64,000 bases of DNA, from NCBI RefSeq assembly GCF_963921235.1, contig NC_086097.1:28894001-28958000 (forward strand), given 5' to 3'. The notes under the pieces were generated by a model. The model was not told where the DNA came from and searched no databases. It was given only the letters and a program-made list of their open reading frames with translations. The position numbers and the translations under genes were made by a program. Below, piece after piece: positions 1 to 64,000 of this stretch; position 1 is the stretch's first letter; the number at the start of each line of letters is the position of its first letter. Origin of the DNA: Mobula hypostoma. Lineage: Eukaryota.

Positions 1-1000
1 ATCAATGAGTAAATCTTACCTCCCAGGTTTATCATGGCAGCTCATGCAGATAGTATAACCTATACCATCAAAAATAAGAGATTTGGGATGAATGTCATTC
101 TTAATTTAAATGGTGTAAACCTTAATAGGGATTTAGATTTAATCAGGACAATTCACAAGTCAGAATTGTGGACTCAAACCAAGTTACCAAGTGGTAGAAG
201 TTATCTGCAGCCCCTACAGTAGCTGGCAAATCTCTTCCATTGACTTTATTGAAGATCTTCTGAAATATATTCACTGATTCATCCTCATCTGTTCTGCTAG
301 CATCAATTTCAAAAAGTTTTGACTGAATTTCAAGCTTTGAATCTCCTTTATAAATCCAATCTCACTGAATTGACATTTATCAAGCATGATGTCAGATGAC
401 CTCGCAGCCTTGGGGATGTGTCATCTGCTATTCCCAGCTACATCTTTCCTCCTCCTTCACTTCAATTTCTCTGTGATAAGGCAGTAAATGCTATTTTATA
501 ATGTTTCTTGAGACTCCATATGTATTTTATTTAACACTGACTACCATCATTGGGACTCATCCTAATGAAGGGTCTCTGCCTGAAACATCAAATGTTTATT
601 CCTCTCCATCAATGCTGCCTGACTTGCTGAATTCCTCCAGCATTTTGGGTGCGGATCCAAGCCGAATTCCCAGGTGATAGTAGCTATCTGCGGGCCCAGA
701 GTAGCTGGCAAATCCATTACAACACACATAAAATGCTGGAGGAACTCTATCAGTTTCCCAAATACTTCATAACCTGGGAAGGGCCTGTTCTAGTAAATGA
801 GGGAGAAAAATGTGTGTTCCTTTCATTCATCGATCATCTTCTTGTGGAAGACAACAGCACTGAATCTTACAAAGATTGAGTCTGATCAGCACTAAAATAC
901 TGCTCCCGTATCTAGGAAGCTCTTGTTAGGTCTGCCTTAAAATAGGGTTTCTCTTGCATTTACTGTGATGGCCATTTTTTCTGTGAAGCACCTCGTGCTT

Positions 1001-1914
1001 TAATAATACTTTATTGTCGCCAAACAATTGGTACTAGAACGTACAATCATCACAGTGATATTTGATTCTGCGCTTCACACTCCCTGGATTACAAATATTA
1101 AATATTACAGATATTTAAAATAGTTAAAATTAGTAAATATTAAAATTTTAAATAATAAATCATAAATAGAAAATAGAAAAATGGGAAGTAAGGTAGTGCA
1201 AAAAAACCGAGAGGCAGGTCGGGATATTTGGAGGGTACGGCCCAGATCCGGGTCAGGATCTGTTCAGCAGTCTTATCACAGTTGGAAAGAAGCTGTTCCC
1301 AAATCTGGCCATACGAGTCTTCAAGCTCCTGAGCCTTCTCTCGGAGGGAAGAGGGATGAAAAGTGTGTTGGCTGGGTGGGTCGTGTCCTTGATTATCCTG
1401 GCAGCACTGTTCCGACAGCGTGCAGTGTAAAGTGAGTCCAGGGACGGAAGATTGGTTTGTGTGATGTGCTGCGCCGTGTTCAGGATCTTCTGCAGTTTCT
1501 TTCAGTCTTGGACAGGACAACTTCCATACCAGGTTGTGATGCACCCTAGAAGAATGCTTTCTACAGTGCATCTATAAAAATTAGTGAGGGTTTTAGGGGA
1601 CAGGCCAAATTTCTTTAGTTTTCTCAGGAAGTAAAGGCACTGGTGGGCCTTCTTGGCAGTGAACTCTGCTTGGTTGGACCAAGTCAGGTCATTTGTGATA
1701 TTGACCCCGAGAAACTTAAAGCTTTTGACCTGTTCCACTTGTGCACCACCAATGTAAACTGGGTCGTGCGGTCCGCTACTCCTTCTGAAGTCAACAACCA
1801 ATTCCTTTGTCTTGTTGACGTTGAGGGATAGGTTATTGTCTTCGCACCATGCCACCAGGTTCTTAATTTCCTGACTGTACTCAAAACTCATCATTACCCG
1901 AGATACGGCCTACA
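1001..1914 (-). mobile_element. 5'-truncated Rex1/Babar LINE, same family as 43416-47200
   Basis: Near-identical to 43416-44340; [23 protein letters not shown]. Confidence 0.92.
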
Positions 1915-2079
1915 AATAATAAATAAGAATAAGTGCGAAAACAAAAATGAAATACTGATTTGGGAAACATGAAATGAAATAAAGCAAGAAAATGCTGGAA
2001 GTACTTGGGACAAGCGGTGTCTGTGCATAGAGAAACAGAGTTAACATTCTAAATGAATGAAATTTCAATGCAAATTTAA

Positions 2080-3770
2080 GACCATAAGATATAGGAGCAG
2101 AAGTAAGCCATTTGGACCATCGGGTCTGCTCCCCATTCAATCATGGGCTGGATCCAATTCTTCCAGTCATCCTCACTCCCCTGCCTTCTCCCCGTACCTT
2201 TTAATGCCCTGGCTAATCAAGAACCTATCTATCTCTCCCTTAAATGCAGGCAATGACTTGACCTCCACAGCTGCTCATGGCAACACATTCCACAGATTTA
2301 CCACCCTTTGACTAAGTAATTTCTCCGCATCTCTGTTCTAAATGGACGTCCTTCAATCCTGAAGTCATGCCCTGTTGTCCTAGACTCCCCTACCATGGGA
2401 AATAACTTTGCCATATTTAATCTGTTCGGGCCTTTTAACATTTGTAATGTTTCTATGAGATCCCCCTTCATTCTCCTGAACTCCAGGGAATAAAGCCCAA
2501 GAGCTGCCAGGCATTCCTCATCTCCTTTCATTCCTGGAATCATTCTTGTGAATCTTCTCTGAACCGTCTCCAATGTCAGTATACCCTTTCTAAAATAAAG
2601 AGCCCGAAACTGCACACAGTACTCCAAGTGAGGTCTCATGAGTGCTTTATAGAGCCCCAGCATCACATCACTGCTCTTATACTATACCTTTAAAAACGAA
2701 TGTCAACATTGCAGTCACCTTCTTCACCACCGACTCAACCTGGAGGTTAACCTTTAGGGTATCCTGCACAAGGACTCCCAAGTCCCTTTGCATCTCTGCA
2801 TTTTGAATTTTCTCCCCATCTAAATAATATTTCTTCCACCAAAGTGCATGACCATACATTTTCCAACATTGTATTTCATTTGCCACTACTTTGCCATTCC
2901 CTAAATGATGTAAGTCTTTCTGCAGGCTGTTTCCTCAGCACTACCTGCTCCTCCACCCATCTTTGTTTCATTGGCAAATTTAGCCACAAATCCATTAATC
3001 CCATAGTCCAAATCATATGAAAAAGCTGCGGTCCCAACACCAACCCCTGTGGAATGCCACTGGTAACCGGCAGCCAGCCAGAATAGGATCCCTTTATTTC
3101 TACTCTGTTTTCTGCCGATCAACCAATGCTCTACCCATGCTAGTAACTCCCCTGTAATTACATGGGATCTTACCTTGCTAAGCAGCCTCATGTGCTGCAC
3201 CTTGTCAAAGGCCTTCTGAAAATCCAAGTACACCATAACTACTGCATCTCCTTTGTCCACCCTCAAAAAATTGCGGTAGGTTAGTCAAGCAGGATTTTCC
3301 TTTCAGGAAACTATGCTGGCTTTGGCCTATTTTGTCATGTGCCTCCAGGTACACCATAATCTCATCCCTAACAATCAATTCCAACCACTGATATCAGACT
3401 AACAGGTCCTTAGTTTCCTTTCTGCTGCCTCCCACCCCTAAATAGCAGAGTAATATTTGCAATTTTCCAGTCATTCAGTACAATGCCAGAATCTATCGAT
3501 TCTTGAAAGATCATTGTTAATGCTTCCACAATCTCTCCAGCTACTTCCTTCAGAACCCAAGGGTGCATTCCATTAGGTCCAGGAGATTTATCCACCCTCA
3601 GACCATTAAGTTTCCCAAGCACCTTCTCAGTCGTAATTTTCACTGCACATACTTCACTTCCCGGACACTCTTGAAGGTTCGGTATACTGTAGATGTCTTC
3701 CACTGTGAAGACTGATGCAAAATACACATTCAGTTCCTCTGCCATCTCTGTATCTCTCATTACAATTTAA
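2080..3770 (-). mobile_element. Decayed CR1 LINE ORF2 fragment
   Basis: YLDFQKAFDKV, LYKALMRPHLEYCVQF and KSPGPNGMHP motifs with frameshifts. Confidence 0.92.
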
Positions 3771-6700
3771 GTTGCCTTTGCCTTAAACAGAACATTTATC
3801 ACTCCATTTTCCAACACATCCACTCAGAATACTGGCTGAGGATGTGTGCAGGGGATAGTGTCCATCATTACAGTCCTATTCATCATGTACAAAATGTCAG
3901 AGGAATTTAGCAGGCCAGACAGCATGTATGGAGAGGAATAAACAGTTGACCTTTCGGGCCAAGACCCTTCATCGGTCAGCCCTCCGTTTATTCTTTTAAA
4001 TGTTCCAATTATGTAAATTCTACTACAGCTGCCAAAATTTCAATTCACATCTCTGGATTTCACTGCAGAGCTTGGATTATTTGTTCATTTTATTCTCAAG
4101 GTACAACATGGTAATTGGCCCCTCCAGCCCAATGAGCACATGCCACTCAATTACAGCCATGTGACCAGTTAACCAAATAACCTTATGTCATTGAAATTTG
4201 AGAGAAAACTGCAACACTCAGAGAAAACCCACACGGACACAGGGAGACTTGCAGGATTTGAACCCTTGTTGTCGGCACTGTAATAGTGTTACAGCAACTG
4301 CTTCACTAATGTGCTGTCCCTTGTACCACCTATTGCACCACTACCTTACTCTGAATGAAAACTAGCATATGTATAGCAGGGAGGATGAAGCAATGGCATG
4401 TTGAGCAAGAGGTGTAAACCAGGGAGGCTGGGAATATTCCCTGAAAAGTTAAGAGTACAAAAAGCATTTTAAGCAGTTTATTGAAGATAACAGCCTATGT
4501 ACTGGAACAAGTATTTTCCATTATATTCAAAGAACACTCATGGTTTCATATCACAATGATGATAAAACTTTTTCTCTCCATTGAAAGTGTGCAACCCTGA
4601 GCTTCCACTTTGATTGTCCCAACCCACTTTGACCTGACATCAGTTTTCTTCACTTCCACTGGATCTCAAAAGATAATGTCCCATCTTCACAATGGGTATT
4701 TTACAAAACCTCTACTCTCAGTGCCAGGTTAACCAATTTTAAATTGTATCTATTGTGATTTTTTTCTAAAATCAGAATCAGTTTTATTATCACTGATGTA
4801 CATGATGAAATTTGTTGTTTTGCAGCTGCAGTATAGTGCCATACATTGTTCAAAAAAAATTATGGACAAGCAATGCCAGTAATAATTCTCCCGTTGCTGT
4901 TCACATCTATTCTGGACTCCCTTTTGGTTTTGTTCATGAAAATTCATTAATGAGTATTAATTCACATAAATTTTGTTACTTAAATTCACACTGGAACAAG
5001 TGCAGAAAAGATTTACCAAGGTGTTACCTGGACTTGGACACCTGATTTACGTGGAAAGGTTTGTGGACTAGGACTTTATTCCCTGGATCATACAAGGTTG
5101 AGGGGTGAACTGATAGAGGTATATAAGATCATGAAGGACATGGACAGGATGAAAGCACATAGACTTTTACCCAGGAAAGGGGTGCTAATAACAAGAGGGC
5201 AAAGATAGATTAGGATATTTGTCATATGTACATTGAAAAATACAGTGAAATGTGCCATTTTGTGTCAATGACCACAGTCCAAGGATTGTGATAGGGAGAG
5301 CCCGCATGTGTCGCCACACTTCTGACACTTACATTGAATGCACACAACTCACTAACACAAGCACTAACCATACACCTTTGGAATGCGGGATGAAACCAAA
5401 CCTCCCAGAGGAAACTCACGTGGTTATGGAGAGAATATTCAAATTCTACAGACAGTGCTGAGAATCGAGCCCCAATCAGTCACAAAGTGTTGAATGAACT
5501 CAGCATTTTGTGTGTGTTGCTCAGACTTACAGCATCTGCAGATTTTCTCTTGTTTGTGAGCCCCAATCAGTGATCATTGACACTGCCATGCCCATGATTT
5601 TAAGATCAAAGGTGATAGGTTTAAAAGGGACATTTGGGGCAGCTTCTTTGTGCAAAGGATGGTGCATACTTGAAATGAACTGCCAGAAATTGTGATTGTG
5701 GTGGGTCCATCAGCAATTTTTAAAAGCCATGAAGACGAGTACATGGATAGGAGAATTTTGGAGGGCTGTGAGCGGATAGGACTAGCTTGCTGAGCAATGC
5801 AGAATAGATGCTTTGAGCTGTAGGGCCTGTGTCTACTGGAGGCTAGGAGGCCTGTCCTAGGAGTTGGATGACTATTGTGTGGGTGGGCTGGAGGGAGGAA
5901 AGGGCTTGTTTTGCTGTTGTGTTATTCTGCTGAGCACTCTGGGCGTGCTATGTTGGCACCTGAATGTGTGGTGACACTTGCAAGCTGCCCCCAGCACATC
6001 CCTAGGTTAGTTAATGCAAATGGGGCATTTCACTGTATGTTTCAAATATATATGTAATAAATAAATCTGAATAATGTGCGTAATTTTGTCCCTTATTTGT
6101 AAGGAAGGATGTGACCCCGGAGAGGGTCCCAAGGAGGTTCACAGGAATAATTTTACAAATGCAAGCCCTAACATACTGTATAAGGAATGATTGATGACTC
6201 TGACTCTACTTGATAGAGTTCAGAAGAAGTGGAAAGGAGTAAGGGATCTCATTGAAACTTATTGGATACTAAAAGGCCTTGATAGAATGGACATGAGAGT
6301 CTAGGATCTGATGGCACAGCCTTAGAATAAAGGGATGTACTTTTAAAACTATGATGAAGAAGTAGTTTTCTCAGCTAGAGAGTGGTGAATCCTTGGAATT
6401 TGTTGCCAAAGAGGGCTGTGGAGTCAAATGTGTAATTAAGGCAATGACAAATAGGTTCTTAAACACAAAGGTTTCGGCAGATGCTGGATATCAAGAGCAA
6501 CACACACAAAATGCTGGAGGAACTCAGCAGGTCAGGTAGCATTAATTGAGGGGAATAAACAGTCTACATTTTGGGCAGAGACCCATCATCAGGACTGGAA
6601 AGGAAGGGGCCACAAACCAGAAGAAGGAGGTGGGGAAAGGGGAAAGAGTAAAAGCTGATGGTTGATAGGTAAACCAGATGAGGAGGGAGGTTGGTGGGTA

Positions 6701-6976
6701 GGGATGGGGATAAGTAAGAAGCTGGGAAGGGATAGGTGGAAGAGGTTCTTGAATCGTAAGGGAGTCAAAGTTAGGGGAGAATGGGGTTGAAAAAAATCAG
6801 CCATGATTGAATGGCAGAGCAACTTGATGGATGAAATGGACTGGTTCTGCTCCTATATAGAATGGTCTGAAAATGCAATTTGATAATGATTATGTATCAT
6901 ACACTGCTTGTGAGATCTGATCTCACTGAAGTCAGACAATTTAGGATGGATTCCTATCCTACAAATTTCACCATCA

Positions 6977-7514
6977 CTATCTTTTAGTCTTTATCTCCCT
7001 CAGCGGTGCTGCTTGTATGATGTGAAAGGAAGTAGCTGGGCTAGACCCAGCCGCGGGAATTCTCTCTATATTGGAGATCATACTTGGACATGACAGAGAA
7101 TGCACACGTGATTTGGGCTGTAAAGTTGGGTGCATTGTAGGGGAAGATCCCACCCTGGCGGTGGGAACAAATGGGTTTTTTCTGGAATGGCTCAACTGCT
7201 GGTGCACCTGAACACTATTCAGGGTTGGCATTGAGTGCCGACTGCTACTTGAGACCACCACATGGTGCCATGGACTTAGCAGTGTGGAGCTTAAATGCTG
7301 GGAGCTAGAGGTTTTGAGTGGGTGGATGTCTGGCAGCTTAACCTGACTCGATGAAATGACAGTAGAGCCACGGGGGGTGACAGCCTTTATTGCATTTCTG
7401 AACGTCATCAGCACCCGCTGCATCTTCTGTTTCTCCTTCCTCTGCCTGCTGTCTTCTTTGCGGAGCTGCTCCCTGTGCTCCTGAATCATCTGCTTCCTGG
7501 TGTCAACCAGATTC
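6977..7514 (-). CDS. LRRC74A: LRRC74A-like terminal coding exon: (R)NLVDTRKQMIQEHREQLRKEDSRQRKEKQK... Ser/Pro/His-rich tail ...KTKR*
   Basis: gagcag|G AAT CTG completes the phase-2 codon of the previous exon; open to the stop at 6977 (ORF 6977..7552). Confidence 0.8.
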
Positions 7515-10500
7515 CTGCTCAGCTCAGAATTGGGTAGATGGGAGAGGGTCAAAGAGGTTAAAAAAGAAGGAAGGAAAACAAGGCCAAAAGAAGAGGAATT
7601 ATTTTTAAAAAATTGTTTAAAGCAGATTAATTGCAGCTAACATTTAAAAATTGACAACGTGGGTGGAAATGGTGTGTCTGTAATCTAGTGAAGGAACGTA
7701 CAGACTGAAGAACACCGTGACTGAGCCCTTCAGCATTAGAAAGGTCGACATCAAACACCGTAGATTAAATCACCAACAATGGAAAGATGATCTCAAACAC
7801 TACAGATGAACCAGTCCAGTTGGACGTAGTCCTAGAGGTCTCACCTTCAAGTTCTAAGTGCTGCCTCCCCATGCTTCCAACATGTCAGATACCTACCTTC
7901 CATTTACCTATCAGAAAATGAATAGACTTTGGATTATCTGCCTGGGTCGTTCTTGACTTTGTCAAACAACCTATTCCCTTCTCAATTGCTGCCAGGTAAT
8001 GAAAAGAAATTCTTCTTCGAAGCAGAATATCCCTGTGATATTTCTTCTGTGAATTGCCCACAGTAAAGTCTTGGAGATTAGCGGGGTTAATTCCTGGTGA
8101 TACAGGAAAATCCAAATAAAATGGCTCTGGAGAGCAAATGTGGGAGTTCAAGAGATGAGTTTCTGAACTTGTCTATTACTCTTCATGTGTGAAAGTATTA
8201 GGCAGGCATGGCTCCAGCCTCTGAGGTCTAATGGTAATTCTCTCACCAGGCTCTGCATCAAAAAGCACCTGGGAATATTGTGGAACATTGCTGGGGCAGA
8301 TGGTCTTACTTACTTTTCATGTGACATTGTCTCCCAGAAACAAGAGGTGCCAGTTTGCTCTTTTCAACCTATTCTACTCTTTGGTGTTGTGGCTGAGCCA
8401 TGACCAAATCCATATATCTTTCCATATACCTCTATATACAACTAACTTTGGAAAGATCAAAGTGAGGTCATAGATTATAGACTATAGAACAATACAGGTC
8501 CCTTGGCCCACAATGTTGTGCCAACTTTCTAACCTACTCTAAGATCAATCTAACCCCTCCCTCCCACATAGCCCTCCATTTTTATTTCATTCATGTGCCT
8601 GAGAGTCTGTTAAATATCCTTAATGTATCTGCCTCCACCACCACCTCCAGCAGTACGTTCTACACACTCACCACTTCAAAAAAAACTTCCTCTCACACTG
8701 CCCTCCCTTTCCTCCAATCACCTTAAAACGATGCCCTCTGGTATTATCTATTTTCATGCTGCAATAAATTCAGCAATGTCAAAGATTGTACTCGGCAATT
8801 TACCAGCCATGTTAATTTAACTCTTTCAAGACCTTAGTGGAGGTGTGTACTTTTCAATAATAACAGATGATTATAGACAATCTGGCACATCCTCTCCATG
8901 ATCTGAAAAAGCAGCGGAACTCCCTTTCAAACAGACTCATTCAGTTCCACTGTCACAAGGATCATTACAGAAAATCTTTCCTACCAAACGCAGTAAGCAT
9001 GTACAACAGTTCATCTCTGTGTGACAGGAGAACACACAATTGTCTGCTCTATTATTTCGTACATTATTTCACATTGGTACAATATTATTGTAAATATTAT
9101 TTTGTACATTAGTATTAGCTAAGTGTGCTTTTAAATGTTGCTGCTGTAATGAAAGTATTTCCCACTTGGGATCATTAAAGTACTTATTATTATTATTATT
9201 ATTATTTAGTTTTGGATACTTTAGTGGAAGCAATTTTCCCCTCTAATTCCAGATTCCATCAACCAATAGAAGTAGTTGCTCTGGTGGAGAATCAGTGGGC
9301 TCATGATGGGCCAAATTGCATCCACCTGTGCTGTTACCATTCTATATCTACCTCATGGGTTACCATTATAGTATAAGCCTCCAAAGTCACTATAAGTTAG
9401 TTTTGTATTTAAGTTATGCGTTGTCTGCCCCTTCACCCAGACGACAACGCATTATGAAGAATTCTCTTTAGCTAATAATTATCAGTGTGAGTGTGACATC
9501 TCTCTCTGAGAATTTTATTTGTCTTCACACAGAATAGACCACTAGCAAGCTTATACAGTATAATTCCGACAAGGTAGTTCAGAGATGGACAATTGTGTAC
9601 TCGTACTTTGGAGAAACTACAGACAACACTATTGCCGTGGAATATATATCCATTGAGTATTTAAGATTATGGATAAGTTGTCTTAACTTCAAATCTCTGA
9701 AAGAACATGCAAAAAATAATAATGTAATATTTACTTTTAATAGTAAAGTAAAATACTGTAGATAATTATAAGAACTTTAACACAACATACATTTTGTTGT
9801 TAACCTCATCTTCTCTCCATTTTTTTTGCACTAGTTGACTTTATCTCTGGCACTTATCTCCTGACTTAACAAAAACTATGCTTCTTGAGGCAGACTGAAG
9901 CTAGTTTGAAAAGAAATAAGAAGCATTTTACTGTGAAGATAATGTAAATCAGTTTCCTTTTTTAAAAATCTCAATCTCACCACCCTCTGAACACACGAGG
10001 TTGTCAGAATGCAGTTGTCAACATTCACCCAAATTTGTCAGAATGCATCTACAGCAACCAATATCATTTGAGCAGAAATTTCCCCAAACTAAATAGATTA
10101 ACTTTATTTATTTGTCAGATGCACATTGAAACATACAATAAAATGTGTCATTTGCGTCAATGACCAACACGGTCTGTCGATTGTGCTGGGGGCAGCTCAC
10201 AAGTGTCATCTTTCTTCCATGCCCACAGCTTACTAACTAACTTGTGACACTTTGGAAAGTGGGAGAAAGCCAAAGCATCCAGAGGAATCCCACACGAGAA
10301 TTCTGGGAATTGAACCCTGATCTTACAGCTGGTTGTTGCACTAACCACTACACAACCATAAGCAAGTCATTACAAATGCTCAGAAGGTCAGGCAACATCT
10401 ATGGTGTTGGAGTTAGTTCAAATTTCACATCAATGGCCTTTCATCATAATGGGGAACATTGGAGGAACACTAAATTAAGATACAGGGAAGAAGAAAGGAA

Positions 10501-11605
10501 AAATCAAAGGAGAGCATCTACAGCAGTTACAGATGTGAGCTGAGAAGTAGCAAATTGATCTCAATATAGATAAGTGTGTGGAGATACAGATAAACATGGG
10601 AGCTATACTACAAATGGTAGGGCACGAGGGAGTGTAATGGAACAGGAACATGGGAATTCAGTGCATGGTTCATTGAAAGCAGCATCACAACCGGAAAGGG
10701 AGGTGAAAAAGGTGATTAGTAACACACGCAAGTTGCTCAAGAAACTCAGCAGGTCAGGCTGTATCTCCCCATAGACGCTGCCTGACCTACTGTGTTACTC
10801 AAACATTTGCCCTGGATTTCCAGCATCTGCAGAACCTTTTAAGATGTTTAGCATGCTGCCTTTCATCAGTCAGTCAGTAATTTTCCATCAGTATTTTCCT
10901 GTTGAACTAATTAAGAAACAATCTTTGGCATAATTACAGGTTGTTTTGCTTTTCCTACATATTCCCTAAGAAGTATATATTGTGCCCAGCCAACAAATTA
11001 CCTTCTAAACAACATGCCATTCCTTCAGTCTTGATGAAACATAATTGGTTAAAATGTATTGTCTAATTCTCTCTCCACAGATTCTGCCTGCCCAGCTGAG
11101 TATTTCCAGCATTTTCAGTTTTTATTTTATATTTCTAGCATCTGCATTTTTCTGCTTTCAACGGGTCTTGCAGTTCTTTCTGTCATAGCTAGGCTGAAAT
11201 CCCAGTTGCTAATCTACAGAGTACCTTCACCATATGGCCTGTAGCTATTAGGGATGGAGGTATAAAACCAAGGACAACCTGGGATTGACCATAAATGTTG
11301 ATACTAAAACCACAACAATATCTAAAATGCACATGGATAGATAAGGTTTTGAGGGATATAGGCCAAACATGGGGAAATAGGACCAACTTAGATGGGAATC
11401 TTGGTTGGCAGGGACCTGGACATTATCATATCTTACATGTGCCTTGTGTGGTGTATGGCTGCTGGTACTGTGTTTTGCACCTTGGCCCCGGAGAAACACT
11501 CATTTATTTGGCTGTATTCATATATGGTTGAATAACAATTGAATTTGAACTTGGTGGCCTATGCTTGATCTCTTGAATTTTTTAACATTTAACCATATTT
11601 CTAAA

Positions 11606-11703
11606 AGTCCTGACGAAGGGTCTCGGCCCGAAACGTCCACTGTACCTCTTCCTAGAGATGCTGCCTGGCCTGCTGTGTTCACCAGCAACTTTGATGTGCG
11701 TTG
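11606..11703 (+). ncRNA. Solo Penelope terminal repeat with a hammerhead (core intact, one stem I mismatch)
   Basis: agtcCTGACGAagggtctcggcccGAAAcGTCcact. Confidence 0.78.
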
Positions 11704-11816
11704 AGGTAATAGTCATGTGCTATAAAATCCCTCTGGGGGAGTCACTCTGAATTCCAAGGTAGAAGAGAAAACATTCTCCACATGGTATCTTAATACTTCA
11801 TTGTTCAACTTCCTAC

Positions 11817-11902
11817 CTGTAGTCAATTGCTCCTGTATTTTCCTTATCAAGCTTGTTGATAAGTTCCTCAACCTGGATGAGGTCCAATGGAATGTTGAAT
11901 TG
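11817..11902 (-). CDS. LRRC74A: LRRC74A-like exon (86 nt): QFNIPLDLIQVEELINKLDKENTGAIDY(R)
   Basis: cccaccag|CAA ... TACAG|gtagga; second EF-hand-like loop DKENTGAIDY; phase 0 to 2. Confidence 0.88.
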
Positions 11903-12551
11903 CTGGTGGGAGAAGTTCCAGAAACAAGCAGTAAGGCTCAGCGGAACTCAGACTTTTCAATTTGTTACAACACAACCAGTCCTGCTAACATTTACATTCT
12001 TGGTGAGGATTATCGCAGTAATGCCTGCCCTTCCAGTCCATAATCTAACAAAACCTTGGAGTCTGCTGGAGGCTAGAGGCTGGAGATGTGTCCTGTGGTT
12101 GAAGTTCTGTGTATGTGCATGGCTGGGAGAGAGGAATGGGACTTGTTTTGCTGCTTGTTGTGTTCAATGTTGTTCTGCCAAGCATTATGAGCATGCTAGT
12201 TGGCACTGAAATGTATGACAACACTTTCTGGCTGCCCCAGCACACCCACAAGTGTGTTGGTTGTTGGTGAAAGTGACACATTTCACTATATGTTTCAATG
12301 TACAGTACACATGACAAATAAACTTGAAATTTCAGTAAAGGAGATGAGGAAGTGGGGGGAGTTTAATGAAGGTTGGTGAATGGCATGGCATACTTTGAGA
12401 CAGACTTATTCATGCTATCCCCTTCCCATTTGGACAGATTGTGAAATTCCCATCCTTACAGTTCTCCAATATGTACAACTTCGGCAGGATCTTTATGCAA
12501 AGACATCCCTCCCCGCACACCCCCCCCCCACCACCACTACCAGCTCCCAAC

Positions 12552-12656
12552 CTGTAAAGCTCTTCGGAAGTCAGACACAGGCACGCTCATATTTCCTGCT
12601 TTGTCCATGTTTCGGAAGAAATCCGAGAGACGAAGTTTGCGCTTGTCAAGATAATT
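12552..12656 (-). CDS. LRRC74A: LRRC74A-like exon (105 nt): NYLDKRKLRLSDFFRNMDKAGNMSVPVSDFRRALQ
   Basis: ttctggcag|AAT ... CAG|gttggg; EF-hand-like segment; phase 0 to 0. Confidence 0.88.
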
Positions 12657-12999
12657 CTGCCAGAAAACAATCACACAACAGTCAGGGACAACTTAATTTA
12701 TTGCTCTATCCCATGTTAGTGTATTCGTTAAAGTATTAGCACTCATGGTGTAATATCAAAGTCAAAGTAAATTTATTATCATAGTACATATATGTCACCA
12801 TATACTACTTTGAGATCTATTTTCCTGCAGGTATTTACAGGAAATGAAAGGAATACAATAGGATTTATGAAAAACTATACATAAATAAAGTCTGACAAGC
12901 AGCCAATCTGCAAAGGAAGAGAAATTGTGCAAACAAAAACAGAATAATACTGAGAACATGAGTTGTAGAGTCCTTGAAAGTGAGTCTGTAGGTTGTAGA

Positions 13000-14310
13000 C
13001 AACAGGAATTCTGCAGATGCTGGAAATTCAAGCAACATACATCAAAGTTGCTAGTGAACGCAGCAGGCCAGGCAGCATCTCTAGGAAGAGGTGCAGTCGA
13101 CGTTTCGGGCCGAGACCCTTCGTCAGGACTAACTGGAGGAAGAGTGAGTAAGGGATTTGAAAGTTGGAGGGGGAGGAGGAGATCCAAAATGATAGGAGAA
13201 GACAGGAGGGGGAGGGATAGAGCCGAGAGTTGGACAGGTGATAGGCAAAAGGGGATATGAGAGGATCATGGGACAGGAGGTCCGGGAAGAAAGACAAGGG
13301 GGGGGGTGACCCAGAGGATGGGCAAGAGGTATATTCAGAAGGACAGAGGGAGAAAAAGGAGAGTGAGAGAAAGAATGTGTGCATAAAAATGAGTAACAGA
13401 TGGGGTACGAGGGGGAGGTGGGGCCTTAGCAGAAGTTAGAGAAGTCGATGTTCATGCCATCAGGTTGGAGGCTACCCAGACGGAATATAAGGTGTTGTTC
13501 CTCCAACCTGAGTGTGGCTTCATCTTTACAGTAGAGGAGGCCGTGGATAGACATGTCAAAATGGGAATGGGATGTGGAATTAAAATGTGTGGCCACTGGG
13601 AGATCCTGCTTTCTCTGGCGGACAGAGCGTAGATGTTCAGCAAAGTGGTCTCCCAGTCTGCGTCGGGTCTCGCCAATATATAAAAGGCCACATCGGGAGC
13701 ACCGGACGCAGTATATCACCCCAGTCGACTCACAGGTGAAGTGATGCCTCACCTGGAAGGACTGTTTGGGGCCCTGAATGGTGGTAAGGGAGGAAGTGTA
13801 AGGGCATGTGTAGCACTTGTTCCGCTTACACGGATAAGTGCCAGGAGGGAGATCAGTGGGGAGGGATGGGGGGGACGAATGGACAAGGGAGTTGTGTAGG
13901 GAGTGATCCCTGCGGAATGCAGGGGGGGGGAGGGAAAGATGTGCTTAGTGGTGGGATCCCGTTGGAGGTGGCAGAAGTTACTGAGAATAATATGTTGGAC
14001 CCGGAGGCTGGTGGGGTGGTAGGTGAGGACCAGGGGAACCCTATTCCTAGTGGGGTGGTGGGAGGATGGAGTGAGAGCAGATGTACGTGAAATGGGGGAG
14101 ATGCGTTTAAGAGCAGAGTTGATATTGGAGGAAGGGAAGCCCCTTTCTTTAAAAAAGGAAGACATCTCCCTCATCCTAGAATGAAAAGCCTCATCCTGAG
14201 AGCAGATGCGGCGGAGACGGAGGAATTGCGAGAAGGGGATGGCGTTTTTGCAAGAGACAGGGTGAGAAGAGGAATAGTCCAGATAGCTGTGAGAGTCAGT
14301 AGGCTTATAG
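13000..14310 (-). mobile_element. 5'-truncated Penelope-like element with GIY-YIG endonuclease and hammerhead-bearing terminal repeat
   Basis: ORF 13426..13752 CESTGVIYCVRCSRCGLLYIGETRRRLGDHFAEH; RT thumb/linker upstream; pyrimidine-rich 3' region. Confidence 0.93.
13095..13130 (-). ncRNA. Minimal type I hammerhead ribozyme with intact core (Penelope-associated)
   Basis: AGUC-CUGACGA-A-GGGUC UC GGCCC-GAAA-CG-UC^-GACU: stem I AGUC/GACU, CUGANGA and GAAA core, stem II, palindromic ACGU mini-stem III, GUC cleavage triplet. Confidence 0.85.
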
Positions 14311-15724
14311 TAGAATCAGTTCAGGGTTGTGGAGAGTAATATTATCCACACCACCTCAGGAGCCTGATTGTTGTAGGCTACTAACTATTCCTTAACTTGT
14401 CCTTAGAGCAGATACTCTCTCATCCAGGCAACATCCTTGTATACTTCTGCACCCTCTCCAAAGTCTCCAGGACCTGCAGTGTGGTGACCAGAACTGCACA
14501 CAATACTCCAAGTTTGGCCTAACTGAAGTTTTATATAGCTGCAATGTGACCTCCCGACATCAATAATAATACCCCAACTGATGTATGCAAGCATGATATA
14601 CACTTTCTTTACCCCCCCATCCACTTTATTTTTAGAGAATTTCGAGATACAGCATGGTAACAGACCCTTCCTGCTCAATAGACCCATGTTGCCCAATTAA
14701 CCCATGTGACCATTTAACTTACCAATCCCTATGGCTTTGGGAAGTGGGAGGAAGACAGAGCACCTGAAGGAAACTCACATAGTCAAGAGGAGAACGTACA
14801 AACTCCTTACAGTGGCAGGAATGGAACCCAGCTCACTGGTGCTGTTAATGTGTCATGCTAACTGCTACACTACCATGACATGCCACCCCCACGTGTTGCC
14901 ATTTTCATAAGCTATAGTATAAATAACTAAGCTAAGTTGGTTGTTCAGATGTTGGCTGACATATTTGCCTACTAAGTAATATGAGTGTACTTCAGTAGTA
15001 ACTTATTAGTTGTGAAGCATTTGGACTCATTCTGAGAATATGAGATATAAGTAGATAATGCTAGAAAGGGTCAACAGGTCAGACTAATTGTGGAGGGAGA
15101 AACAATATTTCAGGATGAAGACTTCATGAGAGCAAGGAAAATGAAAACAAATTTGTTTTAGGTTCCGGAGAGGGCGTAGTATGGCTTGGACAAAGGAGAT
15201 ATGTCTGAGAGGATGTTGCCAGGATTGTCCTGGGGATAAATTGTTGATGGTTATCTGAGAAAACAAACATGGAAAAAAGAATGCAAAAGCTGTAAAATAC
15301 CAAGGGCATTAGAACAGACAGAAATAAAAGCCTTAAATTGTGGGTAGTTGTAACACAAAGGCTGTGAAATGCAGTGCTGTAGAAAATGCCCAAGATGGTG
15401 AGACCATGATATGGAGAGAGAAAAGGACTGTCAATATCAAGATTGATGAGCTACAGTACAACCAACCCACCAGTTCTATACAAAATAAAGAAAAATCAGT
15501 TATCTGAAGTTGAATTTGAAACTAAATCCCGGAAGTTGTTATATGCCCAGATGAGAAATGAGGTGGTGTTCCTCAAGTTTACATTGGGCCTCATTGTAAC
15601 AGTGCCAGGTCACAGACAAGGTGAGGATATGAAAGTCACTACATGTAAGTTTCTCTTTACTTCTAAACTCTGTTACACTGAATTAACCATGTTCATAATG
15701 CTTTATGTTTGTGGGTTTTCTTAC

Positions 15725-15868
15725 CTGGATCACTTTCATTGGATCAAGTCTGTGGGTTCTCCCCCCTGACACAAAGCCACCAACCCCTCTAATTTCAATC
15801 TGAAACTGTGGATGATTATCAGTAATTCCCTTCAGCAGTTCCATGAATTTTTCATTCACCAGTACATT
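15725..15868 (-). CDS. LRRC74A: LRRC74A-like exon (144 nt): NVLVNEKFMELLKGITDNHPQFQIEIRGVGGFVSGGRTHRLDPMKVIQ
   Basis: cctttgcag|AAT ... CAG|gtaaga; resembles the remembered LRRC74A segment NVLVSEQF...NPMKLIQ. Confidence 0.9.
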
Positions 15869-15990
15869 CTGCAAAGGAAAAAAAAGTACTTTACATTTTA
15901 GGCAAGAGTTGGCATACTGTGTTGGTCATTGATGTAAATGATGTACATGTGAGAAATAAAGCTAATTTTTAATCTTTAAAGGGAACACTT

Positions 15991-18900
15991 TCTTTTTCAA
16001 TCTTTTTTTATTGAGTTTCAAATTGATAAACATAACTGATAATGATACAAAGAGATCGGGATTACATTAATAACGGTTAACATGTACAGACACAGACTCC
16101 AAGTAACATATTTAATTTAATCCTCCCAATCTCTTAATAACTGAACATGAAAAAGATTCAAAAAAAAAGTTTTTACCCCCTACACTAAAAAAAAACAAAA
16201 CAGAAACTGAGCTGTCATATTTCATAGGTTGAAATCATTATTTGTCATCAACTCCACTCCTCTATACACAAACAAAAAGTTATTAAAAAGGATTCAGAAA
16301 AGGTCAACTTACATCATATGAAAATGTTGAATAAATGGCCTCCAAGTTTCTTCAAATTTAACTGAAGGATCAGTGGTACCACTCCTAATTTTTTCCAAAT
16401 TTAAACATGTTATAGTTTGGGAAAACCATTGAAATGTAGTAGGGGGATTAGAATCTTTCCATTTAAATAAAATGGATCTTCTGGCTATTAATGTAACAAG
16501 TGCAATCAAACGACAAGCTGAAGGGGATAAACGAATAAAGTCTATCATTGGTAGTCCAAAAATTGCAGTAATAGCATGAGGTTGTAAATCAATATGTAAA
16601 ACTACTGAAATAATATCAAAAATGTCTTTCCAATATTTTTTCCAAAAGAGGGCAAGACCAGAACATATGCGTCAAGGAAGCTACCTCAAAATTACATCTG
16701 TCACAGACAGGATTTATATGACCATAAAAATGAGCTAACTTATCCTTAGACTTATGTGCCCTATGAACCACCTTAAATTGTATCATTGTGTGTCCAGCAC
16801 ACATTGAAGAAGTGTTAGCTAGTTGGAGAATTTTCTCCCATTTCTCTATGGATAAAGATACCTGAAGTTCTCTTTCTTATTCATTCTTAATTTTACCAAA
16901 CACACCTAAACATATTTTTGTAATTAAATCATAAAAAATTGCTAGTAAACTCTTCTGATAGGGGTTTAAACCTAAAAAATTTTCTGTAATTTCAATTTGA
17001 TGTGATATCGGAAAAGTAGGCAAAATAACCTTCAAAAAGTTTCTAATCTGTAAATATCTGAAAAAAATGCGATCTAGGCAAATTATATTTATTAGACAAC
17101 CATTCAATTATCCATGAATAAATCACGAAAACATATTATTCCCTTTGTTTTCCAGAAAAGAAAAGCTTGATTAGTTCTGGATGGTTGGAAGAAAAAATTG
17201 GATATAATAGGACTTGATAGGATAAATTTATTCAATCCAAAAAATTTACGAAATTGAAACCATATTTGTATTGTATGTTTAATTATTGGATTAATCGTTC
17301 ATTTATTCAGTTTAGTAAGTGCAACGGGAAGCAAAGCCCCTAAAATAGAAGTCAATGAGAACCCCTGTACAGACTCACACTCGAGGTTCACCCATGGTGG
17401 ACATTGAATTTCATCCAAATCTTGCATCCAGAACATTCGGGTATCGAATATTAATTGTCCAATAATAGAATCTAAAGTTCGGCAATGCCAAACCGCCATC
17501 CTTTATTGATTTCTGTAAATATTTCTTACTTAATCTAGGATTTTTATTCTGCCATATACATGAAGAAATTTTAGAATCAATAATATCAAAAAAGGATTTC
17601 GAGATGAAGATTGATACCGTTTGAAATAGATACAGAAATTTAGGTAAAATAATCATCTTAATAGCATTGATCGACCAATCAATGATAGGGACAATGGGGA
17701 CCATTTAGTAAGCAGCTGTTTAACATGATCAATTAAGGGTAAAAAGTTAACTTTAAATAGATCCTTATGCTTCTTAGTAATTTTAACACCCAAATAAGTA
17801 AAATAATCAGTAACCAGTCTAAATGGTGATTGTCTATAGATTGGAACTTGTATATTTAATGGAAAAAGCTCACTCTTATTAAGATTCAATTCATAACCAG
17901 AAAAACTACTAAACTAAGCAAGTAATAATATTACTGCAGGGATGGATTTCTCTGGACTAGAGATATATAGTAACAGGTCATCGGCATATAATGATACCTT
18001 ATGCGTCTCATTCCCATGAATAATGCCAAATATATTGGGTGAATCACGAAGAGCGATTGCCAAGGGTTCCAAGGAAATATCAAATAGTAAAGGGCTTAAA
18101 GGGCAGTCCTATCTAGCACCTTGGAAAAGCCTAAAAAAGACAACTAATAATCTCTCATTATTAGTAAGTACAGAAGCCAAAGGTATATGGTATGTCAACT
18201 TAATCCAAGATAGGAATTTTGGGCTAGAATTAAATTTCTCAAGGATGTTAAATAAATACTCCCATTCAACTCTATCAAATGCCTTCTCGGCGAAATAACA
18301 CATTCTGGAGATTTAGATGAAGAAGTATATACAATGTTCATCAACACCCCAACATTAAAATAATGATTTTTAATAAATCCTATCTGGTCACCAGAAACAA
18401 TTTGTGGCAATACATTTTCCAATCTAATTGATCTAATTCCAAAAATTTTGGAGTCCCCATTTAACAAGGATATAGGTCTATATGATGCACATTCAGTGGG
18501 GTTTTTATCTTTTTTAGGAATTAAAGAAATAGATGCTTCATAAAAAGATTGTGGTAATTTACCTACAAATAAGGCATCCTTAAAAATTCCACATAACCAA
18601 GGAGAAAGTAGACTTGAAAAAGATTTTTAAAATTCTACTGTATACCCATCCAGGCAGGGTGCTTTACTAAAATTCATCAGAGAAATTGCTTTCTTTATTT
18701 CTTCTTCTGTAATAGGTGCATCTAATGGTAAACATTCATTAAGTGGTAATTTTGGAATATTCATTTTTCTTAGAAATTTATGCATTATGGTAGAATCATC
18801 AAGAGATTCTGATTGGTATAAAGAGGTATAATTCTTGAAAAGATTTATTAATTTCATCATAATCAACCATCAAAGTACCATCCTGTTTACAAACTTTAAT

Positions 18901-21900
18901 AATCTGATGTTTAGCCGAAGCAGCTTTCAATTGGTTGGCCAGTAATTTACCTGATTTATCATCATGTATATAAAATTGACTCTTAGATTTAAGTAATTGA
19001 TTTTCAATTGGGGATGTTAATAACAAACTGTGTTGCATCTAAAGTTCAACTCTCTTTTTGTAAAGCTTCAAATTAGGAGCAGCAGAACATTTTTTACCAA
19101 TTTCTTTAATCTTATCAACCAATGTACATATTTCATTATTGATCCGTCTTTTTCAATCCAGCAGAATATGAAATAATTTGCCCATGGATATATGCTTTAA
19201 AAGTGTCCCATAATATCCCACTGGAAATTTCTTCCGTAAAATTAGTTGAGAAGAAAAAGGCAATCTGTTCTTTAATAAAATTAACAAAATTTAAGTTCTG
19301 AAGCAGAGTAGAATTGAACTGCCATTGTCTAGCACTGAAAGTTACATCAGTTAATTTGATTGGTAGTTTCAGGGGCGGATGATCAGAGACGGCAATTGCA
19401 TCGAACTCACAGGCAGTAACAGATGAAACTAATTGAAAGTCAATGAAAAGGTAATCAATTCTGGAGTAATTATGATATACATGAGAAAAGAATGAGAACT
19501 CTTTATCGTTAGGATATAAAAACCTCCAAACTTCTAAACTTCCGGAGTCAACTAAAAAGGGATTGATAAAAATAACGGATTTATTTGGAACACTCACAAT
19601 GCGCTGGAGGAACTCAGCAGGTCAGTCAGCATCAGTTGAAAAGATTAGTCGATGTTTCGGGCCGAAACCCTTTGTCAGGACTGAAGGAAGAACCTTGGGG
19701 AGGGTTTGAAGAATGCTGGTAGTTGAAAAAAACAGTAATTTGAAAGACAAAGGGGTGGGGGAGGGGAAGCAGGGAGGTGATTGGCAGGAGAACAACGCGC
19801 AGTAGTAGAAGGAGGCGGAACAATGAGGGAGGTGATGTGAAATAAGGATAGAGGAAGGGAGGGGGAGGGAATTATCGGAAGTTGGAGAATTCTATGTTCA
19901 TACCAAGGGGCTGGAGACTACCTAGACGGTATATGAGGTGTTACTCCTCCGTCCTGAGTTTAGCCTCATCATGGCAGTAGAGGAGGCCATGTATGGACAT
20001 ATCTGAATGGGAGTGGGAAGCAGAGTTGAAGTGGGTGGCTACTGGGAGATCCTGTCTGTTGTGGTGGATGGAGAGGAGGTGCTCGACGAAGCAGTCCCCC
20101 AATCTGCGTCGGGTTTCACCGATGTAGAGGAGGCCGCACCGGGATCACCGGATGCAATAGATGACCCCAACTGATTCGCAAGTGAAGTGTTGCCTCACCT
20201 GGAAGGACTGTTTGGGGCCCTGAATGGTGGCAAGAGAGGAGGTGTAGGGACAGGTGTAGCACTTACGCTTACAAGGATAAGTGCCGGGTGGGAGATCCAT
20301 GGAGAGGGACGTGCGGATAAGTGAGTCGTGGAGGGATCAATCCCTGCGGAAAGCGGAGAGGGATGGAGAGGGAAAGATGTGCTTAGTGGTGGGGTCCTGT
20401 TGAAGATGGCGGAAGTTGCGGATGATAATGTGCTGGATCCAGAGGCTGGTGGGGTGGTAGGTGAGGACAAGGGGAACTCCATCCCTGTTATGGTGGTGGG
20501 AAGATGGGGTGAGGGCCGGTGCGAGAAATGGAGGAGATGTGGGTGAGGGCATCATTGATCACCATAGAAAGGAAACCACGATCCTTAAAGAAAGAGGACA
20601 TTTGAGATGTCCTGGAACGGAAAGCCCCATCCTCAGAGCAGATGCGGCGGAGACAGAGGAACTGGGAATAGGGAATGGCATTTTCGCATGTGGCGGGGTG
20701 GGAAGAAGTATAGTCGAGGTAGTTATGAGAGTAAGTGGGCTTGCAGAAGATGTCAGTGGACAGTCTGTCTCCAGAGATGGAGACCGAGACATCGAGAGAG
20801 GGGAGAGAAGTGTCAGAGATAGACCAAGTGAAATTGAGGGCTGGGTGGAAGTTTGAAGTAAAGTCGATGAAATTGACAAGCTCAGCATGGGTGCAGGAAG
20901 CAGCACCAATGTAGTCGTCAATGTATCGAAGGAAAAATTTGGGAGCAGTACCAGAATAGGTTTGGAGCACAGACTGTTCCACATAACCAACGAAGAGGCA
21001 GGCGTAGCTGGGTCCCATGTGAGTTCCCATAGCTACACCCTTAGTCTGAAGAAAGTGGGAAGAGTGGATTTATTTGGAAGTACCTGACTGGACGCAGACC
21101 TGTCCATCGAGGGATTCAGGCAACAGTTAAAATCTCCGCCCATTACAAACGTATATTCATTTAAATTAGGAAGAGATGCAAATAAATGCTTAAAGAATTC
21201 AGGATAATTGGTATTTGGTGCATAGATATTAACCATAACAACTTGTTGGTTATAAAGTAAACCAGTAATTAACAGAAATCTACCATTCGGGTCTGAAGTT
21301 GTTTCATAGTGAACAAATGAAATCGAGGAATCTATAAAAATAGAGACACCTTTTACCTTAGTCTGTGAATTAGAGTGAAATTGATATTCCTTCCAAAACC
21401 TAATAAAACGCTGATTATCCTCCTTCCTTACATGAGTCTCCTGGGCAAAGATAATCTGAGCATTCAATCTATGAAAAACTTTAAAAATCTTCTTCCATTT
21501 AATCGGATGATTCAAACCATTCGTATTCCATGAAACAAAGTTAATAATATTATCCATTGTACTTGAATAAGCCATATGGTGTGTAAAGGGTTAACCTTAC
21601 TGCATAGGAAACTCATGAATCAGGAAAAGGGAAAAAGGTTTAAAGAGGAACTGTAAGTTATGACAATTCAGACATATTTGTAGTTTCGGATCAGCCCAGA
21701 TGGAAAAAAATCAAACCTAAAATAATCCCGCCCCCATCCAAAAAAGCCCTAAGACTGGCCAACAGAGAACCAGAAAGCTATCTAGACACTTCCCGACCCC
21801 CATCTCTCTTGATGGCAAGTCTCCAATGAAAAAGGAATTCATAACACCACATGTAGTCAAAATATTGAGAAGAGAATGCCATAAAAAACACCAAATGTTA

Positions 21901-23430
21901 AAAAGACAGCCATTTGCAAAACATTTTGAAAGGCAAGATCTTGGAAAGTGAAACAAAATACAATCTTATTAATATTTCAAGAAAAAAAATAAATCACCAA
22001 ATCAGATTCTTAATTATTTTCAAAAACAAACAATTGAGAATAATAGAATAAAATAGTAATGGGAGAGAAAGAAAAAGGAACTTTAACATAAAAGCATGAT
22101 AAATATCCATAACAAAATACGAGCATTATCAAACCAAGGCACAATTCTTCAAACTTTAGAAGTCCAAATCTATAAACTGGTTATTAACTTAAAAACAAAT
22201 GAATACAGACATGAAAAAACAGTAAATTTATTAGACAGCTGAGATTGAACGTTGATCCTCAAGGAATTGATGAGTTACGTCTGTGGATTTAAACTATTTA
22301 TGTGATTTATCAGGCAGAACTACCCTTAGATGAGTTGGAAATAGCAGAACTGGTTGGAACTTTCTTTAATAGGGCTCGGACATCACCAGTTTATAAGTCA
22401 AATGAATACAAACATGAAGAAACAGCAAATTTATTAGACATCTGAGCTCGGACTTTGATCCTCAAAAAATTGATATGCTTCGTCCATGGATTTAAACCAC
22501 TTACACAATTTATCAGGCAGAACAACCCTTAGGTGAGCTGGAAATAGCGGAGCTGGTTGGAAATTTCTTTGATCTAATTCGGACATCACAGGTTTAAAAA
22601 GCAATTTTTCTTGCATTGCCTCAGGACTGTAGTCTTCAACCAGATGAAACTTGAGATCTCCATGCACAATAACCCCTTTCCCATGAGCAATTCGAATCAA
22701 ATGCTCCTTAGTATGCACATAATGAAATCTGAGTATCACAGGTTGGGGTTTCAATGCCTTAGGGGGTTTAACTCTTAAAGACCAGTGGGTGCAATTGAGT
22801 ATAGGGGGAGAAGAAAAAATATCAGATCTGAACACCTCCATTAAAAATTGAGAAAAAAAGTTAGTAAGGTCTCCTCTCTCAGTGTCTTCACTGAATCCTA
22901 TTATTCGCAAATTCTGTCTCCGACTACGACTCTCCAAGTCAATAGTCTTGACTCTATACTGTTCCAGTGCTTGAGTGATCAAAGTTAATTTCTTTTCCAA
23001 TAGATCCAGCCTGCGATCTCTTTATCTCCCAGCTTCAACGAGTTCAGAAATTTGTTGTTATTGTTTTTCGCTCTCCCGCTTAAGTACTGCCAATCTACCT
23101 TCGATCTCCTTTAACAATACTTCCAAAGTAGCAAACCTTTTATCAAATTTATTATCCAGAAGCTTCGAGATAGCCTCCAAAGTAAGATGAGACTGTTTAG
23201 GCTGTTCAAAAACACCTCCTTTCTTTCCATTTCCATTACCAGCTTCCTTGCCTTCAGCTAATGTCTTTTTTCCTCCGATAGTCATTTCCATTGATTAAAA
23301 ATCAAAATTCAAGCATATAAAAGTGTTATAAACATTTTGATATAGATAGTAAAAGGGTCGTAAAAAGATTGAAAAATGAATGGAGCAAAGCCAAAATGCG
23401 ACCTACTCCATCTAGCGCCACAAGAGAGTC
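15991..23430 (-). mobile_element. Full-length but decayed L1-clade LINE (ORF1 ~22434-23291, ORF2 ~16309-21575)
   Basis: 13-bp TSD aaagggaacactt (15978-15990 / 23431-23443); ORF1 LESRSRRQNLRIIG; EN SWNTNGL/AQETH/GGDFN; RT SLYADDLL near 17975; CCHC CDRC..HMFWSC; A-rich tail with AATAAA. Confidence 0.95.
19591..21065 (-). mobile_element. 5'-truncated Penelope-like element nested in the L1 endonuclease region
   Basis: 14-bp TSD ggatttatttggaa (19577-19590 / 21066-21079); RT MGTHMGPSYACLF...RYIDD; GIY-YIG remnant; terminal repeat with a mutated hammerhead at 19647-19682. Confidence 0.93.
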
Positions 23431-24317
23431 AAAGGGAACACTTCTTGAACGTACAAGCATTCCGCCAGCATTTTTCCTTCAGCTTTCTACTACTGGGAAT
23501 AATTCGCTCCATTTCTCAGATGATGTTCCAAGGTCACTGATCTGATAGTTTATCTCTACCCCTCTCCTCCAGATTCTGCCCAAGTTTTTCTGTTACGCAC
23601 AGTGACAAGCAAGGTTCCTATATACTATTTCTGCTGCCTCTGGGTATCCTTGCTTATGAGCAGAACTGTGTTCAGTGCCCTTGGCGCACAATTGGAGGAG
23701 AAAAAAACATCCTTTATCACTAATGCTAAACTCAAGATCAGTGACATCACCTAAGCCTAAATTCTATGTTCTATGTTGAAACTGGAGGCTCTGGGAAAAA
23801 TCCACAGGGAGAATGTGCAAACTCCATACTGGCAATGCCCGAAGTCAGATCAGACTTGGGTTTCTGGTTCTTCAAACAGTGGCTGTCTTAGTTGTGTCAC
23901 TGTGTTAGTACAGATGGATGGTATGAATGGCCTGTCGCTGTCCCTACAATAGATGTCATTGATCCAGCCTCGTGATCAGCTGGTGATTTTCCCAACTGGA
24001 GATCTGAGTGATATGTTTTTGACACAGAGAGCGGCTGATATCTGTGACGTGCTGCTAGAGGAGGTAATGGAATCAGATACAGTCTGTGTTTAAAAGATAT
24101 TTAGACACTTCAATAGACAAAGCATAGAGGGATTTCCCTAACAGACATTTAAAAGACTCTTAGATAGGCACATGGATGAAAGACGAATAGAGAGATACGT
24201 GGCAAGGATGTATTAGATTGATCTTAGAGGAGGTTAAATGGTTGGCACAACATCGTGGGCCGAAGGGCCTGTACTGTACTGTACTGTTCTATGTTCTAAA
24301 TAAAGAGTGAGACTCAC

Positions 24318-24413
24318 TTGAATGCTGATTGTTTCCAGGTTTGTCTTGTCATTCTTTTGCATGACCTCCAAAAGACGAAGGGCACCTTCCGCAGTTATAG
24401 GATTGTTATTCAG
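24318..24413 (-). CDS. LRRC74A: LRRC74A-like exon (96 nt): LNNNPITAEGALRLLEVMQKNDKTNLETISIQ
   Basis: tcctgtttcag|CTG ... CAA|gtgagt; phase 0 to 0. Confidence 0.9.
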
Positions 24414-25042
24414 CTGAAACAGGAAAGGAGAGTCAGAAGGGAGTCTGAATGATAACGGCTCTTTCAGACAATATGAGACCGTCAGAATCAGGAGCAGGAA
24501 TGGATCATGATTAATCTATTCCAATTCCTTTGCCTAGTAGGAACCTATCCTCCCTGTTCTTCCATTGACTTAAACTTCCCAGTGAAGGGAACTCAAAATT
24601 ATTGCTCCTCTCTGAAAAGAGAGATTCCTTGCTCTCTTTTTGCACTTGTATGTATGTATATGTATATATATATCTGTTTATGTATTACACTGCTACTGCA
24701 AAATAACAAATTACACTTTTATTAGTGATACTAAACCTGATTCTGATTTCTTGTTCCATTTTCTTTTTCCTCTGTCTGCCTCCATATCTCTCCCCTTCCC
24801 CCATCACCCTTCCCTCTATCCTACCTGAATTGATCTGCACATAGTCCTTCAACATCCCCCACACACCCACAACCCCTTCACTCTACCATTCACCTCTTGC
24901 CTCCTCTCCTCTCTTCCCCCCTCCCCTCTTTATACTGGCCATCTCCCCTATTCACTGTCAGTCCTGGAGCAGGGTCTCAACCTACAATGTCAACAATTCC
25001 TTTCTCTCCACAGATGCTGCTCGAACTACGGAGTTCCATGGG

Positions 25043-25352
25043 AGCATAGCAATTAGTGTAATGCTTTACAGCACCAGCCATTGGAAGATCATGATTCAAT
25101 TCCTGCCACTGTCTGTAAGGAGTAGTATGTTCTTCCCATAACTATGTGGGTTTCCTCTGGGTATTCCAATTTCCTCCCATACTCCAAAGACATACGGGGT
25201 AGGATTACTGAGTTGTGGGCATGTTATATTGGTGCCAGAAGCATCGTGATATTTGAGGGCTGCCCTCAGCATAACCTCAGACTGCATTGATCATTGACAG
25301 ATATGACACATTTCATTGTGTGTTTCAATGGGCATGTGACAAAGCTAATCTT
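25043..25352 (+). mobile_element. V-SINE-like (tRNA-head) SINE; related copies on minus at ~4105-4320, 5210-5490, 10105-10360, 14650-14890, 27500-27810, 28220-29240, 29680-29990
   Basis: Central gtgggtttcctctgggtattccaatttcctccca resembles the V-domain consensus; dispersed copies within the window. Confidence 0.65.
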
Positions 25353-27902
25353 TAAGATTTCTTGCTCCAGATTTGTGCATAAGTCATCTCTTGTATCTCA
25401 ACATTATCACTAACCTTTCCCTTGACTTAAGGCACTGTCGAAGACCAATATCTACATCAACATGAAAAGGGAAGAATTAGGATCAGAAGAGGACTATGTG
25501 GTCCTTAATGCTCTCTCCACCATTCATCAAGAACATGGCTGATCTATTTTGGCACCATTTTCCTTCCCTAACACCAAATCCCAAGATTCTCTTAATGTTC
25601 AGCATCTTATCACAGTCATGATAAAGCTATCTATCTATCATGGACCAGCACACAGACAGGCCCCTTGTTTCATCTGGTCCATGCCAACCTGACCTGCCTA
25701 GTCCCATCTACCTGCACCCAGACCCTATCCTTCCAAACCCTTCCTATCCAAGCTTCTATTAAATGTTACAACTGAATCTGCATCCAATCACTTCTGCTGG
25801 CTTCTTATTTGACATTTGCACCACCTTCTGAGTGAAGAAACTTCCCCTCAGGTTCACCTTAAATATTTCATCTTTCTCCTTAAACCTATGGTCTCTATTT
25901 CACCCATGGATGTGCTGGGGTCAGCTCGCAAGTGTCACCGCACATTCTGGCACCAACGTAGCATGCCCACAGTGTTCGGTGAAAAAAATATAAGCAACAG
26001 CAATAACAAAACAAAACAACAAGCCCTTTTCTCAGCCCCCCACTTAGACAGGCCGCCAACAATCTTATAGAATACTCCTGAACTTCTGCGCACAATGTCG
26101 TGCTGACCTTTTAACCCCTAAGATCAATCTAATCCTTCCCTCTGGCTGTTCTTGTACACACAACAATCTATTGTTGTGAGTGAACAATGACTGAACCTCT
26201 TACAGCTGCTCCACGATGGGAAGTCCACAACATCGTGGGCCAAAGGGCCTGCACTGTGCTGTTATGTTTTTATGTCCTATGTTCTATGAGATGGTTGAAG
26301 GCCTGCGTGAGTGGAAGGCTGGGAAAGGGGCTTGTTTTGAGGAGTGTTTCTTTTGTTTTGTTGTTGCTGCTGTGTTGGCACCAGGATGTGTGGTGGCACT
26401 TGTGGGCTGCCGCCAGCACATCCTTAGGTGCATTGGTTGTTAAGGCAAATGACACATTTCACTGCATGGTTTGATGTACATGTGATCAATAAATCTAAAT
26501 CCGAAATGAAGAAATTTCCCCTCATCTTTGTCCTAAATTGCCAACCCCTCATTCTGAGATTGTGACCCTCATCTTAGACCTCATTCTTCGGAAGGTTGTG
26601 AACAATGTTAAATAACGCTTGCACAAATAATACTAGTAAATGGATTGACTCGATTACTGCAAGCCCAATTAACGTAGGGGTTTGGAATCAGTGTGAGAAG
26701 CTGTCATCCCATCATTTTCTGTTGGATTCTATCCCAGAAAGCAAAGCCAAGTGGGCAGCTACTGACTCGTTGATTCATTCACTCTTCCTTTGACAAGTTT
26801 CCTTCTATCCTTTCAGTTCTATCTCCCCATTATAGGGAGGATGTAGAGGCTTTGAAAAGGGTGCAGAAGTGGTTCACTAGGATGCTGCCTGTCTTGGAGA
26901 GTATTAGCTGTAAGGCAGGGGTTCCCAACCATTTTTTTTTAATGCTGTGGACCAATACCATTAAGCAAGGGGCCCGAGGACCCCAGGTTGGGAACCCCTG
27001 CTATAAGGAGAGGTTGGACAAACTTGGATGGTTTTTCTCTGAGAGGGCAACATGAGAGAAGTTTATAGAATGATGAGAGACAAAGATAGGGCGGAGAGTC
27101 AGTTCCCAAGGTGGAAATATCAAATACTAGAAGGCATAAGTTTAACGCAGAGAGGTGGAAAGTTAAAAGGTTTTTAAACTCTTAATTTTTAAACTAAGAG
27201 AGTAGTAGATAATGCCAGGGGAAGATGATAACTTTTAAGAAGAATTTAGACAGGCACATGAACAAGTAGGGAATGGAAGGATACAGATCACGTGCAGGCA
27301 GGTGGGTTTAGTTTAACTTGGTATATTAGTCAGCACAGACATTATGGGCTGAAGGGCCTGTTCTTGTGCTGTACTGGTCTGTTGTCTACGTTTTTTTTTT
27401 CTTTCCCGTTATTTCTCCTTTAAGGTACTCTATAAATCCTACCTTTTTGTCCAAGCTTTTGGAGGTACTGCTTCAGAGTTTATGTTTGTTTTTTAAAGAT
27501 TAGCTTAAATATTTTCACATGTACATCGAAACCTCAAAGCAAACTCTGAAATGCGTCATTTGCATCAATGACCAGTGCAGTGTAAGGATGTGGTGGGGGC
27601 AGCTCGCAAGTGTTTTTACTTCTGGCACCAACATCACTTGCCCACAACTTACAACCTGTTAGTCTTTGGAATGTGGAATGTGGAATGTGGGAGGAAACTC
27701 CTACTCCCCGGGGGAAACCCAAGCAGTCATGGGGAAAGTGTACGAGCTCCTCACAGACCGCAACAGGAATTGATCCCAGACCGGGGGATCACTGCTAACC
27801 TCTACACTACCAGGACAGTTTGATGATCTTCCTTCAAATTACCAATGTTAAAGGAGTTATGTTATGTGACTGGCAATGAACATTACTCAAAGTGACACGT
27901 AC

Positions 27903-28097
27903 ATACAAAAACTTCACGTTGTCGTTGACATCCAGTCCTTTGCACAGATTGGAAACCCCCTCATTGTTGATGTGGTTGGTGCTGAGGTTGAGCTCCAGCA
28001 GGGTGTTGTTGTACTTCAGAGTCTCTCCTATGGCCAACGCGCCTTCATTCCCAAACCCATTACAGGAAAGATCAAGGACCTTCAAGGTGATATTGAT
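27903..28097 (-). CDS. LRRC74A: LRRC74A-like exon (195 nt): INITLKVLDLSCNGFGNEGALAIGETLKYN...NDNVKFLY
   Basis: tctttag|ATC ... TAT|gtacgt; two RI-like LRRs; 65 codons, phase 0 to 0; overlaps ORF 27834..28085. Confidence 0.92.
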
Positions 28098-28350
28098 CTA
28101 AAGACAGAAGACATGCTGAAACTGTGTGGAAATGGCAAACAGAATTTGGTCAGATAATGATAATAAACACATGACAATAATTACTGTGCTGACTTGGAAC
28201 TCCATTGATAAAAATAAAGATAGGTTTTATTTATCACATGTACATTGAAACATCAAACTGTACAGTGAAATTTGTCAGCCAAGCAGTTCGAGGATTGTGC
28301 GGGAGGCAGCACACAAGTACCACCACACTTCTGGAGCCAACATATCATGC

Positions 28351-29181
28351 TGTGATGGGGTCCTGAATTACCCCTATGAACTATGCTTTTAAAAAGAGAG
28401 AGAGAGAGAGTTGTTCAACACCAGACACCTTGTTATTAAGAGAGAGAGAGAGAGGCAAAGACTGCTTTGAGATGGTGTTATGGTTTCTTTGCAGCATGTT
28501 TACACTTTGCAAGGACACTGTCAGCTTCTGTGTTCTAACAGAGAGAGAAGGGAGGAGCTACTTGATGGACAGCTGGTGTTCAACACGGTGAGATAAATAG
28601 AAGGTCAACTGATAGACTGACAGACACATGGTTTTGGACACTGAATAAGCTTTGTTGTGCCCACAGAAAAGGTGGGTTTTGGAGAATCAATCAAGCGGAT
28701 TGATCAGTGGCTCTCACAGTGTGAAAAAGGTGTGACTGGTGGGGAGTTACTCGTTTGTCCAACCCTCGCCTGGGTTGATAATTCCACCACAGAAGAACAG
28801 TCCCCTTTGTTGTGGTCACAGTCGGTGACTTCTGAAGGATTTTGGAGGACAACAGAAAGATTGCCGGCGTCAGCTCACCTGAAGACGCAAACCTCTCTCT
28901 CTCTCTCTCTCTCCATCACTACTCAGCTCAATACCATGAACTGAACTGAACTTTACACATCATTGTAAGGCTATCTAATTACCCCTAGACTTGAAGAAGC
29001 TTGGTTTTCATATACTTCCACACTTATACATATCTAATCATTGCTAACCTGTTTTATATATCTGATTTGATATTCCTGTGTTGCGTAGTTACTAATAAAT
29101 ATCACTAGTTAATAGCAATACTGGACTCCAAAGTGTTTTCCATTTCTGCTGGATCTTTAACCCGTCATGGGGTACGTGACA
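28351..29181 (+). mobile_element. Solo LTR (831 bp) inserted in a SINE
   Basis: TGTGATG...GTACGTGACA; TSD atgc (28347-28350 / 29182-29185); AATAAA at ~29094. Confidence 0.88.
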
Positions 29182-30099
29182 ATGCTCATAACTCACTGAC
29201 CCTAGTTGTATGTTTTTGGAATGTGGGAGGAAACCAGAATGGTCAGGCTTTTGTTTTGCCAGTGGGGGGGGGGGAGAGGGAATTATTGCTTGTGGCTGCT
29301 TACACGTGGGAGGGAGGGGAGCTGGGGGGCACTTTGTGGTTCTAACATTTAACTGTCGTTCATTCTTTGGGGCACTCCTCTGTTTTCGTGGATGGTTGCA
29401 ACAAAAAAGCATTTCAGGATGTCTATTATATACATTTCTCTGACATTAAATGTACCTTTGAAACCTTTGATGATCTTGCACCTTATTTTTTACTTGCACT
29501 GCACCTTCTCTGTAACTGTCACACTTTATTCTGCATTCTACTATTGTTTTACCTTGCTCTGCTCAACGCACTGTGTAATGATTTGATCTGTATGAACAGT
29601 ATGTAAGACAAGCTTTTCACGCTACCTTGGTACACGTGGTAATAACAAACTAACTCCAATTCCAATCGTAACTAGTTCTTACAGAGTCTCACAGTGCATA
29701 AGGAGACCCTTCAGTCTACTGAGTCCACAGTGACCATCAAGCACCCATTAACACTAATCCCATATTTTTATTCTCCCCATATCCCTCATGTTCTACCACT
29801 CACCTACACACTCAGAGCAATTTTCTGCACCCCACTGACCCACCAACCCATGCTTCTTTGGGAAGCAGAGGAACCAGGGCACGTGGAGGAATCCCACACA
29901 CTCACAGGGAGAAGGAGCAAGTTCCAGCCAGACTGCACCCGAGGTCAGGATTGACCTCTGGTCAGGCAGCACCTCGACAAGGCATGCCACTGAGCAATCC
30001 TATAAAAGCACTGGCTTAATGGTCCTTTTCATTCAAGATTCAAGATTGTTTAATTTCATTTTCAGTACATAAGTGTAAAAGATGAACAAGGGGAGGGGA

Positions 30100-30772
30100 G
30101 GGGACGCAGCGCACGCGGCTCCGAATTGATATCGTATTTGTTAACTAGGGGTCGTGCACAATCCTGATTTGATGGAGACGGATGTGGGAAGCACAGAGGA
30201 ACATCTGGAGAAACTTCTGAAATGCCCGCTTCGCTGCCGTTGCTGCTGCTACTGTGCGATCGAGAATCTCCGGAGGGGAAGGTCCCAAATCCTTGGCTTT
30301 GCCTATTGCCTGTTGCTGGGGCCGGGGTCGAAGCGCTCGGCAGAGATGGTGCTCGGTGCTCAGTGTCGGAGGGCTGGTCGGAGGCTCGAAGTTTTCAAAC
30401 GGACTCAGAGTCAGACTGCAGTCAGGTGCTTCCAGAGTGCTGCATCGGCAAGTTTGCGGCGCTGGAAGCTCATGGCAGGAAGAGTTTCTCCCTTCTACCA
30501 TCTACATGAGATGATAGGACTTTCGAGAGACTTTGAGACTTTTTTTTACCGTGCCCATGGTCTGTTCTTTATCAAATTACGGTATTGCTTTGCACTGTTG
30601 TAATTATATGTTATAATTATGTGGTTTTTGTCAGCTTTTTTTAGTCTTGGTTTGTCTTGTATTTCTGTGATATCATTCTGGAGGAACAAATTGAATCATT
30701 TCTTAATGCATGCATTACTAAATGACAATAAAAGAGGACTGCGTGTCCTCATAATCTAATAATCTAATCTAA
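30100..30772 (+). mobile_element. Young CpG-rich non-autonomous retroposon with a (taatc)n tail
   Basis: CpG-rich 5' half, AATAAA then aatctaataatctaatct; interrupts the tail of the adjacent LINE. Confidence 0.55.
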
Positions 30773-30779
30773 ATGTTAC

Positions 30780-32060
30780 TCTGTCTCTGATGCAGCACAA
30801 AAAAAACTCAATAAGATGAAGAACACAATAATAATAATAAAAAACACAATAAATATATACATAAGATAGCTTATATACATGGATTGTATGTCCATAAGGT
30901 GACACTAGGTGTGTCTGTACATAAAGTGACTGACAGGAAATGATGAAGTAGTGGGGTTGGGGATGTTGATTAGCCCTACTGCTTGGGGAAAGTAACTCAT
31001 TTTCAGCCTGGTGGTCCCAGCGTGGATGCTTTGTAGCCTCCTCCCTGACGGGAGTGGGACAAACTGCGCATGAGCGGGGTTGGTGGGATCCTTCATAATG
31101 TTATTGGCCCTTTTCAAAGATTCAAAGTACATGTATTGTCAAAGAATATATCAATTATACACGTTGAGATTTGTTTGCTTACAGGCAGCCACAAAGCAAG
31201 AAACACAAAGAACCCAATTTAAAAAAAAGACCATAACCACTGCGCTGAGAAAGAGAGGAAAACACACACACACTTCATGCAAACAACAGAAGCCGACGAC
31301 AGCATTCTGAACCAGAGAAGTTGTGTGAGATGTGCACTCACTCCCAGGAGTTTGAAACTCCTGAAGATTTCCACTGCTGTTCCACCGATGTAAAAGGGGT
31401 TATGAGTGAAGTCAATAACCATCTCCTTTGTCTTGTTGACATAGAAGAAGAGGTTATTTGCCTGGCACCAGGCCTCGAGCTCTTCCACCTCCTCTCTGTA
31501 GGCTGCCCTATTGTTGTTGGTGATGAGCCCCACTGCTATTGTGTCATTGCCAAACTTGACGATGTGATTACTTAAGTGTTCAGGCATACAGAGTGTGAAC
31601 AGTGTGCATAGCAATGAGCAGAGCACGCAGCCCTGTGGGGCACCCGTGATGAGGAATGATCAGTGGGGGGGGTGGGAGCGGTTGTGCATCCCGACTGCCT
31701 GAGGTCTGCTGGTTAGGAAGTCCAACACCCAATTGCACGGTGGGGTACTTAGATCGAGGAAGAGTTTATTCAACAAGGTCCGTGGGACAATAGTGTTGAA
31801 TGCTGAACTGAAATCCAGAAACAGCGTTCTGACACCTGTTTTCTAGGTGTGTCAGGCCAGGTGCATGAGCGGTTCTGTTGGTAAGCATACTGGTGAGTGG
31901 CAGGAATGGAGTTTTTGTTAAGTGCCGTCCAAAGCACTTTTCATGGTGACTGGCGCCAGTGCCACCGGGCGATAGTTGTTTAGTTCTGAAGGTGCAGAAG
32001 GTCTTTGGTACAGGGATGATGGTGGCTGATTTGAAGCATATGGGGACAGCAACCAAGGTG
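30780..32060 (-). mobile_element. Decayed Rex1/Babar-like LINE fragment, with a small insertion at ~31115-31320
   Basis: [14 protein letters not shown] and WCQANNLFFYVNKTKEMVIDF motifs. Confidence 0.85.
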
Positions 32061-32866
32061 AATGAAGTTTTGACGATATCACTTTACCTCAAATGAAGAG
32101 AATAGCTCAGAAGGAGACCGTTCAGCTCATTGAGAATATACGACGCTATTAAAAAGCTGTCCTTATATTCGCACCTGAAATCTTTCATTTTTGGTACTTT
32201 TGTCAAATCCAACAACAGAATCAGCAGAGTGAATTTCTTAGAGAGCTTCTAAAATGTCAAGGCTCCCTGCCTTCCAAGTTAAATTAGTCGGAATCTTTAT
32301 TTCTGAGGATAGAAATGTCAAATGTGTGAGGATATGCATTTTAGGTGAGAGGGGGATTATTTAAAAGGGATGTGCGGAGCAAGATTATTTACGCGGAGAG
32401 CGGAGGGTGCCTGGAGTAGCTTGTGAGGGGTGGCAGTGGAGGCAGATACAATAATGGTGCTTAAGTTGTGGGATAAACATGTTGGGACGTGCCTGTCCTA
32501 GCTAGCAAAGCCAGCTCTGACGGACTGGGTGGATCAGGTCAACAGTGATATCCAGCAGCCAGAAAGGGAATTCTGCAACATTTCGTGGAGAGCGAAGGGC
32601 AGGACAAGGCACAGAAAAAAACGCAGGTTTCTTCCTGTAGTTCATATCATTTCAAAGAAGGAAATCTATAGCAGCGGCTTCTCTACCAGATCCAGGCTAA
32701 TTTCCATGTACTTCTTGTGTCGCTCACAACTTGGGCTCAGCAGCCACCTTTGAATGCTCAAGAACTGCACAAATCTAATTATTATTCTCAAATGCCATGG
32801 ACACCCAATCAGATAGAGCCAAACAGCAAAATGAGCCGTACCGAGGGAAGGAATTTCTGTTCTTAC

Positions 32867-32952
32867 CCTTAATCCTGCGCTTATGGCCACTGCCCCCTGT
32901 GTTTGGATTTGGTTCCAGCTCAGGTTCAATCTTTCCAAACTTTCATTGTTTG
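32867..32952 (-). CDS. LRRC74A: LRRC74A-like exon (86 nt): (A)NNESLERLNLSWNQIQTQGAVAISAGLR
   Basis: tttgaag|CA ... AGG|gtaaga; LRR motif; phase 1 to 0. Confidence 0.9.
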
Positions 32953-32979
32953 CTTCAAATGAAGAGGGAAAAAAAAGAA

Positions 32980-33780
32980 TTGAGATTCAAATTTATTTAT
33001 CACATGTACATGGAAGCATGCAGTGAAACGTTTTGTTTGGCAAGGATGTGCTAGGTGCAGCCCACAAGTTTCACCACACACTTCAGCACCATCGTAAAGT
33101 GCCCAGGGTGCTTGGGAGAACAACACAGAACACATCTAAACAGAACATATCAGGTAACACAGCAACAGCAGTGAAAATAGCCCCATTCCTCCCACCCACC
33201 CACTGACGCACATGCTCTAACCCCCAGGACAGGCTGTTTTCAGCTTCCAGCGGTCTCATGGATTCACAGACACTGGGACCTGACTTTTCCAGTGGACCCA
33301 GAGATTTGCAGACTTGGTGATTGGACTTGACATCTGGACTTCTGACTGACCCTTGGGCTTTGATCTGAACTTCCATGTGATCTTCGGGTTTCGATCTACA
33401 CTATCAATCAACTTTCAGGCGTTGATCTTCAGTATCAGCCAAGACTCATATGTGATGACAAACGGGGGCTCTGGATGCGGACCCAAACTCCAGGCCTTGA
33501 ATCCCGGACTCGCTGATGATCTGACCCTGAAAACAAGGCCTGATGAACAGGACCCCAAACGTCCTTGCCAGAGTGCTGGAACTTTCCACTTGCCTTCAAA
33601 TCCAGAGCAGAGGCTTACACTCTGGCCTGTCCTCTAATTGCCCCACATCCCTATCCAAAAAACCCTGCCCTATACCCCTAACCTCCCTCTCTGTTCCCCA
33701 AGACAAGCGCCATGACTCTAAAAAAAAACAATAACACTAAGTCTGAGCCACAACTTCGATGAAGATGGCAACTCAGCGCC
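32980..33780 (-). mobile_element. Non-autonomous retroposon sharing its 3' tail with the SINE; shorter copies at ~5835-6070, 12060-12325, 25905-26060, 26290-26500, 55690-55900
   Basis: Shared blocks of the form ggg(g)cttgttttgctg...tgtgtgg.gacacttgc..gctgcc; no coding motif. Confidence 0.6.
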
Positions 33781-34001
33781 AGGTAAGTAAGAAGCAAAGT
33801 GGAATATTGGCTTTCATTGCAAAAGTTTGAGAGTCCAGGAGCAAAAAGGTCTTGCTATCTTTTTATGGAGATGCAGTGATACAACCCCTGGGATATTAAA
33901 CATGGTTTTGGCTCCTTCCATAAGAAAAGATATGCCAGTAAAAGTCTGATCATCTGCTGTTCGATTATTTGAAATCCCCCTGGTCTGGTGCATGGTTCAC
34001 T

Positions 34002-34314
34002 GCAGCCCCAGTTCCTGTGCTCATTTCAAACTGACAGGAGTCCCAGTTCCTACCCTCCCTTCAAACCCCAATTTCTGCACTCCTTTGAAACTCACTAGGA
34101 CCCAGGTTTCCAATCTTCCTGGAAACTCACTGGGGCCCAAGTTTCCAATCTCCCTGGAAGCTCACCGAGACCCCAGTTCCCATTCCCCACTGAAACTCAC
34201 CGAGAGCCCAGTTCCCATTCCTCACGGAAACTCACCGAGAGCCCAGTTCCCATTCCCCACGGAAACTCACTGAGACCCCAGTTCCCATTCCCCACGGAAA
34301 CTCACGGGAGCCCC
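34002..34314. repeat. 35-bp minisatellite, ~9 copies
   Basis: Unit gagaccccagttcccattccccacggaaactcacc starting at 34167, 34202, 34237 and 34272; more degenerate copies to the left. Confidence 0.92.
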
Positions 34315-34639
34315 TAGACAATATATTGTATTACTACAGAGCAATGAAAAAATGTGAATTTAAAGATTGATATGGTTTGTATACACTCAAGATCAAAAAA
34401 TCGAGAAGGGAAAATTTTGAAAATTACAAAATTGTGATGCTGTTTGAAGGGAGGGTAGGATGTTTCCCCTTGCTAGAATGAATTATCACAGACTAAAGGC
34501 AAGAGATTCAGGGCTGAGAAATAGGAGGGTGGGGTGCAGAGGGGATTAGTAGATTTCTCCTAGACTACTGGATGAGAGGAACAGGTGTATCTTGTCCTCA
34601 CCCTCTTATCTACAGGAAAGAAGTCTGCATTGCATTGAA

Positions 34640-35750
34640 CATTTAACATTGAACAGGCCGTTTGCCTCACAATGTTATGCCAACATCTTCACCTACTTTA
34701 AGATCAATCTAACCCTTCTCTCCCCTATAATGCTCAATTTTTCTTGCATCCATGTGCCTAACTAAGAGTTTCTTAAATGTTCCTCATATATGTGCTTCTA
34801 CCACCACTCCTGGCAGCATGTACCACACAGCCACCACTCTCTTTGTAAAAAACCTACCTCTGGCATACACCCCATACTTTTCTCCAGTCATATTAAAATT
34901 ATACCCCCTCATATTAGCCATTTCGGCCCTGGGAGATAGTCTCTGGCTGTCCACTCTACCTTATTCAACCTTGATCAAATCCGCTCTCATGCTCCTGCTC
35001 TGCAAAGAGAAAAGCCCGAGCTCACCTAACGTATCCTCATAAAAAAATGCTTGTTAATCCAGGCTGCATCCTGATAAATCTCTTCTGCATCCTCTCTAAA
35101 GTTCCTTCCAATAATGAAGTGACCAGAACCAAACGCAATACTCCAAGTGTGACCATAAGACAAGGGACCAGAGTTAGGCCGTACGAGTCTGCTCTGCCAG
35201 TTGACCATGGCTGATTTATTATCCTTATCAACCCCGTTCACCTGCTTTCTCCCTATAACCTTTGACCTCCTTATTAATCAACATCCCTTTTAAATATACC
35301 CAATGACTTGGCTTCCATATCTGTCTATGGCAATGAATTCCACAGATCCACCCTCTTCTGGCGAAGGAAATTTTCTTCGTCTCTGATCTAAAAGGACATC
35401 CTTGTATTCTGAGGTTGTGTCCTCTGGTCCTAGCAATAGTTTCCACTATTGGAAGCATCCTTTGCATGTAAACTCTATCTAGGCTTTTCAATATTCTATA
35501 GGTTTCAATGAGATGTCCCCCACCTCATTCTTCAGTAAGTACAGGCCCAGAGCCAGCAAATGCTCCTCATATATGATTTTTTCATCTCTGGGATTCTCCT
35601 CATACTGTAAACTTCCTCTGGACCCTCTCTGATGCTAGCATATCCTTTCTTTGCTAACAAGTCTGTAACTGCTCACAATACTCCAAATGCCAGTGTGGTT
35701 TAACTTGAATTTTATAGCACTACAACATTACCTCATGGCTCTTGAACTCT
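34640..35750 (-). mobile_element. Two nested CR1 3' fragments
   Basis: LERMQKRFIRMQPGL and RTRGHNLRIQG remnants; second tail begins near 35160. Confidence 0.75.
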
Positions 35751-35800
35751 AGGAGGAGCAAGCTAAATCATGAAATGAAAGATGCAAAGTTAATGCTCAC

Positions 35801-35882
35801 CTAACATGTGTCCCAGGAATTCTGCTCCTTTATTTCCAAACTCATTGTAGCTAAGATCCAGCTCCGAAATTCTGAAATTAAT
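35801..35882 (-). CDS. LRRC74A: LRRC74A-like exon (82 nt): INFRISELDLSYNEFGNKGAEFLGHML
   Basis: cctgtag|ATT ... TTAG|gtgagc; LxLxxN LRR motif; phase 0 to 1. Confidence 0.88.
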
Positions 35883-35993
35883 CTACAGGTGCAAATTTAA
35901 GCAAAATAACTTAAAATACATTCTTGGAAACTATCATCAAAATTATAAAGTAACTGAATCTGAATCAGATCAGGTTTTAATACTACTGACATA

Positions 35994-38255
35994 CAGTCCC
36001 TATAAAAAGTATTCACCCCCCACCCCCGGAAGTTTTCATGTTTTATTGTTTTACACCATTTAGAACATTGAATCACGGTAGATATAATTTGGCTTTTTTT
36101 TACACTGATCAACAGAGAAAGATTCTTCCATATCCAACTGAAGACAGATCTCTACAAAGTGATCCAAATTAATTACACATATCAAACACAAAATAATTAA
36201 TTGCATAAGTATTCACCCCCTTTAATACGACACTCCAAGTCATCACTGGTGCAGCCAATTGGTGTTAGAAGTCACATAATTAGTCAAATGGAGATCACTG
36301 TGTAGTCGGGGGTTTCAACTGATTATAGTAAAAATACACCTGTATCTGGAAGGTCCAACTGCTGGTGATTCATAGAAACATAGAAACATAGAAAATAGGT
36401 GCAGGAGTAGGCCATTCGGCCCTTCGAGCCTGCACCGCCATTTATTATGATCATGGCTGATCATCCAACTCAGAACCCAGCCTTCCCTCCATACCCCCTG
36501 ACCCCTGTAGCCACAAGGGCCATATCTAACTTCCTTTTAAACATAGCTAATGAACTGGCCTCAACAGTTTGCTGTGGCAGAGAATTCCACAGATTCACCA
36601 CTCTCTGTGTGAAGAAGTTTTTCCTAACCTCGGTCCTAAAAGGCTTCCCCTCTATCCTCAAACTGTGACCCCTCGTTCTAGACCTCCCCAACATCGGGAA
36701 CAATCTTCCCGCATCTAGCCTGTCCAATCCCTTTAGGATCTTATACGTTTCAATCAGATCCCCCCTCAACCTTCTAAATTCCAACGAGTACAAGCCCAGT
36801 TCATCCAGTCTTTCTTCATATGAAAGACCTGCCATCCCAGGAATCAATCTGGTGAACCTTCTTTGTACTCCCTCTATGGCAAAGATGTCTTTCCTCAGAT
36901 TAGGGGACCAAAACTGCACACAATACTCCAGGTGTGGTCTCACCAAGGCCTTGTACAACTGCAGTAGTACCTCCCTGCTCCTGTACTCGAATCCTCTCGC
37001 TATAAATGCCAGATTCAGTATCTTGACAGAAACTACACCGTGAAAACAAAAGAACTCTCCAAGGCAACTCTGTGAAAAGGTTATTGAAAAGCTCAAGTCA
37101 AGAGGTGGATACAAGAACATTTCCAAGTCACTGTATATCCCTTGGAGTACCGTTAATTCAATCATCAAGAAATGCAGAGAATACGGCACAGCTGTAAATC
37201 TGCCTAGAGCAGGTCATCCTCAGAAACTGAGTGACCATGCAAGAAGGGGACTAGTGAGGGAGGCCACCAAGAGACCTATGACAACTCTGGAGGAGTTACA
37301 AGCTTCAGTGGGTGAGATGGGAGAGACTGCACATACAACAACTGTTGCCCAGATGCTTCACCTGTCACAGCTTTATGGGAGAATGACAAAGAGAAGCCAC
37401 TGTTGAAAAAAAGCTCACATGTAATCTTGGCTAGAGTTTGCTAGAAGGCACGTGGGAGACTCTGAAGTCAGTTGGAAGGAGGTATTATGGTCTAATGAAA
37501 CCAAAATTGAGCTTTTTGGCCATCAGACTAAATGCTATATTTGGCATAAGCCAAACACCACACATCATCAAAGACACACCATTCCTACTGTGAAACATGG
37601 TGGTGGGGATGCTTCACTGCAGCAGGCCCTGGAAGGCTTGTGAAGATAGAGAGTAAAAACAAAGGCAGCAAAATACAGGGAAATCCTGGAGAAAAACCTG
37701 ATGCAGTCTGCAAAAGAACTGCAACTTGGGAGAAGATTTGTTCTACAGCCAGACAATAACCCCAAGCATAAAGCCAAAGCTACACAAGAATTGCTTAAAA
37801 GCAACAAAGTTAATGTCCTGGAGTGGCCAAGTCAGAGTCCAGACCTCAATCCAGTTGAGAATTTGTGGCTGGACATGAAAAGGGCTGTTCACTCATGATC
37901 CCCATGCAATCTGACAGAGCTTGAGCAGTTTTGTAAAGAATGGGGAAAAGTTGCAGTATCCAGATGTGCAAAGCCGATAGAGACCTATCACACATACTCA
38001 AGGCTGTAATTGCTGCCAAAGGTACATCTACTAAATACTAACTTGAAGGGGGTGAGTAATTATGCAATTATTTTGTGTTTAATAATTGTAATAAATTTAG
38101 ACCAATTTGTAGAAATTTATTTTCACTTTGACATGAAGGAGTCTTTTATGTTGATCAGTGTCAAAAAAGCCAAATTAAATCCACTTAATTCAATGTTGTA
38201 AAACAATAAAACAGGAAAACTTCCAAGGAGTGGTGAATACTTTATATATGCCCTG
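35994..38255 (+). mobile_element. Tc1-like DNA transposon with long (~230 bp) IR/DR-type TIRs and a decayed transposase (~37040-38045)
   Basis: TA|CAG...CTG|TA ends; repeated aagtattcacccc within the [25 protein letters not shown] and [15 protein letters not shown] motifs. Confidence 0.93.
36373..37011 (-). mobile_element. Young 5'-truncated CR1 LINE inserted in the Tc1 element
   Basis: TSD gattca (36367-36372 / 37012-37017); (catagaaa)n tail; uninterrupted C-terminal ORF2 [19 protein letters not shown]. Confidence 0.93.
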
Positions 38256-38314
38256 TATATCATGAAACATGTTTTCTTATGACAGCAGAGCAGTGCAATA
38301 CATTTTAAAAAACT

Positions 38315-38680
38315 ACACTCAGTGTAATCAGTACACTGGTACACTTGTACACCTGCTTGTTAATGCAAATATCCAATCAGCCGATTATGTGGTGACAACT
38401 CAGTATATAAAAACATGCAGACATGGTCAAGAAGTTTGGTTATTGTTTGGACGAAACATCAGAATGGAAGAAGTATGATCTAAGTGACTTAGACCATGGA
38501 ATAGTTGGTGGTAACAGACAGGGTGGTTTGAGTATCGCAGAAACTGCTGATCTCCTGGGATTTTCATGTACGACAGACTCTGGAGTTTACAGAGAATGGC
38601 GCAATAAACAAAAAAAATCCAGTAAGTGGCAGTTCATTGGGCAAAAACATCTTGTTAATGAGAGATTTGAAGAAGGTGAG
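38315..38680 (+). mobile_element. Tc1/mariner-derived non-autonomous element fragment
   Basis: DLSDLDHGIVGGNRQGGLSIAETADLLGFS HTH remnant; same family as 51580-52135. Confidence 0.75.
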
Positions 38681-39016
38681 GAATGTGCTACCTCCTGAGT
38701 TCTCACTGAGGTTTCATCCATTATAAAAGTCAGTCTCCGGCCCTTTGGGCTTACACAGACTCATCAGGACACAAATGACTTCACCAATCGCATCATGGGC
38801 TGTGGGTCCTGACTAAACTCCAGGCATAACATAGAAAACCTGTTTACAAGAGGTAGAAGCACACAATCTATAACTCACAAGACCATAAGGATCAACTTCA
38901 TTCAACATATACTGTACATTTGCATGCATTGGATTGGGAATTTGCTGTGGTGTATTGGTGCGATGTGCATAAGAAGCAATTATAAATAAAGAATTATATC
39001 AAATTAAAGTTAGTGG

Positions 39017-39794
39017 TATTGGATTCTGGTATTTAAATTTGAGGTTCTTTCAGAAATCAAGAAAGAGACACAATCACAGTCATTTTATTAAGTGCTTATA
39101 GAACAAAAGAAACAGGAGTAGAAGCTAGTAGCAGAATATTTAAAGACAAAACTAAGATGCTAAGAAGATTAATCTTAAGATTCTAATATGGAGTTGCTTT
39201 GTGCTTAGCTATCTTATATCCATAAAAATAAGGAATATTCCATTCAAATTTCCAAATAAGAGTCAACCAATCAGAAGTCACTTATTCAATACTGCAATAT
39301 CAAGTCAACTAATGAGAAAACACTTATTCAAGTAATGCAGAACAAAGAAGCTTTCAGAACTTTCCAGAATTATAGTTTCTATAGCCACTAAAGACAATAT
39401 AAACTGTTGTATGCATATAAGAACTGCTTAAGATACAAACAGATAATTGTCAAACTGCAAAAGAATATAACAGTAAAACATTCTAATCCAAGAACTAAAC
39501 AGTCAGATCCAACAATCCCCTTAGATTCTAAATCACACCTTTAGAATCATCACATCCGAAATTTCAGAGGCAGAAAAACTTGTGGTATCTGTGCTAAGAA
39601 TAAAATAATTTAAAAACTACTTATGTTATAAAACATCAAAGGATATATATTCTTCAAAGTATTCATAAGATTATGTCATGGTTAAGCAGAGTAGTAGGCA
39701 CACATGTAAGTTTGAACCATTAATGATTGCAATTAAACAAGTAAAAATGTAAATTATGATAAAGCACAATAGTATGAATATTAACCTCAGCTTC
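39017..39794 (-). repeat. ERV 3' LTR; the U3-proximal end and PPT appear deleted
   Basis: Manual count of 36 mismatches over the 280-nt block 39241-39520 against the 5' LTR; homology ends at ...aacctcagcttc and joins directly to env TM sequence. Confidence 0.88.
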
Positions 39795-41361
39795 TGAGAC
39801 TTAATTGAATCCATTCAAAGAAATGCCACCCGTCAGATTGATGTATTTTAGCTGCTTCTTTACAAATGTGATCAGCCAAATTAATTATGTCTTCATGTCT
39901 TCAGATATGTCAGGTACAACACTCCTTGCCTGTAACTGCTTATGTTCCCCACTTAACTGCTAGGAGAAGATCTCATACCATATGATTTTGAAAGGCCATC
40001 TTAGGCATGGCGACCATTTCAGTTTTAATTTTTCTCAAGGCTTCAGTAATGTCTTTGCTTATCTTTCTAAAGCTACAGCAGCATCTCTCTTATACTCCTT
40101 GCAACGTCATAAAACGGGAATAAAATTGATTCAAAATAATCTCTTTCTGAAATGTCTCGTTTACTTCCAGACTTGGGAGGTAAAGGTAAAGAGTGTGTGT
40201 ATGTCTCATGGCAAGAAAAACATTTCAACCAATTACGTGGAAGAGGTTCATCTTCCATTTTCACACAAAAGGCATGTACTGTTCCATGAACTTAGACCAT
40301 TTCTTATTACTCGACAGCAATTTGTTGAATTGTAATTTTTTTTCTGATTGTCCATGAAAATTCCAGGGTTGTTACCCCATTTGCGACAACGTAAAGAGTA
40401 ACTGCATGAACTATGCCCTACTGGAATAGTGTCTTCTGAACTCAAGCAAAAGGTAGCTTTTATAGAGAACACATGAGAAGCTTTAATAGCTTTGTCACAA
40501 ACATTAGCTGTGGATATATCCCAGGATAAGACGTAAATAAGGTCAGACATGATATTCTCTAGATCATGCTGATTACATGAGGCCCTCGGCCGGTCAGGGC
40601 TGACCATGAATATTGCTTCCTTGCTGTCTAAGTGACATGCAAGCCAGGGCAGCACGATATGGAGAGTGAGCTGTTGTCCACGCAGCTGATGAAACCAAAG
40701 GAACGAAAGAGACTGGCATTAGCAGCTTTACAAGAGTTACCAGTCAGCATCGAAATCTACATAGGACTGCCTTAGGAACTCCAAGCTTGGGATTTTTCCT
40801 CTTGGTTTACTCCTGAAGCCTTCCCTGTGAGCCGGTATAGCCACAAATCAGTGGAGATTTGAGATCGGTTTTCATTCTCCTAGATGAGCTGACAAGCCCC
40901 ATCTGCCCAACTGGAATAGTTCATGCAATTACACTTTACGTTGTTGTAAACTGGGTAATGACTCTGGGATTTTCATGGACAATCAGAAAAATATTACAAT
41001 TCAACAAATTGATTATATTTACATGAATGATCCAGTTTAAGACAATACAGTATGAGGGGGGCATGATCATCTCTCTTGAGAATAATGAATCACAGGAATA
41101 ATGTCAACACCGCCATTGCTGGAGTATTTAATAAAGAGGGTGCATGTTTGTTCTTGACCTGCAGGAATGCCCAGCATTTGTGAATATTTTGAAGTTTATG
41201 ATATATATTGACATACCCAACAGCTAGAGTCATTAACAGCATCAACAAATTCACATGATACTCCCAAATATACACTATGAATCACCTCAATTGTCACATT
41301 ATGAGTAGGGGAAAATTGTCAAAAATATAACAACAACTAATAATATTAGAATGATCTTCAT
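39795..41361 (-). pseudogene. ERV env remnant (gamma-type envelope)
   Basis: Signal peptide MKIILILLVVVIFLTIF from 41361; NDSSCWVC (CXXC at 41211-41222); SKR|DISERDYFESILFP cleavage/fusion region near 40160; FQNHMV*DLLLAVKWGT*AVTGKECCT at 39913-39993 (decayed ISD plus CX6CC). Confidence 0.9.
40550..40910 (-). mobile_element. Short non-autonomous retroposon inserted in env, resembling an RTE-type 5' UTR
   Basis: Interrupts env; minus strand begins GGGCAGATGGGGCTTGTCAGCTCATCTAGGAGAA; family assignment from memory only. Confidence 0.4.
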
Positions 41362-41452
41362 AATGTCTAGTAGTCGTTGACTAGCTTGAAGTTCTTCTGG
41401 CTGGTTAGTGATCTGGTCACTGTAACCCAGCAGCACAGGCATTGTAACCAAG

Positions 41453-42730
41453 TGAATTGAATTGAATTGACTCTATTACTTACATCCTTCGTATACATGA
41501 GGAGTAAAAATCTTTACATTATGTCTCAGTCTAAATATACAATGTGTAATTTATAATAAATGGCATGTACAACAGGATAGTCAATATAACTTAGAAACAC
41601 AGTTGTGTCAACATGAATTAGCAGTCTGATAGTCTGGTGGAAGAAGCTGTCCTGGAGCCGGTTGGTTCTGGCTTTTATATTGCGGTACCGTTTCCCGAAT
41701 GGTAGCAGCTGGAACAGTTTGTGGTTGGGGTGACTCAGGTCCCCATGATCCTTCAGGCGTTTTTTACACACCTGTCTTTGAACTGTCCCGAACAGTGGGA
41801 AGTTCACATCTACAGATGCGCTGGGCTGTCCGCACCACTCTCTGCAGAGTCCTGCGATCGAGGAAAGTACAGTTCCCATACCAGGCAGTGATGCAGCCAG
41901 TCAGGATGCTCTCAATGCCTCTATAGAATGTTCTTAGGATTTTGGGGGCCCACACCAAACTTCTTCAACTATCTGAGGTGAAAGAGGCGCTGTTGTGCCT
42001 TTTTCACCACACAGCCGATATGTACAGACCACCTGAAATCCTTAGTGATGCGTCTACCGAGGAACTTAAAGCTGTTCACCATCTCAACCCCAGATCCATT
42101 GATGTCAGCAGGGGTTAACCTGTCTCCATTCCTCCTGTAGTCCACAACCAGCTCCTTTGTTTTTGCGACGTTAAGAGAGAGGTTGTTTTCTTGACACCAC
42201 TGTGTCAGGGTGATGTCGACTTCTCTGTAAGCTGCCTCGTTATTATTTGAGGTTAGGCCAATCAGCGTAGTGTCGTCAGCAAATTTAATTAGCAGATTGG
42301 GGCTGTGGGTGGCAACACAGTCATGGGTATGCAGGGAGTAAAGGAGGGGGCTTAGTACACAGCCCTGAGGGGCACCTGTGTTGAGGGTCAAAGGGCAGAG
42401 GTGAGGGAGCCCACTCTTACCACACCTGCCAGCAATCTGACAGGGAGTACAGGATACAGCCACACAAGGCAGGGTGAAGCATTAGGTCTCCGAGCTTCTT
42501 GTCTAGCCTGAAGGGAATTATGGTGTTGAATACTGAACTGTAGTCCAAGAACAGCATTCTCACATAAGCATCCCTCTTCTCCAGATGAGTAAGGACAGTG
42601 TGAAGAGCTGTGGCTATTGTGTCATCTGTCGTTTGGTTGTGTCGGAAGGTGAATTGTAGGGGGTCCGGTGTGGGTGGTAGCATGCTGCAGATGTAGTTCT
42701 CGACCAACCTCTCAGAGCATTTGCTTATTA
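41453..42730 (-). mobile_element. 5'-truncated Rex1/Babar-like LINE between ERV pol and env
   Basis: RT motifs [16 protein letters not shown] and KFADDT; (aattg)n tail; same family as 57430-58925. Confidence 0.9.
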
Positions 42731-42789
42731 TAGGTGTTTACTAAGATGTTAACTACAGAGCTTGTTGTCCTTGTTGGATAGATACCACA

Positions 42790-43415
42790 GTAGCTCGCTT
42801 GCAGTGGCTGGCGTGTATCAACTTAATTTTACCTTCTACGTTCACTGCTGAGTTGGTAGTCAACAGCACTCGATAAGGACTTTCCCATCAAGCTCCCAGT
42901 GATTCCTTATGCGGTTTCTTAATCAGGACCCACCACCAGGAATCAGGTTCTGTCCTCCTTCTGTTGGACCCTCCAAGTGGCAGAAACGTGTTGAGAAGCA
43001 GGCTGTACAGCTTGAGTTAATTTCACACAATACTTCTCTGCCATAACGTGTATATCAGCCTCTCTCAGATCGGGGGCCCCTGGAAGTGACATAGTTACCT
43101 CCTTGAATGGACATAGGTTAGTTTTTTTGTATGGGGTTGCTCAGATGCTCCACAAGGCCACAGGAAGAGCTGTAGGCCATGGTACCTCTTCCCTCATGAT
43201 ACTTAGTCTGAATGATGTGGGCATTGGAAAGACAATTCAATGTTCATCAGTCAACATTATTCCAGTGAAATGTGTTCTTTGGTCAGAGTCAATGTGACAC
43301 AACAATCCCCAGCCTGGAGTACAGTCCTTGATTAGAGATGTTGCTGTGTGTGTGTGTGTGGCAGTAGCTTTCCTTGCGGAATAGTTTCCACACATCTTGA
43401 AAACATGTCCACTAT
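42790..43415 (-). pseudogene. ERV integrase core and C-terminal remnant
   Basis: IVDMFSRCVETIP...PGWGLLCHIDSDQRTHFTG...WPTALPVALWSI*ATP...WVLIKKPHKESLGA*WESPYRVLLTTNSAVNVEGKIKLIHASHCKR: first two D residues of DDE and a GPY/F-type C-terminal domain. Confidence 0.9.
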
Positions 43416-46400
43416 TACTTTATTATCGCCAAACAATTGATACTAGAGCGTACAATCATCACAGCGATAGTTGATTCTGCATTTTGCGCTCCCTGGAGTA
43501 CAAATCGATAGTAAATATTAAAAATTTTAATTATAAATCATAAATAGAAAATAGAAAAGGGAAAGTAAGGTAGTGCAAAAAAACCAAGAGCCAGGTCCAG
43601 CTATTTGGAGGGTACGGCCCAGATCCGGGTCAGGATCCGTTCAGCAGTCTTATCACAGTTGGAAAGAAGCTGTTCGCAAATCTGATCGTATGAGTCTTCA
43701 AGCTCCTGAGCCTTCTCCCGGAGGGAGGAGGAATGGAAAGTGTGTTGGCTGGGTGGGTCGTGTCCTTGATTATCCTGGCAGCACTGCTCCGACAGCGTGC
43801 GGTGTAAGGTGAGTCCAAGGACAGAAGATTGGTTTGTGTGATGTGCTGGGCTGTGTTCAGGATCTTCTGCAACTTCTTCCGGTCTTGGACAGGACAACTT
43901 CCATACCAGGTTGTGATGCACCCTAGAAGAATGCTTTCTACAGTGCATCTAATTTTCCCCCAGGATCAATAAAGTATGACTATGACTATGACTATGACTA
44001 TAAAAATTAGTAAGGGTTTTGGGGGACAGGCCAAATTTCTTTAGTTTTCTCAGGAAGTAAAGGCGCTGGTGGGCCTTCTTGGCAGTGGACTCTGCTTGGT
44101 TGGAGCAAGTCAGGTCATTTGTGATATTGACCCCGAGGAACTTAAAGCTTTTGACCTGTTCCACCTGTGCACCACCGATGTAGAAGGGGTTGTGCAGTCC
44201 GCTACTCCTTCTGAAGTCAACAACCAATTCCTTTGTCTTGCTGACATTGAGGGATAGGTTATTGTCTTCGCACCATGCCACCAGGTCTTTAATTTCCTCT
44301 CTGTACTCAAACTCATCATTACCCGAGATACGGCCTACAATTGTGGTGTCATCAGCAAACTTATATATTGAGTTCGATGGAAACTTGGCTGCACAATCAT
44401 GGGTGTACAGTGAGTACAGCAGGGGGCTGAGTACACAGCCTTGTGGGGCACCGGTGCTCAGAGTGATTGTAGAGGAGAGCTTGTCCCCTATTTTTACAGC
44501 CTGGGTCCTGTCTGTGAGGAAGTTGAAGATCCAGCTGCAGATCTGAGTAGTAAGGCCCATGTTCCAGAGCTTAGGAATCAGATTATTTGGAATGATGGTA
44601 TTAAAGGCAGAACTGTAGTCAATGAAAAGGAGCCTTACGTATGCATCTTTACTCTCCAGGTGTTCTAAGGAGGAATGTAGGGCCAGGGAGATGGCATCTG
44701 CCGTTGACCTGTTGCTCCGGTAGGTGAATTGCAAAGTGTCGAGGTTGACCGGTAGGCTGTGGTTGATGTGTGCCATAACCAATCTCTCAAAGTACTTCAT
44801 GGCAATTGATGTCAGAGCCACAGGTCGATAGTTATTCAGGCATGCCACCTTGCTCTTCTTCGGCACTGGGATTATCGTTGCCTTCTTAAAACACGAGGGG
44901 ATCTTCGACTGAAGCAGGGATCAGTTGAAGATGTCAGCAAACACTCCAGCCAGCTCACTTGCACAGGCCCTGAGAACCTGTCCTGGGACACCATCTGGGC
45001 CCATTGCCTTCCTTAGATTTATCTTCAGGAAGGCCCTTCTAACGTCCTCCTCGGTGACGATGAATTTCGATGCCACCAGGTCCGGTTCATCCGGAGGGAG
45101 AGAGACACTCCTCTTCTGTTCGAATCTTGCGTAGAATACGTTAAGTTCGTCAGGAAGAGAAGCGCCACAGATATTGATATTCCCAGCCTTTTCTTTGTAC
45201 CCAGTGATCTCATTTAGACCCTGCCATAGTCTACTGCCATCCTTTTGGTTAGCCTGGGCTTCCAACTTGGCTCGATATTGCCTCTTGGCGCCCTTAATAG
45301 CTTTCCGGAGTTCACGCCTGAATTCCGTGTAGCGACTGGTATCCCCGGACCTAAAAGCCGCAGCTCTAGCCTTCAAAAGGGACTGGACCTCATAATTGAT
45401 CGAAGGTTTCCAGTTAGGGAATACCCGGATCGTCTTGCAAGACACACAGTCCTCTGTGCATTTCCAAATAAAGTCTGTGACAGCTGAGGCATACTCGTCG
45501 AGGTTAGCTGACGAGTCCTTGAATACTAACCAGTCCACCGATTCAAAGCAGTCACGGAGGACCTCATCCGTTTCCTCTGTCCAACGCGACACTACTTTTG
45601 ACACCGTGACCTCCTGCTTCAGTTTCTGTTTGTAAGCCAGAAGGAGGAGTACGGCCTGATGGTGGATTTTCCGAAGTGAGGTTGTGGGACAGAGCGGTAG
45701 GCATCCTTGACTGCTGTGTAGCAGTGGTCAAGTATATTCGGGCCTCTAGTGGGGCAGGAGACATGTTGGTATAACTTTGGCAGCGCCTTTCTGAGGTTGG
45801 CCTGGTTAAGGTCCCCAGCTGTAATGAGCAAAGCCTCTGGATACCAGGTCTCAAGTTCACTGATGTTGGCATACAGTATGTTCAGAGCACACTCCACGTC
45901 TGCCTGGGGGGGAATATAGACCACTGTCAGTATGACCGAGGGGAATTCCCGTGGCAGATAGTAGGGACGACACTTCACCGACAGGTGTTCCAGGTCCGGG
46001 CTGCAGGAGCTTGTCAGTGCCACTGTGTCTGAGCACCACGCAGTGTTGATCAGAAGGCAAACACCATCTCCCCTCATCTTGCCCGAAGACACCATGCGGT
46101 CCATCCGATGGATCGAAAATCCCTCCAGTTGGATGGCACAGACGGGTGTGGCAGGGGAGAGCCAGGTCTCGGTGAAACAGAATACACAGCAGTTCTGCAT
46201 CTCCCTGCAGTAGATGAGTCTCCCTTTAAGATCATCCACCTTGTTCTCTATGGCTTGCACATTAGCTAGTAGGATGGTGGGCATAGGGACCCTGAAGCCC
46301 CTCAGCTTCAATCTGACCAGCAGCCCAGCTCTTTCCCAACGCTTCCTCGGTAAGTAGTGCATCTTTCCAGGTTTCCATCGATGCAGTGTGTTGTTGGCAG

Positions 46401-47200
46401 CTCTTTGAGGTAGGTGGACGTGTCCCACGGGGATTGATCGGCGGGTTGCATCATTGGGCGCTCCAGGTCAGGCCAAGTGACGGGGGAGGCTCCACTGCCA
46501 CCTCCAGCTGCCGGGGGCCCAGGCTGTCAATCAGGTTGGGCCCTGAAGCTGACACTTAATCCCAGAGGACCAGGCTGCTGGCTGAATCGGGCCCCAGAGC
46601 CAAAACTTATCCCGGAGGGCCGGGCTGCCGGCTGGATTGGGCCCCGGAGCCAACTCTTGGCCCCGGAGGGCCGGGCTGTCGGCTGAAACAAGTCCGTGAG
46701 CTGAGTCACGGTTGCAGAGGCCTCCGCTCCAGCCGAGCCTCGGGCTCAATTTCCGAGGTCAGCGGCGGAGGCCTCACTTCCGGGAGCTGTGGATGGCCAC
46801 CTACAGGGTTGTCGCTCCGGGGAAGAGCCTGGGGCACCTTGATGTCTCCAACGTCACTTCTGTGTGGTTGTCTGCTCTGGAGAGGTGCTGGTCGGAATGG
46901 GCCATGTCTCCAAGTGCTCCGGCATGGTAGCAGGCCGCGGGCCTCCGGGAACGTGGTGGGCCTCGGACCAGGCCTCGCTGGTCGGGTCCAGGTGCGGTCC
47001 AGAGTTTAAGAAGCAATTTTGGCACGGTGATCTCCAGCTGGGTCTGTAGCTTCGCCAGGGTGTTGTTGATCTTGCTATATGTAGCAGGTTGGAGGTTTAG
47101 AAGGGTTTCTCGGGTATAGGATAGTGTGGAGGGCAGTTTGCTCAGGAGAGCACATGCAGAGTCACCAGATACCAATGCCGTTACACAAGTACAAGGAAAG
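43416..47200 (-). mobile_element. Near full-length Rex1/Babar-clade LINE inserted into the ERV integrase
   Basis: APE endonuclease (ORF 45619..46428; FTETWL, GDLN) and RT (ORF 43949..44866; [13 protein letters not shown]); GC-rich 5' region; several frameshifts; 5' boundary approximate. Confidence 0.92.
46510..46686. repeat. ~50-bp GC-rich tandem repeat (~3.5 copies) in the Rex1-like LINE 5' region
   Basis: Unit cccggagggccgggctgccggctggattgggccccggagccaa at ~46561, 46611 and 46662. Confidence 0.8.
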
Positions 47201-47217
47201 GTGTCTGAGTATTTGCA

Positions 47218-47450
47218 TGTCTGAGTATCTCTGACACTTCGGTGAAGAAATGTGGTCCACTTGGACCAGGTGGGGCAGGAGCACTTAATTGTGGTAACTT
47301 TCCCACTGCTCCAGGATTTACTTTCTGGCATTTCATGCATCTTTCAAATGTTTGTCAAGCTTGTGCCCTGAGCTATGGATTCCACCACCATTGGGAGAAT
47401 CTGTTGATCATCTTCTGCAATCCAATGAGTCCATTTGCTGTGCCAGGTAA
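47218..47450 (-). pseudogene. ERV integrase N-terminal zinc-binding remnant
   Basis: Manual translation: YLAQQM...QKMINRFSQWWWNP*LRAQA*QTFERCMKCQKVNPG...APAPPGP..VDHISSPKCQRYSD; stops and frameshifts present. Confidence 0.85.
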
Positions 47451-47888
47451 TCTTGTATGTTTGTCTGAGATTTAGAGTTCAACTTTGTTTCCATATTTCC
47501 AGCTGTCGGGTTTACTGCATGTATTCTTGGTGCTTCTTTTAAATGGATGCTGCTTTCCTGCGGCAATGCTTCGTGTAGATGTGCTCAATATTTAAGTCTT
47601 CTTATGCACTCTACTAGTTCACAAGAATTTATTACCTTTTTTCATGCTCCACTGCTTATACAAATTTACTTTTTGACACTCTACTGGCTTGTGTACTTAA
47701 TCCATGCTCTATCAGTTTGCATGTGGCTCTATCATGTTGCATTTCTTCTTTAAAGGTCTATTTTTAAAATAGCAGCCTGGCAGTTCCCCTCTCCCATCTC
47801 CTATCTGATGACCTAGAAGCTAGAAATAAGTTTTTGCTCAGACAATTTGGAACACAAGAGGAAGTTCTTACCCCTTTTGTTGCATGCA

Positions 47889-47906
47889 ATCCTGCCAACT
47901 ATGCCA
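47889..47906 (-). promoter_or_regulatory. Retroviral primer-binding site, tRNA-Ser
   Basis: Minus strand TGGCATAGTTGGCAGGAT, 2 nt after the LTR CA; the complement of the vertebrate tRNA-Ser(AGA) 3' end is TGGCGTAGTCGGCAGGAT; both differences are CpG transitions. Confidence 0.88.
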
Positions 47907-47908
47907 CT

Positions 47909-48898
47909 TGTTGGATTCTGGAGTTTAGATCCAAGATTCTTTCAGAAGTCAAGAAAGAGGCACAAAACTTGTTGCTTCACAATCATTTTATTAAGTGCTT
48001 ATAGAGCAAAGGAAAAAGGAGCAGAAGCTAGTAGCAGAAAGCTTAAAGGCCAAACTAAGGTGCTCGGAAGATTAAGATACTAAGATGGTGGTACTTTGTG
48101 TTTAGCTATTTTTATACCCATAGAAATAAGGAAAATTCCATTCAAATTTCTAGATAAGAGACAACCAATCAGAATTCACTTACTATATACTGCAGTATCA
48201 AGTTAACTAATGAGAAAACACTTATTCAAGTAATGCAAAACAAAGAAACTTCCAGAGATTTCCAAAATTGTACTTTGTATAGCCACTAGAGGCATATTAA
48301 ACTGTTATATGCATATAAGAATGACTTAAAATACAAGCAGATAATTGTTAAACTACAAAATAATATTACAGTTAAACAGTCTAATCCAAGAACTAAACAG
48401 TCAGATCCAACTATCCCCGTTTGATTCTAGAATCATTATATCTGAAATGTCAGAGGCAGAAAAACTGTGGTATCTGTGTTAAGAATAAAATAAACAAAAA
48501 ACTACTTAACGTGAAACATCAAAGGGTATATATCCTTCAAAGTATTTATATGATTATGTCATGGTTAGGCAGATCAGTAGACACACATTAGAGTTTGAAC
48601 TATTCTATTAATAATCATCTTTAAACCAGTAAAAAAAGATATAAATTATGATAATGAATATTAGTATGAATATTATGACATATTGAGTAACCCCAGCTTC
48701 TCTACTGTAATGCCAAGTTCTTATTCAAGAACGTCCAGAGCTTACCAGAATTATACTTTATATAGCCACAAGAGGCATATTAAACTGTTATATGCATAAA
48801 AAAACTACTTAAAATACAAGCAGATAATTAACTGTTAAACCTCAAAGAAAATAACAGCGAAGCAGTCAAATCTAAGGATTAAACCGCTGGATCCAACA
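47909..48898 (-). repeat. ERV 5' LTR (~990 bp) with an internal U3 duplication
   Basis: Direct repeat of 39017-39794; TG...CA termini; minus-strand TATA-like gtataaaa near 48110-48117 and AATAAA near 47987-47992; ~48730-48898 repeats ~48245-48412. Confidence 0.88.
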
Positions 48899-49149
48899 GA
48901 GGTTGAAGTACAGTTACGGAATAAAATGTTCATAAGTACATAAATACCAGCTTGTATTTACATTGTAAGCAGCATTATAAAATGCTTAAAGTGCTTACAG
49001 TGCCATGCAGTGTCAGGGATAATAGACAGAGGGGGGTGGGAGGGTTAACTAGAATGATTGATCAGATTAACTGCCCAGGGGAAGGTATACCTCCCAATGC
49101 ATGATTAAACAAAGATAACAGGTGCTAGTGAGTTGAATGACCTAAACTG

Positions 49150-51070
49150 ATTAACTGAAACAAAAACGGCTGAAGAAACAATCAAAATTGACAAAGGACA
49201 ACCAAATTAAAAAGGGAGGCCGTGGCAGATGTGACAGTTTAACCTTCAAATCATCTATTCTTATACCACGGCAAGAGTGAGATAGAAACAAGGCACAAGG
49301 TGGTCATTCCAAGTAGAAATTTCATCGCAGACAGGAGTTTCAAGATGTGTTGTCCAAGCTCATCTGAAGAAGCACAAAGAAGCAGGCAAAGTTGAGGAAC
49401 AGAAACGTAGTGGTCGGCCACTGAAACTGAAGACGAGAGAGACATCAAACTCGAGGAAATCTGCAGGCGCTGGAAATTCAAGCAGCACACACAAGATGCT
49501 GGTGGAACGCAGCAGGCCAGACAGCATCCATAGGAAGAAGCACAGTTGACATTCCAGCCGAGACCCTTCGTCAGGACTCTAGCAATAAAGAGATCCAGAG
49601 CAGGCAGAAAACCAGAGCGGGGTGTCCATGAAGAGGAGGAGGAGGGTTGAAGATGGGAGACGGGGTCATCGGTGGGGGTGGGAGAGTCCTTGCCGAAAAG
49701 GTAGGCTCAAAGACAGAGCCGGCGGAAGAAGAGTTCAGCGTCATGGCGCACGCGGAACTCGCTGAGGTGTGGGCAAAGGGGGACAAAGGTGAGGCCCTTA
49801 CTGAGGACAGAGCGTTCTGCCTCCGACAGTTGAAGGTCGGAGGGGATGGTAAAGACCCGGCATGGATGAGAGCTGGGATCAGAGGAGGGAGGGGGAGGGA
49901 GGCTGGTAGTGTCAGTGGAGAGGGGAGGGTTGGGATGAGAGGAAGATGGAGCCTCTGAGGGCCCAGGAGCTGATGATGGGATCTGAGGGAGACAGGGTTG
50001 CAGAGTGGTGGTGGGGGAAGGGGAGACGGGAGTCACAATAGCAGCACGTGAAGACCTGACGAAGGGTCTGGGCCCGAAACGTCGACTGTGCTTCTTCCCA
50101 TGGATGCTGTCTGGCCTGCTGCATTCCACCAGCATTTTGTGTGTGTTGCAGACATCAGACTGATGTCCCTTCTAAATCAGAAGAAGTGCAGCGCTGTTAT
50201 CAGCTCTGATCTCACAGAAACCACTGGAACCCAAGTACACCCCTCTACAGTATGGAGAAGTCTTATCAGAAGTGGTCTTCATGGAAGAATTGCTGCCCAA
50301 AAGCCATTCCCTTGAAGTGGAAACAAAGCCAAGAGACTCACCTACAAAAACACAAACACTTGAGTGCTGAACAATGGCAGTAAGCGCTCTAGACTGACGA
50401 GTCAAAATTTTGGAATTTTTAGCTGAAACAGGAGATAATTTGTCCGTAGAAGCACTGGAGAGTGTGACATGGACGAGTGCCTGCAGCCAACAGTGAAGCA
50501 CAGTGGAGATTCCCTGCAGGTCTGGGGCTACGTTTCTGAAAATGGAGTTGGTAATCTGGTCAGAATTAATGGAATCCTCAGTGATGAGAAGTACAACCAG
50601 GTTGTCGTCCATTACACAATACCATCAGGGAGGCATTGGACTGGTCCCAACTTCATTCTGCAACAGAGCAATGACACAAAATACACGGCCAAGGTCATAA
50701 AGAACTACCTTCAGTGAAAAGGAGAACAAGGAGTTCTGCATCAGATGGTATGTCTTCTACAGTCCTGAGCTCAACATCGTTGAGACTGTCTGGGATTACC
50801 TGGAGAGACAGAAGTAAACGAGACAGCCGCATTCTGCAGAAGAATTGTGACAAGTTCTTCAAGATGCTTGCAACAACCTACCAGGGGTGATGTTCTTATA
50901 AAACTGCTCAACAGTGTACCTAAGAGAATTTATGCAGTTTTAAAGGCAAAGTGTGGTCACACCAAATAATGATCTGATTATAGGAATTTAGAAACTTCTA
51001 ATTTCGTTATTTTTAAAGCATCATCGCTTTACATAATTTTTTTACGTGTGCTCAAGACTTTTGCTGAGCC
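49150..51070 (+). mobile_element. Second, decayed Tc1-like transposon interrupted by the Penelope insertion
   Basis: VHPSTVWRSLIRSGLHGR and ECLQPTVKHSGDSLQVWG motifs; TIR-like right end near 51045-51070; left TIR not found. Confidence 0.8.
49452..50149 (-). mobile_element. Rearranged Penelope-like insertion: N-terminal ORF fragment flanked by inverted hammerhead-bearing terminal repeats
   Basis: LSEAERSVLSKGLTFVP motif; inverted repeats 49452-49578 and 50053-50149 (the plus copy has an intact CTGACGA...GAAACGTC core); 12-bp TSD agacatca(a/g)act at 49440-49451 / 50150-50161. Confidence 0.88.
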
Positions 51071-51579
51071 TTTTATAAAAGCGGAATCAGGTTTATTATC
51101 ACTGACATATGTCATGAAATTTGTTGCTTTGCAGGAGCAGAGGGAATGCTCATGCTTGATGATTGCGTTCTTTATGTAGGTTTTTTTTAATGCTGCATCG
51201 GATCCGGAGTATTCTCCTTTACACTCATGTGCTGATGAATGACAATAAACAATCCTGAGTCTTGAATCTTATTAGTCTAACTTTGACATCCATTCATGAC
51301 ATCGAGTGGTCCCCAAACTTGCAAGGTTCATTGTTTGCCCTAGAGCTATTGACTCTTCCTTCCTGCTTGTAGCTTCGAATCCCATTCCGAAACAAACTGA
51401 TATCTTTTGATCAGAGCATTCCATCCCAGATTTTGATCAAGCACATCTGGCTGCTGTCTTGTTGTTGAAGTTATATTATATGCAAGGAACACCAATGAAG
51501 GGAAAGGGGCAGATTAAAAGATAATGTGCATTGCAAACAATGTCAACCATAAATCATTCAACTCTTTGTACAACTATGC

Positions 51580-52135
51580 CGTCTATTACCTAATTCCTAA
51601 TACAACTGCTCATTAATGCAAGTATCAACTTAGCCAATCATGTGGTAGCAACTCAATGCATGGAAGCAAGCAGACATGGTCAAGAGGTTCAGTTGTTGTT
51701 CAGACCAAACATCAGAATGGGGAAGAAATGTGATCTAAGTGACTTTGACTGTGGAATGTTTGTTGGTGCCAGATGGGGTGGTTTGAATATCTCACAAATC
51801 GCAGATCTGGGATTTTCACACATAGCAGTCTCTGGAGTTTACAGAGAATGATTGCGAAAGCAAAAGGAAAAACAATGAGCAGCAGTTCTATGGGTTGAAA
51901 TGTCTTGTTAATGAGAGAGGCCAATGGCCAGACTGGCTTAAGCTGACAGGAAGGCAACAGTAACTTGAATAACCAAGTGTTACAGCATTGGTGTGCTGAA
52001 GAGCATCTCTGAATGCACAGAACATTGAACCTTGAAGTGTATGGGCTTCAGCAGCAGAAGACCACAAACTTACAGAAATATTCTCAGTGGCCACTTTAGT
52101 AGGTACATCCTGTACCTAATAAAGTGGCCACTAGA
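51580..52135 (+). mobile_element. Tc1/mariner-derived non-autonomous element ending in a TIR palindrome
   Basis: MGKKCDLSDFDCGMFVGARWGGLNISQIAD; palindrome at 52086-52132. Confidence 0.78.
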
Positions 52136-52270
52136 TGTCCATGTAAATGCACTGGGTGAATAAAGTTGATCGTTGAACACTTACAGAGAAAGCAAGCAAT
52201 ACGGTCTCCAAACAAAAATAACCCAGTTGGAAATAGGAATATTTTACCAAAAGTTTTCCTCTTTACTTAC

Positions 52271-52320
52271 AGATAAAACGTCATCAAAAAATGCAGCATC
52301 ACTGTTGGTGAATTTGTTTC
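52271..52320 (-). CDS. LRRC74A: LRRC74A-like exon (50 nt): (G)NKFTNSDAAFFDDVLS
   Basis: ccactttcag|GA ... TCT|gtaagt; phase 1 to 0; too short for the ORF track. Confidence 0.85.
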
Positions 52321-53302
52321 CTGAAAGTGGGAGATAAAAGGAATAAAGGTGGTATATTGTAGAAATTACCCTGGGGCTTCATTCAAAGTCAAAGTCAAAT
52401 TTATTTTCAAAGTAGTTTACAAGTTTGTTACCAAATATTACCTTGAGATTCATTTTCTTATAGTCATTTACAGGAATATAAGGAAATACAATCAAATTTA
52501 TGAATAATTACTGTGCACATAAACAAAGACTGACAAACAACTAATGGGCAAAAGAAGACAATTACTGCAGATAAAAAAGTACTGAGAACATGAGTTGCAA
52601 AGGATCCTTGGAAGTGAGTCTGAAGATTGTGGAGTCAGTTCAGGTGAGTGGAGTTAACCGCACTAGTTCAGGAGTCTGATGGTTGAAGAGTAATAACTGT
52701 TCCTGAACCTGGTGGTGTGCGACCTGTACCTCTTTTCCAATGGTAGTAATGAGAAGAGAGCATGGCCTGGCTGGTGGAGTCCTTGATGATAGATGCTACT
52801 TTCTTGTGGCAATGTTCCATGTCAATGTGCCCAGCTCAGTGAATGACCTGGTTATTATAGATTGAACTTATTTTCCCCCAATTTCAGATCCCCTTGCCTC
52901 CCATGTTATCCCCTCTCTCCTTCTGATCCACCTGTACTCTCCCACTTTTATTCCTTTTCCCATACTCTCTATTCCTATATTATCCTTTCTGGTCCATCTG
53001 TCTACTTCCCACACTTCACTCTCCCTGCTTGTTAACATCTGTTGGATTGAGATGTCGAAGTGTTTCTTTTTGTAGCTTAACTTTCCTATGCTTGCTTGTA
53101 TTTTTATCTAATCATCTATATGCATGCAATTGTCCAGTAAATTTTCCAGTAATTACAGTACAGTTGCTTCTCTGTTTTTCTAGAAGCTTCTTAGTTTCCA
53201 GTAGAAGGATTCACACCACTTGATTCTGGCTATTTTATAGGTTAATTGTTATCACTGGAATTCTTGGTGTGAAAAATTCCATTGGTTGTCATTGGAACAC
53301 TC

Positions 53303-53484
53303 ACAAAATGCTGGAGGAACTCAGCAGGCCAGGCAGCATCTATGGAGAGGAATAAACAGTTGTTGTTTCAGGTCCCGACCCTATATCAGAACTAGTCTGA
53401 TGAAGGGTGTCAGCCCCAAAATATTGACTGTTTATTCCTGTCCATGGATGCTATCTGACCTGCTGAGTTCCTCCAGCATTTTGT
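53303..53484. repeat. Head-to-head palindrome of two Penelope terminal repeats
   Basis: acaaaatgctggaggaactcagcagg ... cctgctgagttcctccagcattttgt with centre actagt at 53391-53396; both hammerhead cores degenerate. Confidence 0.85.
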
Positions 53485-53899
53485 ATGTACTACAGTGGTA
53501 ATAAACCTCATTCAGATTCTGAGAAGACAGCAAGGTTTGGTGTGGAAAAGACCTAAACAATGACACATCTAACTCAAACATTCAAAGTTCAAAGTAAATT
53601 TATTATCAATGTCCATATATGTCACCTTTACAACACTGAGATTCGTTTTTTCACAGTCATACTCAATAATTCCAATAACCATAATAAAATCAATAAAAGA
53701 CCACACCCAGCAGGGCTGACAATAAGTGTGAAAAATACAACAAACTGTATAAATACAAAAGGAAAACATAGAAATAATAATAATAATAATAATAAATAAA
53801 TAATCAATAAGTAATGAGAACATGAGATGAAGAGTCCTTGAAAGTGTGTTGTCCATAGGTTGTGGGAACAGTTCGGTGATGGGGCAAGTGAAGTTGAAT

Positions 53900-54807
53900 T
53901 GTTACGTACCCCGTAATTGGGTTGCCAAACCAGCAGAAATGGATCACTCAGTTGGAGTCTGGATTACTGGAACTAAGAAAGTTTTATTAAAGAAATAAGC
54001 AACACAGTACTCTAATCAAAAGGATAATAAATGCAACAGTTCAGCAATGATAAACACACATGTACACAGAATTAGAATAACAGGATCAATCAAGCTCTAT
54101 CGTCATCTAGGGGTAAATGACCAGTTTCAAAGTGACGCAAAGTTCAGTTCAATTGAGTTCAGTTCAGTTCACAGTAATCACTGCCGTGGCGATGGACGGG
54201 GCGGGGGGGGGGAAGGAGGGAGAGAGCAAAAACGAATGAATATTCAAACGGCTTCCACACAGACCTTTGATATTCTTCGCAGTCAGCTTTCGGGCGAGCC
54301 CTTTGTGATGTCTTCTGAGGTCACCGACTGTGACTCCTCCGTTTCCTGATACGATTGTTTCTCTGCGGTGAACCTGGCACCCAGGCAAGGGCGGACACAC
54401 ACCAGGTTCCCGCCGATCGTACCTTTCCACCCTGTGCGTCTATGGCTTGGTCCCGCGACCAGCCCTCCAAAACTCCCACCAACTTGTGGGAGGTGCACCG
54501 CTTCCAGGGTCTCGTTACCTCGTGGTGTCATGTGTGTCTTGCCTTAGCGAACCTGTCCCTTTTTATCCCCCTGCTGGGGTATCGCCTGTCCATCACTTCA
54601 AACAGTTCAGGGTTCAAAGAGGGAGCCGATCTTGACAGCTCTCTCCTTCCGTTAAACTCTCCCGTCCCTTCATTAACATCTCCAAATGCTGCTCCATTGT
54701 TTTCCTTATCTCTCTTTCTCCTGAAGACAGGTGGCAGACCAACTGCTGATCCCACTGGTGCCAGCACAGGACAGCTAACATCTTAATCTATGTGTACTCT
54801 CATCACA
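53900..54807 (-). mobile_element. Solo LTR (908 bp) related to 28351-29181, opposite orientation
   Basis: Minus strand TGTGATG...GGGGTACGTAACA; shares ccatttctgctgg; TSD gaat (53896-53899 / 54808-54811). Confidence 0.88.
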
Positions 54808-56347
54808 GAATGAAGACTGGTTCAAAAGCCTGATGGATGAGGGGTTACAGCTATTCCTGAACCTGGTGGTGTGGGTCCTGAGGCTCCTGTGCCTTCTTCC
54901 TGATGGCAGCAGTGAGAAGAGAGCATGGTCTGGGTGGTGGGGGTCCCTGATGATGGATGCTGCTTTCCTACGACAACACTTTGTGTCGATCTGCTCAATG
55001 CTGGGGAGAGCTTTACCCGTGATGGACTGGGCTGTATCTACTACTTTTTTTTAAATCAAAGTTTTGACAAAGTTTGTCAAAGTTTTAGACATCATGGCAA
55101 ATCTTCGCAAGCTTCCAAGGAAGTAGAGGTGTTGCCGTGCTTTCTTCAAAATTGCACTTGCAGGCTGGGCCCAGAGTAGGTCCTCTGAAATGATAACACT
55201 GATCCTCTCCACCCCTCATCCCCTGATGAAGATTGCCTCCTGAACCCTCCAGTTTCCTCCTCCGGAAGTCAGTAATCAGCTCCTTGGTCTTGCTGACATT
55301 GAGTGAGAGGTTGTTGTTGAGGCTCCACTCAGCTGGATTTTCAATCTCCCTCCTCTACGTTGATTCAGCCAATGACAATGGTGTCATCAGCAAACTGAAA
55401 TATGGCATTGGAGCTGTGCTTAGTCTCACAGTCATAAGTGTAAAGCCAGTAGATCTGGAGGCTAAGCACACAGTCATGTGGTATACCTGTGCCAAGGAGA
55501 TTGTATTCTGGTAAGAATACAAGTAGTAACGTGGGAATGAACTCCTCTGCAGGTTTGGAATTAAACACAATACACACAGATCTGCTGGCTGGTCCAAGTA
55601 TTAGTGGCCCTAACAGTTTCTACTTTCTCAGTCTCCAATGTTCTGCCTGATCAGCTGTCAGTGGACAGTGTAGTAAGTAGGTTCAGACTCAGATTAATTT
55701 CCTTATCATGTTTACACTGAAACAGAAAGCAAAATGCTTTGTTTGCCTTACCAGCTAAGGATGTGCCAGGAGGGCCTGCAAGTGTTGCCACACATCCTGG
55801 CACCAGCATAGCAAACCCACGATGCTCAGCAGAACAACACAAGCAGCAGCAACAACAGCAAAATAAGCCCCTTTCCTCCCTCCCAGCCACCCAGCCATGC
55901 CCTTCTCTTGTTGCTGGCATCGGGAAGGAGATCCAGGAGCTCTAGGTTCCACAGCACCAGGTTCAGGAACAATTATTACCTCTCAACCATCAGGCTCCTG
56001 AAGCAACATGGGTAACTTCACTCACCTCAACACTGAACTGACTCCAGAACCTGTAGACTTATTTTCAGACATTACAACTCATGTTCTCAGTATTATTTAT
56101 TCACTTATTTTTTAATTTGCACAGTTTGTCTTATTTTGCACATTGGTTGTTTGTCTGTCTTTGATTATGTATAGTTTTTCATTAATTCCACTGTATTTAA
56201 TTTTTCCTCTCTCCCTTCCCATCCCCCACTCTCCCCAACCTCTCCCCCTTCCCCTCTCTCCCCCTCCCCCCTCCCCCTCTAATCCCAGGCGAGGCCAGGG
56301 ATTCACAGACGTTACAGTAAATAAGAATGTACACTTGCGGTGTTTAC

Positions 56348-56441
56348 CTGCCACCTTGATGCACTTGAGAGAGATGTTGAGTGGAAGCTTTCTGCACAGC
56401 ACCTTTGCTCCCTGAGTCCGCAGCTCATTGTTGGACAAGTT
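56348..56441 (-). CDS. LRRC74A: LRRC74A-like gene, first visible coding exon (94 nt): NLSNNELRTQGAKVLCRKLPLNISLKCIKVA(G)
   Basis: Acceptor ctgttacag|AAC, donor GCAG|gtaaac; RI-like LRR; phase 0 to 1 matches the next exon; resembles the remembered LRRC74A segment NISNNHLGLEGA...SLELSG. Confidence 0.85.
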
Positions 56442-56674
56442 CTGTAACAGTGGGGATTGATATGGCAGAGCATGGGAGTGCAGGGGGTAGATTTATATCC
56501 GGAAATTTTTATCATTTATAACAGGAAAAGCTTTCTACGGTTGCCAATGCAATGACTTACATCCTTTCCAATGGAGTCACCAAAAGCAAAAGATTGATGT
56601 AGTATCCTTCATGACCACAGGAGGTGCCAAAAGACTTTCCAGCTAATAAATCCAGCTAGATTTTAGAATATAGA

Positions 56675-57398
56675 TCATAGAACATAGAAATCTACAGCAC
56701 ATTACAGGCCCTTCGGCCCACAATGTTGTGCTGACCATGTAACCTACTCTAGAAACTGCCTGGAATTTCCCTACTGCATAGCCCTCTATTTTTCTAAGCT
56801 CCACGTACCAATCTAAGAGTCCCTTAAAAGACCCTATTGTATTTGCTTCCACCACCATCACTGGCAGCCCATTCCACGCACCCACCACTCTGTGTGTGAA
56901 ATACTTACCCTGAATCCCCCCATACCTATTTCTAAACACCTTAAAACTGTGCCCTCTCATGCTAGCTATTTCAGCCCTGGGAAAAAGCCTCTGACTATCC
57001 ACACAATCCATGCCTCTCATCATCTTATACACCTCTTTCAGGTCACCTCTCATCCTCCGTCACTCCAAGGAGAAAAGGCCGAGTTCACTCAACCTATTCT
57101 CATAGGGCACGTTCTCCAATCCTTGTAAATCTCCTCTGCAATTTCTCTACAGTATCCACAACCTTCTTGTAGTGGGGTGACCAGAACTGAACACAGTACT
57201 CCAAGTGAGGGCTGACCAAGGTTTTATACAGCTGTAACATTACCTCATGGCTCTTGAACTCAATCCCATGGTTGATGAAGCCCAACACAAAATACACCTT
57301 GTGAACAAAACTGTTAACCTGCGCAGCAGCTTTGAGTGTCCCATGGACACAGATCCCAAGATCTCTCTGATCCTCCACACTGCCAAGAGTCTTACCAT
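56675..57398 (-). mobile_element. CR1 LINE 3' fragment
   Basis: [19 protein letters not shown]; (catagaa)n tail. Confidence 0.9.
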
Positions 57399-57429
57399 TG
57401 GGGGGGGGTGGGGAGAAGAGAGAGAGGGT

Positions 57430-58925
57430 GGGGGGGGAGAGAGGGGGTGGAACGAGTGAACAGTCACAAGGCTGCGGGACTGGACGGTATCCCAGGGTGA
57501 GTTCTCAGGATGTGCACGGCACAACTGGCAGGTGTGTTTACAGACATTTTTAATCTCTCCCTCTCCCAGTGTAGAGTGCCCTCCTGCTTCAAAACATCCA
57601 CCATTGTCCCTGTACCTAAAATGACCAAGGTAACATGTCTGAATGACTGGCGTCCTGTCGCACTCACCTCAATAATAAGCAAATGCTCTGAGAGGCTGGT
57701 CAAGGACTACATCTGCAGCTTGTTACCACCCACACTGGACCCCCTACAATTCGCCTACCGACACAACTGATCGACAGATGATGCAATAGCCACAGTTCTT
57801 CACACTGTCCTTACACATCTGGAGAAGAGGATGCTCAGGTGAGAATGCTGTTCTTGGCGTAAAGTTCAGCATTTAACACCATAATTCCCTCCAGGCTCGA
57901 TAAGAAGCTCGGAGACCTCGGCTTTGACCCCACCTTGTGCAGCCGGAACCTGGACTTCCTGTCAGGCTCACCTCCAACCCTCTGACACAGGAGTGCCCCA
58001 GGACTGTGTCCTAAGCCCCCTCTTTTATTCTTTGTATACCCATGACTCTGTCGCCATCCACAGCTCCAATCTGCTAATTAAATTTGTTGACGATACTACA
58101 TTGATTGGCCTTATCTCAAATAATGACGAGGCAGCCGACAGAAAAGAAGTCATCACCCTGACACAGTGGTGTCAAGAAAACAACCTCTCCCTCAATGTCA
58201 CAAAAACAAAGGAGCTGGTTGTGGACTACAGGAGGAATGGAGACAGGCTAACCCCTATTGACGTCGAAGGATATGGGGTTGAGAGCTTTAAAATTCCTCA
58301 GTATACACATCACCAAGGACCTCACTTGGTCTGTACATACTGGCAGTATGGTGGAAAAAGCACAACAGCACCTCTTTCACCTCAGAATAAGTTCGGCATG
58401 AGTCCCAATATCCTGAGAACTTTCTACAGGGGCACGATTGAGAGCATCCTGACTGCCTGCATCACTGCCTGGTATGGGAACTGTACGTCCTTCAATCGCA
58501 GGACTCTGCAGAGAGTGGTGTGGACAGCCCAGCGCATCTGTAGATGTGAACTTCCCACTATTCAGGACATTTAAATTGACAAGGCCCAAAGGATCATTGA
58601 GGATCCAAGTCACCCCAACCACAAACTGTTCTAGCTGCTACCATCCGGGAAACGGTACCACAGCATAAAAGCCAGGACCAACAGGCTCCAGGACAGCTTT
58701 TTTCCACCAGGCCATCAGACTGATTAATTCACACTGACACAATCGGATTTCTAAGCTATATTGACTGTTCTGTTGTGGATCTTACTACACATACTATTTA
58801 TTACAAATTACTATAATTTGCACATTGCACATTCAGTCAGAGACGTAATGTAAAAATTTTAGTCCTCATGTATGTGAAAGATATAAGGAATAAAGTCAAT
58901 TCAATTCGACTCAGTTCAGTTCAAT
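57430..58925 (+). mobile_element. 5'-truncated Rex1/Babar-like LINE
   Basis: [20 protein letters not shown] and WCQENNLSLN motifs; (tcaat)n-like tail. Confidence 0.9.
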
Positions 58926-58929
58926 GGAG

Positions 58930-59420
58930 TTGGCTGCACTTCCTGCAGGTGTAGTCACCAGTGAGACCATTAGGTTCCATGAATTCCCACATCCCACAGG
59001 AGGAGCATTCCACTGCCATATCTGCCATCCTGCCTGAACTGTACTATAGGCAACCAGGACCAAATCAGCAATAACGAAAGGAAAAACCTACCCTTCTTAC
59101 CCGTTTCTCTGGCCTCACCCTCTTCTCATCAAAGCCTCTAAGTTCCCACTCTGACTCTAGCCCCACTCCAACGATGGCTGCTCCACTAGAATTTTTTGAA
59201 CCATAATCTCTCTATTATAGTTCAAAAAATAAGAAAAAGCCCCACGCAAGGAGAAAGAAATCATCGTATTTGGTGGTGCTCAACCTGCCTTCCGCTGCCA
59301 CCAATATCTCTGATGCTTCCCGCGCCTGTGCATTAGCTACTGTTTTTAAGAAAAACCCCCCACGCAAGGAGAAAGAACTCACTGCCTTTAGTGGTGCTCT
59401 GCTTGCCTGTTTTAACAACT
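58930..59420 (-). mobile_element. CR1 5' UTR / ORF1 N-terminal fragment
   Basis: MAVECSSCGMWEF...DYTCRKC zinc-finger-like start; duplicated 5' motif ccccacgcaaggagaaagaa at ~59240 and ~59358. Confidence 0.65.
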
Positions 59421-59699
59421 GTGACAAGTGGGACGTGTAGCCGTCAGTTTGTCCCCTCTGAGAAACACCAATGCGATAAAGATAAATGAGGGAAAATATT
59501 GACCAACTCTTTGGGAATCAGTCTCCTGCTTCCTAATCATACCCTGAGTTTTTTTTACATCCAGTTGAGAGATGCTTGGTCTGACTCGGAGATAGAAGAG
59601 ACGGCAGATGCTGGAAAAGAACATAGAACACTACAGCAGAGTACGGGCCCTCTGATTCACAACGTTGTGCAGACCTTTTAACGGAATACAGCAAGAGAT

Positions 59700-62445
59700 A
59701 GAACGTAGAATAGTACAGCACAGTACAGGCCCTTCGGCCCACAATGTTGTGCCGACCCTCAAACCCTGCCTCCCATATAAGCCCCCACCTTAAATTCCTC
59801 CATATACCTGTCTAGTAGTCTCTTAAATTTCACTAGTGTATCTGCCTCCACCACTGACTCAGGCAGTGCATTCCACGCACCAACCACTCTCTGAGTAAAA
59901 AACCTTCCTCTAATATCCCCCTTGAACTTCCCACCCCTTACCTTAAAGCCATGTCCTCTTGTATTGAGCAGTGGTGCCCTGGGGAAGAGGCGCTGGCTAT
60001 CCACTCTATCTATTCCTCTTATTATCTTGTACACCTCTATCATGTCTCCTCTCATCCTCCTTCTCTCCAAAGAGTAAAGCCCTAGCTCCCTTAATCTCTG
60101 ATCATAATCCATACTCTCTAAACCAGGCAGCATCCTGGTAAATCTCCTCTGTACCCTTTCCAATGCTTCCACATCCTTCCTATAGTGAGGTGACCAGAAC
60201 TGGACACAATACTCCAAGTGTGGCCTAACCAGAGTTTTATAGAGCTGCATCATTACATCGCGACTCTTAAACTCTATCCCTCGACTTATGGAAGCTAACA
60301 CCCCATAAGCTTTCTTAACTACCCTATCCACCTGTGAGGCAACCTTCAGGGATCTGTGGACATGTACCCCCAGATCCCTCTGCTCCTCCACACTACCAAG
60401 TATCCTGCCATTTACTTTGTACTCTGCCTTGGAGTTTGTCCTTCCAAAGTGTACCACCTCACACTTCTCTGGGTTGAACTCCATCTGCCACTTCTCAGCC
60501 CACTTCTGCATCCTATCAATGTCTCTCTGCAATCTTTGATAATCCTCTACACTAACTACAACACCACCAACCTTTGTGTCATCTGCAAACTTGCCAACCC
60601 ACCCTTCTACCCCCACATCCAGGTCGTTAATAAAAATCACGAAAAGTAGAGGTCGCAGAACAGATCCTTGTGGGACACCACTAGTCACAATCCTCCAATC
60701 TGAATGTACTCCCTCCACCACCACCCTCTGCCTTATGCAGGCAAGCCAATTCTGAATCCACCTGGCCAAACTTCCCTGGATCCCATGCCTTCTGACTTTC
60801 TGAATAAGCCTATCGTGTGGAACCTTGTCAAATGCCTTACTAAAATCCATATAGATCACATCCACTGCACTACCTTCATCTATATGTGTGGTCACCACCT
60901 CAAAGAACTCTATCAGGCTTGTTAGACACGATCTGCCCTTCACAAAGCCATGCTGACTGTCCCTGATCAGACCATGATTCTCTAAATGCCTATAGATCCT
61001 ACCTCTAAGAATCTTTTCCAACAGCTTTCCCACCACAGACGTAAGGCTCACTGGTCTATAATTACCCGGACTATCCCTACTACCTTTTTTGAACAAGGGA
61101 ACAACATTCTCCTCCCTCCAATCCTCCGGTACCATTCCTGTGGACAACGAGGACATAAAGATCCTAGACAGAGGCTCAGCAATATCTTCTCTCGCCTCGT
61201 GGAGCAGCCTGGGGAATATTCCGTCAGGCCCCGGGGACTTATCTGTCCTAATGTATTTTAACAACTCCAACACTTCCTCTCCCTTAATATCAGCATGCTC
61301 CAGAACATCAACCTCACTCATATTGTCCTCACCATCATCAAGTTCCCTCTCATTGGTGAATACCGAAGAGAAGTATTCATGCTCTTCTCAGCCCCTTCTT
61401 AAGCTCCTTTCTTGCTTCCCTATATTCCTCAATCGACCCATCTGATCCGTGCTTCCTAAACCTCATGTATGCTGTCTTCTTCCTCCTGACTAGATTTTCC
61501 ACCTCACTTGTCACCCATGGTTCCTTCACCCTACCATTCTTTATCTTCCTCACCAGGACAAATTTATCCCTTACATCTCACAAGAGATCTCTAAACATCA
61601 ACCACATGTCCATAGTAAATTTCCCTGCAAAAACATCATCCCAATTCACACCCGCAAGTTCTAGCCTTATGGCCTCATAATTTGCCTTTCCCCAATTAAA
61701 AATTTTCCTGTCCTCTTTGATTCTATCCTTTTCCATGATAATTATAAAGGCCAGGGAGCGGTGGTCACTGTCCCCCAGATGCTCACCCACTGAGAGATCT
61801 GTGACCTGACCCGGTTCATTACTTAGTACTAGATCTAGTATGGCATTCCCCCGGTCGGCCTGTCCACATACTGTGACAGGAATCCATCCTGGACACACTT
61901 AACAAACTCTGCCCCATCTAAACCCTTGGAACTAATCAGGTGCCAATCAATATTAGGGAAGTTAAAGTCACCCATGATAACAACCCTGTTATTTTTGCAC
62001 CTTTCCAAAATCTGCCTCCAAATCTGCTCCTCTGTATCTCTGCTGCTACCAGGGGGCCTATAGAATACCCCCAGTAGAGTAACTGCTCCCTTCCTGTTCC
62101 TGACTTCCACCCATATTGACTCAAAAGAGGATCCTGCTACATTACCCACCCTTTCTGTAGCTGTAATAGTATCCCTGCCCAGTAATGCCACCCCTCCTCC
62201 CCTTTTTCTACCCTCTCTATCCCTTTTAAAGCACTGAAATCCAGGAATATTGAGAATCCATTCCTGCCCTGGTGCCAGCCAAGTCTCTGTAATGGCCACT
62301 ACATCATAATTCCATGTATGTATCCAAGCTCTCAGTTCATCACCTTTGTTCCTGATGCTTCTTGCATTGAGGTACACACATTTCAGCCCTTCTACCTTAC
62401 TGTCTTTACACGGTTTATTCTGCTTCTCTTTCCTCAAAGCCTCTC
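59700..62445 (-). mobile_element. Young CR1-clade LINE with most of ORF2 (EN 61578-62437, frameshifted; open 520-aa RT/C-terminal ORF 59759..61321)
   Basis: YLNARS, ITETWL and GDFNFP EN motifs; SGVPQGSVL and KFADDT RT motifs; probable internal deletion near 61380. Confidence 0.95.
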
Positions 62446-62759
62446 CGTATCACTGCAAGGTGTTTGGAAAAGATTACATGGAGGATGTTAGAGTTAAGTT
62501 TTTTTACACAGAATGGTGAGTGTGTGGAACGCCCCACCAGGAGTGCTGGTAAAGAGACATTGAGAGACTCTTGGATGGGCACATGAGTGAAAGGAAAATA
62601 GAGGGAAGGGTTAGTTTGATCTTAAAGTAGGTTAAAAGATCAGCATTGTAGGCTGAAGAGCCTATACTGTGTTGTTACGCTCTATGACACTGCTGATCAA
62701 CTTTGTGCTACTTACTACGAGGGGAGGGCCGTGGATATGCACAGACGGTCCGTGATATT

Positions 62760-63222
62760 AAACAAGGATGTTGCCGGGTCTGGAGGACCCGAGCTATAAG
62801 GAAAGATTGAATGGGTTAGGACTGTATTCTTTAGAACGTAGAAGATTGATGGGAGATTTGATAGAGGAATACAAAATTATGAGGGGTATAGATAGGGCAA
62901 GTGCAAGCTGGCTTTTCCACTGAGGTTGGGTCGGACTGCAACCAGAGGTCATGGTTTAAGAGTGGAAGGTGAAAAGTTTAAGGGGAGCATGAGGGCAAAC
63001 CTCTTCACTCTGAGGGTTGTGAGGGTGTGTGATGAGCTGCCAGCACAAGTGGTCCATGCGAGTTCGATTTGAACAGTTAAGAGAAGTTTGCAGGTACACG
63101 GATGGTAGGGGTAGGGAGGTCTATGGTCCTGGTGCAGGTCATTGGGAATAGGAAGCTTAACTGGTTTCTGCATGGATGAAATGGGCTGAATGGCTTGTTT
63201 CTGTACTGTACCCCTCTATGAC
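62760..63222 (+). mobile_element. CR1 3' fragment
   Basis: RMLPGLED-type coding remnant and a ctctatgact tail. Confidence 0.8.
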
Positions 63223-63289
63223 TGCATATTGTTGCCATCACTCTGACAAGATCGAAATTTAAACAGGACCGCCCTGGGGTATAGAATTT

Positions 63290-64000
63290 TCAGCTGTGGC
63301 AGGAAGTGGTAAAAGTGGGAGAAGTACTTCACTGTTCATCAAAGACTGCATTACAGCTGCACCAACCGGGTCTCTGGCACTGATCCTGCCTCTGTGGCTC
63401 AGGAAGGAAGTAGAGAGGAGTGCAGTAGTGATAGGGGATGTCAGAATTAGAAAAGAAAGCAGATTCTGTGGATGTGATAGAGACACCTGGATGGTACACT
63501 GCCTCCCAGGTGCCAGGGTCAGGGACATCTTGAATATGGTCCACAGCATTCTGAAGAGGGAGGATAAACAGCCAGAGGTCATGATACATATTGGTACCAG
63601 TGACATAGGTAGGGAAAGGGAGTCGAAATAGGGAGACAGTCAGAAAGCTGAAAAGCAAGCCCTCCAGGGTTGTACTCTCTGTATTGCTGCAATTCACCCT
63701 GCAGTTTGAGAAGGGGAAGCTAAAATTGGATGTATGAATATTACAGTGGAGTAATTACCGAGGAATTACAGAGGGTTGGGAGAAGAGCTTTTCAAAGTTG
63801 GTTGGAAGGGGGCACGAGCAGGGATGAAGGCAGATCAGCAAAGGCTGGTGTTTCTGGGGGCAATCTGGGAGGCTCAGGAAAGATATATTCCAAAAATGAA
63901 GACGTATTCTAAAGGGAAGTCAAAGACAGCATAAAAACAAAAGAGAGGGCATATACTATTGCAAAAATTAGTGGGGTTAAAGGATTGGGAAGCTTTTAAA
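63290..64000 (+). mobile_element. Decayed CR1 ORF1 (SGNH esterase-like) and ORF2 fragments
   Basis: VVIGD...CLPGARVRD...VMIHIGTSDIG. Confidence 0.75.

Follow-up and report, generated by a model that had tools for sequence, protein, structure and literature searches.

The element at 39017-48898 of the window (the whole 64,000-nucleotide stretch of DNA that was analysed) is a minus-strand LTR provirus, real but long dead. It very probably derives from a gammaretrovirus-like (class I) retrovirus, or from an already endogenous copy of such a family, that inserted in an intron of LRRC74A, in sense, in the ancestor of a ray group. The first-pass annotation had called it a hidden endogenous retrovirus with a tRNA-Ser primer-binding site (PBS) and a gamma-type env in an LRRC74A intron, and all elements of that title survived testing. 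The provirus is, however, no lone hidden element: it is a single broken member of a large, old, multi-copy and uniformly degraded family, for which a first look gave thousands of matches in the genome, and as such it is unremarkable and not surprising. It has no remaining coding capacity and gives no sign of function today.

Terminal repeats, priming sites and the composite upstream end

Two direct repeats, at 39017-~39805 and 47909-~48705, are 87.4% identical over 791 ungapped columns. The two LTRs proposed earlier are thus present, but their extent of ~800-990 bp had been over-read, as the true unit is ~500 bp (39017-39515 and 47909-48411) and the repeated blocks hold, besides the LTR, 290 bp of 3' internal sequence. 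Among the 40 genome LTR matches outside the window, 13 stop at LTR position ~503 and 12 extend to ~793. Eight copies elsewhere have the LTR with no adjoining upstream 290-bp block, including L059, where the leader follows the 5' LTR. On the plus strand the termini read TATTGGAT at 39017, TGTTGGAT at 47909 and ATCCAACA at 48891-48898, and read on the minus (coding) strand they are the TG..CA LTR ends that had been claimed. The 3' LTR (39017-39515, minus strand, ~499 bp) starts with TGTTGGAT and ends with ATCCAATA on that strand, while a complete LTR of 503 bp (47909-48411, minus strand) serves as 5' LTR to the unit that carries the PBS. Of 490 positions aligned between these full LTRs, 63 differ (12.9%, K2P 0.143), in agreement with the earlier estimate of ~13%.

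The PBS lies on the minus strand at 47889-47906, two bases after the LTR, and is of the tRNA-Ser(AGA) type. As first described, it departs from the tRNA at two CpG sites: 16 of its 18 bases are complementary to the 3' end of the host tRNA-Ser(AGA) plus CCA, and both mismatches are CpG-site transitions. Nine sites in the genome carry the 20-mer from the 3' end of the tRNA, and the three loci examined were all tRNA-Ser(AGA) genes predicted by ARAGORN to terminate at the motif. Downstream of the PBS is a leader remnant (47590-47888, minus strand), which aligns at query positions 19-83 with the leader that follows the 5' LTR in L059. The polypurine tract AAGGGGAT (PPT; 39515-39522, minus strand) adjoins the start of the 3' LTR, and the same A/G-rich tract stands immediately upstream of TGTTGGAT in many other family copies. 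From this anatomy, minus-strand synthesis would have been primed by a host tRNA-Ser, and plus-strand synthesis at the AAGGGGA tract adjoining each ~500-bp LTR. The 4-bp target-site duplication (TSD) reported earlier stands only in part. The flanking 4-mers are there, GTGG on the plus strand at 39013-39016 on the left and GAGG at 48899-48902 on the right, but they are not an exact duplication, with three of four bases identical and a chance of ~5% for a match of at least three. The duplication around a related element on contig C59 is perfect over its 4 bp (AAGG/AAGG).

The right-hand "LTR" block proved to be composite, in that an LTR fragment of 193 bp is followed by a duplicate of the final 290 bp of env with the PPT, and then by the complete LTR. 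The second 3' internal block (48412-48705, minus strand; env tail, with the PPT at 48413-48421) is 11.5% divergent from 39517-39805, and joined directly to it is a partial third LTR (48706-48898, minus strand) that starts with TGTTGGAT and holds the first ~175-190 nt. A contig of organism B covers 48382-48929. We consider unequal recombination the best explanation for this end; it would have produced an LTR-internal-LTR-internal-LTR tandem, the first unit of which was later mostly deleted. In a simple tandem of one age, the partial LTR would not be expected to differ by 16.7% and 19.3% from the two full LTRs when these are 10.4% apart over the same stretch. This excess, together with the imperfect duplication and the abundance of the family, which makes nested or adjacent insertions plausible, would fit at least two independent insertions of the same family, with the outer LTR fragment and env tail being the remnant of an older copy and the PBS-bearing element arriving later beside or into it. 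Such a history is nevertheless unlikely. Integration joins LTR ends, yet here the env tail and PPT precede the full LTR, which is a 3'-LTR arrangement, and the PBS comes after that LTR with no duplicated target separating them. At the upstream end, the 290-bp block (11.5%) and the LTR (12.9%) have also diverged to similar degrees from the downstream copies, as expected of one duplicated unit, and the excess was measured over just ~180 aligned bases. The same similar divergence within a repeat unit of ~800 bp (290 bp plus LTR) could be taken to mean that the upstream block was made during reverse transcription, by upstream purine-rich plus-strand priming or template switching, and that the provirus was born with a duplication ahead of its 5' LTR. 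This is quite improbable, as it does not account for the extra LTR start of 193 bp that precedes the block, and the junction was found in no other examined copy, with none of the 40 other genome LTR matches reaching past position 796.

Integrase, envelope and class

The class assignment rests on related copies, the integrase and the transmembrane subunit (TM), because RT, protease and gag are missing from the window copy. Across 39017-48898, no Pfam family rose above its curated cut-off in the 36 ORFs scanned, the best being MLVIN_C, 1.9 bits short. The N-terminal region of the integrase (47184-47541, minus strand), with its zinc-finger CMKC at 47328-47339 and the RNase H/IN boundary before it, is 76-86% identical to other copies (query positions 368-690), and related ORFs match Integrase_H2C2 and rve, both under the cut-offs. 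The C-terminal part of the catalytic core and the C-terminal domain (42741-43418, minus strand) are spread over several frames and are 69-80% identical to genome copies. The integrase motifs listed earlier were all located on the minus strand, namely the CxxC of the zinc finger, IVDMFSR (43395-43415), IDSDQRTHFTG (43261-43293) and IHASHCKR (42795-42818), along with PYRVLL (42861-42878). MLVIN_C matches 42756-42887 at 27.3 bits (E 2.8e-6; cut-off 29.2) and reaches 40.1 bits in related copy L060 and 41.3 bits in L024, while a related copy was matched by the structure of the MLV integrase C-terminal domain (PDB 2m9u) with an E value of 1.8e-7. These matches support an MLV-type integrase.

Part of what the window copy has lost is preserved in related copies. 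L058 contains an RNase_H domain (34.2 bits, cut-off 25.8) and an RT_RNaseH_2 domain, or tether (24.4 bits), and its RNase H matches XMRV/MLV at 1.2e-10 versus HIV at 0.16. The only significant matches to its RT connection were four Gag-Pol/"RT/RNase H p80" chains, the same as those matched by the RNase H. Gag_p30, other gag families and protease families were absent from the three longer copies scanned (L058-L060). A HMMER search with the L024 integrase ORF against 1.84 billion proteins gave 465 matches at E<=1e-3, and in the 13 long homologues scanned RNase_H, rve and MLVIN_C were present in every one, RT_RNaseH_2 in 12, RVT_1 in 11, RVP in six and Gag_p30 in two.

From its anatomy, the env of the family would be of a short gamma type, with a signal peptide, a surface subunit (SU) with a near-immediate CXXC, and a TM that carries CX6CC and a motif resembling the immunosuppressive domain. 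The 5' part (41010-41454, minus strand) has a signal-peptide-like hydrophobic start (MKIILIL.., 41341-41361) and the SU CXXC in the form CWVC (41211-41222); because the CXXC comes only ~45 residues past the hydrophobic start, an N-terminal receptor-binding domain is probably lacking. The remnant of the SU C-domain (40045-40578, minus strand) is homologous to other copies and was assigned at the level of motifs, related ORFs carrying F/Y-MCGNG-Y--LP-NWLG followed by a basic stretch; BLASTP of SU against that of L061 was not significant, and Pfam found nothing on the SU remnant. The TM ectodomain remnant (39784-40044, minus strand) comprises a heptad region, the immunosuppressive-domain-like QN..LD.LLA and the CX6CC, and is interrupted by four in-frame stops, with one more at the final position of the alignment. 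The env motifs of the first-pass annotation could be placed (CWVC as above, FQNHMV at 39976-39993 and GKECC at 39916-39930), with a stop codon at the first Cys of the CX6CC; the C-X6-CC is intact in copy L043. With L061, an Env ORF that scores 58.7 bits against Pfam TLV_coat, tblastn aligned 94 aa of the window TM at 30% identity (E 6e-4). Three open Env ORFs from the same genome, all of them TLV_coat-positive, match 39784-40044 over the immunosuppressive-domain/CX6CC region, and they also match 11 further independent loci of the family, where E falls to 8e-9. Pfam TLV_coat itself matched none of the family env ORFs scanned, and a PDB sequence search with one env ORF returned nothing meaningful. 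The 3' end of the internal region (39516-39805, minus strand), a remnant of the env membrane anchor and tail plus the PPT, is contiguous with env in other copies, and in copy L027 the membrane-spanning alignment to a TLV_coat-positive Env overlaps this block.

The earlier class I call is thus supported by the MLVIN_C and MLV integrase structure matches, the tether and XMRV/MLV-like RNase H of a related copy, the retroviral domain layout of the 13 long homologues and the gamma-type TM alignment. An LTR retrotransposon of Ty3/Gypsy type (Metaviridae) that had acquired an envelope-like ORF would share two of the observed features, as the best zinc-finger model, Integrase_H2C2, is also found in Gypsy elements, and a GPY/F-like C-terminal motif is present in Gypsy integrases too. 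This origin is strongly disfavoured because of the domain architecture, and its likelihood is very slight. The degenerate tether and the separate canonical RNase H in the related copy, a pair specific to retroviruses, and the retroviral order of RNase_H and then rve plus MLVIN_C in 13 of 13 long homologues, exclude the Gypsy alternative; a chromodomain was found in none of the 13 (families at E<=1e-5), Gag_p30 in two, and the TM aligns with TLV_coat-positive Env.

The ray family resembles MLV and class I endogenous retroviruses (ERVs) in its integrase C-terminal domain, in the RNase H and RT connection of related copies, in its TG..CA LTRs and the 4-bp TSD of a related copy, and in having a TM of gamma type that carries CX6CC and an SU that carries CXXC. 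It differs from the MLV reference in that its PBS is for tRNA-Ser, its SU is short and without an N-terminal receptor-binding domain, its remnants go undetected by Pfam TLV_coat and Gag_p30, and the window copy is without gag-pro-RT. The CmiERVs of the elephant shark are ancient cartilaginous-fish ERVs with pol and a downstream env, dated by LTR divergence, that group with fish class I-type retroviruses (Han 2015, PMC4422223). Compared by published description, they come from a holocephalan and not a batoid host, and their LTR divergence is 0.024-0.033 (PMC4422223) versus 0.143 here. XtERV-S of Xenopus (PMC8278194) likewise combines a tRNA-Ser(AGA/TGA) PBS with a class I-like TM subunit (CWIC/ISD motifs), but its gag-pol is class III (ERV-L-like), intact and young, whereas the ray pol remnants are MLV-like and the window copy is heavily degraded. 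Syncytin-2 is given as an example of a gamma-type Env without a receptor-binding domain in bioRxiv 10.1101/2024.03.17.585361, and the ray Env may be likened to that type from motif positions in broken ORFs.

Decay, host gene and age

The sequence shows that, once inserted, the provirus decayed neutrally, with stops, frameshifts and CpG transitions building up. The gag, pro and RT genes, which had been described as nearly all deleted, are absent, and with them most of RNase H was lost at a junction around 47541-47590 that none of the 44 other genome matches to the leader/integrase region spans. At this junction sits a ~47-bp fragment (47542-47589) of a high-copy, unrelated repeat, which matches scattered and inconsistent contexts (L004, L006, L013, L048 and 54953-54999 of the window) and is flanked on either side by loose ends that number in the hundreds in each of the four runs.

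The ~5.4 kb of later insertions proposed at first came to 5.48 kb, made up of two LINEs and a 430-bp rearrangement. A near-full-length LINE of 3.77 kb with an endonuclease-like ORF and RT (43419-47183, minus strand; Pfam RVT_1, 113.4 bits) entered the integrase core, which it splits; family homology ends at 43418 and restarts by ~47217 (at the protein level by 47184). A 5'-truncated LINE fragment of 1.29 kb (41455-42740, minus strand; RVT_1, 43.8 bits; very high read depth) was added between integrase and env, and is missing from other family copies, where IN directly adjoins env. Within env, the 430-bp segment at 40579-41009 arose by a fold-back rearrangement. It includes an inverted duplicate (40913-41011) of env 40318-40417 (self-BLAST 87%, 100 nt) and is absent from copies having both flanking env segments, in which env query positions ~491 and 923 are directly joined. 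A contig of organism C covers 40762-41185.

The host gene was identified as LRRC74A and the host as a batoid ray, in keeping with the cartilaginous-fish LRRC74A intron named at the outset, and the sense-oriented element lies between exons at 52265-52333 and 35799-35882. An equivalent match to the former exon is also found at 56301-56441. The old age first proposed was borne out, as the insertion is old and shared: contigs from three other organism labels bridge the same flank/LTR junction at 39017. These contigs, from organisms B, C and D, have single-copy depth and are 1.3-5% diverged, with 10 differences in 750, 38 in ~785 and 29 in ~549 positions, respectively.

Structure of a provirus within LRRC74A

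The element at 39017-48898 is a genuinely retroviral, class I-type provirus remnant, correctly spotted by the first-pass annotation. Its family is old and abundant, and within it the element is an ordinary, dead copy. The window contains two long direct repeats (39017 to ~39805 and 47909 to ~48705) that share 87.4% identity across 791 ungapped columns. The coding remnants that lie between these repeats are all in minus-strand orientation; the element is therefore a provirus on the minus strand, running from 48898 (upstream end) to 39017 (downstream end). TG..CA inverted termini are present on the paired LTRs, with a transition in one terminus (TATTGGAT at 39017).

The extent of the LTRs was established with the 990-bp block 47909-48898, which was used to search the host genome (3.48 Gb in 200 contigs, with the window at C1:28894001-28958000) and gave 2814 first-look candidates, 40 of which were scored. 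Among 40 rows, not counting the window's own two matches, 13 ended at query position ~503 and 12 at ~793, and none continued past position 796. Piecewise BLAST against the genome loci fetched for comparison found the 503-bp unit without the 290-bp block in eight copies, including L059, where it is a 5' LTR followed by the leader. In other fetched copies, the block precedes the 503-bp unit, and wherever the block occurs, a AAAGGGGGGA-type purine tract lies directly upstream of TGTTGGAT. The match ends, the LTR-only copies and the purine tract therefore define an LTR of ~500 bp and make the 290-bp block the 3' end of the internal region. The full LTRs of the window copy accordingly span 39017-39515 and 47909-48411, and a third, partial LTR at 48706-48898, consisting of the first ~175-190 nt, is joined directly to the second copy of the 290-bp block, all three on the minus strand. 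The ~13% LTR-LTR divergence estimated at first pass was closely reproduced, as the full LTRs differ by 12.9% (63/490; K2P 0.143). The divergence between the two 290-bp blocks is 11.5%, and the outer LTR fragment is 16.7% and 19.3% divergent from the two full LTRs, which over the same stretch differ from each other by 10.4%.

The proposed tRNA-Ser primer binding site with two CpG transitions also stood. Of the 18-mer at 47889-47906 (minus strand), two bases past the LTR, 16 bases fit the complement of the host tRNA-Ser(AGA) 3' end with CCA added. The two mismatches are transitions at CpG sites, and the CpGs at these positions are kept in the related copies L013 and L059. The genome has nine occurrences of a 20-mer from the tRNA-Ser 3' end, and the tRNA-Ser(AGA) genes called by ARAGORN end exactly at it in all three of the nine loci that were examined. 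The polypurine tract (AAGGGGAT, 39515-39522, minus strand) adjoins the 3' LTR, and the same tract is found in many other copies. The 4-bp target site duplication claimed at first pass is only a candidate, as the flanks are identical at three of four positions (GTGG/GAGG). A related element (L013/L003, contig C59) has a perfect AAGG/AAGG duplication, and the flanks of another copy, L058, agree at three of four positions.

LRRC74A-named proteins of four batoids match the exon at 27906-28097 with 100% identity, and the longest batoid LRRC74A protein maps exon by exon to the minus strand, with 94-100% identity from 35799-35882 downstream. The element sits between the exons 52265-52333 (with an equivalent match at 56301-56441) and 35799-35882, and is therefore intronic, as first proposed, and in the same orientation as LRRC74A. 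Both 52265-52333 and 56301-56441 (minus strand) match LRRC74A residues ~135-184, at 72-74% only, and this double match may represent a duplicated exon, an alternative exon or a species difference.

In other copies of the family, the integrase halves abut and env lies within ~65 bp after integrase. In the window copy, a near-full-length LINE (43419-47183; RVT_1, 113 bits) lies between the integrase halves, a truncated LINE (~41455-42740; RVT_1, 43.8 bits) lies between integrase and env, and a 430-bp segment (40579-41009), which holds an inverted duplicate of 40318-40417, lies between env positions that abut elsewhere. The later insertions total 5.48 kb, in agreement with an earlier estimate of ~5.4 kb. 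The 5' region of the nested LINE contains a 51-bp GC-rich unit in four tandem copies (46510-46712). The match of other copies to the window is confined to 47541 and the sequence downstream of it, and none of 44 other genome matches spans the deletion junction. The window copy has therefore lost gag, pro, RT and most of RNase H, which bears out the near-total loss of gag-pro-RT reported at first pass. Exactly at the junction lies a ~47-bp piece (47542-47589) of an unrelated repeat of very high copy number, and the same piece recurs 6 kb away at 54953-54999.

Retroviral affinity of pol and env

The integrase motifs named at first pass are all present in the window. The integrase C-terminal ORF (42756-42887) scored 27.3 bits against Pfam MLVIN_C, for which the cut-off is 29.2, and Pfam on 36 stop-to-stop window ORFs returned nothing beyond this sub-threshold match. 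The better-kept relatives L060 and L024 exceeded the cut-off, with 40.1 and 41.3 bits, and L060 matched the MLV integrase C-terminal domain in the PDB (2m9u) at 1.8e-7. The tether and RNase H region of pol is deleted in the window copy, and the relevant domain layout was read from its relatives. L058 keeps an RT_RNaseH_2-like tether (24.4 bits, below cut-off) followed by a canonical RNase_H (34.2 bits, above cut-off). In the PDB, this RNase H matched XMRV/MLV at 1.2e-10 and HIV at only 0.16, and the sole significant matches of the tether ORF were four Gag-Pol/'RT/RNase H p80' chains, the same ones that the RNase H had matched; XMRV/MLV ranks far above HIV for these L058 ORFs, and this ranking serves as a proxy for RT-based placement, the window copy itself being without RT.

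A first homologue search with the L024 integrase ORF gave 341 candidates, none significant, and an exhaustive HMMER search with the same ORF gave 465 proteins at E<=1e-3. All 13 of the long homologues scanned from these 465 carry RNase_H, rve and MLVIN_C, with the RT_RNaseH_2 tether in 12, RVT_1 in 11, RVP in six and Gag_p30 in two. The homologues with names belong to turtles, a frog, a lizard and pufferfish; most records are unnamed or uncharacterised, and four are labelled NYNRIN-like. Gag_p30 was absent by Pfam from 38 ORFs of three longer family copies. The tether and RNase H of L058, together with the shared architecture of the 13 homologues, therefore argue strongly against a Gypsy affiliation, in line with the retroviral integrase of the first-pass annotation.

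Env lies downstream of pol, as in retroviruses, and its transmembrane (TM) remnant at 39784-40044 aligns to a TLV_coat-positive Env. Three open Env ORFs of 500-557 aa, from L061, L062 and L063, were compared by tblastn with the window as well as with 60 family loci, and matched the same region in 12 independent loci, that of the window included; the ORF of L061, the only one of the three scanned by Pfam, scored 58.7 bits for TLV_coat. The env motifs claimed for the window do align to retroviral TM, with 30% identity over 94 aa at E 6e-4 (against five sequences), and other copies reach values down to 8e-9. The alignment spans the heptad region, a QN..LD.LLA motif resembling an immunosuppressive domain, and CX6CC. 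In the window, a stop codon occupies the first Cys position of CX6CC, three more stops fall in frame within TM, and another coincides with the last aligned position; the copy L043 has an intact C-X6-CC. Pfam TLV_coat found no match at E<=1 in the 36 window ORFs, and neither TLV_coat nor any other Pfam family matched the env ORFs of related copies (four at E<=0.1 and four at E<=1). The link of the window copy to TLV_coat is thus only transitive and runs by way of TLV_coat-positive ORFs elsewhere in this genome, which has at least 78 such matches above cut-off.

Upstream of TM, a signal-like hydrophobic env start (41341-41361) is followed ~45 residues later by the surface subunit (SU) CXXC motif CWVC (41211-41222), both on the minus strand. 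Related env ORFs carry CWLC, CWVC or CRVC at the equivalent position, and have an MCGNG.Y..LP.NWLG motif and then a basic stretch. The SU assignments in the family, made at the level of motifs, are putative. BLASTP of two SU ORFs against the L061 Env ORF was not significant, a PDB sequence search with the env ORF L058:1299-1805 gave chance-level matches only, an ESM Atlas search with the SU ORF of L042 gave no usable match, and a protein alignment of env ORFs in nine rows was too patchy for use. One preprint describes a gamma-type Env with SU starting at CXXC and no receptor-binding domain as a variant (bioRxiv 10.1101/2024.03.17.585361).

Sharing, age and family context

Logan contigs of four sequencing runs (organisms A-D) were aligned to window positions 38000-49900. 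The junction of flank and LTR at 39017 is bridged by single-copy-depth contigs in all four organisms, with no differences in A, which is probably the source species, 10/750 in B, 38/~785 in C and 29/~549 in D. Further contigs cover 48382-48929 in B, and 40762-41185 as well as 47589-47959 in C. The insertion is therefore shared, with the composite upstream end also in B and the env rearrangement also in C. The insertion predates splits with about 5% accumulated divergence, a value that the LTR K2P of 0.143 exceeds by a factor of roughly two to three. An absolute date hinges on the substitution rate assumed, being ~325 My with the elephant-shark rate of Han 2015 (PMC4422223) and ~33 My with a mammalian rate. 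The ~47-bp repeat piece found at the deletion junction occurs in hundreds of contigs from all four runs, which diverge on either side of it. A very high-depth repeat (38000-38793) lies directly beside the element's flank ("upstream"), and its ORF 38411-38698 resembles by eye a Tc1/mariner-type transposase N-terminus, with no Pfam match.

Vertebrates commonly carry class I ERVs with gamma-type envelopes, and such ERVs are already on record for cartilaginous fishes; the element alone therefore changes nothing conceptually. ERVs of cartilaginous fishes were documented by Han 2015 (PMC4422223) and by Xu et al. 2018 (PMC6001957). A literature search on ERVs of rays, skates and Mobula returned chondrichthyan ERV papers and none on batoid ERV families, which does not imply absence from Repbase/Dfam. 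XtERV-S (PMC8278194) likewise combines a tRNA-Ser PBS with a class I-like TM, but has a class III pol. It is possible, and on balance rather doubtful, that the family is an undescribed batoid-specific class I lineage that used a tRNA-Ser primer, had a minimal gamma-type Env lacking a receptor-binding domain and reached hundreds or thousands of copies before several ray species diverged; if true, it would be a deep calibration point for gamma-type envelope history in cartilaginous fishes. The descriptive value is modest, and lies in an abundant old ray ERV family that is primed by serine tRNA and has a short SU starting at CXXC. The insertion, which is orthologous in several ray taxa, could be used as a marker for phylogeny and dating, and the element exemplifies a provirus hidden from ORF-based annotation by nested LINEs and internal deletion.

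Identity of family copies to the one in the window is 66-86%, and all those examined are degraded. The longest element-strand ORF in four 10-kb loci is shorter than 175 aa, and none of these loci yielded a better-preserved copy with RT, protease or gag. The env start adjoins integrase in 10 of 11 integrase-bearing loci. The idea that env was retained during the rise to high copy number was dropped, as at least three of these 11 loci (L022, L025 and L031) have lost most of env. These three run from integrase through ~140 bp of env start to the 290-bp env tail/PPT and LTR, and the deletion, of the same kind in all three, suggests an env-deleted subfamily that spread.

Many of the TLV_coat matches in the host genome lie in stop-free frames of 450-970 aa, and the three fetched Env ORFs are near-identical to one another. 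The open TLV_coat ORFs point to much younger elements bearing gamma-type env, or to co-opted env genes.
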